Assembly: GCA_963933835.1 (NCBI GenBank)
Contig: CAWVVV010000001.1
Coordinates: 492,588-556,587 of the forward strand
Source: an uncultured Puniceicoccaceae bacterium
GTDB lineage: Bacteria > Verrucomicrobiota > Verrucomicrobiia > Opitutales > Oceanipulchritudinaceae
Length of the DNA stretch: 64,000 bases
Direction: 5' to 3'
This document shows, piece after piece, positions 1 through 64,000 of the stretch. The notes beneath the pieces are model-generated. The model made no database searches. It saw only the letters and a list, made by a program, of their open reading frames with translations, and was not told where the DNA came from. The position numbers were made by a program, and so were the translations under genes. The stretch's first letter is position 1. Each line of letters begins with the position of its first letter.

Positions 1-950
1 GCCAGCACTGCAACATCCACTTCACGAGTGGATAACTGTGAATTCAAGCTGATGATCGCATGGTCGTTGCCAATCAGCGAAAGCTCTTGAAGCGGCGTGC
101 CGCTTTCCTGCGCACGAATAACTTGTTCGTGATACGTTCTTTTCTCGTCAAAATCACGCTTTGCCTCTGTCAGAAGTGTCCGTAACTGGAGTAATTCTTG
201 ACTATCAATATCTTGGCGCTCGCTAAAAGTAATGCCGTTCTTCGATTTAAATTCAGTGATCCGCTCCTCAACCTCTCGAACGCTTTCAGCCTGAAACTTA
301 ATTTTCTGCGCTAACTCTTTAACCCCTTCTACGGTTGTTTCCGTAGTCTGTCCTTTCGAAAACTGAATATACGCTTTGGCGAAAAGATTGGCTACATCTG
401 CAGCCACCTCTGGGTCTGGGTGAATGTAGTGGATATAAATAAAAAACGACAACCGCTGGGGCTGTATCTTCCGGTTTAAGAAGAGGATATCAAGCGCTTC
501 GCGTTCACCGCTAATAGCAGAGTCAATTCCGGACTCATAAGGAGCGATAAAGCGCTTGCGAAAAGCACCTTGGATACGTTTATCAACCTCTCGAGCAATC
601 TCAAGACTCTCAAGGATGTTAATCTGTGTCTGGAGATCTTCCGTCCCGTAAAGGCGATCATCTGCAACCATCTCAATGTCCACCGCAGCCTCGCGAGCTC
701 TCAAGATCTGAACTGAGGATGTCGCCATGTAGAGCTTAGTCGAGTTAAACGTAAAGAGTGCAACGCCGAGCAAGACAATGAAGACAGTAGTCACGAACCA
801 CCAGATGCGTTCGCGCAGGATTATAAGGTAATCGTTCAGCCCCCTCGGAGAAAGAGCCGCGTCATTGTACCCGCCGCCGTAGCCTTCGCCATAGTAATAA
901 CCACCGTAGGAGCCAGAGCCTCCTGAAGAACGTTCATCTTGATTGTGCAT
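1..950 (-). CDS. Wzc/GumC-like polysaccharide co-polymerase (chain-length regulator/BY-kinase), 5' part; runs off the window
   Basis: Manual translation from ATG 950 (checked to ~350): MHNQDERSSGGSGSYGGYYYGEGY...DYLIILRERIWWFVTTVFIVLLGVALFTF..LYMATSSVQI...TQINILES...HPDPEVAADVANLFAKAY, a Wzz/Wzc N-terminal pattern; follows a wza-like gene. Confidence 0.85.
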   Translation of the reverse strand, partial: MHNQDERSSGGSGSYGGYYYGEGYGGGYNDAALSPRGLNDYLIILRERIWWFVTTVFIVLLGVALFTFNSTKLYMATSSVQILRAREAAVDIEMVADDRLYGTEDLQTQINILESLEIAREVDKRIQGAFRKRFIAPYESGIDSAISGEREALDILFLNRKIQPQRLSFFIYIHYIHPDPEVAADVANLFAKAYIQFSKGQTTETTVEGVKELAQKIKFQAESVREVEERITEFKSKNGITFSERQDIDSQELLQLRTLLTEAKRDFDEKRTYHEQVIRAQESGTPLQELSLIGNDHAIISLNSQLSTREVDVAVL

Positions 951-982
951 AACAGTAAAATTTAAATTTTGACAGACTTGGA

Positions 983-1606
983 TTAAATACGGCGCCGAGA
1001 GATAACGATAAGATCGCCATCCTCAAGTGGGTGATCGCGGGTCGTGATGTCTCGCGTATCAACGGAAATCTCCACCTGCTCACCGTTTTCGTCAGCGCGG
1101 CGAATGATCACATTTTTGAGATCCCCCAGCGGTTGAGCTCCTCCAGCCATGGATAAAGCCTCGAGCAAATATAGCCGTTCTTCTGCCGGGATCGGAACAC
1201 TCCCTTGTCTCATTACTAGGCCCATAACTTCGACGGTCTGCGCAGAACTGGCATAGATTGTTAAGTCAAGCTGTGGGTCGATGAAGTAATCTCCATCGTA
1301 TAGAGTATAGATGTGCTTTTGTGCGTCAGCCACGGACATTCCAGCGATATTAACCGCCTTAATAAATGGCAGAACCACTGCACCGTCGTTCGAAACTCGC
1401 ATTTGAACATCGGCCTCTTCGCCAATAATTCTAAACAAGACAAAATCCAGCGGCTTAATAACGTACGAGCTGGAAGCCTGATCGCCCAACGAGCCAATTC
1501 GCGAGCTTTGCGAGCTTTGCGAGCTTTGCGAGCTTTGCGAAAAAGACACCAAAGGGGTTATTACGAACACGAAAAAGATGATAAATTGCGACATGGAGCG
1601 ACTCAT
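983..1606 (-). CDS. Polysaccharide biosynthesis/export protein (Wza-like, Poly_export + SLBB)
   Basis: YVIKPLD..., VSNDGAVVLPFI, LLEALSMAGG, LEDGDLIVI motifs; signal peptide. Confidence 0.85.
   Translation of the reverse strand: MSRSMSQFIIFFVFVITPLVSFSQSSQSSQSSQSSRIGSLGDQASSSYVIKPLDFVLFRIIGEEADVQMRVSNDGAVVLPFIKAVNIAGMSVADAQKHIYTLYDGDYFIDPQLDLTIYASSAQTVEVMGLVMRQGSVPIPAEERLYLLEALSMAGGAQPLGDLKNVIIRRADENGEQVEISVDTRDITTRDHPLEDGDLIVISRRRI
1501..1540. repeat. In-frame 9-bp tandem repeat (GCGAGCTTT)x4.4 encoding SQS repeats
   Basis: Read directly; lies just after the signal peptide of the wza-like gene. Confidence 0.95.
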
Positions 1607-1623
1607 ATGCTTCAAATTTAGAC

Positions 1624-1663
1624 AAAAAAAGGCCGACGGGGCAATGTCAAAGACCCGCCAGCC
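1624..1663 (-). terminator. Intrinsic terminator between the OM barrel gene and the wza-like gene
   Basis: Minus strand GGCUGGCGGG...CCCGUCGGCC, a 10-bp stem with 2 G-U pairs, followed by U7. Confidence 0.65.
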
Positions 1664-1694
1664 GGCAAAGGAAATGTAAGACTGTCTACCGCAA

Positions 1695-2894
1695 TTAGTA
1701 GCGAACAGACGCCGTCAAGCTGAAGACGGTGTTTTTGTATTCGTCAAATGCAGGATTAATGAAGTCGTAGTTGAGATCATTGATCTTATAGGCACCTGTG
1801 ATGCGGACGTATTCGTTCGGGCTCCAAGTGACACTTGCCGAGGCTGATACTAAGTGATCAACACGACCCTTCCTGGCCGATGTATCTTCGAACTCAGTTT
1901 TCGCCAAGGTGAGGTTACCGCCGGCTAACCACATCTCGCTGATGAGATACTGAGTGCCGATGCTAATCTGGTCTCGGGTGTATGAAATCGCTGCGTCGCT
2001 AGTGCCTTGTCCAAAGTCACGTGAGAGAGCACCATATACGTTCCAATTAGTGTCCGCTGCGTAGTTCAAACGGGCATTGTAGGAGAACGTGCTGGAAGAT
2101 CCACCGATCAGAGCACTGCCATCGAAGTCACGAGTCTGGTAACCTAAATCGATCGAACCCGTCCAGAGAGGATTGAAAATCTCACCTTCGATACCACCAA
2201 AGATGTAGTGGTCTTCAGTATCTGGGATATCACTACCTGCTGGCGCATTAAAGGGCGATGCAGTCCGGTAACGGTAGCCAACGAAAGCGCTCACTGCGGG
2301 GTCGAACGCATAGAGGACTCGAAGCGGAACAGAAACAGCGTCCGAGCCCGCGAGAAGCGAAGCATCATTAAAGGAACGGTGGAGATAATCCACACCGCCG
2401 CTGAGCGATACTTGATCAGACAAAAGATAGTTGACGGAGCCACCGATCGCGACATCCGAGCGTTCAGCAAGGTCTGCGGTCGGAGTCGTGGTAGAGAAAT
2501 CTACGCTGTTAGTTCCAAGCTCATTGGCAGACGCATAGCCCTTGAAAAGAGCAACACCAGTGTCGTAGTAACCTAATGAGTTGAATCGGATGTATTCACC
2601 ATCGAGATTATCTAGATCGTCGTGCACACGAACTTCAAGACCGAGCGTTGCCTCAAGATAGGCAGCATTTTCGGTCCCAAGCTGGAGCTCAACACCCGGT
2701 GTAACCGTGAAGATCATTTCTGATTCTTCGTTAGTTTTCTGGCGGGTAGTATTCGATTGGTGCTCGATACCTCCAGACAGCGTGAGGAACAAGATAGCAT
2801 CGTCCCCGAGGCTAACAGATGGGGCTGCCTGCAACTGAATTGCAACAGTCGTGAGAAGTCCTGAGAGGAGAGTATTTTTTATGAAAGTATTCAT
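1695..2894 (-). CDS. Outer-membrane beta-barrel protein, exopolysaccharide-associated
   Basis: Signal peptide, alternating beta-strand pattern, C-terminal aromatic residue (SLTASVRY); upstream of wza/wzc. Confidence 0.75.
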   Translation of the reverse strand: MNTFIKNTLLSGLLTTVAIQLQAAPSVSLGDDAILFLTLSGGIEHQSNTTRQKTNEESEMIFTVTPGVELQLGTENAAYLEATLGLEVRVHDDLDNLDGEYIRFNSLGYYDTGVALFKGYASANELGTNSVDFSTTTPTADLAERSDVAIGGSVNYLLSDQVSLSGGVDYLHRSFNDASLLAGSDAVSVPLRVLYAFDPAVSAFVGYRYRTASPFNAPAGSDIPDTEDHYIFGGIEGEIFNPLWTGSIDLGYQTRDFDGSALIGGSSSTFSYNARLNYAADTNWNVYGALSRDFGQGTSDAAISYTRDQISIGTQYLISEMWLAGGNLTLAKTEFEDTSARKGRVDHLVSASASVTWSPNEYVRITGAYKINDLNYDFINPAFDEYKNTVFSLTASVRY

Positions 2895-3218
2895 GCGTTT
2901 CAGTTACGATTAACTAGGATGAAACCAACGGCTTCAAAAATATTCAATAGACAAGTGTGATTCCAAAGCAATGTTATTTTTTCACCTATAAATGATGTTT
3001 TCAAATCAGGGCGCCGCAGTCCGAGCCAACCAGTTTATCGGATAAAACGGGTAATTGTGATTTAAAAGATCGTCATTTTTTGCAAAAAGTCTCGAAAAAG
3101 CTACCTGACACGCTCTTATGGCAACCTCCAAAACACCTCCAGCTCCCCACCGCTCCACATGGCTAGGATTCGCCGAAAAACGGTCTACAGGGCGAGGAAC
3201 GGTTAAGATCCACCTCCG

Positions 3219-4559
3219 CTAGTCTTGATGTGTCTCTGACTCAGTTACTTCAGTCTTTTCAAATTTGCTAGTATCGGAGACGCGAATAGAGGCCTCGATG
3301 ACGCGCGTTTCGTCAACCTCCGTCACTTCCAAGATGAGTCCGTGCACTTCAATAGACTCTCCCTCTTTGGGGATGTAGCCCATCTCGAGTGTGATCAAGC
3401 CATTGACGGTCGAGACTTCGTCGTTGCTCAGATCGACGTCAAAATGTTCTTCAAGCTCATGGAGCGGGGTCAGGCCATCGACGATGAGGGTGTTTGCGGT
3501 TGAGGGTGCTTCACGAATAAGATCTCCCTCTTCCGCATCAAATTCATCACGTATATCCCCTACGAGTTGCTCGAGAATCTTTTCTAGCGTCAGCACCCCT
3601 GCGACCCCTCTGAATTCATCAACGACGAGTGCCATATGGATATTGTGGGTGAGGAGTCTAGAGAGCGCCTTCTCAAGCGTCTCATCGCCGTCGACCCGAA
3701 TCATATCGCGTTTCACCGTTCTCAAATCGGTTTCGCCTACGCCATGTCGAAACAGGTCCTTCACGTGAACCAGCCCGATGCAGTGATCCAGATCACCATT
3801 ACACAGCGGAAAACGCGTATGGCCCGTTTCCCTCGCTAGCTTCAAATTTTCATCAATCGGCAGCGAAGTGTTGAGAATCTTCACCTGGTTTCGAGGGAGG
3901 AGCACGTCCGCCACGACCAAATCCCGAAGCTGAAAGGTGTTGCGCAAGATCGATTGGACGGCGGTCGATACATCTTTATCGTCGAGCAATTCTAGCTGCG
4001 CCTCAAGTTCCATGCGCGCTAAGGGGCGAAACTTAAATGCCTCCAAAAATGGCGCGATAAGCAAATTTGAACCCTTCTTTCCAAAAATCACAACTGGCCG
4101 GAAGAGCGTTCTGACGAACATCAGTGGGTAAAACCCCAACTTAACTACCTCGAGAGGATAGCGGGTGGCCATCGAGCGAGGAAATAAGTCGCTCAAGGTA
4201 TACACGGGCGGAACGAAAACAATGAGCGCCAAGCCGTAGGTTGCGAATAGAGACAGAGAAACTCCCGTCTTATCGATAAGGTCTCGGAATCCGCCCTGTG
4301 CTAACAGAAAAAGCAGTGTTCCGACTCCTAGATTACAAAGAACCGACGCCACTCGCAATGACTGAACCAGCTCATCGGGAGACTTCATCAGTTTTTGCAG
4401 CCGGCCATCCCTTTCAAACTGCGCCAGTAAATCCGGGTTGAAGTGGCTGAATCGCAAGCGAACTAGGGCAAGCTCAGCTCCCGCAAAAAACCCGTTTGCA
4501 ATCAAGCAGAACGTAAGAACGACCCAAAACTCCCAGCTATCAAAATAAAGTGTGATCAC
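3219..4559 (-). CDS. HlyC/CorC (CNNM) family transporter, DUF21-CBS-CorC
   Basis: ANGFFAGAELALV, GHTRFPL, VVDEFRGVAGVLTLEKILEQLVGDIRDEFD. Confidence 0.92.
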   Translation of the reverse strand: MITLYFDSWEFWVVLTFCLIANGFFAGAELALVRLRFSHFNPDLLAQFERDGRLQKLMKSPDELVQSLRVASVLCNLGVGTLLFLLAQGGFRDLIDKTGVSLSLFATYGLALIVFVPPVYTLSDLFPRSMATRYPLEVVKLGFYPLMFVRTLFRPVVIFGKKGSNLLIAPFLEAFKFRPLARMELEAQLELLDDKDVSTAVQSILRNTFQLRDLVVADVLLPRNQVKILNTSLPIDENLKLARETGHTRFPLCNGDLDHCIGLVHVKDLFRHGVGETDLRTVKRDMIRVDGDETLEKALSRLLTHNIHMALVVDEFRGVAGVLTLEKILEQLVGDIRDEFDAEEGDLIREAPSTANTLIVDGLTPLHELEEHFDVDLSNDEVSTVNGLITLEMGYIPKEGESIEVHGLILEVTEVDETRVIEASIRVSDTSKFEKTEVTESETHQD

Positions 4560-5657
4560 TTACTTCGATCCTGAAACGCTAGATAAGGCGTTAAGACAAC
4601 GGCTATTTTGAGCCGCTGTTCCAATCGTCACCCGCAGGTGGTTAGGCAATCCATAGCCAGCAACGGGTCGGACAATGACACCCGCTTGCTGCAGATCGCT
4701 TGAGACCTCCGCGGCATTCGGGACTTCGACGAGAATGAAATTCGCCTTCGAGGGCGTCCAAGAAAAGCCGAGTTGATCAAAGCCTGCTTCCATCTGTCGA
4801 AGCCCAGCCTCGTTTTCCGACCGGCTTCGCTGAACCCAGAGATCGTCGTCCAGCGCAGCCAGGGCTGCCTCTTGTGCGACGCTGCCAGTGTTAAATGGCG
4901 GCCGCACCTTCTGAAGGAGCGTGGCGAGTTCAGCTTCCGCGTATCCATAGCCAATGCGAAATCCCGCCAATCCGTAGATTTTCGAAAAGGTCCTCGTTGC
5001 GACGATTTTTCGACCAGCTCTCATCAAAGGCCGCAGATCAACCGCAGCCTCTTGATACTCCGCGTAGGCCTCGTCGTAGCAGAAAACAACGTGCTCGGGT
5101 AAACTCTCGGCGAATGCTAAGACTTCATCTGCTGGCAGATAAGTCCCGGTCGGATTGTTTGGATTGGGAAGAAAGACAAGCCGCGTGCGCTCGGTTATCG
5201 CCGCCCGCATCGCCGCGAGATCATGAACGCCATCAGGCATCGGCACTAAGACCTCTGTGCCGCCGCGTAGAAGCGTTGAAATTCGATAAGTGATAAATGC
5301 CTGCGCTCCCATCACTACCTCCGCACCTGGGGCAACGAAGAGGTCCCCTAGCCGGTAGAAAACTTCATTTGAGCCGGCAGTCAATACAATCGATTCAAAT
5401 GGCACGCCCATCGTTTCTGCCAGACGGCCAGTCAAGTCGTAGCCACCATTGTCTGGATAAAGCCAAACATCCTTCAGCGCCTTGGCGGCAGCTTCGAGCG
5501 CGAGTGGAGAGGCTCCGAGTGGGTTTTCGTTCGAAGCTAATTTTATAATCTCCGCTGGATTCAAGCCAAGCTCGCGGGCCACGACTTCAATCGGGCGACC
5601 GGGTTGGTAAACCGGGAGCGTATCGATCTGCGGATTCAATAGCGTAGCATAGCTCAT
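4560..5657 (-). CDS. hisC: Histidinol-phosphate aminotransferase
   Basis: KLASNENPLG, NPNNPTG, DEAY, RTFSKIYGLAGFRIGY. Confidence 0.93.
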   Translation of the reverse strand: MSYATLLNPQIDTLPVYQPGRPIEVVARELGLNPAEIIKLASNENPLGASPLALEAAAKALKDVWLYPDNGGYDLTGRLAETMGVPFESIVLTAGSNEVFYRLGDLFVAPGAEVVMGAQAFITYRISTLLRGGTEVLVPMPDGVHDLAAMRAAITERTRLVFLPNPNNPTGTYLPADEVLAFAESLPEHVVFCYDEAYAEYQEAAVDLRPLMRAGRKIVATRTFSKIYGLAGFRIGYGYAEAELATLLQKVRPPFNTGSVAQEAALAALDDDLWVQRSRSENEAGLRQMEAGFDQLGFSWTPSKANFILVEVPNAAEVSSDLQQAGVIVRPVAGYGLPNHLRVTIGTAAQNSRCLNALSSVSGSK

Positions 5658-5739
5658 GCATCTCATAGGATTTTGAAGTACAAGAATCGCAAACCCAATC
5701 TTGCCCTACCCATCTAAGGGCTGGCACCAATTTAGAGTA

Positions 5740-6447
5740 ATGGAGCGACTCCATCTAAGTGTTCTGAGCACAGAAACCCGAACGGCGGCTGAAAACATGG
5801 CAGCCGACCTTGCGATGAGGCATGCGCTCAGCCCTGCGTCACCGGTCGTCCTGCGTTTTTACGACTGGGCTGAGCCCTCGCTGAGCTTTGGATACTTTCA
5901 AAGATGGGTAGACGTTTGCAAAAGACTCGAAGCAGAGGCGCCAGTCAGCGTTGTTCGCCGACCAACCGGGGGCGGCATTGTAGATCATCGCTCTGATGTC
6001 ACCTACGCCCTTGTCTTCGCGCGTGGGACATCTTTCGCCGAACAAAAGACTACTTGCCTGTACGAAGCCGTTCACACGGCCCTATTCGAGGCGCTGAATG
6101 AACTCGGTGAATTTACCTGTTTAAGCCACGACGCTCCGCTCAAAGCAACTGCCCTGAGCTGTTTTGAAGCGCCTGTTCGCTCAGACATCATCGATTCCAT
6201 CAGCGGCCTGAAAATTGCCGGCTCAGCCATTCACCGTGGCAAAGAATCTATCCTCGTCCAAGGCAGCCTAGAATCAAAACGCCTCTCGAAGTCACTCACT
6301 CCAGAAGATCTCTCAGAAGCATTTGCTCATCGACTCGGCGTCAAAGTCGGCTTGGCCTCAACAGCCTCAATACCGCTTTTTACATTGCATGTCGCCGCCG
6401 CTGATGTAGCCCGATTTTCCAACACCTCGTGGACCCAGCGCCGTTGA
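5740..6447 (+). CDS. Lipoate-protein ligase A family (BPL/LplA/LipM-like) catalytic domain
   Basis: ENMAAD, LRFYDW.EPSLSFGYFQ, VRRPTGGG, KIAGSA. Confidence 0.85.
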   Translation: MERLHLSVLSTETRTAAENMAADLAMRHALSPASPVVLRFYDWAEPSLSFGYFQRWVDVCKRLEAEAPVSVVRRPTGGGIVDHRSDVTYALVFARGTSFAEQKTTCLYEAVHTALFEALNELGEFTCLSHDAPLKATALSCFEAPVRSDIIDSISGLKIAGSAIHRGKESILVQGSLESKRLSKSLTPEDLSEAFAHRLGVKVGLASTASIPLFTLHVAAADVARFSNTSWTQRR

Positions 6448-6459
6448 ACCAACTCCCCG

Positions 6460-7188
6460 ATGCGCCTACATTTTAGAGAAAGCTCTGTCGACTACCGCCA
6501 CTACACTTTTCCCTATAGAGTGTTGGCCGAAAAAGAATCCAGCGACACGCTCGCTTCAATCTACGAGCAAGGTTTCCTCCCCGCATCGAACGACTACGCA
6601 GAAGAGCGGGAACTTTTCTACCTCGCAAGGAGTCTTCGTCTGGATCTTCGAGAGCTGGGTTTCGACAAGAAACGTCGCTATCTGCAACACCGCGGCACAG
6701 AAACAGGCTTACACAGCAATCGCCTTAGTATCAAGGAGCTGATGGCGAGTCACCCACGCTGGAAAGAGTCCGTCATAGAGTGGGTCGAAGGCCGATTCCA
6801 GCCACCCTACATGACCTCAGAGCGACTTGAATACATCCTCAAGCGCAACTTCCTAACTCAATGTATTGCGACCTATTGCGACACGGAGCTGGTCGGCATC
6901 ACACTGCTGCCTCATGACGCCGCTATCGCTCACTACTGGTTTGTTTTTTATGATCCAGAATGGAACCCTGAGCGATCTCTTGGTAAATGGATTCTAGGCG
7001 ACTGTGGACGGTTGCACCAAGAGCAAGGATTTGAATACTTGTATTTAGGAACCTGCTACACAAAAACTGCTGCCTACAAATTCCAAGGCATTGCGTCCGG
7101 GGTAGAATTTTACGAAGGAAGCACCTGGTCAGACTCCATCGAAGAGCTTCAAAAAAGACTTACTTCCGACGGACTAAGCTCTGATTAG
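6460..7188 (+). CDS. Aminoacyl-tRNA-protein transferase-like (Ate/Bpt-like) GNAT-fold protein
   Basis: C-terminal FYDPE...RSLGKW...YLYLG.CY....YK resembles ATE_C; N-terminal RSLR.DL. Confidence 0.6.
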   Translation: MRLHFRESSVDYRHYTFPYRVLAEKESSDTLASIYEQGFLPASNDYAEERELFYLARSLRLDLRELGFDKKRRYLQHRGTETGLHSNRLSIKELMASHPRWKESVIEWVEGRFQPPYMTSERLEYILKRNFLTQCIATYCDTELVGITLLPHDAAIAHYWFVFYDPEWNPERSLGKWILGDCGRLHQEQGFEYLYLGTCYTKTAAYKFQGIASGVEFYEGSTWSDSIEELQKRLTSDGLSSD

Positions 7189-8651
7189 CTGCCGCCATTT
7201 TCAGCTTGTATCCATTCTTCCACGACGGATCGATCCGAGAACGATAATTTCTGATCACCCACCAACTGATAGTCCTCATGGCCCTTACCAGCGATCAGAA
7301 TGAGGTCCCCATCCCTGGCTTGTTCCAACGCTGCGAGTATAGCGTCCTTCCGGTCTTCGATCGTCGCTACCCTACCTGCGTCCATAACCCCAGTCTGTAT
7401 ATCCGCGATGATTGATCGCGCATCTTCCGAACGCGGGTTGTCAGAAGTGATCCAAACTTGATCGGCGAGACGTGTAGCAATCTCACCCATTATCGCCCGT
7501 TTACCTCGATCCCGATCGCCTCCACATCCAAAAATGAGGTGCAAGGAACGAGGTGCCAGCTGTCGGCAAGCACTCAAGACAACTTCGAGCCCGTCCGGGT
7601 TGTGAGCATAATCGACTACCACCGCTGCTCCATTGGGCAGTTCGATGCGCTCCATTCGGCCAGGAATAGCCTGCACACCCGAAAGCGCCTCCCAGCTGGC
7701 TTCAAAGGAGTGCCCCAGCCCCAGCAAGGTTGCTCCTGCAGCCATCAGATTCTCTAATTGAAAAAAGCCTACCAACGAGGTTCGAAGCTCGGCCCGGGCA
7801 CCTCTCCATTCAACGCAGAAGTCAGTCCCAGTAGATTCGACCGAAGTATGAATCAGTTTCAAATCCGCCCAAGGTTCACTGCCATAAGTGACAACCGTCC
7901 CTGCGGTCTGAGAGGCATATACCGGAGTCATCGGAGAAGCGGTTGGCAAAACGGCGACGGCGTCCTTCCGAAGCGAACGAAAGAGCAAGCCTTTGGCCTC
8001 ATGATAGTCCTGCAATGATCCGTGGAAATCGAGGTGATCGCGGGTAACGTTTGTCAGGACCGCTGCTTTCCATTGCACCGCAGCGACACGATCAAGGGCC
8101 AAGGCGTGTGAGGAAACCTCCATTGCAATAGCCTGTGCACCGTCCGCTCGAAGCCCGGCAAGCTTGCGATACAATTCTACAGATAGATCGGTGGTGTACT
8201 CGGGTGGAGACCAAAGCTGCCCGTTAAGAAATGTTCCAAGGGTTCCCAGGGAACCCGCCGAGCCTGTCAGCTTACGGAGGGCTTGATAGAGCAACTGTGT
8301 TGTTGTCGTTTTTCCGTTCGTCCCCGTTACGCCGATGAGAGGGAGAGATTCATCCGGCGAACCGTAAAAAGCTTTTGCGAGGCGAGCACAGGCTACGGGC
8401 ACATTTTCGCTTTTGATACGAGTGCCTGTCGACTGACTGCTCACGACAAAGGCAGGGCCTCCACCCTGCACCGAGGCATGGATTTCATCTTCGCTCCACC
8501 ACTGCTGGTAATCGTGGTATTCTGGAAAAACAAAGAATGCCTTCCCTTCGATATCTGCGCTCGGACGGCATTCGACACCTCTCACGACAATCGACCCATC
8601 GAGCCCTGGGTTCTCCAACCCGATAATCTTGAGCGCCTCGGCTAGTTTCAT
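7185..8651 (-). CDS. murE: UDP-MurNAc-dipeptide:meso-DAP ligase
   Basis: GVTGTNGKTT, MEVSSHAL, TNVTRDHLDFH, VDYAHNPDG, GCGGDRDRGKR, DNPR, AGKGHE. Confidence 0.92.
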   Translation of the reverse strand: MKLAEALKIIGLENPGLDGSIVVRGVECRPSADIEGKAFFVFPEYHDYQQWWSEDEIHASVQGGGPAFVVSSQSTGTRIKSENVPVACARLAKAFYGSPDESLPLIGVTGTNGKTTTTQLLYQALRKLTGSAGSLGTLGTFLNGQLWSPPEYTTDLSVELYRKLAGLRADGAQAIAMEVSSHALALDRVAAVQWKAAVLTNVTRDHLDFHGSLQDYHEAKGLLFRSLRKDAVAVLPTASPMTPVYASQTAGTVVTYGSEPWADLKLIHTSVESTGTDFCVEWRGARAELRTSLVGFFQLENLMAAGATLLGLGHSFEASWEALSGVQAIPGRMERIELPNGAAVVVDYAHNPDGLEVVLSACRQLAPRSLHLIFGCGGDRDRGKRAIMGEIATRLADQVWITSDNPRSEDARSIIADIQTGVMDAGRVATIEDRKDAILAALEQARDGDLILIAGKGHEDYQLVGDQKLSFSDRSVVEEWIQAENGGS

Positions 8652-8864
8652 CGCTTAGACAAAAGACCCAATTTCAACAAAAGCTAAAGGAGAATCCCGG
8701 AAAAAGAAAAGGGACCCGATGGGGGGGCCTTCAATATTCGACCTACAGAGATAGTGCTGCGATCTGATGAGTCTATGACGACTCAAAAAGTGATAACTAA
8801 CTGGAAATAGAGACTGCTCTAGTTATTCACACCGGTCAATTTTACATTTGAGCCCATTATTGTT

Positions 8865-9155
8865 TTACAAATGGTTTACAGAGCCACCGACGCTGTAAAC
8901 GTCGGCCATCATTACCACGTAGGAATCACCGGCGATTTTCTTGGCCTTATCGAGCGAACCCTCAGTCGGTCCCATCCAGTTCGGGATCATCAGGATGCCC
9001 GGCTTCAGCTCGCCACCCAAATCGGAGTAAACGATCGTAGACTCAAACATGAGGTCACCTAGTTGATGCTGAACAACCTTGGTCACCTGCTCACCCCAAG
9101 CGCAAAGCGTAGTAATGGCGACCAAGGGAAAGAGATGAATAAGTCTAAAGCTCAT
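8865..9155 (-). pseudogene. Dienelactone hydrolase family, truncated N-terminal fragment
   Basis: Signal peptide + PGILMIPNWMGP...YVVMMADVY, then unrelated sequence from 8885; no GxCxGG nucleophile motif. Confidence 0.7.
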
Positions 9156-9181
9156 CCCTACACGCATAGCCACGCTGCAAC

Positions 9182-9967
9182 TCAAAGCGAATTCAAATCG
9201 TCTTTTGTTACGGTGTAGTGAGCCGCGCAACGTGGGCAATTTACCGTCGCCGTTGGATCGTTGCCAAATATCTGTTCGGGGTCCTGCTCACAGATTGGGC
9301 GAAGCACCTCTTGGATCTTCTCCAAGCTGCATCCACAAAACCAACGATAGCGGCGGGTCTCGAGAAGATTGCTCTCCTCATTTTCCGACAATCCCGCGAG
9401 AATATCAGTGCTCATCGTCGTGAACCAGCCCTCGTCGTAATCAGGGTGAGCCGTCGCTAGCACGCCCACATCGCCCTCGGGGAAAAACAGCCGCCCGGGG
9501 CGCTGCTCGCTTTGCGCATAAAAACGCTCCACAGGTGCGATCGCTCCCTGCCCCTTGAAATCGACGTAACTGCGATGCAGCGGTTTGTTCGGGCGCTTGA
9601 TTTCCTGATACATCTCACTTTCGCCACCCGGGCGAATACCCGAAGTAAAAAGCCGACCCGCGACCGTCCCTCGCTCAGTGTCGCCGGCAAAAAAAGCACT
9701 ACAAAGCGGATTGGCGAAGCGGATCGTCCAAGCGATGACTTCGTTTTGCGGACGCGATGCACAATGCAGCGTAAAGGCCGCGAGCAATTCCTTGAAGAGT
9801 TGGTCAAATTCGGGTTCGTGGTGAATGCCCTGATCCTTGCAATGCAAGTAGTAGTCCACGTAAAGCGGCGAAAAATCGGCTTCGGAAAGGAGGACATTTC
9901 GATGGCGAACAAAGGTATTTTCCACCGTCACGCCACTTTCTAGAAAAGCTTTATCTTCTGCAGACAT
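9182..9967 (-). CDS. hslO: Hsp33 family redox chaperone
   Basis: QSEQ motif; C-terminal CxC...CxxC (WFCGCS...NCPRC). Confidence 0.8.
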   Translation of the reverse strand: MSAEDKAFLESGVTVENTFVRHRNVLLSEADFSPLYVDYYLHCKDQGIHHEPEFDQLFKELLAAFTLHCASRPQNEVIAWTIRFANPLCSAFFAGDTERGTVAGRLFTSGIRPGGESEMYQEIKRPNKPLHRSYVDFKGQGAIAPVERFYAQSEQRPGRLFFPEGDVGVLATAHPDYDEGWFTTMSTDILAGLSENEESNLLETRRYRWFCGCSLEKIQEVLRPICEQDPEQIFGNDPTATVNCPRCAAHYTVTKDDLNSL

Positions 9968-9998
9968 CTCTTTCTCCAAATCACCCACCCCACGAAGG

Positions 9999-10724
9999 TC
10001 AACTATCGTCCGCAAACTTTCGGATATCGACATAGCTGCCAGAAGCGACCTGCTCGACCAACTTCGGGGCGACATCCCAGAGCCGTAGCCCTACTTCCAC
10101 CCCGTCCGGCATCTGTTCAGTCCCTTTTGCCGCCTTCAAGCGCTCAATCGTCGGATAGCGCTCATCGACTGCCAATGCGGTCAGATAATCCTGCATCTCT
10201 GAATCCACGAGACCCGGTGCCAGAGCTGTAAAATGCGTCTTGGGCAATTCAGCAGCAAAGGATTGCACCCACATATTCAAAGCTGCCTTCGAAATTCCGT
10301 AGGCATTCCAACCGCGATGCCCACTAATAGAGGCGCCCGAAGAAATTGCCACCACCTGTTCAATCTGCGCCCTTCCCTCGAGAAGACTAAGCAACCAGTG
10401 ATTAGCGAAGACATTGACCTCGAAGGTTGCTTTCAAAATGCTCAACGAGGTTGCACGCAGATCGGCGATGGGCGGGAGGATCCCCGCGTTGAGCCAAACC
10501 TGGTCCCACTTGCCCACATCCGCCACCCAGTTCTCAACGGCAGCCGAGGCGTTCTCAGCGTCTGACAAATCTGCTGACAAAAAACGCAAGCGCTCCCTGT
10601 AAACTGAGAATGACTTGTCCGGTGGGCGGCGACTGATCCCCCACACGTTTGCACCCGCCCTGAGTGCCGCGTGAGCCAGCCCCTCTCCAAGCCCTGAACT
10701 GATCCCTGTGATTAATACATTCAC
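9999..10724 (-). CDS. SDR family oxidoreductase
   Basis: ITGISSGLG, NAG, YGISK (YxxxK), PGLVDS; GTG start inferred. Confidence 0.9.
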   Translation of the reverse strand: MNVLITGISSGLGEGLAHAALRAGANVWGISRRPPDKSFSVYRERLRFLSADLSDAENASAAVENWVADVGKWDQVWLNAGILPPIADLRATSLSILKATFEVNVFANHWLLSLLEGRAQIEQVVAISSGASISGHRGWNAYGISKAALNMWVQSFAAELPKTHFTALAPGLVDSEMQDYLTALAVDERYPTIERLKAAKGTEQMPDGVEVGLRLWDVAPKLVEQVASGSYVDIRKFADDS

Positions 10725-10790
10725 GCCGCCAAATGAAGCATTTCCACACAACAAGGCAACCTCGCCGCGTTGCAAAATTTTGCAGAACCA

Positions 10791-11297
10791 TCATTGATGA
10801 TCGATACTTAGAATGACTCGACTTGCCATCCAAAGCTCAACTGTGACATCAACTGGATTCAAATGAGTCGCCGCCAAGCGAGCGGTGCTGTAGCGCTTCT
10901 TGAGCTCAAGGCGACTTTTGAGATATTGAAGGTGCCGCATCCCGACCTTTAAGTTTATCCGCCAATTGTAGGCCTGCTCCCAGGAGTGGTCTGATCGATC
11001 CGACCAAGCCGCATGAGACAGCTGCATCATGCCCCGCGCGTAGTCGGTGTCAGCATGCGCGTTGAGCGTACTCTCAGCGTAGGCAATGTTGAGAACAAAG
11101 GCTGGATCGAGCCCATATTGAGGCGCTTCTCGCTGAATTTCCGCCCAAACGACTTCCTTCGGAATGTAGGCATCTCCCCGACGCGAGCAGGTGAAGAGGA
11201 AAACGAGGCCCAGGAGTCCCGCGAGGGCTAAGAAGAAGTTTCGCCCGTTGATCGCGATGGAGAATGTCGCAGGCAAATCTGAATGATTTTTCTTCAA
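10791..11297 (-). CDS. Lytic transglycosylase (SLT) domain protein, C-terminus possibly truncated
   Basis: YGLDP..IAYAES, ARGMMQL, N+GxxHL; the AAYNxG motif is degenerate. Confidence 0.7.
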   Translation of the reverse strand: MKKNHSDLPATFSIAINGRNFFLALAGLLGLVFLFTCSRRGDAYIPKEVVWAEIQREAPQYGLDPAFVLNIAYAESTLNAHADTDYARGMMQLSHAAWSDRSDHSWEQAYNWRINLKVGMRHLQYLKSRLELKKRYSTARLAATHLNPVDVTVELWMASRVILSIDHQ

Positions 11298-11315
11298 TGA
11301 GATATCACTGGCTCT

Positions 11316-12348
11316 CTACCAGCGGCTCTTTAGATTCCAAAGCTCGCGGCCATCTTTAATCACCTGCGCGAGGACTTCGGGCGTAATGCTCTGCTTCGGA
11401 TCGTCTCCGATTCCATGCCTTGGATTACAGTGGGTTTCGATGATCAGGCCGTCCGCTCCATAAGCTAGCGCTGAGAGGCAGCACGCAGGCACGTATTTCG
11501 CCCGTCCGACGGAGTGTGATGGGTCCACCACAACGGGCGCCCACGTCCGCTCCTTCAGCAGCGGCGTGATCGACTCGTCAGGATGGTTCCGGTAGCCATC
11601 GAGGCCGGGCAAGGTGCCCCTCGGGCAGAGGAGAACATTTGGGTTACCATTCGCCACGAGGTATTCCGCCGCCGCGATAAATTCGTCAACCGGGGCCATC
11701 GCCCGCCCCCGCTTCAGGAGGATGGGGATGCGGTGCTCGCAGGTCGCCCGGCCTATCGCCCCGAGAAGCGAGTAGTTCAATGCGTTGCGCGCACCAATCT
11801 GGATAGCGTCCAACTTTGCCTCCATCGAGAGCTGCAAATGCTCAACCTCCATCACCTCAGCGATGACGGGGAGGCCAGTCTGCGCTCGGGCTTCGAGCAG
11901 GATGTCGAGCGACCGGGCCGCCTTGAAAGGAGTGTGGCGATGTCCTTGGTTTCCAAACGCCACCGCGGATCATATGCGCCCCTGCTTCTTTGACCCCTGC
12001 GGCGGTTTCGAGAAAGTGCTGTGGCTCGTCGGGGTTGATGGTGCACTGCCCAGCGATAAAGAGTGGCTCGGCGCCCATTTTCACCCCCGCTACCTCCATC
12101 GCCTGCGCCCCAAGATCACTACGGCGATCCATCAGCTTATAGACGGAGTCCATCCGATCAACACGATCGACACAGGAGAGCCCAAGGAGGCGGTTGACCA
12201 TCGTCTCACTACGTTCGTCGCCGATGATTGCGTAGATATTCCGACGCGCCCCATGGATGACTTGGATTGAGCACTGAAACTCGCCCACGATGGCTTCGAC
12301 TTCTGTGAGTTCATCCGGTGAAAAAACGGGGGCTTTAGGAATTATCAT
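11316..12348 (-). pseudogene. aroF: DAHP synthase class I-beta with N-terminal regulatory domain, one frameshift near 11920 (real or sequencing error)
   Basis: ORF 11857-12348 gives IAGQC...RGGVWKPRTSPHSFQG; ORF 11316-11963 continues ARSLDIL...QIGARN...LLKRG...DPSHS; span is 3n+1. Confidence 0.85.
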
Positions 12349-12461
12349 AGTTTACTCTACATGAGTGAGCACAGACGGGGAGTAGGTCGAGGCAATTGGA
12401 TCGCTCATAAGTCGCGACAAAGAGTTGCGCCCATCTCACTTAGCCACCCTCTTGTTCCTCT

Positions 12462-13121
12462 ATGTCATCCTCCGAGCATCGCATGCGATTCAACGACAAG
12501 CCACGAGGCTCAACCGTCGTTCTCAACCTGCTGATCGCAAACATCCTCGTCTTCATCCTTCAGCAGATTAGCGCACATCTGGATGTCAGTCTGCTCTACC
12601 AGTATCTCCCGCTCTACAGTCTGGAAACGGGGCTGTTCCGGCCCTGGCAACTGCTCACGTATGGCTTCATGCATGATCCAGGGGGCATCATGCATATCTT
12701 GTTCAATATGATTGTGCTCTGGATGTTTGGCCGAATCCTCGCCGCCGACCTTGGAGAAAAACGGTTTTTAATCTACTTCCTATGCTGCATTGTCGGAGGC
12801 GGACTGGTGCAGCTCTTGATCGCTCCCTTTTTCGGACCCTTTAACGTCGTCCTGGGTGCCTCTGGTGGAACGATGGGCCTGCTCCTCGCCTTCGGATGGC
12901 GCTATCCCACCTTGGAGATCATGCTGCTCTTTCCTCCGATACCGGTGAAGGCACGCAATCTCGTAATTTTCCTCGCCCTCTTTGATGTCGTCGGCGGCAT
13001 CGGCGGCGGGCCGTTCGGCATCGCTCACTTTGCCCACATCGGCGGCTTACTATCGGGTCTGCTCCTGATGGCTTATTGGCGCGGGAAACTACCGCTCAAG
13101 CCCAAGGAAATGCTGCCTTAA
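12462..13121 (+). CDS. Rhomboid intramembrane serine protease
   Basis: PWQLLTYGFMH, HILFNM, GASG, AHFAHIGG. Confidence 0.92.
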   Translation: MSSSEHRMRFNDKPRGSTVVLNLLIANILVFILQQISAHLDVSLLYQYLPLYSLETGLFRPWQLLTYGFMHDPGGIMHILFNMIVLWMFGRILAADLGEKRFLIYFLCCIVGGGLVQLLIAPFFGPFNVVLGASGGTMGLLLAFGWRYPTLEIMLLFPPIPVKARNLVIFLALFDVVGGIGGGPFGIAHFAHIGGLLSGLLLMAYWRGKLPLKPKEMLP

Positions 13122-13132
13122 GGCGCGACTGT

Positions 13133-14263
13133 TTACTTCAGCGGGCGGCCTGTTCGCGAAAAAAGCCAGAGCGCAAAACAAAGCATCAAAACCGTTGGCA
13201 TCGCCGCGACTCCGAAGGCCGAGAGCGTCGAGGGCAGAAGCGCACCCATCGCTTGGGTCGAGCCAAAGTAGACGACGTATAGAGCAATCGCCTTCACGAT
13301 GCCAAAGAGTGGGTTCGCGCGTATAGGACCGATCGCAAACGGCACTGCCAGCCCAATTGCGATGAGGACATCGAGGGGGTTTAGCAGGACGCGCAGGTAG
13401 CGCAGAGTGTACTTCCGCGCCGAGGGGTCATTCGCCTCCTCGAGGGCATTGCGCACCCGCTTAAGCTGCCAAACAGAGAGCTCCTGTGGGCGCTTTTTCA
13501 AATACTGCATCAGCGTCGGGTCTTCTTTCATCTCGAGCATCTCGCGACGCTCAAACCCGATGTTGCGGAGCGCATCGCCTTCAACCGGATCAAACGTCAC
13601 TTCGCGGCCGTTGAGAAAGACCCAGTGCCCGCTCAACTCTTCATAGTAGCCACGGTTGGCAACGATTCGACTGATCTCTGCCCCCGTTTCATCGAAGTTT
13701 GAGACCGTAATTCCGTAGGCGTTGTAGTCGTATTCGCTAAAGAGATTTATAAACCAACGACGGCGGCCTTCAGGGTTGTTGAAGGTCAGATTGGGCACAC
13801 GGCCAATTTCCTCCGGGGATTTATCTTTAGCCTTCTCACCTTCGAAGCGGTAGGCATTCCAAAGTTCATTTGAGCTCTCTTTTGCCCACGGCACAAAGTG
13901 TCCATTGAGCCAGAAGAGCAGCCCTGCCAAGATGACTCCAACAACCCAGCAATAGCGCGTGATACGGGCGGCTGAGAGGCCCGCATTACGCATCGCTACG
14001 ATTTCTAGGCGACGGTGCATCCCAGCCAGCGCCGCCAACGCTGAGATCAAAACCGATAGCGGCAAAACGAGCGGGAAAAACGTTGGGATAATAATCAGGT
14101 AATACTGCAAAATCTCCGATGCCGAAGCGCCAAAGCGGATCAAATCGATCAGGCGGTTCTGCATGTCTGCGACGAGAAACAGCCCCACGAGGGTCGACGC
14201 GGTCAGCAAAAGCATACGCAGCCACTCTGTTAAAACGAGGCGATCTAGACGGGTGAAGTGCAT
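13133..14263 (-). CDS. LptF/LptG family LPS export permease
   Basis: LDR.VL.EW, EIVAMRNAGLS, 3+3 TM helices around a periplasmic domain. Confidence 0.85.
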   Translation of the reverse strand: MHFTRLDRLVLTEWLRMLLLTASTLVGLFLVADMQNRLIDLIRFGASASEILQYYLIIIPTFFPLVLPLSVLISALAALAGMHRRLEIVAMRNAGLSAARITRYCWVVGVILAGLLFWLNGHFVPWAKESSNELWNAYRFEGEKAKDKSPEEIGRVPNLTFNNPEGRRRWFINLFSEYDYNAYGITVSNFDETGAEISRIVANRGYYEELSGHWVFLNGREVTFDPVEGDALRNIGFERREMLEMKEDPTLMQYLKKRPQELSVWQLKRVRNALEEANDPSARKYTLRYLRVLLNPLDVLIAIGLAVPFAIGPIRANPLFGIVKAIALYVVYFGSTQAMGALLPSTLSAFGVAAMPTVLMLCFALWLFSRTGRPLK

Positions 14264-14368
14264 TGAAGAACCATGAGAAGAGCAGGCCGAGGCAGACTGT
14301 CCAAGTGTCTTTTTCATCTACCCATGGGCAACCCTTGACCTCCCATTTCCAGCGCCCACGATTTTTGT

Positions 14369-14827
14369 ATGCGCTGGTTGGAGAAGCATCTTGAGAAGAA
14401 GGCGGAGCCGGAGCTCTGGCAATTCGCCTACGAAGCCTTTTCGCAGACACCGATCACTGATGATCAGGCGGAAACCATCGCGACCGCATGTCAAAGCCCA
14501 GCGCAACTCGCCCTCATGGGGAAACTTCTCGGCGAGAGCCTCATCGAAAAAGAACCACCAAGCGAACGTGTTCGGCTCCTCTTATCTATTGTGGATGAAT
14601 CCGTTGCCTCGCTTGCAGAGTGGATCGCTGCCCTCGAGGGCTTTTATGCATGGCTCAAAGAGGAAGGGCGCTCCACGGGCTTCGGCCTCGCCCTAGGCTA
14701 CATTCACTGCAGCAGCGATGCGATCGCGGGCGGCGCCCCCTTCAGCAATCTCTCCCAAGCCACGGACGAGATGCTCGGCCTCTACGGCTTTGACGGCGAT
14801 TCCGACGCTAAAAACCCGCCCGAATGA
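14369..14827 (+). CDS. Hypothetical protein
   Basis: 152-aa ORF with host-like codon usage filling the gap. Confidence 0.6.
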   Translation: MRWLEKHLEKKAEPELWQFAYEAFSQTPITDDQAETIATACQSPAQLALMGKLLGESLIEKEPPSERVRLLLSIVDESVASLAEWIAALEGFYAWLKEEGRSTGFGLALGYIHCSSDAIAGGAPFSNLSQATDEMLGLYGFDGDSDAKNPPE

Positions 14828-15743
14828 TCGCCTCGTAGCCTGAGGCAAAGGATGGATGTGCAGGCTCCCAATCGAGTTCATCCCTTATTTTTTGCGCCGC
14901 GATGCGACGGTTTGGCGGACGTCCATTGGCGAACAAGCGACGCTGCATTCGCTCCGTCACTAGCTCCGGCGAAAAGACCGGCATCGGCACGTTGAGACGC
15001 TTCGCCGCCCACGCAACGATGTCCTCCTTGAGCGAAGGTGAACCATCGGCAAGATTCCAAACAGTGTAGCCTCGTTTCCGCTTCTCGAGCGCGCGTAGAA
15101 TCGCCCTCGCGGCATCATCCCGGTGAATAAGGTTCAAATAGTAGTCTCCCACTCCGGGAATCTTATCCACGCCCTCGCGTAGCATATCCAAAAGATAATG
15201 ACGGCCCGGACCATAGATGCCTGCTAACCGCATCACGGCACCCGAGGACAGATCGCCTGAGCCGACAGCCTCCGCGATAAGGTCTTCGGTCTCGACCAGC
15301 ACTTCATTCATCGGCGTCGAGGGAGCCGTCGGTCCTTGTTCGTTCAGCCAACCCCCATCCGAATCCGGATAAACGGACGTGCTGCTCGTATAAACCAGGC
15401 AGCGCACCGCACCCTTTTTCGCCCAGTCCAGGAGGCTGGTCATCCCTTCGTAGTAGGATTTCCGATAGCCTTCGACGCCACCGCCACCTGAGCTGACGCA
15501 GTTTACGACCGAGACGCCATCGGCGGAGATCCGATCATGCCACTCCGAAGAATCCAGATCTGCCACAATGACTTCGATGCGATAGGTCGCCTTCAGGCGA
15601 GCTGCCTTATCAGCATTTCGAGTCAGCGCCGTAACCCTCCAGCCTTTCTCCACCGCACCCGCCACAACAGCACTGCCAATGTAGCCACAGCCAACGACGA
15701 AGAGTCGCCCGCCTTCACTGGTTTTGGGTGCACTATCTGACAT
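14808..15743 (-). CDS. NAD-dependent epimerase/atypical SDR (YeeZ-like)
   Basis: [32 protein letters not shown]; start placed at MSDSAPK. Confidence 0.88.
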
Positions 15744-15794
15744 GAGCGCAACAAAAGGCTGTTCTTGGCCTTCCGCAATGCTTTGCCTGCCCTT

Positions 15795-16706
15795 ATGACG
15801 ACTCCGCGCTGGGAAGACATCCGCAACTACCTCCAAGGCCTTCAATCCGATTTGATCGGTGAACTCCGCGCGCTGGATCCCGAGGTTGAGTTTCGCGACG
15901 ACCCTTGGGAACGCGAGGCAGGCGGCGGCGGGCGCACACAAGTCATCGGCAATGGGCAGCTCTGGGAAAAAGGAGGGGTCAACTTTTCCGAAGTCTTTGG
16001 ACCCGGCCTCCCGGCTTCCGCCACCAAAGAACGCCCCGAGCTCGCAGGTCGCCCCTTCAAGGCAATGGGAGTCTCGGTCGTCATTCACCCGAAGAACCCC
16101 TACATCCCAACCACGCACATGAACGTGCGCTTCTTTACTACCACTGACGATGAACCGATCTGGTGGTTTGGAGGCGGTTTCGATCTGACGCCCTACTACC
16201 CTTTCGAGGAAGATGCGGTCAGCTGGCACCAGTCTGCCAAAGATGCCTGCGACAAGATCAACCCCAGCCTGTATTCGAAATTCAAGGACACCTGCGACGA
16301 CTATTTCTACTTAAAGCACCGTGATGAAACCCGTGGCGTCGGTGGACTCTTCTTCGACGATTTAAATGAGTTCGGCTTTGAGGAAAGCTTCCGCCTCATG
16401 CGCTCCGTCGGTGACACCTTCTGGCAGGCATACCAACCAATCGTCGAAAAGCGAAAAGAGGCCCACTACGTCGAACGTGAACGCCAATGGCAGCTCTATC
16501 GCCGCGGACGCTATGTCGAGTTCAACCTTCTCTACGACCGCGGAACCCTCTTCGGGCTGCAAAGCGGTGGGCGCACCGAAAGCATCCTCATGAGCCTACC
16601 GCCGCTGGTCCGCTGGGACTACCTCCCAGAGATTGCACCGGACTCGCCCGAAGCAAGTCTCGCAAAAGACTTTCTTAGGCCGCGTGACTGGCTAGGATTG
16701 CAGTAA
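15795..16706 (+). CDS. hemF: Oxygen-dependent coproporphyrinogen III oxidase
   Basis: [44 protein letters not shown]. Confidence 0.96.
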
Positions 16707-16716
16707 GCCGATCAAT

Positions 16717-17739
16717 CTACCCCTCCAGCAGATAAGAGCTCAACGTCGTCCCGGCATACCCAACGAGGAGAATAATGCCAAAAGAGCGGCCCAGCTTCTC
16801 TTTCTCGACCCATATACCGACCCGGAAGATCACTAAGAGGATCAACATGCCGGGGAAGAGGAGTCTGAAGAAGCGAGGATCTGCGTTCAGCCCATTCGGA
16901 GTCACTGCCGCACTCAAGCCCGCCACAAAGAGGACATTTAGAATATCGGCTCCGATCACATTGCCTACCGCCAGTTCACCATGGCCGCGCCGAACCGCAT
17001 TCAGTGCGGTCACTAATTCCGGCAAGGACGTGCCAAATGCCACCAGCGTCGCTGCGATGATCGCTTGAGGGATTCCCAAATCAAGCGCGATGACCTCAAT
17101 CGTCGGGATCAAGACATGCGAAGAGCCAACGACTAGAAAGATGCCAAAGCACAAAAGAGCGAGCACGTGCCAGGTCGGTTTCTTCTCATCAACATCCGGA
17201 ACCTCGGTTGCGATGCTCGAGCCCCGCGCTCCGATGACTGAGCCGACGAGATAAACAATCAAGAGCCCAACGAGAACAAAGCCTTCCCACTGCGCTAAAG
17301 TTCCGCCGGTGGACCATGCCGTGCCCGGAGCACTCCAAGGCACGCATAAAAGCACGAGCAAAACGCCTGCGCCGATTTGAATCCATCCTTGCCGGTTAAC
17401 TACCGACTTTTGCAGCGGCAACGGTGAGATCACTGCCGCAAGTCCAAGAATGAGCCCGCAATCCGTGATGATCGAGCCCACAGCGTTGCCGAGCGCGAGG
17501 TCAGGATTGCCGCCGATGGCCGCCATGACCGAAACCGCCGCTTCCGGGAGTGTCGTCCCGAGACTTACAATCGTCGCCCCGATGATCACGGTCGGCACGC
17601 CCCACGCCTTCGAAAGCGTCACTGCTTCCTCGACGAGAAGGTCAGCCCCTTTTGCCAAAACATAGAGCGCTATCGCAAAAATCCCCAAGAGGGCAATCAG
17701 GGGCAACGCATCCAAATTGCTGTGCAACCAAGCTTCCAT
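16717..17739 (-). CDS. Ca2+/Na+ antiporter (YrbG/CaCA family)
   Basis: Alpha repeats GTTLPE...GNAVGS and GTSLPE...GNVIGADILN. Confidence 0.9.
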   Translation of the reverse strand: MEAWLHSNLDALPLIALLGIFAIALYVLAKGADLLVEEAVTLSKAWGVPTVIIGATIVSLGTTLPEAAVSVMAAIGGNPDLALGNAVGSIITDCGLILGLAAVISPLPLQKSVVNRQGWIQIGAGVLLVLLCVPWSAPGTAWSTGGTLAQWEGFVLVGLLIVYLVGSVIGARGSSIATEVPDVDEKKPTWHVLALLCFGIFLVVGSSHVLIPTIEVIALDLGIPQAIIAATLVAFGTSLPELVTALNAVRRGHGELAVGNVIGADILNVLFVAGLSAAVTPNGLNADPRFFRLLFPGMLILLVIFRVGIWVEKEKLGRSFGIILLVGYAGTTLSSYLLEG

Positions 17740-17944
17740 TCGTAGCTCGAAACCACACCGCCGGCGCTGAGACTAGCAAGCGAATTGAAGTCATCCGACT
17801 CCATTCTGGTCGTTTTCGGGCCTCTTTCAGCCTGATTTGAGACAATCCACCCGCTGAGACCTGAAACACTTGACTTGGTCAACCCGCTGAGCATTTTCGG
17901 CGCCTTCATCGCGCGCGGGGACAGCCCCGTGCATCGAGAGAGCC

Positions 17945-20710
17945 ATGGCCAAAGCTTTTAAAGATACCCTACAGCTTCCAAAGACAGACTTCCCGATGCG
18001 GGGAGATTTGGCTAAGCGCGAACCTGCCCGCCTCGAAGCTTGGAAACAAGAGGACCTCTACGCTGGGATGCAGGCTGCCCGCGCCGAGGCTGACACCTTT
18101 GTCCTGCACGACGGCCCCCCCTACGCCAACGGTGACATTCACCTCGGCCACACCTTAAACAAGGTTCTCAAAGATCTCGTCCTCCGCTATAAGCACATGA
18201 GCGGCTACCGGACGCCCTACATCCCGGGGTGGGACTGTCACGGTCTACCGATCGAGCAGCAGATTCTCAAAAAGATCGGCAGTAAGATCCATACCATGGA
18301 GCCCCTTGAGCTCCGCCAGCGCTGCCTCCAATACGCCAAAGGCTGGGTCGGCACACAGCGCGAACAGTTTAAACGCCTCGGAATCCTCGCAGATTGGGAG
18401 AACCCTTACACAACGATCGACCCCGAGTTCGAGACCGGCATTCTCCAGGTCCTCCTCGCTCTCGTTGAGAAAGGCCTCGTGCGCAAGGGCTACCGCGCAG
18501 TGCACTGGGACTACGTTTTCCGCACTGCCCTCGCTGAAGCCGAGATCGAATACGAGAAGCACACCTCGCCGTCGATCTACGTCGCGATCCCTCTCATCGA
18601 TCCAGCAAGCGTTCCTGAGCTCGAAGGCATCAACGAGGTTTCCATCGTCATCTGGACGACCACACCGTGGACCATGCCGGCGAATCTCGGCATCAGCCTG
18701 CACCCAGAATTCGACTACATCGTTCTACAGACGAACGAAGGGAGAAATTTCATCGTCGCTGAGGAGCTGCGCGAGCGCTTCGAGAGCGAATGTGGGCTCG
18801 AAGGCACCTCAGTGCTCAAGAAATTCAAAGCGACGAACCTCGATAAGAAGCTCGCGCATCACCCTATTTTTGAAGGCCGCACGAGTCTCATCATGCTCGG
18901 CAAGCACGTCACCCTAGAGCAGGGCACTGGCTGTGTTCACACCGCGCCAGGACATGGTGCAGATGACTTTACGATCGGCGCAAAATACGGCCTCCCCGTT
19001 TTCTGCCCTGTCGATGCGCAAGGACGCTACACGCCAGAGTATCCCGAGATGGAAGGCACCTTTGTCTTCGACGCAAACCCGCTCGTAGTCGAAAAACTTC
19101 GCGAAAGCGGCCTCCTCATTGGCCACAAGCTAGTCGAGCACGAATACCCGTATTCCTGGCGCTCGAAGAAGCCGATCATCTTCCGGGCGACCGAACAATG
19201 GTTCCTCGAACTCGCCGAAGGCGGCATCCGCGAAGAAGCCCTCAAGGCGATCGACGAAAACGTGCAGTGGATTCCTCACTGGGGTCGCGATCGCATCCGC
19301 GGGATGGTTGAGCGTCGCCCTGAGTGGTGCATCTCCCGCCAGCGTCACTGGGGTGTGCCGATCCCGGCCGTCCGCAATGTTAAGACAAATCAAGCCATCC
19401 TCGCCCCCGAGGTAGTGAGCAAGTTCCTCGAGATCGTCAAAACTGAGGGCACCGATGCTTGGTATTCACGTCCACTGGCCGATTTCCTGCCGGACGACTG
19501 GAACGCGAGCGACTTCGAACGCGAGAACGACATTCTCGACGTCTGGTTCGACTCTGGAGCCAGTCACACCGCTGTACTCAAGCAGCGCGAAGGACTCCAC
19601 TATCCAGCTGATCTCTACCTTGAAGGCAGTGACCAGCATCGCGGTTGGTTCCAATCTGCACTTTTGCTAGGCGTGGGCGCCCATGGCACAGCCCCTTACA
19701 AGTCTGTCCTCACGCACGGCTTCGTTCTCGATGGCAAAGGTAAGGCGATGTCGAAATCGCTCGGCAACGTCATCTCGCCTCACGACCTGATCAAGACGTA
19801 TGGCGCAGACATCGTTCGCCTCTGGGTCGCCAGCACGGACTACCGCAACGACGTCGCGATGTCGGAAGAGATCCTCAAGATCACTGCCGACACCTACCGG
19901 ACGATCCGCAACTCGACCCGCTTTCAGCTCGGAACCTTGTCTGATTTCAATTTTGCGACGGATGCCGTCGCCTCATCAGACCTCACTCTGATTGACCGCT
20001 GGGCATTAAACCAGCTGGCCACGCTCGCTGAGGAAGTCACCGCCGCCTACGAAGCCTACGAGTTCCACCGCGCATATCAGCTGCTCAACCAGTATTACAC
20101 TGTCACCCTCTCGGCGCGCTACCACGACATCCTCAAGGATCGTCTCTATACCTTCCGCGCTGATCACCCAGCACGACGCTCGTCGCAAACGGTGATCTAC
20201 CACCACGCGCACACCCTCCTTCATCTCCTAGCTCCGATCCTTGTCTTCACCGCTGACGAAGCCTGGGAAGTCTTCTGCACGGAACAAAAGCTCGAAGACA
20301 CCACACGCATCGCTCTACGAAGCTTTAGCGCAGTTCCGACTGACTGGAAAGACAGCTCAAGCGCGGACGATGTCGAAGCGCTCCTCAAGCTCCGCGACGA
20401 GGTGAACGAAAAGCTCGAGACCCTCCGAAAAGACAAAGTCATCGGAAAGTCGATTCAAGCATCGGTAACCTTCCGAGGACAAGAAACCGACCCCATCTTT
20501 ACCCTCCTTAAACGTCACGAAGCAAATTTAGCTGAACTTTTCATTGTCTCAGCCGTCTCTATCGAACACCAGCCAGACTCTGATAAGCTCGAAGTCAGTG
20601 CGCAACCAGCCGACGGAGATAGTTGTCCGCGCTGCTGGCGCACGGTTCCAAGCTTAGAAGAAACAAAGCTCGAGCCTACTTGTCCGCGCTGTGCCGAAGC
20701 ACTTACGTGA
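17945..20710 (+). CDS. ileS: Isoleucine-tRNA ligase
   Basis: LHDGPPYANG, HLGH, GWDCHGLP, WTTTPWT, EGSDQHRGWF, AMSKS, C-terminal CPRC. Confidence 0.98.
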   Translation: MAKAFKDTLQLPKTDFPMRGDLAKREPARLEAWKQEDLYAGMQAARAEADTFVLHDGPPYANGDIHLGHTLNKVLKDLVLRYKHMSGYRTPYIPGWDCHGLPIEQQILKKIGSKIHTMEPLELRQRCLQYAKGWVGTQREQFKRLGILADWENPYTTIDPEFETGILQVLLALVEKGLVRKGYRAVHWDYVFRTALAEAEIEYEKHTSPSIYVAIPLIDPASVPELEGINEVSIVIWTTTPWTMPANLGISLHPEFDYIVLQTNEGRNFIVAEELRERFESECGLEGTSVLKKFKATNLDKKLAHHPIFEGRTSLIMLGKHVTLEQGTGCVHTAPGHGADDFTIGAKYGLPVFCPVDAQGRYTPEYPEMEGTFVFDANPLVVEKLRESGLLIGHKLVEHEYPYSWRSKKPIIFRATEQWFLELAEGGIREEALKAIDENVQWIPHWGRDRIRGMVERRPEWCISRQRHWGVPIPAVRNVKTNQAILAPEVVSKFLEIVKTEGTDAWYSRPLADFLPDDWNASDFERENDILDVWFDSGASHTAVLKQREGLHYPADLYLEGSDQHRGWFQSALLLGVGAHGTAPYKSVLTHGFVLDGKGKAMSKSLGNVISPHDLIKTYGADIVRLWVASTDYRNDVAMSEEILKITADTYRTIRNSTRFQLGTLSDFNFATDAVASSDLTLIDRWALNQLATLAEEVTAAYEAYEFHRAYQLLNQYYTVTLSARYHDILKDRLYTFRADHPARRSSQTVIYHHAHTLLHLLAPILVFTADEAWEVFCTEQKLEDTTRIALRSFSAVPTDWKDSSSADDVEALLKLRDEVNEKLETLRKDKVIGKSIQASVTFRGQETDPIFTLLKRHEANLAELFIVSAVSIEHQPDSDKLEVSAQPADGDSCPRCWRTVPSLEETKLEPTCPRCAEALT

Positions 20711-20742
20711 TGTCACCCAAACACCCAGCTTAATTTTAGCCC

Positions 20743-21663
20743 ATGTCCGCAAAGAAAAAGTCTGCCGCAAAGAAGACGGTGAAAAAGGCCGCCAAGAAAA
20801 CACCTGCCAAGAAGGCTGCTTCTAATAAAGCTGTCGTCAAAAAGGCAGCGAAAAAAGCGGCTCCTAAGAAAGCTGCGAAGAAGGCTGCTGCCAAGAAAGC
20901 CGCGACCCCAAAGGCCAGTGAGCTTCTGAAACGGACTCAGCACGAGACGCCTGCCATTTTCAAGGTAGGCACTCGAAAAGCAGCCTCCGTCGTCTACACT
21001 CTAGAAGACGTTCGCGCCTTCCTCGCCAAGAAGGCAAAAGAGACGCCTAAGCCGAAGAAGAAGGCCGCAAAGAAGGCTGCGAAAAAAGTCGCAACAGCGC
21101 CAGCTGCCGTAACCGAGGAAATTCCAGAGCCCGTCGCAAGCAAGCGCTCCACAGCGAGCCTTGCAGACATCCTAGGATTCGGCGCAGGCCCAGCGAAGAG
21201 CGAGAAAGCCGCGCCGAAGAACCGAGCCGTCCCACGCAAACACAAGCGCAACTTCGACGCGCTGCGCGAACTCCGCGCGCACGTTCGCGCCAGCCTCGGG
21301 ATGCACGCAGAAGACACCCTTGGCCGCTCAATGAAAGAGGACTCCGGCGACATCTCGACCTCCTCAGACTCAGCTTCTGACACTTTCAACCGTGACTTTG
21401 CACTCAGCGTGGTCTCGTCCGAGCAAGAAGCCTTAAAAGAACTCGATGCCGCGATTGAGCGGATTTACGCAGGATCCTACGGCGTTTGTGAGATCACGAA
21501 AGAGGCGATCAGTGAAGAGCGTCTATCCGCCGTTCCCTTCACCCGCTTCTCACTTACTGGGCAAAAAGAGCACGAGCTAACAGCTCGCCGACGCATTACT
21601 CAAGTGGGTGCCTATCTTTCAGAGGGTTCCGGCGAAGGCGTGACCTTCGGCGACGACGGGTGA
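20743..21663 (+). CDS. dksA: DksA/TraR family protein with histone H1-like Lys/Ala-rich N-terminal extension
   Basis: C-terminal ELDAAIERIYAGSYGVCEIT..I..ERL.AVPF; N-terminal KKAA/PAKK repeats; ileS-dksA-lspA context. Confidence 0.85.
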   Translation: MSAKKKSAAKKTVKKAAKKTPAKKAASNKAVVKKAAKKAAPKKAAKKAAAKKAATPKASELLKRTQHETPAIFKVGTRKAASVVYTLEDVRAFLAKKAKETPKPKKKAAKKAAKKVATAPAAVTEEIPEPVASKRSTASLADILGFGAGPAKSEKAAPKNRAVPRKHKRNFDALRELRAHVRASLGMHAEDTLGRSMKEDSGDISTSSDSASDTFNRDFALSVVSSEQEALKELDAAIERIYAGSYGVCEITKEAISEERLSAVPFTRFSLTGQKEHELTARRRITQVGAYLSEGSGEGVTFGDDG

Positions 21664-22187
21664 CAATTAAGTTCGACGAGGCTCCGCGCTGGCAGGCTTA
21701 CATCACCTTCTGGTGGTTGTTTCTCGCTACCCTGATCTTAGATCAAGCGACTAAGCTCTGGATCGTCCACGGATCCGGCTACATCTTGGGACAGGTTCCC
21801 CCGCAGAGTGGAACGACGATCATCCCAGGCTTCCTGAACTTCATCTACATGGTGAACTATGGAGCCGCATGGGGCATCGGGGAAGGCTTCGGGATCATTT
21901 TTACGATCATCGCGGTTGCCGTTCTCTACGCCATCTTCCGCTTCCGGCGCGTCTTCGAGGTAAAACGCCTTCCCTATCAAGTCGCTTTCGGCCTCATCAC
22001 TCCTGGCATTGTAGGAAACGCCATCGATCGACTCTTACGGGGCCATGTCGTCGACTTTATCGACGTCAATCTACAGTTCTACCGCTGGCCTACCTTCAAT
22101 ATTGCTGACTGCGGCATCGTCATCGGGACGATGTCGATGCTCATCTTCAGCACCTTCTACGACCGCAAAAACAGCGCTCGTAAGTGA
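21660..22187 (+). CDS. lspA: Lipoprotein signal peptidase II
   Basis: DQATK, NYGAAWG, GNAIDR, VVDFI, FNIAD. Confidence 0.95.
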   Translation: MTIKFDEAPRWQAYITFWWLFLATLILDQATKLWIVHGSGYILGQVPPQSGTTIIPGFLNFIYMVNYGAAWGIGEGFGIIFTIIAVAVLYAIFRFRRVFEVKRLPYQVAFGLITPGIVGNAIDRLLRGHVVDFIDVNLQFYRWPTFNIADCGIVIGTMSMLIFSTFYDRKNSARK

Positions 22188-22202
22188 GTCCAAGCTCTAG
22201 GG

Positions 22203-22310
22203 AGAAAAAGGCCCGGACGCACCCTAACGTCCGGACCCTGATTTCGGCAAAATCCCGGATGTGCGGAATTTTGCGATAAAACCCGAATGGGGAAATTTCT
22301 AAGAGGACCG
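22203..22310 (-). ncRNA. Candidate small RNA with sigma54-type promoter, internal hairpin and own terminator
   Basis: Bounded by a -24/-12 motif (22321-22336) and a minus-strand terminator (22205-22238); both stems have G-U pairs only on the minus strand. Confidence 0.5.
22205..22238 (-). terminator. Intrinsic terminator
   Basis: GGUCCGGACG-uuagggug-CGUCCGGGCC-UUUUU. Confidence 0.75.
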
Positions 22311-22320
22311 CTGCTTGGCA

Positions 22321-22336
22321 TGCACAGCGTATGCCA
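22321..22336 (-). promoter_or_regulatory. Sigma54 (-24/-12) promoter-like motif
   Basis: TGGCAT-ACGCT-GTGCA versus consensus TGGCAC-N5-TTGCW; exact GG-N10-GC spacing. Confidence 0.55.
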
Positions 22337-22458
22337 AGTCTCGCGTCCTATGGCTTAAAGTAGCCTGACTGTGCGTGGACAGGGTTCTTACGCAGATTTT
22401 GACACCTGAAGTATGCGATAATGAACACCGCCCTAGTTCGACTTTTAACCGTGGGGAC

Positions 22459-22490
22459 AAAAAAAGGCCCCCGGTAACACCGGAGGCCTT
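22459..22490 (-). terminator. Intrinsic terminator of hup
   Basis: AGGCCUCCGGU-guu-ACCGGGGGCCU followed by a U-run. Confidence 0.85.
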
Positions 22491-22517
22491 GAAAAAATCT
22501 TGGAGTAGATCTCTAGA

Positions 22518-22796
22518 TTAGATAGCTGCCTTCAAACCAGCACCTGGCTTGAACTTAACTGTGCGAGAAGCAGCAATCTTGATCTTCTCACCAGTGCGGG
22601 GGTTCACACCGAGGCGAGCTTTGCGCTTTGATACTTCAAAAGTACCGAAACCAACCAATTGGACTTTCTTTTCTTTGCCTTTGAGGCCTTTTTTAATGCC
22701 TTCAATAACTGCATCGACTGCGCGTTCAGCGCCAGCCTTTGAAGTTTCAGCACCGAGGTTGCTTTGGACTGCTTCAACAAGTTCAGCTTTGTTCAT
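22518..22796 (-). CDS. hup: DNA-binding protein HU
   Basis: MNKAELV, VQLVGFGTF, RKARLGVNPRTGE, FKPG. Confidence 0.96.
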   Translation of the reverse strand: MNKAELVEAVQSNLGAETSKAGAERAVDAVIEGIKKGLKGKEKKVQLVGFGTFEVSKRKARLGVNPRTGEKIKIAASRTVKFKPGAGLKAAI

Positions 22797-22923
22797 GTAA
22801 TTCCTTTTTCGTTTGAGGTGAGTTTGAGAACCAAATCTCGAAGAGACGAAAGGTCGATTTCGAAGCCCAGTCAATGCGTTTTTCACATCTAGGTGATCAA
22901 ATTTCCCAAAACAGCACTTCACT

Positions 22924-23163
22924 CTACCCTTGATCAGGAGTGATATCCTGAGGACCAATGCCCTGAGACCCACTAATAGCAAGGTCAAGGAGTTCATTCA
23001 ATGCTACAGCCTGCTTGACATCTCGCTCTTGAGCCAGCTGAGCGGACCGTTTCCACATCTGCAGCGCCATCACTTTCGCTTGCTCTTGAGGCGCCCCGAG
23101 GCCGCCGAACAAACGTGTTATCTTTTCTACTACATCGCGCTCATTGAAATCCTCTTCAATCAT
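22924..23163 (-). CDS. Hypothetical protein, 79 aa
   Basis: Overlaps the end of the upstream ygfZ-like gene; helical pattern. Confidence 0.55.
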   Translation of the reverse strand: MIEEDFNERDVVEKITRLFGGLGAPQEQAKVMALQMWKRSAQLAQERDVKQAVALNELLDLAISGSQGIGPQDITPDQG

Positions 23164-24079
23164 CGATAACCTCTATCTCCATTCCCGCGACGGAGCCGAG
23201 CCTCAAGTCTCCTTCAAGAGCCTTCGTCTTGAGCATCGCTAGGCCACGAAACGGTGCTTCTTCAGTCGATCCTCGGAGATCACCGACTCCCTGCTCATCC
23301 AAATAGATAGGGAGGCGAGGCGAGGCTGACGGCTTCGCGTCTTCCGCAGGCGCAGACAGGCGCAAGCGCACTAATTTCTTAGACGCCCTCTCAAGTCGGG
23401 CCTGGCGATTCACGACCTCTTGGCCTAGGTAGCAGCCTTTCTGGAGCGAGCAAAGTCCCGAGAGACCCACTTCTGCCGGTGTTTCCTCGGGGCCGACTTC
23501 AAGGGGAATCTCACACACACCCTTCTCCATCCGGAAGCGCTTATATTCAGCTTCATTCCATTTCGAAAATGCTGAAGCTTCGACTTTCGAATACATTGCG
23601 CTCAAGGCGTCTAAAGCCCCAAAGATCATAACAGAAGGCTGCGCAGCATTCAAGAAAGGCAATATGTAGCAGCTTTCCTGATACACTGATACATCCTCTT
23701 GTGTCGCTTCTGAAATTCCCAACCCAAGCTCAGTCAAATGGCTCCTTGAACCGTATACCAAAATAAGCCCCGAGGCCGAAGTAAGGTCGCTCAATTCAAC
23801 TTCTTCGGAGATGATGTGCCGGTCGAGTTTTGCCATGAGCGTCCCAGCAGGGGTAGATCGGCTGACAAGGAGGAACCTTTCCGGCGCTAGCTTGAGGATA
23901 CAACTTTCTCCCTCGATTCGTGCGCGATGATTGAGCCAAAGCCCTTCTTTAAACTGTCCTTCGCTCATTCGAAGATCGGCACTGAATTGACTTTGCAAAA
24001 AGTCCGCTGAGTCCTCCCCGCTGATATCGATGACCGCAGCTGCGGGTCGCTTGATCCATCCCTGTGTATATTCTGCCAT
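23156..24079 (-). CDS. YgfZ/GcvT-like folate-binding protein
   Basis: ISGEDSADFLQSQFS, KGCYLGQE. Confidence 0.88.
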   Translation of the reverse strand: MAEYTQGWIKRPAAAVIDISGEDSADFLQSQFSADLRMSEGQFKEGLWLNHRARIEGESCILKLAPERFLLVSRSTPAGTLMAKLDRHIISEEVELSDLTSASGLILVYGSRSHLTELGLGISEATQEDVSVYQESCYILPFLNAAQPSVMIFGALDALSAMYSKVEASAFSKWNEAEYKRFRMEKGVCEIPLEVGPEETPAEVGLSGLCSLQKGCYLGQEVVNRQARLERASKKLVRLRLSAPAEDAKPSASPRLPIYLDEQGVGDLRGSTEEAPFRGLAMLKTKALEGDLRLGSVAGMEIEVIDD

Positions 24080-24084
24080 CGCAA

Positions 24085-24489
24085 CTACTTCGTTTGTAAG
24101 CGGATATTTTCCAGCCCTTGCTTCCGACAAGCATCCATCAAGGTCGTCGTGTCTTTTAGCAAACTTGCTTCATCAGCAGTAATAAGAACCGGCACCTGGT
24201 TGTTCACTTGAGCTGCCAAAACAAGGCGACGAATCAGTTCATCTTGATCTACCTCGTCAGAATTGTAGTAATAAACCCCTTCTTTCGTCACTGCGAGTTC
24301 GATGAATTCACTCCGCGCCGACTCACCCGCGGTTTCCATTTCAGGGAGGGTCAACTGCAAGATGCGCATATCGCGAAACCGCATTGTGACGAGGAAGAAA
24401 AACACGAGCACGACGAGCACATCGATCAACGGCACAATGTTGATTTCAACTCGTCGGCGACGAACCGGCCTAAGCGAATTCGATTTCAC
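24085..24489 (-). CDS. exbD: Biopolymer transport protein ExbD/TolR
   Basis: INIVPLIDVLVVLVFFFLVT, LP, ITADE. Confidence 0.9.
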   Translation of the reverse strand: MKSNSLRPVRRRRVEINIVPLIDVLVVLVFFFLVTMRFRDMRILQLTLPEMETAGESARSEFIELAVTKEGVYYYNSDEVDQDELIRRLVLAAQVNNQVPVLITADEASLLKDTTTLMDACRKQGLENIRLQTK

Positions 24490-25064
24490 TTCAAAGCCGA
24501 CTTGGTGCGCTTAAGATTCGCAAGGCGCTCAACCGCAACTTCTAGCTGAGCTGCATAGTTATCGACTCGGCGGTTAAGATAGCTGTTGAAAGCCAACGCT
24601 GGGATTGCGATGGTCAGACCCATCATCGTCGTGGTCAGAGCTAAAGCGACGCCCTCGCGGAATGCTCCCATCTCAGGCATGCCGGTATCCGGCGAAAGGT
24701 TCGCAAAGACCTCGACGAGGCCAGTGACCGTTCCCAAAAGGCCCAGCAGAGGGGCCGCGCCGACAATCACCTCAAGAACAAAGAAACCTCGCTCCATTTT
24801 AGATAATTGGAGCCGAGCATAGGCCTTCAACTGATCTGCATCAATTTGCGGATCCTGAAAAAAGAGTAAGATACGACCTGCGACAGATTGCGTATCGACG
24901 TCTGTCGGCACTGTCCCGCTGATGATCAAATCTTGTAGATGCTTCGGGATGATCCGGCTCTGCCGCAGCGCTACCATCCGCTCAACGACGATGAAAGTCG
25001 CCAAGGCGAGGCAAAGAAAGAGGGGCCAGGCAAAGATCCCAGCGTCACGAATGAAGTCGTTCAT
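24486..25064 (-). CDS. exbB: MotA/TolQ/ExbB proton channel
   Basis: APLLGLLGTVTG, ALTTT..GL.IAIP. Confidence 0.9.
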   Translation of the reverse strand: MNDFIRDAGIFAWPLFLCLALATFIVVERMVALRQSRIIPKHLQDLIISGTVPTDVDTQSVAGRILLFFQDPQIDADQLKAYARLQLSKMERGFFVLEVIVGAAPLLGLLGTVTGLVEVFANLSPDTGMPEMGAFREGVALALTTTMMGLTIAIPALAFNSYLNRRVDNYAAQLEVAVERLANLKRTKSALK

Positions 25065-25102
25065 TGCTTAATCAGACGCGACAAAACGAAAAGAGTTCGG
25101 CC

Positions 25103-25705
25103 TTAGGCCTTCATGTAGGGTAATTTATCAGCCACGCTCGAAACATCAGCAGCTGCGCCAACAAGGTCTTCGAGAGGATCCCAGTTCCCAGCAAGGAGAG
25201 ACTGACGACTGCCAGGCTTCATCGAACAAGCGATTTTTGTATCCCCATAAGTCAATTCCATCGCCTCAAGATCGATGCTCACATTGAGCGTTGGATCTGC
25301 ATCCACCGCAGTAGCGATTGCCCTCCGTTCTTCACGAGTGACGGTCACACACGGCATCCCGAGTTGCGTGCTATTGCCGAAGAAGATCTCAGCAAACCCT
25401 TCGGCGATGACCGCGCGAAAGCCGGCACGGTAGATGGCTTGCGGAGCATGTTCCCGTGAGGAGCCACAGCCAAAGTTGTTTCCGCTGATGAGGATGCTGG
25501 CCTCGGCATGAGCGGGTTTATTCAGAGGGTGGTCTTTCTTTTCGCCATCCTCGGAGATACGCACGTCGTAAAACATGTAGTCACCGAGGCCATCGAAGGT
25601 GACGCACTTCATGAAACGCGCCGGGATGATGCGATCCGTATCGATATCATCTCCGGGGACGGAAACCGCCGTGCCGGATACCTTAGAAATAGAGGGGAGT
25701 GCCAT
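25103..25705 (-). CDS. leuD: 3-isopropylmalate dehydratase small subunit
   Basis: DIDTDRIIPARF, NFGCGSSREHAP. Confidence 0.95.
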   Translation of the reverse strand: MALPSISKVSGTAVSVPGDDIDTDRIIPARFMKCVTFDGLGDYMFYDVRISEDGEKKDHPLNKPAHAEASILISGNNFGCGSSREHAPQAIYRAGFRAVIAEGFAEIFFGNSTQLGMPCVTVTREERRAIATAVDADPTLNVSIDLEAMELTYGDTKIACSMKPGSRQSLLAGNWDPLEDLVGAAADVSSVADKLPYMKA

Positions 25706-25789
25706 GATCTGACCAATCAATGTGAGCACCTTAGCAGCGCAAGTAAAATGAGATGCTTGTCGCAATAATGACGCACCACTCTGCGACGC

Positions 25790-26215
25790 TTATGAAGACA
25801 CGCTAAGAATGAGCTCCCGCGTATGCGGTATGGCTCGGTGTTCCCAAAGGGAAACGCCCTGCCATGTCCCTAGTTCTAGCCGCCCACCAGCGACGGGAAT
25901 CGTCTCCGAGCTCCGCGTCAGGGCCATCTTTATGTGGCTAGGCATGTCGTCCAACCCCTCATGAATATGGGTGAAATGCGGATTGTGCGGATCGACAAGG
26001 CGATCTAGCCAATCCTCTAGATCGTGCCGGGCGGAAGGATCCGCATTCTCCATCAATACCAAGCTCGCGGACGTGTGACGGCAAAATACAACAAGCAGTC
26101 CATCCTCGATGCCCACTGCATCAACCCATTGCTGGCATTGAGTGGTCACTTCGTAGAGTCCGGAATGGCTCGTTGGGACAGTTATCTTTCTGTGTTTTAC
26201 GGCCATCTGGCTCAA
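25790..26215 (-). CDS. YjbQ/UPF0047 family protein
   Basis: HTSASL..ENADP, DDMPSHIK, LGTWQG. Confidence 0.92.
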   Translation of the reverse strand: MSQMAVKHRKITVPTSHSGLYEVTTQCQQWVDAVGIEDGLLVVFCRHTSASLVLMENADPSARHDLEDWLDRLVDPHNPHFTHIHEGLDDMPSHIKMALTRSSETIPVAGGRLELGTWQGVSLWEHRAIPHTRELILSVSS

Positions 26216-26248
26216 AGTTAAGACGCATCAAATTGGAATCGCCCAGCC

Positions 26249-26374
26249 TCATCTGCATTTAGCAAAGGCCGAATCTAGCGGCGCGAAGTGAAAGATCCCC
26301 TCCTTATCTCGATCGAGAATAAATCGAACCGTCGGATTGCAAAAGCTGCATTCTCCGTCGTAGAAAACAATCTG
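26249..26374 (-). pseudogene. Remnant of a DCC-family thiol-disulfide oxidoreductase
   Basis: Manual translation QIVFYDGECSFCNPTVRFILDRDKEGIFHFAPLDS..., bounded by in-frame TAG upstream and TGA downstream, no start codon. Confidence 0.7.
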
Positions 26375-26509
26375 CTAGTCCGAGGTCCATCCTTCCTAAG
26401 CAATGCATAAAACCACCACAGGCAAGTTCGAGCATGTCCAAGCTAGCGCATCTACGTCAGCCCTTTTGACCCTTAGCGCTGATTCGAAAGGGCAAGTGGA
26501 ATCCACCCG

Positions 26510-27229
26510 ATGAAGATCTCACATTTCGGAATGACTCACGCAGGCTGTGTGCGGGAGGTGAATGAAGACGCGCTTTTACTTATGCCAGAGGCGAAGTTCT
26601 TTGCTGTCGCGGATGGTCTTGGTGGCCTGCCCGATGGCGACGTCGCGTCAAACATGACCCTCGAGTTTCTCGAAAACCACTACGAGGCGTATATCGAAGG
26701 CGACCAGCTACGAATCAAAGAACTCTTTGAGGCCGCAAATGCCTACGTGCATGAACTGGGTGTCGATCGTCACCCGGGGGTCGGCATCGGAACAACCCTG
26801 ACGGGAGTGCGCCTTAGCGATGACGGCCTTCTCGCCGGACATGTCGGTGACTCCAGCCTCTACCTGCTACGGGATGGAAAGTTTCACATCGTGACCGAAG
26901 AGCATACGATGGCAGCTGAGCTCGGGGCGTCCCACGACGAGAAGAGCAACGCATCGATCCCAGAATTTTATTACCACACGCTCACGCGCTGTATCGGAGC
27001 CGCCGCAGATGTTGATATCTCAGTTGAGGAATTGAAGACGCAGCCAGGCGACCGCCTCCTCCTCTCGACCGACGGGCTGATCAAGGTCGCTTCGAGTGAA
27101 TTGATCGCCGAAGCAATGGCTGCAGCCAAAAAGCCCAAGCAACTCGTCGAGGCGCTCATTGAGTTCGCCCTCGAAAACGCCTGCTCCGACAACATCACCA
27201 TTGTCGCCCTCTTCCTCGGCAAGAATTGA
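26510..27229 (+). CDS. PP2C-family Ser/Thr protein phosphatase
   Basis: R..NED, VADGLGG, GTT, HVGDS, STDGL, DNIT. Confidence 0.92.
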   Translation: MKISHFGMTHAGCVREVNEDALLLMPEAKFFAVADGLGGLPDGDVASNMTLEFLENHYEAYIEGDQLRIKELFEAANAYVHELGVDRHPGVGIGTTLTGVRLSDDGLLAGHVGDSSLYLLRDGKFHIVTEEHTMAAELGASHDEKSNASIPEFYYHTLTRCIGAAADVDISVEELKTQPGDRLLLSTDGLIKVASSELIAEAMAAAKKPKQLVEALIEFALENACSDNITIVALFLGKN

Positions 27230-27235
27230 GCTCTC

Positions 27236-28165
27236 TTACCAGAGTTTATCTGGGTAATAACCCGCCGCGGTAAGCTCCGCGAGGCGCTGCTCCACCGCCT
27301 TGCGATCGTCCGAGTAGGTCACGCCTAGCCACTGCTCAGGAGACGACATGACTTCGACCGTGGCATCTCGCGAAGCGATCATCGTAGCGACTGACGCAGG
27401 CAGGTAAAACTCCGCCTTAGGCTCGTTTGAGCGCGCCTCAAAAAAGGCCCTAAATTGCGCCTCTAGCCCATCCAGTATCTCAGCCTGAAGCGCGAAAAAG
27501 TTCATTGAAACAGGCGTCTCGGCGTCCAGAAGCGTCACATCTCCATCGGGCAAATGTGCTTCTGGGCAAGTCGCCCCCGCGACAATCGAGGTCTGCTCCG
27601 TGATGCTGATCAACTTGCTTTGCTCATCCGATTCGCAAATCCCCCTTGAAACACTGCCGTGCGGCGAAAGTGTTTTCCCAAGCGGGTATGCCACCATGCC
27701 GAGCTCAAGGGCTGAACCTGCAGACTTCGAAGGCTGACGCAGGAAGGTCGCTGCCTGCCGATAAGCCTCGCGCCCGTAATAGTCGTCGGCATTGACCGCA
27801 ACGAACGGCCCGTCGAGGGCGTCCTTAGCTACGAGCACGGCGTGACCCGTCCCCCAAGGCTTGGTCCTTCCTTCGATCGGCGCGCAGCCAGCGGGTAGGT
27901 TGTCCAACTCTTGAAAGACAAGTTCCACCTCGAGATCATCTGGCAGCCGGCTGAGAACGGCTTTCTCGAAATCCGCCTGAAACGACTTTCGAATAACAAA
28001 AACGACTTTCGTGAACCCAACAACGCGGGCATCATAAACAGCGTAGTCGAGTAACGTTTCCCCGTTCGGACCTAGCCCCGCAAGCTGCTTTAATCCGCCA
28101 AAGCGACTCCCCATCCCAGCGGCGAGGACAAGAAGGGTGAGGCGTGGTTGTTCGGCTAAATCCAT
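27236..28165 (-). CDS. Sugar-phosphate nucleotidyltransferase family protein
   Basis: LAAGMGSRFGGLKQL, KPWGTGHA, NADDYYG. Confidence 0.88.
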   Translation of the reverse strand: MDLAEQPRLTLLVLAAGMGSRFGGLKQLAGLGPNGETLLDYAVYDARVVGFTKVVFVIRKSFQADFEKAVLSRLPDDLEVELVFQELDNLPAGCAPIEGRTKPWGTGHAVLVAKDALDGPFVAVNADDYYGREAYRQAATFLRQPSKSAGSALELGMVAYPLGKTLSPHGSVSRGICESDEQSKLISITEQTSIVAGATCPEAHLPDGDVTLLDAETPVSMNFFALQAEILDGLEAQFRAFFEARSNEPKAEFYLPASVATMIASRDATVEVMSSPEQWLGVTYSDDRKAVEQRLAELTAAGYYPDKLW

Positions 28166-30646
28166 CTACCCTTCTTCGCGGTAGGCAATGAGGTCAGTCA
28201 AGCGGCTAAACTGTTTGATCCAGCTCACGGCTCCTTCCATCGAACCAAGAACCGCCTCGAACTCGTCGCGTTTTTGATTCTTCAAAGCATCGATCCGCTC
28301 CTCGACCGTCCCTCGTGTGACGAGCCGATACACCATTACACGTCGGCGCTGGCCAATACGGTGAACACGGTCAATCGCTTGGGCCTCGACCGCCGGATTC
28401 CACCACGGATCGAGCAGAAAAACGTAATCTGCAGAGTGCAGTGTGATCCCGGTGCCACCGGCTTTGAGACTCACTAAAATAACCGCCGCCTTTTTGTCCT
28501 CTTGAAATTTCTTCACCGGAGACGCCCTATCCGTCGTGCTACCCGTCAAACGATAGATCTCGAGGTCATCGCCAAAGCGATCTTTCAACATCGTCTCAGC
28601 GCGGTCGAGCAAGCGCACAAACTGACTAAATACGACCGCCTTTCGGCCGGATTGCACCACTGCGTCTAGGCGCTCGCCAAGTATCATCAGCTTGCCGCTG
28701 TGCTCCACCTCATCATCTCGCCAAGGGAGCAACGCTGGATCGCAACACGTCTGCCTCAAGCGGGTGAGCAAGCTAAGGAGCGGCATTGGTCGCGCCTTAA
28801 GCGCTGCATCAGGGGATTCATCCAGCTCTCCGATGCCCTCTTCAACGAGGCGGCGATACTCGGCAACCTGCACCTCCGTCATCGGGCATGGTAGTTGTAT
28901 CTCAACTTTCGGCGGCAACTCCTTTCCAACCTCAGACTTTGTCCGACGTAAGACAAAGGGCTTTACCTGGGTGCGGAGAAACATCTGCGCGGCCGCAACA
29001 TCGGTCTTAACCTTTGACTCAAAGCTCGCCTTCGAACCCAGCAGGCCCGGCATAAGAAATCGAAAGAGCGTCCATAGATCCAGCGACCGGTTCTCGATTG
29101 GCGTGCCCGTTACCGCGAGCCGGCGCTCTGCACGCACCGCACAGCAAGCCTGAGTGACCTTTGCCTCGGGATTTTTGATCACCTGAGCCTCATCCAAAAT
29201 ACAGTAGATGAAAGATTGCTCATGCAGGCGGTCACGATGCCGTCGCAATTGAGTGTAACTCGTCAGCCAGAGAACCGGCTCATCGGGCTCATCAAAAGCA
29301 TTCCCTTTATGAAGCCGGCGCATCTTCAGGTGCGGGAAAAAGCGCTCCGCCTCAGCCTCCCAGACGGGCAAGACACTGGCGGGACAAACGATCAATGACG
29401 GCCCCGAGGCAGCCTTCGGATCTGTCGCAAGGAGCGACAACACTTGGAGCGTTTTTCCGAGGCCCATTTCATCAGCAAGCAAGGGGTGACAATCCGCCTC
29501 CAGAAGGTGGCGCATCCAGCGAACCCCTTTACGTTGGTAGTCGCGTAGAATCTTCGGCAAGCCGCGGGCGCCGCCCGAAGCACCCTTGGTCACCGACGAC
29601 TTCCATTCCTCAAGCTCATCCGAGAGCATGAGTGGAACCTTACCTTCGCTCGAAAGGGAAAAGAGCATATAGAAAGGCAGCTCTCCCTGAAACCGATCCT
29701 CAAGCACCGGTTTCCAGTCCTCAATCCAGCGGGCCTGCTCATGCTCAAGGCCAACAAGCCCCATCTTCGGATGAAAAACGACTTCACCGGGGCGCCGTAG
29801 CAGGCCATCGATCCAATCCCCGCTGAGCACCGAACCTCCAAGGCGAAATTCAAACTCCGTCCGCATCGACCCCTCATCGCGATCAACTCGAAGCGTCACT
29901 GACGCACGACGAATTCCGCGCCGGAGAGCAGCAACGGAGTCATCACATTCGATTTTAAAGTGTTTGTGCCATTTCGGAAGTTCGTCCCGAACAAAACTCG
30001 AAGCGCGCTGAGGATCTCGCAGGAGGTAATCACCACTGAACGTCCGGAGCTGGAATCCGGAGGCCCGGGCCAACGCCGCCAAAGCGATGAGCGCTTCCCG
30101 CCCTTCTTCACGTGTGCGCTGAGCACGCACCGCATTGACGCGCTTTGACGGGGTATCGAGCCAGTATGCGCCGAGACGTAATCCCCGCTGACTCGAGGAC
30201 AAAGACAGTGTCAGTTCAGGGCCTTGCCTCTCTCGCGGAGCGGGGTTCTGCTCCTCAGGCTTCTCCAGCGGCGGCCGAGGGCGCTCAGTCTCTTTATTAT
30301 CAGCTGCAATCGGTGCTACCTCATCGATAACAAATTCTTCGATCTCATAGAGACCAGCCACTGCCAACGCCCGCCCTTTGAGCCGATCACTGACAGAGTG
30401 GCGGACCGAGAGCTTCCCTTCGGCAGGGAAATCGAGCACAGCGTAGATGTCATCCGAAGCGCGCCCACCAAAGATAATGGCATGATCCTCTGCCAATTCC
30501 ATCGACCTCACCTCACCTGCACGGTAGAGTCCACGACCCTGATTTAGTTCTTCAGACGAAAAAGTAACTTCCCAAGCCTCTGTGAGGCGTTGGAACCAAT
30601 GCTCTAAGGCCTTGGGCGAATACTTGCGCTGGGGCACTCTATCCAT
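28166..30646 (-). CDS. SNF2-family helicase/ATPase
   Basis: LADEMGLGKT, DEAQ.IKN, TGTPIEN, DPWWNP..E.QA.DR.HRIGQ. Confidence 0.93.
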   Translation of the reverse strand: MDRVPQRKYSPKALEHWFQRLTEAWEVTFSSEELNQGRGLYRAGEVRSMELAEDHAIIFGGRASDDIYAVLDFPAEGKLSVRHSVSDRLKGRALAVAGLYEIEEFVIDEVAPIAADNKETERPRPPLEKPEEQNPAPRERQGPELTLSLSSSQRGLRLGAYWLDTPSKRVNAVRAQRTREEGREALIALAALARASGFQLRTFSGDYLLRDPQRASSFVRDELPKWHKHFKIECDDSVAALRRGIRRASVTLRVDRDEGSMRTEFEFRLGGSVLSGDWIDGLLRRPGEVVFHPKMGLVGLEHEQARWIEDWKPVLEDRFQGELPFYMLFSLSSEGKVPLMLSDELEEWKSSVTKGASGGARGLPKILRDYQRKGVRWMRHLLEADCHPLLADEMGLGKTLQVLSLLATDPKAASGPSLIVCPASVLPVWEAEAERFFPHLKMRRLHKGNAFDEPDEPVLWLTSYTQLRRHRDRLHEQSFIYCILDEAQVIKNPEAKVTQACCAVRAERRLAVTGTPIENRSLDLWTLFRFLMPGLLGSKASFESKVKTDVAAAQMFLRTQVKPFVLRRTKSEVGKELPPKVEIQLPCPMTEVQVAEYRRLVEEGIGELDESPDAALKARPMPLLSLLTRLRQTCCDPALLPWRDDEVEHSGKLMILGERLDAVVQSGRKAVVFSQFVRLLDRAETMLKDRFGDDLEIYRLTGSTTDRASPVKKFQEDKKAAVILVSLKAGGTGITLHSADYVFLLDPWWNPAVEAQAIDRVHRIGQRRRVMVYRLVTRGTVEERIDALKNQKRDEFEAVLGSMEGAVSWIKQFSRLTDLIAYREEG

Positions 30647-30745
30647 CAGACAAAACCAAACATTAGATTCCCAAGGGATGGTCCGAGCAAGACCGAACCA
30701 GCAAATTTACTGCGAAATATACTGCAGGCTCACTCGCAACTTATC

Positions 30746-31195
30746 ATGTCCAACAACGTCATCATTGCCGAAAAAGTCGTCGAATTCGCTGAAACCGATG
30801 CGGCCGGCCTCGTGCACTTCTCTAACTACTTCCGCTACGTCGAAATCGCCGAACGCACCTTGTTTGAATCCCTCGGCGAGCATCTCCTCGACGATGCTGG
30901 ACCGACCCTGGCAGGCTTTCCTCGCCTGCGCGCAAATTGCGATTTCAGCGCCCCACTTGCTTTCGGAGACCGTGCCCGCATCGAGCTTAAGATCAGCGAA
31001 GTCACGGAAAAGAGCATTCACTACAGCTTTCGTATTCTCAAAAGAACCGGCGAAGATGAGTGGTCCCGCGCGGCCAAAGGCGAAATGATTACAGTCTACG
31101 CCTGCAAAGAAAAACCCGGCGGAGCGATCAATCCTCAGCCCATCCCCGCATCGCTTCGATCAAAGCTTGCTGCGTTCCTAGCAAAAAACAGCTAA
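30746..31195 (+). CDS. Acyl-CoA thioesterase (hotdog, 4HBT-like)
   Basis: FAETDAAGLVHFSNYFRY.E. Confidence 0.88.
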   Translation: MSNNVIIAEKVVEFAETDAAGLVHFSNYFRYVEIAERTLFESLGEHLLDDAGPTLAGFPRLRANCDFSAPLAFGDRARIELKISEVTEKSIHYSFRILKRTGEDEWSRAAKGEMITVYACKEKPGGAINPQPIPASLRSKLAAFLAKNS

Positions 31196-31258
31196 GAATC
31201 GCCTTACTGACATTTAGATTTGCCAGTGAAATCCCCAGAAACACTCTCTGGACCCGAG

Positions 31259-31918
31259 ATGGAGACAGATGATTCACAGCCCTACAGCCCGGAAGAGCTA
31301 GCAGACCCAACTATTGAGGTTAAGATTTCCAGAGATGCGGTGAATCAGCTACCGATCCATCGTTACGATGGGCCGATTGAAATTATCAGCGACGAGCAAA
31401 GCCTCAACAGGGCCCTCGAAGAGCTGAAAAACGAGCCCTCGCTTGGCTTCGACACTGAGTCTCGTCCGGTCTTCCGCCGGGGAGAAAACTCAATGCCCTC
31501 ACTACTACAACTAGCAGGCAAAGACAAAGTTTGGCTCTTCCAGCTGCAACTTTTACCTGATTTAGCCCCCCTTTTCTCCGTTCTAGCGGATCCTAAGCGG
31601 ATCAAAATGGGCATCGCGATCCGAGACGACATTCGGAAACTCAATGAGCTCCATAGCTTCAACGACGGCGGGTTCTTAGAACTAGCGAACGTAACCCAAA
31701 AAGCTGGCATCGTAAACACCGGCCTACGCAAGCTGGTAGCCCTCTTTCTTGGATTCCGCATCTCAAAAGGGGCTCAAGTCTCGAACTGGGCGCGCACTCG
31801 ACTCACACCCGCCCAGATCAATTACGCCGCGACCGATGCCTGGGTGAGTCGCGAGCTCTACGTAAAATTCGAAGCCCTCGGCCTCATCTCCGACGCATCT
31901 ACGGCACAGGCCATTTAA
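31259..31918 (+). CDS. 3'-5' exonuclease (DEDDy, WRN/RNase D-like)
   Basis: GFDTE, LLQLA, SNW, YAATDA. Confidence 0.9.
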   Translation: METDDSQPYSPEELADPTIEVKISRDAVNQLPIHRYDGPIEIISDEQSLNRALEELKNEPSLGFDTESRPVFRRGENSMPSLLQLAGKDKVWLFQLQLLPDLAPLFSVLADPKRIKMGIAIRDDIRKLNELHSFNDGGFLELANVTQKAGIVNTGLRKLVALFLGFRISKGAQVSNWARTRLTPAQINYAATDAWVSRELYVKFEALGLISDASTAQAI

Positions 31919-32621
31919 AACGCTCGAGCACCTGAGCCATGTCGCTCTCGAGTGGCGCCTCAAATCTCCGAAATCCATACCCCCTAGGATCCTCAAACTC
32001 GACCTTTGAGGCATGAAGCATAAGGCGGTCGATCCCAGCGTTGTCTTTCGCATATCGATTGAAACGCGTATCGCCGTGGGTGGAATCTCCAACAACCGGA
32101 TGGGTCACACCATTTACGTGACGCCGGATCTGATGCCAACGCCCTGATTCTAGCTGAACCTCCAATAAGGCAAAGCGCCCCGTTGGGAATTTGCCGATCG
32201 GCTTCTCGATCGCGGCCGTAGCCAGCCGTCGGAAGGTCGTTTTCGCGCTTTGCACTCGCCCAGACTCCGGGCACTTGAGTGAACGATCAATCGCGCCCTC
32301 TTCATTTGGCCAACCCCGAACTACCGCCAAATAGGTCTTTTTCAGCTGGTTCGACTCAAAGATTGTGCGATACCGACTCGCCATAGGGGAATTCCTTGCG
32401 AAGAGCAGGATTCCCGACGTGGGGCGATCAAGCCTATGTAAGGGATACACATGCTGGCCAAACAGAGCCCTAAGGCCCAACATAACCGTATAGGATTCAG
32501 GGGACCACCCCCCAGGATGGGTCAAGATACCCGGAGGCTTAGCCACTACAATTAGGCCATCATCGAGGTAAATGAGCCTTGCCGCCCAATCTCGATCCCG
32601 CATATATTCTCGTTTCTTCAC
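31899..32621 (-). CDS. RluA-family pseudouridine synthase (TruC-like)
   Basis: HRLDRPTSG, GRWHQIRRH, HPVVGD..HGD, LMLHA. Confidence 0.9.
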   Translation of the reverse strand: MKKREYMRDRDWAARLIYLDDGLIVVAKPPGILTHPGGWSPESYTVMLGLRALFGQHVYPLHRLDRPTSGILLFARNSPMASRYRTIFESNQLKKTYLAVVRGWPNEEGAIDRSLKCPESGRVQSAKTTFRRLATAAIEKPIGKFPTGRFALLEVQLESGRWHQIRRHVNGVTHPVVGDSTHGDTRFNRYAKDNAGIDRLMLHASKVEFEDPRGYGFRRFEAPLESDMAQVLERFKWPVP

Positions 32622-32754
32622 TTAATACGTATTTGTTTGTGCACAGATATGTAAAAACAATAATTTCCAATAAATCTCTTGATTATCTAAGCTGGGAATC
32701 TACTCTGCTGGTGTTTTCACCTTCCGAACACAGATAATTTTACTGTCAAATATT

Positions 32755-33204
32755 ATGAAAAAGCTCCTCACTGCCTTTTTGGCTATCGCTATTACTAGCC
32801 TTTCCTTCGGCGCAATCGTTGCAGAAACGCCTGTTACTTATACTATCGACGGGGGTACCCCGATCCACGCTAACCCCGGTGACGTAATCCCCGAGTCAGG
32901 CTCCATCGCAATCGTCAATGGCGCTGCTCGCATTACAGGTTCTAGCACAGTTGGCTTTGGTAACGGCACTGCTGCTGCAAATGGTGGCGAAGCCATTGTT
33001 GAGCGCCGCGGCCGTCGTTCACTCGTCAGCAGCATTGGTGCTGCTGGAGTTGAATACACCACATCTGCTGGCACAAAGACACTCGGCACCAACGAGCAGG
33101 CTGTGATCCTCAACCGTGGTCCTTCAACTCTCGTAGTTGTTCTCCCATCTTTCAACACTGCGCTCCCTGGTTTCACACCAGTCGTAATCGGCACAAGCAC
33201 CTAA
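32755..33204 (+). CDS. Secreted hypothetical protein, Gly/Ala/Thr-rich, beta-rich
   Basis: Clear signal peptide MKKLLTAFLAIAITSLSFG; AT-rich upstream region; own terminator. Confidence 0.75.
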   Translation: MKKLLTAFLAIAITSLSFGAIVAETPVTYTIDGGTPIHANPGDVIPESGSIAIVNGAARITGSSTVGFGNGTAAANGGEAIVERRGRRSLVSSIGAAGVEYTTSAGTKTLGTNEQAVILNRGPSTLVVVLPSFNTALPGFTPVVIGTST

Positions 33205-33232
33205 TATCTTAGGTCGTTAATCCTTTTGAAAT

Positions 33233-33259
33233 CCCGGCCTGAAAAGGTCGGGCTTTTTT
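33233..33259 (+). terminator. Intrinsic terminator
   Basis: CCCGGCCU-GAAA-AGGUCGGG-C-U6. Confidence 0.8.
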
Positions 33260-33575
33260 GTGCCCAAATATATCCAAGCCTTCAAAGAGAGGGATTGCAG
33301 AGAGATACTATTCAGCCGCTTTACTGTCCACGGGGCCACCTTCCCGTCACTGGTGCTCAAAAAGCCTCCAGCACTTGTGTTATCTCGTAACAGTGGCTGC
33401 AGATGAACAGCCGACGACTTATCAGGAACGAGGCCAAACCGCCCTAGAACAGGTGCCCTGCCTTCAGCTTTCAAGGCCCCTAGCCTACCTTCTTATGTCT
33501 CAAATCGTACAATGAAATGGCTCTCCCGTTTATAGAGAGAGCCACTGAGATATACCTACTTCCGATGGCCTTCTA

Positions 33576-35450
33576 TCACCAACGATAGCCGGCGCGGAGC
33601 GAAGCGTGTCTACCGACAGCAGGCGTTCCAGGAAACTCCTCAAAGTCGTCATCAAAGAGGTTATCAATCAGGAGTGTAAACTCTAGCCCATCCGACCATG
33701 GAGCCAGCCACCGCAACGCGACGCTCGCGTTAACGGCCTCATTACCCGACATGCGCAGCACGTTGTCTTCCGCCAAGCGGTATTCTAACTCACCACGAGC
33801 CTCGAGTGACTCAGTGATCTGCCAACTCGCCCCTCCTGTCAGCCTGTGCACAGGAAAGTTGAGCACATAGTAGGACGCGGTCGGAGCCATCGTACCATAG
33901 TCTGCCTTCTTCTGCAGCCACGCATAGCTAATCCGGACATCAAACTTTTTGCCTTCATAGCTTAGCTCCGCTTCGACACCTTTCGTATCCACATCAACCG
34001 CTTGCGCACTGCGGGCGTTGGGAGACCCCAAGGCAAACACCCAATCAACAAGATCGTTATCATCACGATCGAAGGCACTGAGGCCGAAACGCCAGTTTTG
34101 TTGGGAGTAGGCAAAACCCGCCTCCCACACAGAACTCTCTTCCGTCGTTAGATTTGGATTTCCACCAAATAGGCCAGGGCTCGACCGCAATGCCGTGTAG
34201 CCCGGAACTTGGGCAGACCCTGAGCGCTCAACAAACGCCGCCAATTCACCAGCTCCCAGTGCTCTGACATGCTCAACCCGCAAAAGTGGACTTAGCTTCC
34301 CAGAGTCTTCCGTGGTATCAAACCCATGCACCCCTAGATCAACAATCAAGCGGTGGCCCTCTTCGCTAAGCCAATTTCTGCGCAGAATCGCTGCTCCTTT
34401 CACATATTCTCTCTTCCGGAAGTCGTTCCCAGTCAGCGTATCGCCATTCGTCAGCGAAGAGCTACGAACCAGGTTGTCATCGATATAGGAAAAGTTGTGT
34501 AGGAGCGCCCAGCTATCCGATACGATATGAGCACCATCCCAAGATACACCCATTGCTCTAGTAAGGTGCTCAAAGGCAAGATCAGGCAGTGCGATGCGAT
34601 CAAAGGTATAGTCATCATCCATTTCTCGGTGCGAAAGCCCTAACTGAAAGTGGCTACCAGCGCCATACATCCATCGGAAGTTCGCCGTAAACAGCCTGTT
34701 TTGGTAGTCCTCCGTCTCAGGTCGAAATCCAAAAGCTCCCCCCGTGTACATATTCGGCCAACCGTAAAACTTGTCGAGGTAGCCCGCCGCTAAGTCTGCT
34801 TGAAACCCCGTTCGCTGATACTGCAAACGGGCCGCCAAGCGGTGCATATTGAAGTCTCCAAACTCAACCGTTCCATCGCCTTGGCCGTGTCCAGCGGCGA
34901 GATCAACCGCCCAGCCGCTATCTCCAAACGCTTCACCAAGATAGACTTGGCCGAAAAAGAGTTCATCGGTTCCAATCCCCACCTCAAGCGAACCTCGGTC
35001 AGCAATGGGTGCCCATCCGTAGGTAACGGTAGCAACATTTGAGTTAAATCCCAGTAACGCATTCTCTACCCCAGTCGCGAGCATCGGGGCGGTGAGCATC
35101 TCAGCCGAGAAGGGGATTTCAGTCGAATAGTGGCCCGTTTGAGGATCATAAAGGGGCACCGCCCCAAGCCGCATTCCCGTCTGTTCAAATGTGGAGCCGC
35201 GCACTGTCAGATCACTCTGCAGTTCAGCATAACCTCTCGCTTGCAGGTCCACTCCAGGAGCGTAGCGAAGCAAGGTAGCGGGTGTGGAGAGACCTATCGC
35301 GGGTTGATCACTAAAGCTCAACGGCGCAAACACCTCGAACGCAGAAAGATCGTAGACACGCTCTTCGGCCGAGACATCCAAGGCGCTCGCCATCGTCAAA
35401 CCAACGCCAGCAAATATCGAAAGCAGATTTCTATAAGTAAAGGGCTTCAT
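33576..35450 (-). CDS. TonB-dependent outer-membrane receptor
   Basis: Signal peptide; plug (PGVDLQ.RG...D.TVRGSTFEQT...DPQTGH); C-terminal IDNLFD...PGTPAVGR..SLRAGYRW. Confidence 0.9.
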   Translation of the reverse strand: MKPFTYRNLLSIFAGVGLTMASALDVSAEERVYDLSAFEVFAPLSFSDQPAIGLSTPATLLRYAPGVDLQARGYAELQSDLTVRGSTFEQTGMRLGAVPLYDPQTGHYSTEIPFSAEMLTAPMLATGVENALLGFNSNVATVTYGWAPIADRGSLEVGIGTDELFFGQVYLGEAFGDSGWAVDLAAGHGQGDGTVEFGDFNMHRLAARLQYQRTGFQADLAAGYLDKFYGWPNMYTGGAFGFRPETEDYQNRLFTANFRWMYGAGSHFQLGLSHREMDDDYTFDRIALPDLAFEHLTRAMGVSWDGAHIVSDSWALLHNFSYIDDNLVRSSSLTNGDTLTGNDFRKREYVKGAAILRRNWLSEEGHRLIVDLGVHGFDTTEDSGKLSPLLRVEHVRALGAGELAAFVERSGSAQVPGYTALRSSPGLFGGNPNLTTEESSVWEAGFAYSQQNWRFGLSAFDRDDNDLVDWVFALGSPNARSAQAVDVDTKGVEAELSYEGKKFDVRISYAWLQKKADYGTMAPTASYYVLNFPVHRLTGGASWQITESLEARGELEYRLAEDNVLRMSGNEAVNASVALRWLAPWSDGLEFTLLIDNLFDDDFEEFPGTPAVGRHASLRAGYRW

Positions 35451-35494
35451 TTTCACCACCACCAGATGACGTCTCGACGACACCAAATCAAGGC

Positions 35495-35527
35495 TTTGTT
35501 AAGCAGAAATCTAATCTGGTTAACAGA
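35495..35527. promoter_or_regulatory. Palindromic operator, BirA-box-like
   Basis: TT-TGTTAAG-N15-GTTAACA-GA; arms TGTTAAGCAGA/TCTGGTTAACA are 10/11 complementary; 47-75 bp upstream of the receptor ATG. Confidence 0.5.
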
Positions 35528-35570
35528 AATACAGATTGAAGCTCATCTAATAGAAGATAGGTATCAAGCA

Positions 35571-35666
35571 ATGCCCTTCCAAATCACAGGCCGTGAAAAG
35601 CAAACCCTGACACTCATCTGCCTGCTGCTCGGGATTGCTTTAGCGCTCTATTTAATCCTCGGATAA
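35571..35666 (+). CDS. Putative 31-aa single-TM small protein
   Basis: MPFQITGREKQTLTLICLLLGIALALYLILG. Confidence 0.4.
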   Translation: MPFQITGREKQTLTLICLLLGIALALYLILG

Positions 35667-35719
35667 ATACCTTGCGAGCCCGCTCGGTAGAGCCATGTTC
35701 ACTAGGCTTTCCTGTTGAA

Positions 35720-36805
35720 ATGCCTGCCCAATCTGCCGTGAAAACTCCGACAACAGTCTCTGACGACAAAGTAACTGCCTACCAGGTCCTCCCCGAGCCC
35801 GAAGCGCTTTGTCAGGATCTTTGCCCCGATGACGCCCTCCTTAAATCAGTCGCCAAAGGCCGTGAGCGCATTCGCCGCATCATATTCGGCGAAGATAAGC
35901 GATTTCTGGTCATCGTCGGGCCGTGTTCAATACATGACGCGGACGCAGGGCTAGAATACGCTCGGCTCCTCCAAAAACTAAAACCAGAGCTCGAGGACCG
36001 GATGGAGATAGTCATGCGGGTCTACTTTGAGAAACCGCGCACCACAGTGGGCTGGAAAGGACTGATCATGGACCCAGCCTTAGATGCCTCCTACAATATC
36101 CCAGAAGGATTGAGGCAGGCTCGAAGCTTCCTGATTAACATTTTAGAGCTCGGACTGCCCACCGCTACTGAGTTACTCGACCCGATTACGCCTCAATACA
36201 TTGCAGACCTTATTAGTTGGTCAGCGATCGGAGCCCGCACGACAGAGTCCCAGACACACCGCCAAATGGCGAGTGGTCTCTCGATGCCGGTAGGATTCAA
36301 AAACGCCACATCAGGCGCTCTTGATGTCGCGGTAAATGCGGTCAAAGCCGCTGGCAAACAACAGACATTCCTCGGCATTAGCCATAAGGGTATTGCGAGT
36401 GCCGTCAGCACAAAGGGTAACCCTGACTGCCACCTCATTCTTCGAGGAGGCACATCAGGGACAAACTACGATCGCGAATCAGTCTTCAAGGCACATGCCA
36501 CGCTAGAAAAAGGCGGAGTTTGCCCAAATGTGATTGTCGATTGCAGCCACGATAACAGTGGCAAAGACCCAACAAAATCGATCGATGTTTTTGAGCAGGT
36601 GACGCAGCAAATGGTCGATCCTTCTAGCCCTATAATCGGCGCTATGCTGGAAAGTAACCTCGTCGCCGGAAGCCAACCCTTTCCGCAGCCCCTCGATCAA
36701 CTTGTCCGCGGACAATCAATCACTGATCCTTGCTTGGACTGGGAGCGCACCGAGTCCCTTTTGCGCCGCTGCTACGAGACCCTAGCACCTCGCTTCGAGT
36801 CGTAG
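35720..36805 (+). CDS. aroG: DAHP synthase class I-alpha
   Basis: VGPCSIHD, RVYFEKPRTTVGWKG, AIGARTTESQTHR, DCSH.NS, SITD.C. Confidence 0.95.
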   Translation: MPAQSAVKTPTTVSDDKVTAYQVLPEPEALCQDLCPDDALLKSVAKGRERIRRIIFGEDKRFLVIVGPCSIHDADAGLEYARLLQKLKPELEDRMEIVMRVYFEKPRTTVGWKGLIMDPALDASYNIPEGLRQARSFLINILELGLPTATELLDPITPQYIADLISWSAIGARTTESQTHRQMASGLSMPVGFKNATSGALDVAVNAVKAAGKQQTFLGISHKGIASAVSTKGNPDCHLILRGGTSGTNYDRESVFKAHATLEKGGVCPNVIVDCSHDNSGKDPTKSIDVFEQVTQQMVDPSSPIIGAMLESNLVAGSQPFPQPLDQLVRGQSITDPCLDWERTESLLRRCYETLAPRFES

Positions 36806-36822
36806 GCTGGGCCCGAAATACT

Positions 36823-37211
36823 CTATACCGCCGCTTGAATTCGGCGAATCTCTGCCTCAAAGCCAGAAACCGTCTCCAAAAACAGGGCGTCAATATCTAC
36901 CGCCAGACGCTTCATCGTCTCGCTCTCCTGTGAGTCTGCGGCAGGCTCAATCGCCTTCGAAAGTGTCGCGAGACGGTGTCCGCCGAGGTTAGCACTACTT
37001 CCAGCAAGAGCGTGTGCCAGACGGGAAACCGCGTCAAATCAGACTCCGCAAGGGAGGCCTTGAGTGTTTCCAATTGAGGAATCGCTTCACCCTTAAAAAG
37101 GTCTAATAGCTCCAGAATGAGTTCCGCTGCCGCATCTTCACCAGCTTCAACGAGCATCGCAATCTGGTCATCATCAATAAGGGGCAAACTGTTGATCTCG
37201 TGAATATCCAT
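36823..37211 (-). pseudogene. Stand-alone Hpt phosphotransfer protein with a 1-nt frameshift at ~37037 (probable homopolymer error)
   Basis: Restoring one T gives ...ESDFDAVSRLAHALAGSSANLGGHRL...IQAAV*, the Hpt H-box. Confidence 0.8.
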
Positions 37212-37379
37212 ACGTTCTCTGGTATAAATCGACTTCGTTTCTGTCCACTTGAATCAAGTCAGGCAAAGAAATTCATGCGTGAATGCATCAAGCATTTATA
37301 TTCAAATTAGGCCGCGTGCCGTCGGACGATTGACAGCCTCTCAGCCCAACCTAGCTTGCGGGTTACATTCACGAAAATT

Positions 37380-38567
37380 ATGTCCCGATTTGCTTCTATA
37401 GAAATAGCGCCGCCAGACCCGATCCTTGGCCTCAACGAACTTTTTAAAGCCGACCAACGATCGGGAAAAGTAAACTTGGGTGTCGGCGTTTTTGTGAACT
37501 CCGAAGGAAAGACCCCTACCTTCCAATGCATCACTGAAGCGGGTCGACGCATTGTGGCAGAAAACGGGACAAAGACTTACCTGCCGATAACCGGGCTGCC
37601 GAAATACACTTCCGCTGCCAAGGGACTCATTTTCGGAACTGACCTTCCAGAACACCTTATCAGTGCACAGACACCTGGAGGAACCGGTGCCCTTCGTGTA
37701 GCCGGAGACTTTATCTTTAAGAATCTCCCAAACGCAAAAGTTTGGGTTTCAAACCCTTCATGGGCGAATCACAAAGGCATCTTTGCAGCCGCCGGGCTCG
37801 ACGTCCAAAGCTACGCCTACTTTGACCCGACTCAAAACGGAATCGACCGCGAAGCCTTCTTTGCTGCTATCAGCGAAATCCCGGCTACTGATGTCGTCGT
37901 TTTCCACGCATGCTGTCACAATCCAACCGGAGCTGACCTCAGTGCGGATGATTGGAAGAAGGTCGCCACCATCGCCCAGGAGAAGGGGTGGACTCCACTC
38001 ATTGACTGCGCCTACCAAGGCTTCGGTGAGGGACTCGATACCGACGCACAAGGCGTGCGCACAATGGCAGCCTCAGGTGTTCCCTTCTTCCTCGCACAAT
38101 CATTCTCGAAAAATTTCGGCCTCTATCAGGACCGTGTCGGTGCGATCCACATCGCCTGTACAAACTCAGAAGAAGCAACCCGCGTAGCTAGCCGGCTGAA
38201 GACCTCCATTCGGGTCAACTACTCTAACCCACCAGCCCATGGGGCACACCTCGTCGCAGCAGTCCTCGGTGACGCTGGGCTGACCTCCCAGTGGGAAGAG
38301 GAGCTAGATACAATGCGCATCAGAATCAACGGCGTGCGGACTCAATTTGTAGCAAAAATGGCCGCTGCAGGCGTGAGCCGTGATTTCTCCTTTCTCGAGC
38401 AACAACGGGGCATGTTCTCCTTCACAGGACTGAACCGCGAGCAAGCGATCAAAATGCGCGAAGACTTCGGTGTCTACATGGTCGAAAGCGGCCGTATCAA
38501 CGTCGCTGGACTGACAGACAAGAACATCGACTACGTCGTCGATGCCATAAAGCAGACGCTAAACTAA
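37380..38567 (+). CDS. aspC: Aspartate/aromatic amino acid aminotransferase (AspC/TyrB)
   Basis: PPDPILGL, TPGGTGALR, CCHNPTG, SFSKNFGLY. Confidence 0.93.
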   Translation: MSRFASIEIAPPDPILGLNELFKADQRSGKVNLGVGVFVNSEGKTPTFQCITEAGRRIVAENGTKTYLPITGLPKYTSAAKGLIFGTDLPEHLISAQTPGGTGALRVAGDFIFKNLPNAKVWVSNPSWANHKGIFAAAGLDVQSYAYFDPTQNGIDREAFFAAISEIPATDVVVFHACCHNPTGADLSADDWKKVATIAQEKGWTPLIDCAYQGFGEGLDTDAQGVRTMAASGVPFFLAQSFSKNFGLYQDRVGAIHIACTNSEEATRVASRLKTSIRVNYSNPPAHGAHLVAAVLGDAGLTSQWEEELDTMRIRINGVRTQFVAKMAAAGVSRDFSFLEQQRGMFSFTGLNREQAIKMREDFGVYMVESGRINVAGLTDKNIDYVVDAIKQTLN

Positions 38568-38577
38568 ACCGCCTCGA

Positions 38578-41016
38578 TCACTCCGGCGGCGCCCAAGTTC
38601 CACCCGAGAAGAAGAAAAGCAGACTCTGCCACCCCTTGAGGGCAGAATCGACACGGTGAGACTGGACGATTTCAAAATGAGGGATCTCAACATCCTCATT
38701 CACGACTGAGCCAACCAGAACGGCGCGAATGGGTTGTCCGGGAAATGCGGCGTCAAATAGAGATACTTCTAGTGAGTAAATGCGAAAGTCACTTTCGATC
38801 GCCTTTGCGATACGCGCGCGGATGTTTGCGATATCAGGTAAGCCAAGCAGTCCGGCGATTTTTAAGCTGTCCTGTAAAATAGGTTTTGCATCATCGATAG
38901 ACTGAAGACTGAGCGTGCCTTTATTCAGTTTCGGCTGACTTCCTAGGGCATAGGAGATCGGCACCGATCCGTGTAGGCGTGCATCCAAGCTGAAGCCTAT
39001 CTGCCCTGCATCTTCGAGAAGACGCCCTGCCTCAATCCCGTCAAACCGAAGTACACTGTGAATAATGAGTGGCTCGCGAAGATTCAATTCAAAGGGAGCA
39101 ATCGATATCTTTCCACCCATCCAATTGCCTTCGATTTTTAGCACTTTCAGCTGATCACGCGTCAGCCAGTCGAACTGAATCAGAACGTCGTCAATCGCGT
39201 CCTGACCGCTCGTTATCTTTCCAATCCGGATTTCTTGCACACCGCTGGATGCGGGGAACGGCCCAACCGCTCGGAAGCTCAATGCCGATGACAGCCCGCT
39301 TAAGTGCCAGTTTCCCTTTCCCAGACGCACATTCAAGTCGTCAAATTTTAGGCCCACCTCAGCTTGGAAGGGGAAAAAGCGGTGCGGTTTCCCAGCTACG
39401 CTCCACTCAAGCTTCCCTTCCGCTACAACACTTTCGGCATCGGAGTATAAAGGGCGCAAGTGCTGCCGTAGTTGGTCCAGTGAGTATTGACCTCCACCCT
39501 CAAATTCCAGCCCAGCGTCGTCCATCTGACTTTCAATCGACCCGATGAGAAGGCCGTCAGTATCTCTAATTTCAGCGGCGCACGCAAAAGACGCATCCGA
39601 GTGATTATTCAAGCTACCATTAAGGCTCAATAAACGCAGAGATTCTGAGACGAATTCTAAATCCGCGGAGTATGTGTAAACACCTTCTTGCGATTCATCG
39701 AAGCGGGCATTTGCGAGCATCCAATCCGGAAAACGCTCGATCGCAATTGCACTCAACCGACCAGACAGAGCACCAGCGGACTGGCTCATAAACCAGCGAA
39801 ACGGTTTTACCGACCACTTGCCCCAAGCGGCCTTCAGAACAGACAGTTGGATTTCGGCTGTCTTGTCCTCTGGGTTTAAGAACGCCCGCATCGCAAAATC
39901 GACCTCCATCTCGCCTGCTCGAGACCAACGGACCGATGGCATCTCGATATGCAGCGGATTTCCATCGACGCCTGATACACTCGCTTTCATCGGACGCGTT
40001 TGCCCACCTAGGAAACTGATGTATTCAAAATCAACTACAACTTCGGCCTGCTTGATACGGTTATCTTCCTGTGTGACACCTGCGCTAAGGCCATTCGTCT
40101 GGAATTCAATACCCTTTTCTGAGCGTGCCCAAAAAGGGCCCTGCTCAAGCAATACTGAATACGCCGAGATATCAGAACCTTCTCCCTCAACCAGTGCTTC
40201 TAATTCTAGCGTCGAAGCCTCCCAGTCATCAAGCCACTGACCCAATCTAGTTTCCACGCTATACTCATGTTGTGCGGGCAAGATCTGCTCCCAAACATCA
40301 AGGAGATGTCGTCCCGACCATGACAGTTGCGTCTGCCATTTGGGGGTCGATGATTCGTCATTAAGCAAAAACTGAAAGTCAAAATCGACACCACTTCCCA
40401 TCGTACTCAGACGGCGACGATCATCGACGGTCGACAAGTCCAACTCGATGTCCATGCCCATCGAATGATCTCCAAAATCGATTCCAACCTCTACATTGTG
40501 AGCGAGAAGACGGTCTAGCGGAAACGCCCACCACTGCTCAAGCCAACCAGACTCGGGCAATACGACGGATGGCGAGAAATCGACGGGCAAAAATGAACCA
40601 TGGATTGTTCGCAAAGACAGACGCGGTCCTTTGGGTGTCTTATTCAAACGCGAAAAATAGCTCTCAGCAGATAGATCGAACGCCATCGAAAGTTGCCCGA
40701 TCTCAACTGAATCCAGCCGGTCATCGGCCAATTCAAGGGGTCGCCAGCGCATCGAGACATCTTCAGCAAGCGCATCAAACCCTTCGCCCCTCAAAGCAAT
40801 GGACTCGATATCAGCTCCAGAGAGGCCAACCCAACGAATGTCTATCTCAGACTCGATCCCATGCTCGGACAGTGCTGCTTCAGCCCATTGCTTAGCCAGA
40901 TAGTCTGCGTAGTGAAGAATCACATACGCCAATGCGACACATGCCAATACGCTGAGACTCATCCAAGCGAGCCATTGTGGCAGATTGAGCCCCTTGCCCA
41001 GACTCCTGATCTTCAT
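38578..41016 (-). CDS. Large membrane-anchored beta-rich protein, YdbH/AsmA-like
   Basis: N-terminal TM; repeated beta-strand pattern; W.GG.I and L.G.VP motifs near the C-terminus. Confidence 0.55.
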   Translation of the reverse strand: MKIRSLGKGLNLPQWLAWMSLSVLACVALAYVILHYADYLAKQWAEAALSEHGIESEIDIRWVGLSGADIESIALRGEGFDALAEDVSMRWRPLELADDRLDSVEIGQLSMAFDLSAESYFSRLNKTPKGPRLSLRTIHGSFLPVDFSPSVVLPESGWLEQWWAFPLDRLLAHNVEVGIDFGDHSMGMDIELDLSTVDDRRRLSTMGSGVDFDFQFLLNDESSTPKWQTQLSWSGRHLLDVWEQILPAQHEYSVETRLGQWLDDWEASTLELEALVEGEGSDISAYSVLLEQGPFWARSEKGIEFQTNGLSAGVTQEDNRIKQAEVVVDFEYISFLGGQTRPMKASVSGVDGNPLHIEMPSVRWSRAGEMEVDFAMRAFLNPEDKTAEIQLSVLKAAWGKWSVKPFRWFMSQSAGALSGRLSAIAIERFPDWMLANARFDESQEGVYTYSADLEFVSESLRLLSLNGSLNNHSDASFACAAEIRDTDGLLIGSIESQMDDAGLEFEGGGQYSLDQLRQHLRPLYSDAESVVAEGKLEWSVAGKPHRFFPFQAEVGLKFDDLNVRLGKGNWHLSGLSSALSFRAVGPFPASSGVQEIRIGKITSGQDAIDDVLIQFDWLTRDQLKVLKIEGNWMGGKISIAPFELNLREPLIIHSVLRFDGIEAGRLLEDAGQIGFSLDARLHGSVPISYALGSQPKLNKGTLSLQSIDDAKPILQDSLKIAGLLGLPDIANIRARIAKAIESDFRIYSLEVSLFDAAFPGQPIRAVLVGSVVNEDVEIPHFEIVQSHRVDSALKGWQSLLFFFSGGTWAPPE

Positions 41017-41020
41017 CCAA

Positions 41021-41779
41021 TCAGTCTACCTGTGGGACACTAAAGATCGTCTCGAAGACGCCATTATTGATTTCGATACGCTCGAGCTCAACAAAACCAC
41101 TTGGCTCTCCATCCGTAAATCGTTCACTCCTCCGCGCTACCCAGACTCTACCTGCTCGCGTATAATCGCTGAGTTTTTCGACGACAGAAGTCTCTCCATC
41201 TGAGTCCGTTTTGTATTCGAATTTCAAGACACGAAGCGTCCTCGAATCCAAGTATGCACGACGCATGTCGCCAAGATAAGTCGACTCTATAACGTAGGCA
41301 GGAATACGACCTACATATTCAACTCCGTTAAGTTTGTGCTCAACACCATCTTCTGCCGTCAAAAAAAGTAGCCCAAAGATGGACTGATCATATTCAAAGC
41401 GCTCTTTTTCCTCCCCCTCAAGAATCGTCACCTGCTTACGTCCATCTGTGGCTTCGAGCATGCGCCAGCTGTTCTCACCATCGAACCCGCGATGGATTCG
41501 CATATCGCCCAAATGCACTGTAATCCGTTTTAGGTTTGGGCGCTTTCTGAGCAGAGTGAGCGCTCGCTTCTCTCCATTCATTGTGATCGACCCACGAGCT
41601 CGGATCGAACGCACTTGATTTACACCCTCTTCGCCCCCGTTTTCCTCAAGGAAGGCGGCCAATACTTCCTCAATCGTCTTTAAAGGAGCGGTTTGCGCAG
41701 ACAGAGCTGTCGCAACAGCACAACAGAGGGTAATCAGACTGAGGGCACGCCAGAGGCTAAGCATAAGAACTTCATCCAA
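41021..41779 (-). CDS. Secreted LolA-like/lipoprotein-sorting fold protein
   Basis: Signal peptide, GGEE..V.SI.A.G, KRPN..R, GFDGE..W, IEINNG..F. Confidence 0.6.
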
Positions 41780-41898
41780 CGTGCTTCCTGCCAGCTGGCA
41801 AATTACTTTTACCTTTTCGCGCGCTTTTGAGCACTGATTTGCTCAATCCGAAGCTCAGAACTTGCACCGAATGGAGCGATCGATTCCCTTGTTCTCCT

Positions 41899-43005
41899 AT
41901 GGGTAATAGTTTTGGCACACTCTTTCGGATATCTACCTGGGGCGAAAGCCACGGTGGCGGGGTTGGCGTGGTCCTAGACGGCTGCCCTCCAGGACTTCCG
42001 ATCACGGCAGAAGAAATTCAATTTGAGCTCGATCGGCGGCGGCCCGGACAAAGCGACATCACAACTCCGAGGAAAGAGGCCGACGCGGTCACCATTCTCA
42101 GTGGAGTGAATGACGGCGTGACGCTCGGGACACCGATAGCGATGAATATCCAAAACAAGGACCATCGCCCGGGCGCGTATGACGAGATGAAACTCGCTTT
42201 CCGCCCAAGCCACGCAGACTACACCTACGAGTCTAAATTCGGCCGACGCATGGCTGAAGGTGGTGGTCGTTCGAGCGCGAGAGAGACCATCGGGCGCGTT
42301 GCTGCGGGTGCAATCGCTCGCAAAATCCTCAAACTCGCTGGCTCAATCGAGATCGTCGCTTACATCGAGCGTATTCAAGACATTGCTATGCCGGAGGATT
42401 TCTCGGGCGAGATCAGCCTCGCTACGATTGAGGCAAATGCCGTTCGTTGCCCTCATCCCGCTACTGCGGAACGTATGATTGAGCGCATCAAAGCGATGCG
42501 CAATGAAGGCAACAGTGTTGGAGGCGTTGTTCGTTGTATCATTCGCAATACTCCCGTCGGGCTCGGAGTGCCCGTCTTTGATCGCTTAGAAGCAGATCTT
42601 GGCAAGGCGATGCTTTCGCTCCCAGCGACCAAAGGCTTTGAAGTTGGCAGCGGGTTCGCTGGAACCTACCTCACGGGCGCTGAGCACAATGATGCCTTCA
42701 TCAAAGAAGGTGATAAAATCCGCACCGCCACAAATCGTTCAGGCGGTGTCCAGGGCGGAATCAGCAATGGTGAAGAGATCTACTTCCGCGTCGCATTCAA
42801 GCCAACCGCAACGATCATGCAGACCCAAAACACGGTAAACAAAGCCGGTGATGAAATTGAGTTGAAAGGCAAAGGACGCCATGACCCCTGCGTCCTCCCG
42901 CGCGCTGTCCCGATCGTCGAGGCGATGGCCTCGCTTGTCCTGCTAGATCACTGGATGCGCCAGAAAGCACAAAACGAATCCTTTGATTTCTCCAGATTGA
43001 CCTAA
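41899..43005 (+). CDS. aroC: Chorismate synthase
   Basis: [34 protein letters not shown]. Confidence 0.97.
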
Positions 43006-43026
43006 GGTAAGTAACCTTTCGAAGCC

Positions 43027-43773
43027 GTGACTGCACTCTACCTCATCCTCGGATCTCAACTCAATGCCCAGCGCGACCTCGCGAACTACTTGTGCCAGCA
43101 CGGCCTCGAAAATCCTGCAACCGCCGCGATCTATTTTCCCGAGACTAGCCCGTCTACAACCGACAGTGCAGCATCCTGGGCGTTTGGCGACGGAGGCACT
43201 TTAGCCCTTCCTGCCAAAGCAAGCGACAATGAGGCGATCTTTCTCCTCTGCTCACCGAGCGAAGACCCACGCCCTTTTCTCGAAGCCGTTGCCGGTGCTC
43301 TTCAGGCCACAAAGTTTGAGCTCGCCCGTATCTTTACCGTCGTCGATTGCGGGCTGCTCTGCGAGCAGCCTCAGCTCAAGGCCTACTACGAACTGTGCCT
43401 TCACTTCAGCGATGTCTTCCTCCTCGGAAATCGCTCCGATGTGAGCAAAAAATGGGTTCAGGGCTACATCGACGAACTCAAGAAAATGGCCGTCCCGACG
43501 CGGATTGAATACCTCAAAGCAGACGGTAAAGTCGATGCTGTGAGCGAGTTTCTATTCCCTGAAGCGCGCCGCGTTAGCCAGATTTTCGACGCGGCTGATG
43601 GCCCCGATGATCCGGGACTGATCATCGAGAGTCAGTCCGAAGACGACGACCAAGAAGATGAAGAGGAGATCACTAAATTCGACCTCCGAAACCTGGAGAA
43701 TGATCCTTATCTCCTTCGATTCGAAGACGACAGTTTCGAGATAAAACTCCGAACCTTTCCAGAATACCCGTAA
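43027..43773 (+). CDS. Hypothetical protein, weak CobW-like G4 region
   Basis: ARIFTVVDC...FSDVFLLGNRSD; acidic tail. Confidence 0.6.
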   Translation: MTALYLILGSQLNAQRDLANYLCQHGLENPATAAIYFPETSPSTTDSAASWAFGDGGTLALPAKASDNEAIFLLCSPSEDPRPFLEAVAGALQATKFELARIFTVVDCGLLCEQPQLKAYYELCLHFSDVFLLGNRSDVSKKWVQGYIDELKKMAVPTRIEYLKADGKVDAVSEFLFPEARRVSQIFDAADGPDDPGLIIESQSEDDDQEDEEEITKFDLRNLENDPYLLRFEDDSFEIKLRTFPEYP

Positions 43774-43843
43774 GGAAACTCATTCAGTGCTTGAAGTCCT
43801 TGTCCAGCTAGGCACAGTGGCCCGTTTTCCTCAAGACATCGCC

Positions 43844-44326
43844 ATGCTCGGTATCTTCATAACTTTTCTTACTTTCGTTCTCATCCTCGTAACACTGTTC
43901 ATGTGTTTGGTCGTTCTTATGCAGCGTCCAAACGCCAATGCTGGTATGGGTGCCGCCTTTGGTGGTGGTGTAACGGAATCAACTTTTGGTGCGGAAACGA
44001 CCAACGTGTTAACTCGCGCGACGAAGTGGTCAGGCATCACATTCTTCGTCTTCGCCCTCCTCCTCTACGCGCTCTATCTCGTTGATAGCACGCCAGATGA
44101 AGCAGAGGCACTCACCCTTCCTGAGTTCGCTACGGAAGAGAGCGCAGGTATCGAAGCTCCGGACACAGCAGGCGACCCAAGTCTTATTGAGGACGCGCAA
44201 GCCGCTGCGGCTGACATCTCCGTTACGGTTGACTCCAAGACTGAGGAAGTCGTCGGTGCAGTTGAGGACGCTGCCGAACAGGTCGACCCAGTAAAGACTC
44301 CGGGACCACCGTCACAGCAGAACTAG
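43844..44326 (+). CDS. secG: Preprotein translocase subunit SecG with acidic tail
   Basis: VLMQ...GMGAAFGGG...FG...NVLTRAT. Confidence 0.92.
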   Translation: MLGIFITFLTFVLILVTLFMCLVVLMQRPNANAGMGAAFGGGVTESTFGAETTNVLTRATKWSGITFFVFALLLYALYLVDSTPDEAEALTLPEFATEESAGIEAPDTAGDPSLIEDAQAAAADISVTVDSKTEEVVGAVEDAAEQVDPVKTPGPPSQQN

Positions 44327-44353
44327 CACTTCTGTCCGATTGAACCTTTTACC

Positions 44354-44386
44354 ACCCGCCTGAGACAAACTCATGGCGGGTTTTTT
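44354..44386 (+). terminator. Intrinsic terminator after secG
   Basis: CCCGCC-UGAG...CUCA-U-GGCGGG-U6. Confidence 0.75.
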
Positions 44387-44397
44387 GTGCCCTCACG

Positions 44398-45249
44398 ATG
44401 TCGATCCGATTCCCAGTTCTAATCCTTCTCCTGGCAGCTATCGCCGGTGATCTCATTGCGCAACCGAAGAGACTGCCACCGTCGATCCGCAACCCTACCC
44501 AACTCGATGCCACCGAGGGTAAGCGCGTAATCGAGCAATTTCGTGACTTCCGCGTCGGAGGGGACTTCATTTTTTCGATCACGCTCGTTCACGAGCCCTA
44601 CCGGGGTGACAGCTTCAGCTATGACGGCACTTTGTCCGGCTACGCCAGCCCAAGCCTGCGCACACGCATCGACCTCATTCCCGAAGGCTCAGATACGGCC
44701 GTGTTGAAATACCTCCAGTGGAGCCGGCCAGCCCCCGCCCTATCAAGAATCGACCTCCGAGAGAACGAACCCACGGTCAAAGACGTCCTCAGCCAGAGCC
44801 TCTTTGAGCCTCTCCTCCCTGGGCTCACCTTCAGTCCCTTCGACCTCATGATGCCCTTCCTCGACTGGCCAGACTACGCCTACGAGGGCACCCGCCGCTT
44901 TCGAGGTCGCGAAGTCCACTTTTTCCTCCTCTATCCTCCTCTCGACGACCCTGTCGCTGAATCCATCGGTGGCGTTCGTGTCGCGGTCGATGCTAACTTT
45001 AACGTCGCTGTTCGCACCGAAACCCTCGACAGCACCGGCAACGCCCTTCGACGCCTCGACGTTCGAAGCGTAAAAAAAGTCGATGAACAATGGATGATCC
45101 GGCGCCTTGATCTCGTTGACCTCGAAACCCGCGACCGGACCCGCCTAGTCGTTAACGCCGCCCGCATCGGACTCGCCCTTGAGCCCAGCCTCTTCACCCC
45201 AAAGGGCCTCACTCAGCCCTTACCTGAGACCGAATTGAAGGAGCTCTAG
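44398..45249 (+). CDS. Outer-membrane lipoprotein-sorting (LolA-like) protein
   Basis: Signal peptide, FSPFDL, KKVDEQW, DLETRDRT. Confidence 0.65.
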   Translation: MSIRFPVLILLLAAIAGDLIAQPKRLPPSIRNPTQLDATEGKRVIEQFRDFRVGGDFIFSITLVHEPYRGDSFSYDGTLSGYASPSLRTRIDLIPEGSDTAVLKYLQWSRPAPALSRIDLRENEPTVKDVLSQSLFEPLLPGLTFSPFDLMMPFLDWPDYAYEGTRRFRGREVHFFLLYPPLDDPVAESIGGVRVAVDANFNVAVRTETLDSTGNALRRLDVRSVKKVDEQWMIRRLDLVDLETRDRTRLVVNAARIGLALEPSLFTPKGLTQPLPETELKEL

Positions 45250-45387
45250 CAATACCTCAATTTTTGCCCGCTCCGAGCTTTGGCAAGAAGACCAAACGTG
45301 AAGGCTAGCTGAAGGCTCTATGAAGATTCAGTGAACTGATTCTTTTATGCTCGATTCCAGCCCCGCTGTCCTTCCGACTTAACCACC

Positions 45388-46152
45388 GTGGGTCAAAATC
45401 CAGACGCAAACACAGGACCGAATCCCAAGCACGTCGCCATCATCATGGACGGCAATGGTCGTTGGGCGCAGAAACAAGGCCTCGCGCGCAACGAAGGACA
45501 CCGCGCCGGCGTCCGCAACGTCGAGAATATCGTCAACGCTTGCCGCGACCTAAACGTGCCTTTTCTAACTCTTTACGCCTTTTCGGCCGAAAACTGGAAC
45601 CGCCCTCGGCTCGAGGTCGAGGCACTGATGCACCTGCTCGAGCAGTTTCTAAAAAAACAACGAGGCAACCTCCTAGAAAATGGAATCCGGCTCCGAGTCC
45701 TCGGGCGGCTAGAAGAAATGCCGGGCCGCGTTCGCAAGCAGCTCGAACAAACGCTCGCTGACACCGCCCACTTCACTGATTCGAACCTCTCGCTCGCTCT
45801 CAACTACGGCTCTCGAACCGAAGTCGTCGACGCCGTAAAGAGCTATGCCCTCGCCTGTCAGCGGGGCGATGTAGATCCCGAGAAGATCGATTGGGAAACC
45901 TTCGCGAGCCATCTCTACACTGCAGACCTTCCTGACCCCGATCTCGTTATCCGCACTTCAGGCGAGCAGCGCATCAGCAATTTTCTGCTCCTTCAGTCGG
46001 CTTACGCTGAGTATCTCTTTCCAGAGAAGTTTTGGCCCGAGTTCGGCGTCGAAGATCTGGCGGCAGCGATTCAATCCTATCGACAACGTGAGCGCCGCCA
46101 CGGAAAAACCGGTGAACAGGTGAAAAACGAACGCCTCACCACACAACGATGA
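45388..46152 (+). CDS. uppS: Undecaprenyl diphosphate synthase
   Basis: HVAIIMDGNGRWA, YAFSAENWNRP, RTSGEQRISNFLL. Confidence 0.96.
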   Translation: MGQNPDANTGPNPKHVAIIMDGNGRWAQKQGLARNEGHRAGVRNVENIVNACRDLNVPFLTLYAFSAENWNRPRLEVEALMHLLEQFLKKQRGNLLENGIRLRVLGRLEEMPGRVRKQLEQTLADTAHFTDSNLSLALNYGSRTEVVDAVKSYALACQRGDVDPEKIDWETFASHLYTADLPDPDLVIRTSGEQRISNFLLLQSAYAEYLFPEKFWPEFGVEDLAAAIQSYRQRERRHGKTGEQVKNERLTTQR

Positions 46153-46961
46153 AACAACGCATACTTAGCTTTGCCATTCTATGGCTATTAACGATTGGCC
46201 TGCCGTGGGTTTTTGGACCCGCAGGCGCCGTCTACCTCATCGTATTTGCGGTATTCCTTACTCAGATGGAGATCTACCAGCTCCTCGGGCGCATGGGAAT
46301 TGAGTCCTCTCATAAGACTGGCCTCAGCCTCGGTCTCTTCCTCAGCCTCGGAGCCTATTACGGGCCAGCGCTTGGTTTTTCTTTCGGCACCCTTCTCGCC
46401 CTCTGCGTAGGAGGCAGCGTTATTGCGCATCTTTTCGAACCGCTCGACAAACGGAGCTTCCAGCGCATCGGTGCCACCATTTTCGGCATCACGATGGGAC
46501 CTTTTCTCCTCGGGTTTTTCACTAGCACAATCCTCCTCCCCCAAGGTGTAGCGCTCACGATTTGGATAGCAGGCGTTGCTAAATTCTCCGACGTCGGCGC
46601 ACTCCTCACTGGTATGGCAATTGGGAAAACCCCCCTTGCGCCCAACCTCAGCCCAAATAAAACTCGAGAAGGTGCCATCGGCGGCGTCATCAGTTCCTGC
46701 ATTGTCGGCGCGGGCACCGTTGCCTTCCTCCCCAGCCTCTTTCCGGATAGCCTGAGCCCCCTCGCCGCTGGCCTGATCGCTATCCCCCTCGCGATTGCCG
46801 CGATGTCTGCAGATCTCTTTGAGAGCGCGATCAAACGCGAAGCGAAGGTGAAGGACTCGGGCAAGTTCATCCCAGGCATCGGTGGTGCGTTCGACCTCAC
46901 CGACTCCATGCTCCTCGCTGCCCCGATCGGCTACGCCCTCCTTGCCCCGATTGTTAGCTAG
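46149..46961 (+). CDS. cdsA: Phosphatidate cytidylyltransferase
   Basis: SPNKT.EG, DLFESAIKR..VKDSG..IPG.GG..D. Confidence 0.94.
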   Translation: MKQRILSFAILWLLTIGLPWVFGPAGAVYLIVFAVFLTQMEIYQLLGRMGIESSHKTGLSLGLFLSLGAYYGPALGFSFGTLLALCVGGSVIAHLFEPLDKRSFQRIGATIFGITMGPFLLGFFTSTILLPQGVALTIWIAGVAKFSDVGALLTGMAIGKTPLAPNLSPNKTREGAIGGVISSCIVGAGTVAFLPSLFPDSLSPLAAGLIAIPLAIAAMSADLFESAIKREAKVKDSGKFIPGIGGAFDLTDSMLLAAPIGYALLAPIVS

Positions 46962-46999
46962 CGCGGGACCGGTCACCCGTTCGCAAATCCACCTATTTC

Positions 47000-47090
47000 A
47001 ATGATGAATGATGCATTACCCGAATGATGATTAACTCAAGCCGTATGCAATGCCGTCATTCAAAATTCATCACTCATCACTCATCATTCT
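47000..47090. repeat. Heptamer-built palindromic intergenic repeat, copy 1 (cdsA-dxr)
   Basis: Left arm AATGATG AATGATG CATTACCCG AATGATG; right arm TCATTCA AAATTCA TCACTCA TCACTCA TCATTCT. Confidence 0.85.
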
Positions 47091-47093
47091 AAA

Positions 47094-48215
47094 ATGCCTA
47101 CCCCCCGACGCATCGTCCTCCTTGGCGCAACCGGATCAATCGGTGAAAGCACCCTAAAGGTCATTCGCCAGCATCCCGATCGACTAGAGCTCGTCGGGAT
47201 CGCCGCTGGCCGCCAGAAGGCAGCGCTCGCAGACATTGCGAACGAGTTTGGTGTGCGCGAGACCAGCCTCTATAGTGAAGAGGGGCTCGCTGGACTTGAG
47301 CGGCTCGCCACTTTACCCGAAGCCGATATTGTCCTCGTCGCCACGACCGGCACCGTCGCTTTGCGACCAACTCTCGCCGCCCTCGCGGCGGGAAAAGATA
47401 TCGCCCTTGCGAACAAGGAAACACTCGTCATCGGCGGCCACCTTGTCATGGCAGCCGCTCGCAAAAGTGGCGCACGCGTTTACCCCATCGACAGCGAGCA
47501 CAACGCCCTCTTTCAGTGCCTCGAAGGCAACCCCGATTCACGCCTCATTCGTCGCCTCCTCCTCACCGCTTCCGGTGGTGCGCTACGTGAGATGCCTCTG
47601 GAGAAATTCAAAGACGTCACACCCGAGGAAGCCCTCCGCCATCCAAACTGGTCGATGGGGCCAAAGGTGACTGTCGATACGGCTACGATGGCAAACAAAG
47701 GCCTAGAGATGATCGAAGCACGCTGGCTCTTCGATGTCCGATCCGATCAAATCGATGCCGTCATTCACCCTCAAAGTCTCGTCCACAGTATGGTTGAGTT
47801 TTGCGATGGGTCGATCCTCGCTCAGCTCTCGCCTCCCTCGATGACTTTCGCGATCCAGCACATTCTGCTCTATCCGGATCGCGCCCCTGGCGTCCTCGAG
47901 ACAATCGATTTCACCCAAGCGCTTCAGCTCGATTTCAGCCCACCCGACGAAAAACGCTTCCCATGTCTTCACCTCGCGCGCCAAGCGATGGCAGCCGATG
48001 ACTTTTCCGCCGCCATTTTCAGCACTGCAAATGAAGTCGCGGTGAACGCTTTCCTGCGCAAAGAAGTCCCTTTCCTTGCCATTCCTGAGCTCATTTCCAA
48101 TGTTCTCAGCAGCGTTTCGACCGATCTTCCTAAAGACCTAGAAACGCTCACCGCCGCCGAAGACGCTGTCCGCGTCCACGCCGAAAACCTTCTTTCAAAT
48201 TATGGAATTTCTTAA
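47094..48215 (+). CDS. dxr: 1-deoxy-D-xylulose-5-phosphate reductoisomerase
   Basis: LGATGSIG, LANKE, PIDSEH, HPNWSMG, NKGLE. Confidence 0.97.
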   Translation: MPTPRRIVLLGATGSIGESTLKVIRQHPDRLELVGIAAGRQKAALADIANEFGVRETSLYSEEGLAGLERLATLPEADIVLVATTGTVALRPTLAALAAGKDIALANKETLVIGGHLVMAAARKSGARVYPIDSEHNALFQCLEGNPDSRLIRRLLLTASGGALREMPLEKFKDVTPEEALRHPNWSMGPKVTVDTATMANKGLEMIEARWLFDVRSDQIDAVIHPQSLVHSMVEFCDGSILAQLSPPSMTFAIQHILLYPDRAPGVLETIDFTQALQLDFSPPDEKRFPCLHLARQAMAADDFSAAIFSTANEVAVNAFLRKEVPFLAIPELISNVLSSVSTDLPKDLETLTAAEDAVRVHAENLLSNYGIS

Positions 48216-49683
48216 CGCCCTCCGCGAAGTCATCCTCAGCCCATGGGGTCTCCTCCTCGCCTTCTTTTTCTTCAGTTTCTCCATCTTCATTCACGAAATG
48301 GGACACTACCTCGCCGCTCGATGGCGCGGACTAAAGATTGAGCGCTTCTCCATCGGCATGGGACCGCGCGTCTTCGGATGGACTGATAAGCACGGCGTCG
48401 AGTGGCGTCTCTCCGCCATCCCTCTCGGCGGCTATGTCATGCTCCCGCAAATGACAGACATGAAAGTTGTCGAAGGGACTCCAGACGATGACGCAGCGGC
48501 GCTTCCCAAACTCTCATGGACAGATAAAGTCGTCGTGGCTGTCGCCGGCGCCGTCTTCAACGTCATCTTCGCTTTCTGCCTCGGGACCATCCTATGGCAA
48601 ACAGGGATCCCGCGTGAAGCGTGGCAGGACTCAACCGTTCTCGGGTATGTCGCCGAAGAAATCACGACGGAGGATGACATCACAATTCCCGGTCCAGCCT
48701 ACGCCGCTGGGCTCCGGCCCGGGGACGACATTCAATCTGTCGATGGGCGCACCGTAGCCAACTTCGACGACATCTTTACAAGCATCCTCATGGGCAGCGA
48801 CCGTGATGAAAGCGGTAACCCGCGAGTCTTGGTCGAGTATCTCCGCGACGGAGAGCAACAATCCGCATCCATCATCCCCACCGTTGGTGGCCTCGAAAAA
48901 ATCCGCCAAGTCGGAATCATGACACAGGATCCCGTCGTTGTGGATTATGCATATACTAATAGTCCGGCGGAGCAAGCAGGCCTGCAGAGCGACGACGAAA
49001 TCATCGCAATCAATGGTGAGGCGATTTACAACCGGTCAGGTCTTATCAGCCAAGTTCAGAAAAATCCTGACGAGCAATTCATCATGACGATAAAGCGGGG
49101 CGAGCTTACATTGGAAATGCCGATCGTCCCCATAACGATTCCTGTTAGTGCCGCTGGTGATATGGCGCCGATGATCGGTGTCAGGTTTTTTACTACATTT
49201 TCCACCGACAACAAGATCCCTCCCCACAAGCAGGTCTGGAACATCGTCACACTCACCTATCGGACTCTCGATGCCCTCCTGAGCCCCAGCAGTAATGTCG
49301 GCCTTCGTAACCTAAATGGCCCTGTCGGAATTCTAAACGCCCTCAAAATCACCGCCGAGCAAGGTTTTCTGATGCTTCTCTATCTCGTGGTCCTGATCAA
49401 CGTGAACCTAGCAGTCGTCAATCTACTCCCTCTCCCAATTCTTGACGGCGGTCACATCGTCATCGCCACGATACAAAAGCTCATTGGTAAACCCGTCCCA
49501 GCGAGGGTCATCATCGCACTCCAAAACGGCATGGCGATCTGCCTCCTCGGGATGGTCGTCTACATCACCTATTTCGATGTTCGTCGGATCGGCCAAGGGA
49601 TCAGCGATGAGCCTGAAGCAGCTGCGACATCCGAGCCTTTCGAAATCAGTTTCCCAGCTACAACAGCATCAAATGATGAATGA
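48202..49683 (+). CDS. rseP: RIP metalloprotease RseP (two PDZ domains)
   Basis: HEMGH, IPLGGYV, NLLPLPILDGGH. Confidence 0.95.
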   Translation: MEFLNALREVILSPWGLLLAFFFFSFSIFIHEMGHYLAARWRGLKIERFSIGMGPRVFGWTDKHGVEWRLSAIPLGGYVMLPQMTDMKVVEGTPDDDAAALPKLSWTDKVVVAVAGAVFNVIFAFCLGTILWQTGIPREAWQDSTVLGYVAEEITTEDDITIPGPAYAAGLRPGDDIQSVDGRTVANFDDIFTSILMGSDRDESGNPRVLVEYLRDGEQQSASIIPTVGGLEKIRQVGIMTQDPVVVDYAYTNSPAEQAGLQSDDEIIAINGEAIYNRSGLISQVQKNPDEQFIMTIKRGELTLEMPIVPITIPVSAAGDMAPMIGVRFFTTFSTDNKIPPHKQVWNIVTLTYRTLDALLSPSSNVGLRNLNGPVGILNALKITAEQGFLMLLYLVVLINVNLAVVNLLPLPILDGGHIVIATIQKLIGKPVPARVIIALQNGMAICLLGMVVYITYFDVRRIGQGISDEPEAAATSEPFEISFPATTASNDE

Positions 49684-49761
49684 TTAATTACGAGAATGGT
49701 GAATGTTTCCACTATCCCGTGAGCACTCATTCATCACTCATCATTCAAAATTCATCATTCA
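49672..49761. repeat. Heptamer-built palindromic repeat, copy 2 (rseP-ispG)
   Basis: Left arm AATGATG AATGATT AATTACGAG AATGGTG; right arm ...TCACTCA TCATTCA AAATTCA TCATTCA. Confidence 0.85.
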
Positions 49762-49762
49762 A

Positions 49763-51778
49763 ATGACGTCTCCTTACTGCAGCTCACGTTTCACGACAAT
49801 TCGCCGCGACGCGCGTGCCGTTCAGATTGGCAGTGTCGGAATCGGAGGGGGAAATCCGATACGTATCCAGTCGATGACGACAACCCCGACTTTGGACATT
49901 GAGGCTACAGTCAAACAGTCTATCCAGCTCGCCGAAGCCGGTTGCGAGATCATCCGCGTTACCGCGCAAAACGTCAAAGCGGCTGAAGCACTCGAAGGCA
50001 TTCGCGAACAATTCAGTTCTGCTGGTTTTGGAGACATCCCCCTCGTAGCGGACATTCACTTTCTTCCCTCCGCCGCGATGGAGGCCGCAAAGTGGGTCGA
50101 GAAAGTTCGGATCAATCCAGGCAACTACGCCGACAAAAAGAAATTCGCTCAACGCGAGTATTCAGATTCTCAATACGATGAAGAGATCGAGCGCCTCCAC
50201 GAAGCCTTCTCTCCAATTGTCCTGCGCTGCAAAGAGCTAGGGCGCGCAATGCGCATCGGCACAAACCATGGCAGCCTGAGCGACCGAATCATGAACCGCT
50301 ACGGCGATTCACCGCTTGGCATGGCTGAGAGCGCCTTAGAGTTTCTACGCATCGCCGGGAGTCACAATTTCCACAGCATCGTCCTCTCGATGAAGGCCAG
50401 TAATCCGAAGGTCATGATTCAGGCCTATCGCCTCATCGTCTCAAAGATGTTGGCTGAGGACATGCATTACCCTCTTCACCTTGGGGTGACGGAGGCTGGC
50501 GATGGTGACGACGCTCGGATCAAAAGTGCTATCGGCATTGGAAGCCTGCTCAATGATGGGCTCGGCGACACCATTCGTGTTTCACTTACCGAAGATCCTG
50601 TCCACGAACTACCCGTCGCCCGTGATCTCGCGGACAAAGCGATGGCAATGTGGCTAGACAGCGCGCCGCGCACAGCGCCGGACCCAATCGATCCTTACAC
50701 CTATCAACAACGCAGAGTAGAATCGATCACACTCGGAGAGAAATCGACAATTGGACCTCTTGAGCCACCGCGGGTCGTCTATCAGGCTCGCGACATCATC
50801 GATCTTTCAGACTTACAAAAGAAGCTTGGAGACGCGAAGATTGAAGGACTTCTGATCGATACGCGATTCCACGGTGGACTTTCGCAAATCAGTCAACTCA
50901 CAGGCAGCTACCGCACCCGAGTCGATTTCATCATCTGGCAACTGAGCAACGACGATGCCCGCGAACTACTGCCTACACCTTGGGCAGGGAAAACGCGCGA
51001 TGCGCTCCTTATTGCGCCCACATCCGAGAATACTCAGCTTCTTGGAGACCTCATCCGCTACGTCACGGAGCATGACCTCGTCCTAGCCCTCGACACGACA
51101 CCAGAAGTCATCTCCGAACTTTCAGCCGTCCTCTCTGGCGCCCCGAGCGAGCGCCTTATCTTCACATTCGATGCCCGCCATGCTATCGACCGTATCCATA
51201 GTTTGGGACGCTATCGACAATTCACCGAGACGATCGACGCTATTGGTCTCACTTCTCCCATCTGGATACGCAATACCCCAGGCAGCAATCCAGCCGCCAA
51301 GCCCTACTTTGGCGATCAACTGCTAGAAGCAAGCATCCTCACGGGTGCGCTTCTTTGCGACGGCATCGGCGATATTGTCAGCGTCGAGACAGTGAAAGAT
51401 CCTCAACAAGCGGTTACACTTACTTACAATATTCTTCAAGGCGCACGCGCACGCTCTACTAAGACGGAGTTCGTCGCCTGTCCGAGCTGTGGGCGCACAC
51501 TCTTCGATCTACAAAGCACAACCCAGCGCATCCGCGCCGCTACGGGTCACCTCAAAGGGGTTACAATCGCCGTGATGGGCTGCATTGTTAACGGCCCCGG
51601 TGAAATGGCAGATGCAGACTTCGGCTACGTCGGTGGTGCACCTGGAAAAATTAATTTATATGTTGGCAAAGAGTGCGTCAAATTTCACATCCCCGCGACT
51701 GAAGCCGTCGAAGCCCTCACCGACCTGATCAAAGAACACGACAAGTGGACCGAACCTAAGCCTAATAAAGATGAATGA
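49763..51778 (+). CDS. ispG: HMBPP synthase IspG, long three-domain type
   Basis: IQSMT, ADIHF, RINPGN, RIGTNHGSL, HLGVTEAG, GDTIRVSLT, CPSCGR, MGCIVNGPGE. Confidence 0.96.
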   Translation: MTSPYCSSRFTTIRRDARAVQIGSVGIGGGNPIRIQSMTTTPTLDIEATVKQSIQLAEAGCEIIRVTAQNVKAAEALEGIREQFSSAGFGDIPLVADIHFLPSAAMEAAKWVEKVRINPGNYADKKKFAQREYSDSQYDEEIERLHEAFSPIVLRCKELGRAMRIGTNHGSLSDRIMNRYGDSPLGMAESALEFLRIAGSHNFHSIVLSMKASNPKVMIQAYRLIVSKMLAEDMHYPLHLGVTEAGDGDDARIKSAIGIGSLLNDGLGDTIRVSLTEDPVHELPVARDLADKAMAMWLDSAPRTAPDPIDPYTYQQRRVESITLGEKSTIGPLEPPRVVYQARDIIDLSDLQKKLGDAKIEGLLIDTRFHGGLSQISQLTGSYRTRVDFIIWQLSNDDARELLPTPWAGKTRDALLIAPTSENTQLLGDLIRYVTEHDLVLALDTTPEVISELSAVLSGAPSERLIFTFDARHAIDRIHSLGRYRQFTETIDAIGLTSPIWIRNTPGSNPAAKPYFGDQLLEASILTGALLCDGIGDIVSVETVKDPQQAVTLTYNILQGARARSTKTEFVACPSCGRTLFDLQSTTQRIRAATGHLKGVTIAVMGCIVNGPGEMADADFGYVGGAPGKINLYVGKECVKFHIPATEAVEALTDLIKEHDKWTEPKPNKDE

Positions 51779-51855
51779 TGCGTTACACGAATGATGAACA
51801 AGAAAACCGCCTGCAAATAGCCCCTTATTCATCACTCAGTATTCAACATTCATCC
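51767..51855. repeat. Heptamer-built palindromic repeat, copy 3 (after ispG)
   Basis: Left arm AAAGATG AATGATG CGTTACACG AATGATG; right arm TTATTCA TCACTCA GTATTCA ACATTCA. Confidence 0.8.
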
Positions 51856-51865
51856 TTTTCCTCCC

Positions 51866-52875
51866 ATGCCTAAAACAGCCATTTTTCTAGTCAGTGACGA
51901 CAAATTCAAGCGGAACATCGAGCGGGTCTTCGATTCGGAGACGGTTGATCAGTTGCGCTCGATCCTCGATCTTTCAGCAAAGACCTACGCCGTCGCCGAC
52001 CTTGATGCTGGCCCCGAACTCGGTGCAAATGTCGAAATCATCTTATCGAGCTGGGGAGCTCCGTATTTGATTCTTCACTACTTTCGAAGTTTCCGAAGAT
52101 TGAAGCTGTATTCTATGGTGCTGGAACGATCAAATATTTCGTCACTCCTGAATTTTGGAAGCGTGGCATCCGTGTTTACAGTGCCGCAGCGATGAATGCT
52201 ATTCCCGTTGCCGAGTTCACGACTTCACTCATTCACCTCTCGCTCAAGCAGTTCTTTCGCTGCGCTCAGCTCACCCGAGAGCGTAAAGATTTCACTGCGA
52301 AAGGATTGAGTGGCCCCGGCGCGTTTCAGACAACAGCAGGGCTCGTTTCGATGGGCGCGATTTCTCGCCTAATCCTCAAACGCTTAGAACACACCGACCT
52401 GTGTTTCATCACCTATGACCCCTATCTCAGCGACGATGATGCTATTCAAATCGGCGTCGAAAAAGTTAGCCTTATGGAAGTCTTTCAACGATCTCAAGTC
52501 GTCTCATTACATACTCCTTGGCTCGATTCTACGGCAGGCATGATCACTGGCGATCTCATCGAGTCTATGCCAAGCAACGCGACCTTGATAAACACCGCTC
52601 GTGGTGCCGTGGTCAACGAACCAGAGTTGATCGCCGCGCTCGAAAAACGGACTGATCTCACTGCTCTACTCGATGTCACATGGCCTGAGCCACCGGCCGC
52701 GGACTCTAAGCTCCACACCCTCCCGAATGTAATTCTGACTCCACACATTGCGGGTTCCATTGATAAAGAATGCCACCGCATGGGCCACTGCATGCTTGAG
52801 GAACTGGAGCACTACTTGTCCGGCGAGGAATTGATCTACGAGGTGACGGAGACGCAGACCGCCATAATTGCCTAA
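51866..52875 (+). pseudogene. D-2-hydroxyacid dehydrogenase with a 1-nt frameshift at ~52062 (possible sequencing error)
   Basis: SSWGAP | VFDSSLLSKFPKIEAVFYGAGTIK...AAMNAIPVAEF...INTARG...LDVT.PEP...TPHIAG. Confidence 0.85.
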
Positions 52876-52879
52876 GGGT

Positions 52880-54994
52880 CTACCCCTCCTTGATCAGGTA
52901 TGGGCCCCAGCCTTTTTCGAAGAACTCACGTTCAACTTCTGGCGTCAGATCGACGGGTATTGTCTCGATGACAAACTCATCTCCCTTGGAACTTACAACA
53001 AGCTTCTCGGATTTATCTTTTCCCTGCTCCTCAATGAAACGGAAGCGGCTAAGATCAATATTACGACCCTCTGGGCATTGCGTGCCTTCGTCGGAGCATA
53101 TCGCCCGTGCTCCACGACTTCCGCCACCGTTTGCGATGTAGTAGTCGAGAACAGTCAAAACAGCTTCTGATGCTGCTGCCATTTGTCTCCAGCGGAAACC
53201 TTGGGCGACTTGAGCGGGAGATGACACCGTGAGCCCTTTGTCCGCGACCGTCGCATGCAATGCCTTAGCCTCTTCAAGTGCATCGTTCACTGCTTTGGCG
53301 GTACAGATGATGCCAGCATTCTCACTCATGCGCGCCTGGATTTCGGTCTTCACGGCATTGATTTTTAATCCGCCTTCATTACCCACAAAAGAATCCGCTT
53401 CCTTCAAGGTGGCGGACAATGCCGAGGAGATCGCATCATCACTCGGCTTAAATTTAGGCCGATTGAGGCGTGATCGCTTGATCGCAACGGCAACACGCTT
53501 GCCGAAGACCTGACCTGAGTTGAGCGCCGCACCACCGGGACGTGTCACACCGTGACTGCCCGCAGCCTCGCCGACTGAATAACAGCCTGAAAGCGTTGTC
53601 CGGCCCCAGTCATCGATGAGGATGCCGCCATTCATGTGTTGGTTGTTCATCGCACATTCGAGCGGTTCCTTCGTCACGTCGGTGCCATGCATCTTGTAGA
53701 GTTCGATCGCGAGTGGATTCATCCGCTTCAAGCGATCAATCGGCAATTCGAATAAGGCTTCATTGTTTTCCAAATACGACCTCACATCCGGATCGAGGTC
53801 ATCGAGTGAAAATTCTTCACCTTCATTTACCGGCTCGGGATTGCGCAGGAAGTCTAGATGGACAGTGCGTCCAGCTTGGTACTCAAGATAGACCGCAAGA
53901 TCAAATAGGCTCGAACCATAGTCGAGCATGCGCGTCGAGTGGTAGGGCCACTGGTACCCTTTTCGGAAGGTATTCGATACCATCTCGCGCGTCGTGCGGT
54001 AATAATCGGCAAGGAAGTGGTGTTCGTTTCCTTCGGCATCGAGCGAGTAAACGCGAGGCATCACCTGCACGTAGGTCCCCGAAAGATTCCAAGGGAAAGA
54101 AGTGCGAGGAGTGCCGATGCCAAACTGGCTTTCGGTCACGTTGCACAGACCTAAGCCCGCTTCGAGTGCGATTCCTAGTCCACCGTAGCAGTGATGTGGA
54201 TACACACTATCACGGTAAAGCTCACCCGGTCCACCCATCGCAATAACGAGGTCTTCGCACTGGATGAAGATAAGGCCATACGGATTCCGAGTTTCTGGAC
54301 GGTGCAGCGCGATGACTCCACAGACGCGTTCGCGGCCATCAACGGTTTCTTTAACAACGCGTATGCCACTACAGCTTGGGAGAATGCGCACTCCGAGGGT
54401 TAGGGCTTCATCAAAGAGAACCTTCACCATCAGCTTCGACGTGCGCGGGCCACAGCTTGTTGCGCGACCAGCTTCATCGTGGTCCGTCTGGTAACGAAGA
54501 ATCGCACCTTGATCATCGCAAGGGAGCGGCAAGCCCATGAATTGAAGCCCACCTAGAGCATCAATTGATCCGACCGCCTCGACGTATGCGGTCGAGAAAT
54601 TCATCGCCCCGCCTCCACAGAGACCCTTCGCGTAGTTCAGAAAGTTATCGCCCTTGTAGTCGGTGCTGGCGGTGTAAAGCGTTTGCTTGTCTGAGCCGGA
54701 ACAGGCCGATGTCCCAGAGAAAAGCCCTGTGCTCGCGGCCAGCACATCGACGCCGCGACGATGCATCTCAACCACTGCGCGCATCCCTGCGGCACCTGTT
54801 CCCAGCACCAGCGCTTCGCACTTGTAGACTGGAACGGTGAGCTCGCCTATTTCCATCGTCTCGTCTGTCGGGCCGATGCCCTTGACCTTGGGCATATCTA
54901 CCCGAGTTAGGCGGTCTAGAATGTCTTGAGGAATGGCGTCGAAGCCGTCCTTCGCCTGGCCGTTCGCTTCTGGGTCTGAAAGGTTTATACTCAT
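52880..54994 (-). CDS. FAD-binding oxidoreductase, SdhA/FrdA/NadB-like fold
   Basis: LGTGAAG Rossmann motif, QHMNGG, GEAAG.HG..R.GG..L, GSRGA. Confidence 0.8.
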   Translation of the reverse strand: MSINLSDPEANGQAKDGFDAIPQDILDRLTRVDMPKVKGIGPTDETMEIGELTVPVYKCEALVLGTGAAGMRAVVEMHRRGVDVLAASTGLFSGTSACSGSDKQTLYTASTDYKGDNFLNYAKGLCGGGAMNFSTAYVEAVGSIDALGGLQFMGLPLPCDDQGAILRYQTDHDEAGRATSCGPRTSKLMVKVLFDEALTLGVRILPSCSGIRVVKETVDGRERVCGVIALHRPETRNPYGLIFIQCEDLVIAMGGPGELYRDSVYPHHCYGGLGIALEAGLGLCNVTESQFGIGTPRTSFPWNLSGTYVQVMPRVYSLDAEGNEHHFLADYYRTTREMVSNTFRKGYQWPYHSTRMLDYGSSLFDLAVYLEYQAGRTVHLDFLRNPEPVNEGEEFSLDDLDPDVRSYLENNEALFELPIDRLKRMNPLAIELYKMHGTDVTKEPLECAMNNQHMNGGILIDDWGRTTLSGCYSVGEAAGSHGVTRPGGAALNSGQVFGKRVAVAIKRSRLNRPKFKPSDDAISSALSATLKEADSFVGNEGGLKINAVKTEIQARMSENAGIICTAKAVNDALEEAKALHATVADKGLTVSSPAQVAQGFRWRQMAAASEAVLTVLDYYIANGGGSRGARAICSDEGTQCPEGRNIDLSRFRFIEEQGKDKSEKLVVSSKGDEFVIETIPVDLTPEVEREFFEKGWGPYLIKEG

Positions 54995-55147
54995 AAATTA
55001 TGAGTAGGGTTAATAGACCCCTCAGGCAGATTTCAACGTTTTCAGTCCAAAAGACGTCGGTCCGCCCTTCGGCGTCAAAGCAACCGAGCTTGAAACTAGA
55101 TACAGGGAAGCCGCTAGGAGGCGAAATTTTAGGGGGCTATTCATGGA

Positions 55148-55432
55148 TCAACGGGGGATGGAAGTCATATATGATCCCGATCGATAGTCTGGCCTTATTA
55201 AGTGGATATATCGAACTACCTGATAATACTGGGAAGCACTGTTATAATCGAAATAGAATTCGTGAGTGTCGCCCCCATAGACGTTATCCGCTGGCCGTGG
55301 ATCGACAACCACGACGTTCGCTCCTCTTTGCACATACTTAACGCTCTTCAATGCACTCATAAAGTCGTAGCTCTGTGCGTGCACAGAAACCGCTGTTAAA
55401 ACGAATGCTAAGGAGACAGTTAAGTTCTTCAT
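55148..55432 (-). CDS. Small secreted hypothetical protein
   Basis: Signal peptide MKNLTVSLAFVLTAVSVHA; AT-richer segment. Confidence 0.5.
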   Translation of the reverse strand: MKNLTVSLAFVLTAVSVHAQSYDFMSALKSVKYVQRGANVVVVDPRPADNVYGGDTHEFYFDYNSASQYYQVVRYIHLIRPDYRSGSYMTSIPR

Positions 55433-55613
55433 CTATGTTGTGATTTGATCGACCGAAAGGTTCTGCACCTACTTATCGGAAGCCGAACAATTTTTGCAAG
55501 CATCGACCGTTTGGAAACCGCTTTTACACATATGGAGCGAAAGTGTGTGAAACCGGAGCTTAAAGCTAGCAACCCTTGCCATCACTACAACAGCTACCGC
55601 ACCCTACATTCCA

Positions 55614-56366
55614 ATGTCAGACACCACCCACCACCCTCGTCAAGACGGGCGCACGCTCGACGCTCTCCGGCCGATCAAAATGCAGCCAGGCATCGCGCCG
55701 AATGCGAGCGGCTCAGTGCTTATCAGTTGTGGTAACACGCAGGTTATCTGCGCCGCAACCCTCGAAAAACGCGTTCCTCGCTGGATGCGCGACCAAGGCG
55801 TTCAAGGTGGCTGGATGACCGCCGAGTATTCCATGCTCCCCTACTCGACCCTCGACCGCAAAGCCCGCGACATCACTCGAGGCAAGGCCGATGGCCGCAC
55901 GATCGAAATTCAACGCCTCATCGGGCGAAGCCTGCGCGCCGTCGCCGACCTCAAAAAACTCCCCGGCCACACCCTCTGGATCGACTGCGATGTGCTTCAA
56001 GCCGATGGGGGCACACGCACCGCCGCTATTTCTGGCGCCTACGTCGCTGTCGAGATCGCGATCCAGAAAGCCATCGCCGCAGGCGACCTCGCCGAGAGTC
56101 CCTTTACTGATCTCGTCGCAGCCACTAGCGTAGGCGTCGTCGAAGGCTCGCCGATGCTCGACCTTTGCTACGTTGAAGACCGCGACGCCTCAGTCGATGC
56201 CAACGTCGTCATGACCGGTGGCGGACGCTTCGTAGAACTGCAATCGGCCGGCGAAGAAGCGACCTTCAGCGACGACGAACTCACCGCCCTTATCGCCCTT
56301 GCCCGCAAAGGCATCGGCGAAATTTGTGAGCTCCAAAAAGCAGCGATCTCCGCTGCATTATCATGA
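55614..56366 (+). CDS. rph: Ribonuclease PH
   Basis: TAEYSMLP.ST, EIQRLIGRSLR, DCDVLQADGGTRTA. Confidence 0.97.
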   Translation: MSDTTHHPRQDGRTLDALRPIKMQPGIAPNASGSVLISCGNTQVICAATLEKRVPRWMRDQGVQGGWMTAEYSMLPYSTLDRKARDITRGKADGRTIEIQRLIGRSLRAVADLKKLPGHTLWIDCDVLQADGGTRTAAISGAYVAVEIAIQKAIAAGDLAESPFTDLVAATSVGVVEGSPMLDLCYVEDRDASVDANVVMTGGGRFVELQSAGEEATFSDDELTALIALARKGIGEICELQKAAISAALS

Positions 56367-56474
56367 CTACTTCCACCTGTTGCTGCTCGGACTCATTCAT
56401 TATAACAATAAATGATTGAACAGTGGGAGTTCAGACGCCTCCTTTAGCATCAGCACTCGTCTCAAGAGCTCTCC

Positions 56475-57671
56475 ATGAACATTCACGAATACCAAGCAAA
56501 AGAACTTTTTGCGCAATATGGGATACCGGTCGCGAAAGGCGTAGCGGTTACCAGCCTAGATCAAGTCGACGCTGCATTAGCAGAGTTAGAAGACGGCCCT
56601 GTCGTCGTCAAAAGCCAGATTCACGCTGGTGGACGCGGCAAAGGCACCTTCACAGACGGCTTCAAGGGCGGCGTTAAATTCGCTCAAACTCGCGAAGAAG
56701 CCAAAGAGCTCGCAGGCAAGATGCTCGGCAACACGCTCGTCACGCACCAGACCGGTCCTGCTGGTCGCAAAGTGCAGACGGTCTATTTCACGGAGCCCCG
56801 CGACATTGAGCACGAGTATTACCTTTCCATGACACTGGATCGCGCGACGAGCCAGACCGTCATCATCGCCTCGACTGAAGGCGGCGTAGACATCGAAGCC
56901 GTCGCCGAAGAGACCCCGGAGAAAATCATCTCTGTTCTCGTCGATCCCGCCGCTGGCATCATGCCACACCACGTGCGCACGCTTGCTTTCGGCCTCGGGT
57001 TCACAGACAAGGCGCAGCAAAAGACCTTTTCGAAGATCATCAACGGCCTCTACAAGTTCTACTGGGAGAAAGACAGCGCGATGGTTGAGATCAACCCGCT
57101 CATCACCACTCCCGAGGGGAACATCGAAGCACTCGACGCCAAAGTCGGCTTCGACAGCAACGCCCTCTACCGCCAGCCCGATATCCTCGCCCTCCGCGAC
57201 CTCGCTGAGGAAGACCCGAAGGAAATCGAAGCCGGCAAACACGGCTTAAGCTACATCGCCCTCGACGGAAACATCGCCTGCCTCGTCAACGGTGCCGGCC
57301 TTGCGATGTCGACGATGGACATCATCAAGCACTTCGGCGGCAGCCCAGCCAACTTCCTCGATGTCGGTGGTGGTGCAAATGAAGCCGCGGTCACGGAAGC
57401 CTTTAAAATTATCCTAAGCGACCCGAAGGTCGAAGGTATCCTCGTGAATATCTTCGGTGGGATCATGAGTTGCGCGGTTATCGCGAAAGGCGTCATCGCA
57501 GCCGCGAAAAACGTTGAGATCACGGTTCCTCTCGTTGTTCGCCTCGAAGGCAACGAAGTCGAAGAAGGTAAAAAGCTCCTCGCTGCAAGCGGCCTGAAGC
57601 TGACCTCTGGAGATAGCCTCGCGGATGCCGCCGAGAAAATCGTCGCTGAAGTCGCAGCCATTAAAAACTAA
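56475..57671 (+). CDS. sucC: Succinyl-CoA ligase beta subunit
   Basis: [38 protein letters not shown]. Confidence 0.98.
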
Positions 57672-57695
57672 CCCGAAACGCGGAGAAAATTTAAA

Positions 57696-58571
57696 ATGTC
57701 AGTCCTCGTAGGAAAAGAAACACGCGTCGTCGGCCAAGGTATCACCGGTAATTTCGGTAGCCAGCACGCAAATAAAAACATCGAATACGGCACCAACTAT
57801 GTTGCGGCCGTCACACCTGGAAAAGGCGGCGGAAGCTTCGCCCCAGGTATTCCGATTCTTAATACAGTTAAAGAAGCCGTCACCGAACACGGCGCGAATA
57901 CCAGCGTCATCTTCGTGCCGCCACCGTTCGCTGCCGATGGCATCCTCGAAGCGATCGATGCCGGAATCGAGCTCATCCTTTGCATCACCGAAGGCATTCC
58001 GGTTCGCGACATGGCGATCGTCAAAGACGCCCTCAGGAAGTCGAAGACACGCCTTATCGGGCCGAACTGCCCGGGCATCATGACGCCCGGCGAATGTAAC
58101 ATTGGCATCATGCCGAGCTACATCGCAAAACCAGGACGCGTCGGCGTTGTCAGCCGCTCCGGCACGTTGACATACGAAGCTGTTTACCAGCTCACCGTTC
58201 GCGGACAGGGCCAAAGCACCTGCATCGGCATCGGTGGTGACCCTATCAATGGCACCAGCCACATCGACGCCGTCCGCATGTTCAACGAAGATCCAGATAC
58301 AGATGCCATCATCATGATTGGTGAAATCGGTGGCACTGCAGAAGAAGAAGCTGCTGCCTACATCAAGGACAACGTCACGAAGCCCGTCGCCGCCTTCATC
58401 GCGGGAACAACCGCGCCTCCAGGACGCCGCATGGGCCACGCCGGTGCGATCGTCAGTGGCGGTTCCGGAGACGCTGCTTCCAAGATAGCCGCCCTCGAAG
58501 CCGCCAACATCGCCGTCTCCCCAACACCGAGTGAGATCGCTGATACACTGCTCAAGGTCTGGACCCCGTAG
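57696..58571 (+). CDS. sucD: Succinyl-CoA ligase alpha subunit
   Basis: [27 protein letters not shown]. Confidence 0.98.
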
Positions 58572-58600
58572 TCCAACCAAACACAGCAGTCGTTTGATTT

Positions 58601-58640
58601 AAAAGAAACGCCGCCCTCCGTAATGGAAGGCGGCGTTTTT
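58601..58640. terminator. Terminator after sucD, likely bidirectional
   Basis: AAACGCCGCCCTCC-gtaat-GGAAGGCGGCGTTT-TT with an A-run upstream. Confidence 0.85.
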
Positions 58641-58655
58641 GGTTAAAGATTGATT

Positions 58656-59092
58656 ACCACGAAGAGCACGAAGGACACGAAGAATCACTATCTAAAGGAC
58701 ATAGCGTTTCATACCATCTTTGAGTTTCGATAAATTAAAATTGAGAATGAATCCTAATCGAATACCGGATAATTTCATATAAGTGAGGAGTTGAGCCTCA
58801 TGAATAGGATCAACTTTCTTCACGCTCTTGAGTTCGAGGATTAACTCTCGACCGACCAAGATATCGACTCGATAGCCGCAATCCAAAGTAACACCTTTAT
58901 ATGTAATCGGTAACCCAGCTTCAATCTCATGTTCAATACCACAAAGCTCAAGCTCCCGACTTAAACAGCTTTGATAAGACGACTCAAGAAGCCCGGGCCC
59001 TAACACTCTATGCACCTCAATGGCACAACCAATCACACGACGGGAAATAGGCTCAAAGTTCTTTTCTTCGTGTCCTTCGAGCTCTTCGTGGT
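58656..59092. mobile_element. Inverted-repeat-bounded GxxExxY cassette
   Basis: 29-bp IRs 58656-58684 and 59064-59092 (28/29 identical), each 3x CACGAAGRR; TTA at 58654-56 and 59092-94; interior AT-richer than flanks; mobility is inferred. Confidence 0.65.
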
Positions 59093-59099
59093 TAGCCAT
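58692..59099 (-). CDS. GxxExxY protein (PD-(D/E)xK nuclease superfamily)
   Basis: IG.AIEVH..LGPGLLESSY, YKG, YRVDILV, ILELKSV, HEAQLLTY, G.ILNF. Confidence 0.95.
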   Translation of the reverse strand: MANHEELEGHEEKNFEPISRRVIGCAIEVHRVLGPGLLESSYQSCLSRELELCGIEHEIEAGLPITYKGVTLDCGYRVDILVGRELILELKSVKKVDPIHEAQLLTYMKLSGIRLGFILNFNLSKLKDGMKRYVL

Positions 59100-59110
59100 C
59101 CCTAATTGAG

Positions 59111-60298
59111 CTACCCCAGCAAATCGCGCTCGGGTTCTGTCTCGGCGGCGTAGTCGACGCCGGGGAGGCCGAAACCGAAGAGCTTGAGGAAGTTTTCTTG
59201 GTAGCCGTCGAAGTCGGTGTAGTCGTCGATCGTTTCGGTCGTGACCTTTGGCCAAATTTCGGTGACCGCTGCTTGCACGTCTTCGCGCATTTCCCAATCG
59301 TCAACACGGACGCGGCCCATGTCATCAAATTTCAAATACCCGTCGCCGTAGAGCTGCTCACGAAAGAGGCGATCTATTTGTTGGATACAGTCTTCGTGGA
59401 TATCCATCTTCTTCATGATTTTGAAGAGGATCGAAATATAGAGCGGAACGACCGGAATCGCCGAGCTCGCTTGGGTAACAACAGCCTTGTTCACTGAAAC
59501 GAAGGCACGGCCACGGTTGACCTTTAGACGCGCATCGATCTTCGCAGCGGTTTCGCGGAGGTGGTTCTTCGCGGCACCAATTGTGCCGTGGTGGTAGACG
59601 GGCCAAGTGACTTGAGGTCCAATGTAGTCGTATGCACAGGTCGTCGCGCCTTCGGCCAAAACACCGCCAGCTTCGAGCACATCGATCCAACGCTCCCAGT
59701 CTTCCCCGCCCATGACCTTCGCAGTCTGGAGGATGTCGTCTTCGGTCGCAGGCTCGATCGTGATCGGCGAAACACTCTTTTTGTCTGTATCGAGGTTGTT
59801 CGCGGTAAAAGATTCGCCGACGGGCTTGAGCGAGCTGCGGTAAGTTTCGCCCGAGACCGGATCGGTCCGGCGCGGAGAAGCGAGACTGTAAACAACGAGA
59901 TCAACTTGTCCCATTCCCTCTTTAATTGTCTCAACAACTTTCGCCTTCATCTCATCGGAGAAGGCGTCTCCATTCAAAGACTTCGCGTAGAGACCCGCTG
60001 CCTTCGCCTCTTCTTCTACGGCGACGGAATTATACCAGCCAGCGGAGGCAGGTTTGCCATTCGAGGAGGGGCGCTCGAAGAACACTCCCAGAGTCGAAGC
60101 TCCTGAACCGAAAGCGGCGGTGATCCGCGAAGCCAATCCATAGCCGGTCGATGCGCCGAGAATCAGGACCTTTTTCGGGCCATCCTTGATCGGACCATTC
60201 GATTGCACGTGGGCAATCTGTTCTTTGACGTGAGCAGCACAACCTTCGGGATGTGCCGTGATGCATACGAAGCCGCGGATACGAGGTTTAATAATCAT
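59111..60298 (-). CDS. fabV: Enoyl-ACP reductase / trans-2-enoyl-CoA reductase FabV
   Basis: MIIKPRIRGF.C..AHP.GC, GASTGYGLASRI, YSLASPRR, VMGGEDW, TQASSAIP. Confidence 0.96.
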   Translation of the reverse strand: MIIKPRIRGFVCITAHPEGCAAHVKEQIAHVQSNGPIKDGPKKVLILGASTGYGLASRITAAFGSGASTLGVFFERPSSNGKPASAGWYNSVAVEEEAKAAGLYAKSLNGDAFSDEMKAKVVETIKEGMGQVDLVVYSLASPRRTDPVSGETYRSSLKPVGESFTANNLDTDKKSVSPITIEPATEDDILQTAKVMGGEDWERWIDVLEAGGVLAEGATTCAYDYIGPQVTWPVYHHGTIGAAKNHLRETAAKIDARLKVNRGRAFVSVNKAVVTQASSAIPVVPLYISILFKIMKKMDIHEDCIQQIDRLFREQLYGDGYLKFDDMGRVRVDDWEMREDVQAAVTEIWPKVTTETIDDYTDFDGYQENFLKLFGFGLPGVDYAAETEPERDLLG

Positions 60299-60493
60299 GG
60301 ATTTTGTGGGAACAGCGTAGGCCCGACTCCCCTCTCAGCAAAGGAAAAAGAATTAGCCATCGTTACCGAGTTCGAACTCTAGACCTGATTTTCAGTCTTC
60401 ACTGATCGTCAAAGAGGATGAATGCTTTGCGCTCACCTTCGTAAGTCGTAGTTCTTACCCCAGCAAACCGACCTCCATCCCCGCCCCAACACC

Positions 60494-61807
60494 ATGACTA
60501 CTGATCAAATCAAAGACGACTCCGGCAAGAAACTCACGATCCGCATACTGATCGGTATGGTCGCAGGGATTGCGATCGGGGTTTTACTAAAACTCATCTC
60601 GACCCACGCTGTGGGTGACTCAGGGCAGGCTCTCATCAGTGATTGGCTAACCAACGGAATCTTTCAGTTCGTCGGACGTGGCTTCGTGAACCTCCTGCAG
60701 GTCATCGTCATCCCCCTTGTCCTCGTCTCGCTCATCAGCGGAACCGCTGCGATGGAAGACATCGCCAAGGTTGGACGCATCGGGCTCAAGACACTGATAC
60801 TTTACCTCTTCACCACCGCGCTCGCGATCTCCTTTGCAATGGGCGCGGCCTTGATCTTCAAGCCCGGAGCGGGCTTCCCTCAGGACGACACGATCAGCTT
60901 CACCGCGAAAGAAGCCCCGCCGCTCGTGCAGGTCTTTATCAACATCATTCCGAAGAACGTTTTTGATGCGATGGCCTCGGGAAATATGCTCCCTATCATC
61001 GTCTTTGCTGTCCTGATCGGCCTTTCAATCACAATGGCTGGCGAGGCAGGGCGACGCATTCTCAGCTTCGTCAACGATCTCAACGAAATCGTGATGAAGC
61101 TTGTCTGGATCGTCATGCAAGTCGCGCCCTACGGCGTCTTCGCGCTCATCGCGCGCACTTTTGCGACTGAAGGCTTCAGTGCCTTCGTCCCACTACTCAA
61201 ATACTTCGTTCTCGTAATAGCGGTTCTCATCTTCCACGCCGCGGTGACCTACCCGACGATCCTCAAGCTCCTCAGTGGGCTGAGCCCGGTCACCTTTCTC
61301 AAGAACATGCGTGAGGTGCAGCTCTTCGCCTTTTCCACCGCCTCGAGTAACGCGACCATTCCGATCAGCCTGCGAACGGTTGAGCAGCGCCTCGGCGTCA
61401 ATAAGTCCGTCGCATCCTTCTCCATTCCTCTCGGAGCAACGATCAACATGGACGGCACTGCGATCATGCAAGGCGTCGCGACGATCTTTATCGCGCAGGT
61501 TTACGGCATCGATCTCAGCGTGGGGCAGCTCCTCACCGTCATTCTAACTGCCACCCTCGCTTCGATTGGCACGGCAGGCGTCCCAGGAGTTGGCTTAATC
61601 ATGCTCGCGATGGTGCTCCAGCAAGTCGGTCTGCCTGTCGCAGGCATTGGACTTATCATCGGAATCGATCGCCTCCTCGATATGATCCGCACCGCGGTCA
61701 ACGTCACCGGCGACTGCGCTGTCTCCTGCATCGTAGCGAAGAGTGAAGGCGAACTCGATCGCAGCGTATTTGAAGACGACGACACGCGCGTTGAGCATCC
61801 CGCGTAA
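60494..61807 (+). CDS. Dicarboxylate/amino acid:cation symporter (DAACS, GltP-like)
   Basis: AFSTASSNATIP, GATINMDGT, GTAGVPG, DRLLDMIRT.VNV.GD. Confidence 0.95.
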   Translation: MTTDQIKDDSGKKLTIRILIGMVAGIAIGVLLKLISTHAVGDSGQALISDWLTNGIFQFVGRGFVNLLQVIVIPLVLVSLISGTAAMEDIAKVGRIGLKTLILYLFTTALAISFAMGAALIFKPGAGFPQDDTISFTAKEAPPLVQVFINIIPKNVFDAMASGNMLPIIVFAVLIGLSITMAGEAGRRILSFVNDLNEIVMKLVWIVMQVAPYGVFALIARTFATEGFSAFVPLLKYFVLVIAVLIFHAAVTYPTILKLLSGLSPVTFLKNMREVQLFAFSTASSNATIPISLRTVEQRLGVNKSVASFSIPLGATINMDGTAIMQGVATIFIAQVYGIDLSVGQLLTVILTATLASIGTAGVPGVGLIMLAMVLQQVGLPVAGIGLIIGIDRLLDMIRTAVNVTGDCAVSCIVAKSEGELDRSVFEDDDTRVEHPA

Positions 61808-63819
61808 TGGACTTTAAGCTACATTCCGATTACAAGCCGACGGGTGATCAACCCACCGCAATCGAAGACCTTGTACGCTCGCTTAAGGCAGGTAATAAAT
61901 ACCAAACGCTCCTTGGTGTCACGGGTAGTGGCAAGACGTTTACGATGGCGAATGTCATCTCCCAGCTGCAACGCCCTACCCTTGTAATGTCGCATAACAA
62001 GACGCTCGCAGCGCAGCTCTTCAGCGAGTTCAAAGCCTTCTTTCCCGAAAACGCGGTCGAATATTTCGTATCTTACTACGATTACTACCAGCCTGAAGCC
62101 TACATCCCCGCGACGGATACATTTATCGAGAAGGACTCATCGATTAATGATGATATCGAGCGGCTGAGAATTTCTGCTACGAGTGCACTCATCTCACGAC
62201 GCGATGTTGTCGTCGTAGCGAGTGTGAGCTGTATCTATGGCTTGGGCTCTCCGGACGACTTCAAGGAGATGATGATTCCGATCCAAATCGGGGCTGATAT
62301 TGGAAGGGATAGCTTTCTCGGCCGACTCGTAGAGAATCTTTACGAGCGCAATGACATCAAGTTTGCCCGCGGGTGTTTTCGCGTGCGGGGGGAAACCGTC
62401 GACGTCTTCCCCGCTTACATGGAAAGCGCCATTCGGGTGGAGTTCTGGGGTGATGAAGTGGAGTCGATTCGCGAACTTGACCCGCTCACGGGTGAAACCG
62501 GTGCCAACTTTGAGCACTTTCACCTCTACCCCGCTAACCAGTTCATCACTCCCAAAGCAAAGATCGACCAATCCATCAGTAAGATCACGAAGGAGATGGA
62601 AGAGCGCGTTGCAGAGTTCGAGAGCACCGGCCGCCTGCTCGAAGCCCAGCGCATTCGAATGCGAACCCAATACGATCTCGAAATGCTGCGAGAGATGGGG
62701 TTTTGCCAGGGAATCGAGAACTACTCACGCCATCTTTCGGGACGCCGTCCGGGGGAACGTCCCTTCTGTCTTCTCGACTTCTTTCCCGACGACTACCTGA
62801 TCATTCTCGATGAAAGTCATGTTACTTTACCGCAGATCGGTGCTATGTATAAGGGTGACCGTTCGCGCAAAGAGCGCCTCGTCGACTTCGGCTTTCGGCT
62901 GCCTAGTGCACTCGATAATCGCCCCTTAAAAAGCGAGGAATTCAGCGAAATAACTGGGCAAACGCTCTTCGTTTCCGCCACTCCGGCGAAGACCGAGATA
63001 GAACTATCGGACGTTGTCGCTGAACAAGTCATTAGGCCCACCGGCCTACTCGACCCCACCCTCGAAATACGTCCAATTAAGGGGCAGGTAGAAGATCTTA
63101 TTACCGAATCGCAGGCGGCAGTGAAGAACGGCGAACGCGTCCTCGTGACCACGTTGACAAAGCGGATGTCAGAAGATCTCGCAACCTACCTTCGCGAACG
63201 ATCGATCAAAGTGGAATACCTCCACAGCGATATCGACGCGATTGAGCGCGTAGAGATCCTTCGCAAACTCCGTGCAGGTGAGTTCCATGTTCTCATTGGA
63301 GTCAATCTCCTGCGCGAAGGACTCGATCTTCCTGAAGTAGCCGTCGTCGCGATTCTTGATGCCGACAAGGAAGGCTTCCTGAGAAGCACGACCAGCCTCG
63401 TCCAGACATCGGGGCGGGCCGCTCGCCACGAGAAGGGGCGCGTTCTGCTCTACGCCGATGTGATCACAAAATCTATTCAAGAAACGATTGATATCACCCA
63501 ATCCCGTCGAGTTAAACAGCTTGCGCACAACAAAGAGCATGGAATCACGCCGAAAGGGGTACAGCGCGGCCTACAACAAAGCCTCTACTACGGACAAAAG
63601 AAGACGGCAGATCCAATCAGCATCGCTGAAGCTAGAGGGGATGAAGATGTCGCTACAGTGCTCGCTGAGCTCGAAGAGGAGATGCTCGCGGCAGCCAGGG
63701 ATCTAAAGTTTGAAAGAGCAGCAATGCTCCGAGACCAAATCGACCACTTGCGTGGTGATAAGCCGTCAAAACGTGGCAAGAAGGCGCGCTACAACCAAGG
63801 TAAAAGCCGGAAGCGCTAG
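61807..63819 (+). CDS. uvrB: Excinuclease ABC subunit B
   Basis: [43 protein letters not shown]. Confidence 0.98.
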
Positions 63820-63829
63820 GTCCGCAGAC

Positions 63830-63865
63830 AAAAAAAGAGCGGAAAGCACAATGGCTTCCCGCTCT
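63830..63865 (-). terminator. Intrinsic terminator for the incoming minus-strand gene
   Basis: AGAGCGGGAAGC-cauugu-GCUUUCCGCUCU followed by a U-run. Confidence 0.85.
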
Positions 63866-63890
63866 AGAAATTAGTGTACTCTAAGACTGA

Positions 63891-64000
63891 CTACTTACGC
63901 TTCTTAGCGCCTTTTTTAGCAGTTTTCTTCTTAGCAGGTGCTTTTTTAGCAGGCTTCTTCGCTACCTTTTTCTTGGCGGCTTTCTTAGCTGGCTTCTTCG
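63891..64000 (-). CDS. 3' end of a protein with a histone H1-like Lys/Ala/Pro tail (partial)
   Basis: Manual translation ...KKPAKKAAKKKVAKKPAKKAPAKKKTAKKGAKKRK* (TAG at 63891-93). Confidence 0.8.
   Translation of the reverse strand, partial: KKPAKKAAKKKVAKKPAKKAPAKKKTAKKGAKKRK

Follow-up and report, generated by a model that had tools for sequence, protein, structure and literature searches.

What occupies the short space between fabV and sucD in an uncultured Puniceicoccaceae bacterium, where a small gene of the GxxExxY family sits between two inverted arrays of a short repeat? The stretch of DNA that we analysed (the window) is 64,000 nucleotides long and corresponds to G000:C1:492588-556587, in a genome of 1.94 Mb. 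A first-pass annotation, made from the letters of the window, had proposed that the gene and its repeats form a mobile or intervening cassette. From comparisons with paralogues, relatives and homologues in distant phyla, we favour, with a probability of roughly 0.55 and with no movement having been seen, the reading that this is a horizontally moving selfish element made of a nuclease and a hairpin, whose logic resembles that of the REPIN/RAYT systems and whose architecture resembles that of the intervening sequences (IVS) of 23S rRNA.

The cassette between fabV and sucD

The cassette and its neighbours consist of the following parts (coordinates in the window, strand, identity).

57696..58571, + strand: sucD (succinate--CoA ligase alpha), the convergent neighbour (NF004230, 441.8 bits)
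58606..58638, no strand assigned: G+C-rich hairpin common to both convergent units, terminator-like on the - strand, downstream of the cassette
58643..58684, - strand: downstream (3') arm, full inverted repeat
58692..59099, - strand: GxxExxY / PDDEXK_3 ORF of 135 aa (profile matches, AlphaFold2 model)
59064..59105, - strand: upstream (5') arm, full inverted repeat
59111..60298, - strand: fabV (enoyl-ACP reductase), the co-oriented upstream host gene (NF043048, 623.3 bits)

The first-pass annotation had described inverted arms of 29 nt, each made of three CACGAAGRR units, with one mismatch between them. This repeat is real: CACGAAGNNCACGAAGNNCACGAAG matches the window at 58658-58682 (+) without mismatch, at 59066-59090 (-) with one, and at no third site; dinucleotide shuffling of the window, repeated 100 times, never gave two such matches. 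The core of the 3' arm (58656-58684) consists, on the + strand, of three 9-nt units CACGAAG+RR, and the 5' arm likewise has three units, one of them carrying the mismatch (CTCGAAG). The arms are longer than first described, the 3' arm extending outward to 58643 and the 5' arm past the ATG to 59105, which gives an inverted repeat of 42 nt at 86% identity (58643-58684 / 59064-59105). The inverted-repeat score between the cassette flanks is 54; in a null of 1000 random genome positions, the 99th percentile is 23 and the highest score 45. With arms of this length, the block (463 bp, 58643-59105) therefore fills the space between the hairpin at 58606-58638 (14 pairs, then a T-rich tail) and the fabV stop (59111-59113; the outer edge of the repeat is 5 nt away) except for 4-5 nt per side. 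It is also AT-richer than its neighbours, as had been noticed at the outset, with a GC content of 0.39-0.45 over 58500-59100 vs 0.55-0.60 in sucD and fabV. Co-transcription with fabV is plausible because no terminator lies between the two and the terminator-like hairpin follows the cassette. The assembled contigs of one RNA run extend over parts of sucD and fabV only. A sigma-70 promoter scan returned 0 sites, using a consensus that may not apply to this organism, and Rfam matched no family in the cassette or in five repeat regions.

The 135-aa ORF belongs by profile to the GxxExxY family, matching TIGR04256 with 137.9 bits (cut-off 35) and PF13366 PDDEXK_3, its sole Pfam match, with 132.8 bits (cut-off 22). 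The set G36-x-x-E39-x-x-Y42, D79 and E89-x-K91 is complete, and among 13 aligned sequences (paralogues and relatives) G36, E39, Y42, K91 and Q103 are invariant, D79 is nearly so and column 89 is E or D. The AlphaFold2 model (pLDDT 90.8) has an alpha-beta fold whose top Foldseek match is the Cas4 protein SSO0001 (E = 1e-3). In VIA-align the model matches a restriction-endonuclease-like protein of Spirosoma (Z 8.3), Cas4 (7.9), the BpuSI nuclease domain (7.9) and Hjc (6.5), with tRNA-splicing endonucleases lower (5.2-5.6). Judged from the model, the nearest folds are those of DNA nucleases, the matches being middling (Z <= 8.3); a PDB sequence search gave no match at E up to 1. Two matched domains occur in 28 of the best 150 family representatives, and in three two-domain representatives examined in full the second domain is without the catalytic residues; such proteins hint at a two-domain working unit, possibly a nickase-like asymmetric dimer.

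The family is very large, with 19,511 representatives at 50% identity (E up to 0.001). In a tblastn search, none of 50,697 phage records had a GxxExxY match; of 72,556 plasmid records, eight had one. We found no function for the family in print, and the entry in a published table with PF13366 reads 'Unknown', with 'multiple transfers'.

The first-pass annotation had also pointed out that the upstream arm is translated, and took the ATG at 59099, 11 nt past the fabV stop, to be borrowed from the host. The arm is indeed read in frame (MANHEELEGHEE), its three units giving HEELEGHEE, and the position of the ATG stands; its proposed ownership does not. The closest relatives among those compared (L069, L070 and L068) and the paralogue L003 occupy unrelated loci and likewise have an in-frame ATG or GTG ahead of the arm, 2-3 codons from the first unit in the three relatives and 7 in L003, and the four arms translate as H-E-E/H-E-G. 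The start is therefore part of the cassette, given that starts precede the arm at unrelated loci and that the repeat continues beyond the ATG. In a planctomycete clade, the ATG instead follows directly after the arm; translation through the arm is, as far as these sequences indicate, a clade feature.

Arms around GxxExxY genes in this genome and in other phyla

Periodic inverted repeats frame all seven GxxExxY genes of the genome. Their motifs are CACGAAG (two cassettes), CACGAAT-type (two), CACGGAT (one), CGCAGAT (one) and CACAGAG/CACGGAG (one). Both four-helix-bundle genes of the genome (TIGR02436, the 23S-IVS protein family) also have a periodic frame, one of them a 9-nt TGATGAAT-type array and the other TTAGGA hexamers. 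Over the genome and its relatives, the inverted-repeat score exceeds the null 99th percentile (23) at 26 of 35 loci, and the nine loci below this threshold include contig-end truncations and weak periodic arms. The first-pass annotation had suggested that the flanks of homologues be searched for periodic inverted repeats; among the best homologue loci of a species-genome collection, 63 of 79 score above the same threshold, and the record titles span at least 14 phyla (among them Verrucomicrobiota, Lentisphaerota, Planctomycetota, Thermodesulfobacteriota, Pseudomonadota, Nitrospirales, Acidobacteriota, Chloroflexota, Bacillota, Omnitrophota, KSB1, Sumerlaeota, Hydrogenedentota and Bipolaricaulota, besides others). 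The record titles also name cultured carriers, Rhodopirellula baltica, Stieleria tagensis and Mariprofundus sp. EBB-1. These best homologues share 53-73% identity with the window's protein, and most of their loci, including Planctomycete, Opitutales and other copies, have ACCACGAAG..CACGAAG..CACGAAG arms. A second architecture, with a full hairpin (arm, short loop, arm) on either side of the gene, occurs at at least nine loci.

The seven paralogues share 28-56% identity with the window's copy; within this genome, then, the gene has made no recent copies of itself. In a tree of 113 proteins, the phylum labels need 33 changes against a minimum of 13, a count that paralogy can inflate, and the rows nearest to the window's protein are two Opitutales copies and one Victivallales copy. 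Cassette GC lies 10-20 points below that of the flanks. Arm motif follows protein clade (23 changes vs 33-38 in 500 shuffles), a clustering that is expected from linkage alone.

All seven cassettes of the genome are co-oriented with the upstream gene. As a family rule this was rejected: over 81 usable loci (five '+' rows being the ORF itself), 49 upstream neighbours are co-oriented and 32 are not, which is near ordinary gene co-orientation.

What the arms conserve could be asked of 72 arm pairs. The motif core columns, defined as those in which both arms fit the degenerate motif, agree at 1242 of 1281 positions, and the inter-unit spacer columns at 182 of 318 (57%; shuffling expectation 32 +/- 2%), both figures leaning high as the alignment was picked by best score. 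Within a pair, the order of the spacers often differs from one arm to the other, and the 2 nt outside the first unit, nearly always AC, are inverted-identical in 54 of 70 cassettes. Conserved motif columns, loose spacers and an AC end therefore speak for selection on a motif array with a defined terminus over selection on a perfect duplex.

These figures bear on the possibility that the cassette works at the RNA level only, its stem being cut by RNase III so that the ORF is detached from the host mRNA, with no role for the protein in spread. As the first-pass annotation had predicted, the arms can pair in the mRNA around the ORF: the minimum-energy fold pairs both (z = -3.66; 0 of 100 shuffles equally stable). 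The cassette lies within the fabV unit ahead of the terminator, and six of the seven cassettes of the genome start 0-25 nt past the stop of a long co-oriented ORF. The architecture is also that of a described RNA element. The IVS of Coxiella is outlined as 428-444 nt of low GC with a small ORF and a 28-bp terminal stem that has one mismatch and a bulge; such IVS with an S23p ORF, in the 23S rRNA of Coxiella and Leptospira, are sporadic and have long been suspected to be mobile by means of an ORF-encoded factor (PMC4990558). Shared with the cassette, as far as that outline goes, are a length of ~430-460 nt, terminal inverted repeats with a 28-29-bp stem and one mismatch, one small ORF, a GC content lower than the host's and a sporadic distribution, and the S23p-family genes of this very genome stand in the same kind of periodic frame. 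The cassette differs from the 23S IVS so described in lying in the spacer between protein genes (fabV-sucD) rather than in a 23S rRNA helix, and in carrying a nuclease-fold protein rather than a four-helix bundle. Nor did the 72 arm pairs have the wobble signature that a sense-RNA stem would leave, sense-strand mismatches being 36 of G:U type vs 57 of A:C type; spacers pair in just 57% of columns, whereas the 7-mer is held across phyla beyond any need of pairing. A solely RNA-borne element would further have to live with opposite-strand upstream neighbours at 32 of 81 usable loci and, in this clade, with a start upstream of the arm, so that cutting the stem would decapitate the ORF. It would also leave unexplained the gains and losses and the gene-less hairpin families described below, and we consider this reading unlikely.

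Gain, loss and gene-less hairpins

TIGR04256 matches occur in 22 of 41 genomes (this one and its relatives), at 1-8 apiece, and of two congeners one has eight matches and the other, at 91% completeness, has 0. FabV was found in 40 of the 41, and sucD lies beside fabV in only 3 of 30 loci fetched, this one included. The first-pass annotation had proposed comparing the fabV-sucD junction with that of relatives. The cassette is lacking there, as expected of a discrete unit of gene plus arms, and is not syntenic in three comparable relatives; the clean empty site that had been hoped for is not seen at the divergence of the relatives compared, other ORFs occupying the spacer. In G002, of the same genus, the spacer holds a 257-aa ORF with no assigned function, in G014 it holds a different ORF, and in G001 the 257-aa type follows fabV. 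With other ORFs in this place in relatives, the cassette is thus not ancestral there.

The orthologous junctions of three other cassettes, traced in five relatives, are as follows.

Junction 1: occupied in G000, G001 and G018; empty in G002 and G012; ~590 nt in G006
Junction 2: occupied in G000; empty in G012 and G002; a gene-less CCTAAT/CCTACT hexamer hairpin in G001; two loci uninformative
Junction 3: occupied in G000 (CACGAAG arms) and G001 (CACAGAG arms); empty in G012, G018 and G006; one locus uninformative

The occupants of junction 1 belong to different subfamilies and differ in arm motif, the G001 copy being 33% identical to that of G000 (and 61% to another paralogue) and the G018 copy 35%. 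At junction 2 the host genes abut in the empty genomes, and a four-helix-bundle gene of G000 is framed by the same hexamer arm type as is found in G001. The two occupant proteins of junction 3 are 62% identical. The cassettes also seem to supply punctuation to host genes. At junction 2, the only in-frame starts of the downstream host gene appear to be two GTGs in the right arm, the second apparently in line with the G002 ATG. A host gene at junction 1 of G018 probably has its stop codon within the left arm.

In three other DNA runs, contigs span the window's cassette from arm to arm, with an identical cassette at the same site and no joint that skips it, and a metagenome scan with the fabV 3' end gave one contig, again with the identical cassette; contigs drop rare variants, so the absence of a cassette-skipping joint says little. 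This constancy in all DNA samples examined is what one would expect of an ordinary, vertically inherited small gene beside an incidental hairpin. Such a gene can hardly be what we see here, as the empty orthologous junctions and the recurrence of the arms across phyla contradict it. The first-pass annotation had named vertical inheritance without empty sites, bare homologue flanks and a repeat without further copies as the findings that would speak against its proposal. Non-synteny at this locus, empty junctions at paralogues, armed homologues and extra copies of the repeat were found instead, and its proposal of a discrete cassette therefore survives.

The proposed target duplication fared differently. 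TTA is present on both sides, as the first-pass annotation had noted, but not above chance: at the boundary so defined, 3-nt direct repeats occur in 3 of 70 cassettes, with 2.3 expected, and in the window the inverted repeat itself continues through the bases in question. Over the same 70 cassettes, chosen for having both outermost units located, offsets of 0-7 and k = 2-4 gave no excess of direct repeats except for self-complementary AT; the family has no detectable target duplication. Elements with terminal inverted repeats (IS/MITE, e.g. Correia-type) combine these repeats with intergenic location, co-transcription with their hosts and target duplication. The cassette is like them in the first three respects; it differs in having no target-site duplication at any offset and no recognised transposase, and in its periodic arms.

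Repeats of this kind might instead serve the host, as nucleoid or global-regulator sites or as hairpins that stabilise or terminate mRNA, with the GxxExxY protein as a domesticated partner. Such a role has a precedent in Geobacter metallireducens, for which Aklujkar et al. (2009; PMC2700814) list 'predicted global regulator binding sites' in classes 1-3, including 21 paired sites on opposite strands with three tandem TCTCCGTS[Y] units each, and interpret the paired arrays as IHF/HU sites. The likeness is close: both are opposite-strand pairs at variable distance, each of 3-5 tandem units of 7-9 nt, and reverse-complementing the class 2 consensus gives CACGGAG(A), CACGGAG being a motif seen here. 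The paper describes regulator sites, and its passages on these arrays make no link to GxxExxY or to mobility. Some cassettes are moreover syntenic across genera, as at junction 1 in G000, G001 and G018. Yet the occupants of that shared junction are of different subfamilies with different arms, presence is patchy down to 0 in one congener, and low GC and phylum-mixing trees fit poorly with a domesticated partner; nor did PADLOC or PHROGs profiles match the protein (0 families in each at E up to 0.01). We therefore regard a host-serving role as very unlikely.

The first-pass annotation had called for a scan of the genome for further copies of the repeat, and these were found both with and without cargo. 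In a census with a degenerate motif, the genome has 222 arrays of at least two units vs 110 in a Markov control, and 29 of at least three units vs 3. By inspection of the list, arrays are grouped in several hotspots, in which blocks of forward arms precede blocks of reverse arms with motif types mixed, and a conserved TTACAGAGCCTAAGC-like tail comes after the right arms there. At C1:51863 the arm of the window's cassette recurs alone as an exact 28-nt copy, and three more 2-unit CACGAAG arms are without a gene. A period-9 census also took in unrelated coding repeats, e.g. an SQS repeat at window positions 1496-1540.

Of the 41 genomes, 22 have the gene and 21 of these carry strict 3-unit arms, vs 6 of the 19 that lack it (Fisher p = 2.6e-5; Spearman 0.64), figures that overstate the association because kin are not independent. 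A reversed-pattern control gave 0 in all genomes except four, of which G009 had a high count. Six genomes have arms with no GxxExxY match, and G025 has 65 arms, mostly CACGGAT hairpins, of which the eight fetched have outer flanks and loop segments in common. The three genes of G025 have arms of CGCAAAG, CGCAGAT and CGCTAAT, none matching its main CACGGAT type, which is evidence against each gene having strictly its own repeat.

The gene-less hairpins suggest yet another route of spread, of homing type, in which the nuclease cuts these 'empty alleles' and repair through arm homology copies the gene in. Hairpins with the same arms and short loops do lie beside gene-bearing ones, one junction has either a hairpin or a cassette, depending on the genome, and homing would account for the lack of target duplication. 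The genome nevertheless has no near-identical gene pair despite its many hairpins, arms of ~27-40 bp are short for recombination, and the hairpin-gene-hairpin architecture does not fit a gene carried in the loop; homing is in our view quite unlikely.

A proposed nuclease-plus-hairpin element, and REPIN/RAYT

What the comparisons show, as read from the genomes, is a gene and arms that are inherited and exchanged as one unit between distant phyla. The unit comes and goes at gene boundaries, landing without target duplication in the short gap that separates a stop codon from the following start or terminator, and it is accompanied by gene-less hairpin derivatives, whose numbers follow gene presence. 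On the reading that we prefer, a selfish nuclease-plus-hairpin element, positions 58643-59105 would be one copy of a widespread cassette in which two inverted arms enclose a minimal PD-(D/E)xK nuclease gene (GxxExxY), and in which each arm has about three copies of a 7-nt recognition motif (here CACGAAG) at ~9 nt spacing and a conserved outward ..AC-CAC terminus. The nuclease, probably as a dimer, would recognise the motif arrays in DNA, whether in a single strand folded into a hairpin or in two duplex arms brought into synapsis. By cutting at the termini it would mobilise or maintain its own cassette and, in trans, the gene-less hairpins, which would be the logic of a RAYT with its REPINs. 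This copy would ride in the fabV transcription unit, where the arms of the transcript can form a stem of ~29 bp of the 23S-IVS type. Such a stem may hold expression down or allow RNase III to release the cassette, and would then be a side effect or a form of harm reduction and not the means of spread.

REPINs are REP doublets that form hairpins, and RAYTs are REP-associated tyrosine transposases, as set out in the account by Bertels and Rainey (2011; PMC3116915). Taken at the level of that account, the likeness lies in inverted repeat doublets that form hairpins in extragenic space, in a small enzyme gene that has its own repeats on either side (the hairpin-gene-hairpin form among them), in several repeat groups with several gene subfamilies per genome, and in many gene-less copies per gene, with repeat numbers following gene presence. 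In contrast to REPIN/RAYT so characterized, the enzyme of the cassette is a PD-(D/E)xK nuclease of ~120 aa and not an HUH/Y1 transposase, its arms are periodic 7-mer arrays and not single REP palindromes, the gene lies inside the hairpin loop in many cassettes, and the cassette crosses phyla; the matching of gene to repeat is also imperfect, as in G025. Full-text searches of a literature collection without most subscription journals gave no description of a GxxExxY cassette.

A wider grouping is possible, which we put forward tentatively and at less than even odds. GxxExxY cassettes, the four-helix-bundle (S23p) cassettes known from 23S IVS and gene-less periodic hairpins may form one pan-bacterial class of mobile elements, in which the inverted arrays would be recognition tracks for the encoded protein and insertion would take place between genes without target duplication, sometimes supplying a host stop or start; the 23S IVS would be such an element that landed in rRNA.

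For the GxxExxY family, the periodic arms would be a defined DNA partner and offer a direct biochemical hypothesis for a very large group of proteins. Hairpins of this kind probably break assemblies and yield spurious short ORFs, such as those for HEGHEE or TKDTK peptides. If the selfish-element reading is true, the cassettes would be a nuclease-based counterpart to REPIN/RAYT, the long-unexplained intervening sequences of 23S rRNA would gain an origin, and the paired tandem-repeat 'regulator sites' of genome papers would be re-read as the ends of elements.

Gene-less arms in the source genome

Gene-less arms, periodic arrays of a motif of about 7 nt at about 9-nt spacing that stand apart from any GxxExxY nuclease gene, are concentrated in hotspots of the source genome (G000; L149–L153), where arms of mixed motif types occur together. 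Within these hotspots forward arms come first and are followed by reverse arms, with some pairs of arms crossed instead of nested. After the right arms comes a conserved TTACAGAGCCTAAGC-like tail, and a second, GGCATGAGCCTGCCGAATG-like repeat recurs at the same places. One solo arm (L154) has no inverted partner nearby.

C4:169500-178900, hotspot of gene-less arms (L149)
C3:14800-19200, hotspot of gene-less arms (L150)
C1:51863-51890, solo arm (L154), 28 nt identical to the cassette arm at window 58656-58684

Arm and hairpin families in related genomes

In the related genome G028, a GxxExxY gene has arms on either side.

G028:C73:118563-120203, nine three-unit arms, one strand only
G028:C73:119440-119778, GxxExxY gene

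Eight of the nine are of the type CACAGATAGCACAGAAA(A/C)CACAGAT and the other is a CACAGAAAG... variant, with spacings mostly of ~110–114 nt; together they amount to hairpin units arrayed in tandem next to the gene. Three-unit arms number 65 in G025, another related genome, which also holds a family of CACGGAT hairpins (L171–L178) whose members have their outer flanks in common and segments of the loop conserved. None of the three GxxExxY genes of G025 is CACGGAT-armed.

Other repeat-framed genes and GxxExxY proteins

Periodic inverted repeats also frame both four-helix-bundle genes of the 23S-IVS protein family (TIGR02436) in G000, each outside the window; the frames differ, with TTAGGA hexamers in one case and a 9-nt TGATGAAT-type array in the other.

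C1:432570-432887, four-helix-bundle gene (L008)
C2:34587-34895, four-helix-bundle gene (L009)

Among the best 150 GxxExxY representatives, 28 had two matched stretches. Three library proteins (P0001, P0002 and P0003; ~275–295 aa) are two-domain forms in which the D/E-x-K residues are gone from the second domain.

One further repeat was considered as a relative of the arms and rejected. It is part of a coding sequence, where it specifies an SQS-repeat peptide downstream of a signal-like N-terminus, and it seems to have no connection with the arms.

Window 1496-1540, 9-nt tandem repeat TTTGCGAGC, 4–5 copies, inside ORF 983..1615 (-)

Cassette junctions and host codons

Both congeners (G001 and G002) conserve, 3' of fabV, an ORF of ~240–257 aa of unknown function; the smaller genome G000 lacks this ORF and carries the cassette in its place.

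L013:347-1120, post-fabV ORF of G002
L011:2737-3455, post-fabV ORF of G001

Cassette 2 has flanking genes whose orthologues in G001 enclose a gene-less hairpin. In G000 a GxxExxY cassette occupies this junction, which in G002 and G012 is empty.

G001:C493, gene-less hairpin (L160), ~240 nt, CCTAAT/CCTACT hexamer arrays

Host genes appear to use codons that lie within arms, at junction 2 on C1 of G000 (L002) and at junction 1 in G018 (L157). At the former, the downstream gene has no in-frame start other than GTGs within the right arm, and at the latter the stop of the upstream gene falls inside the left arm.
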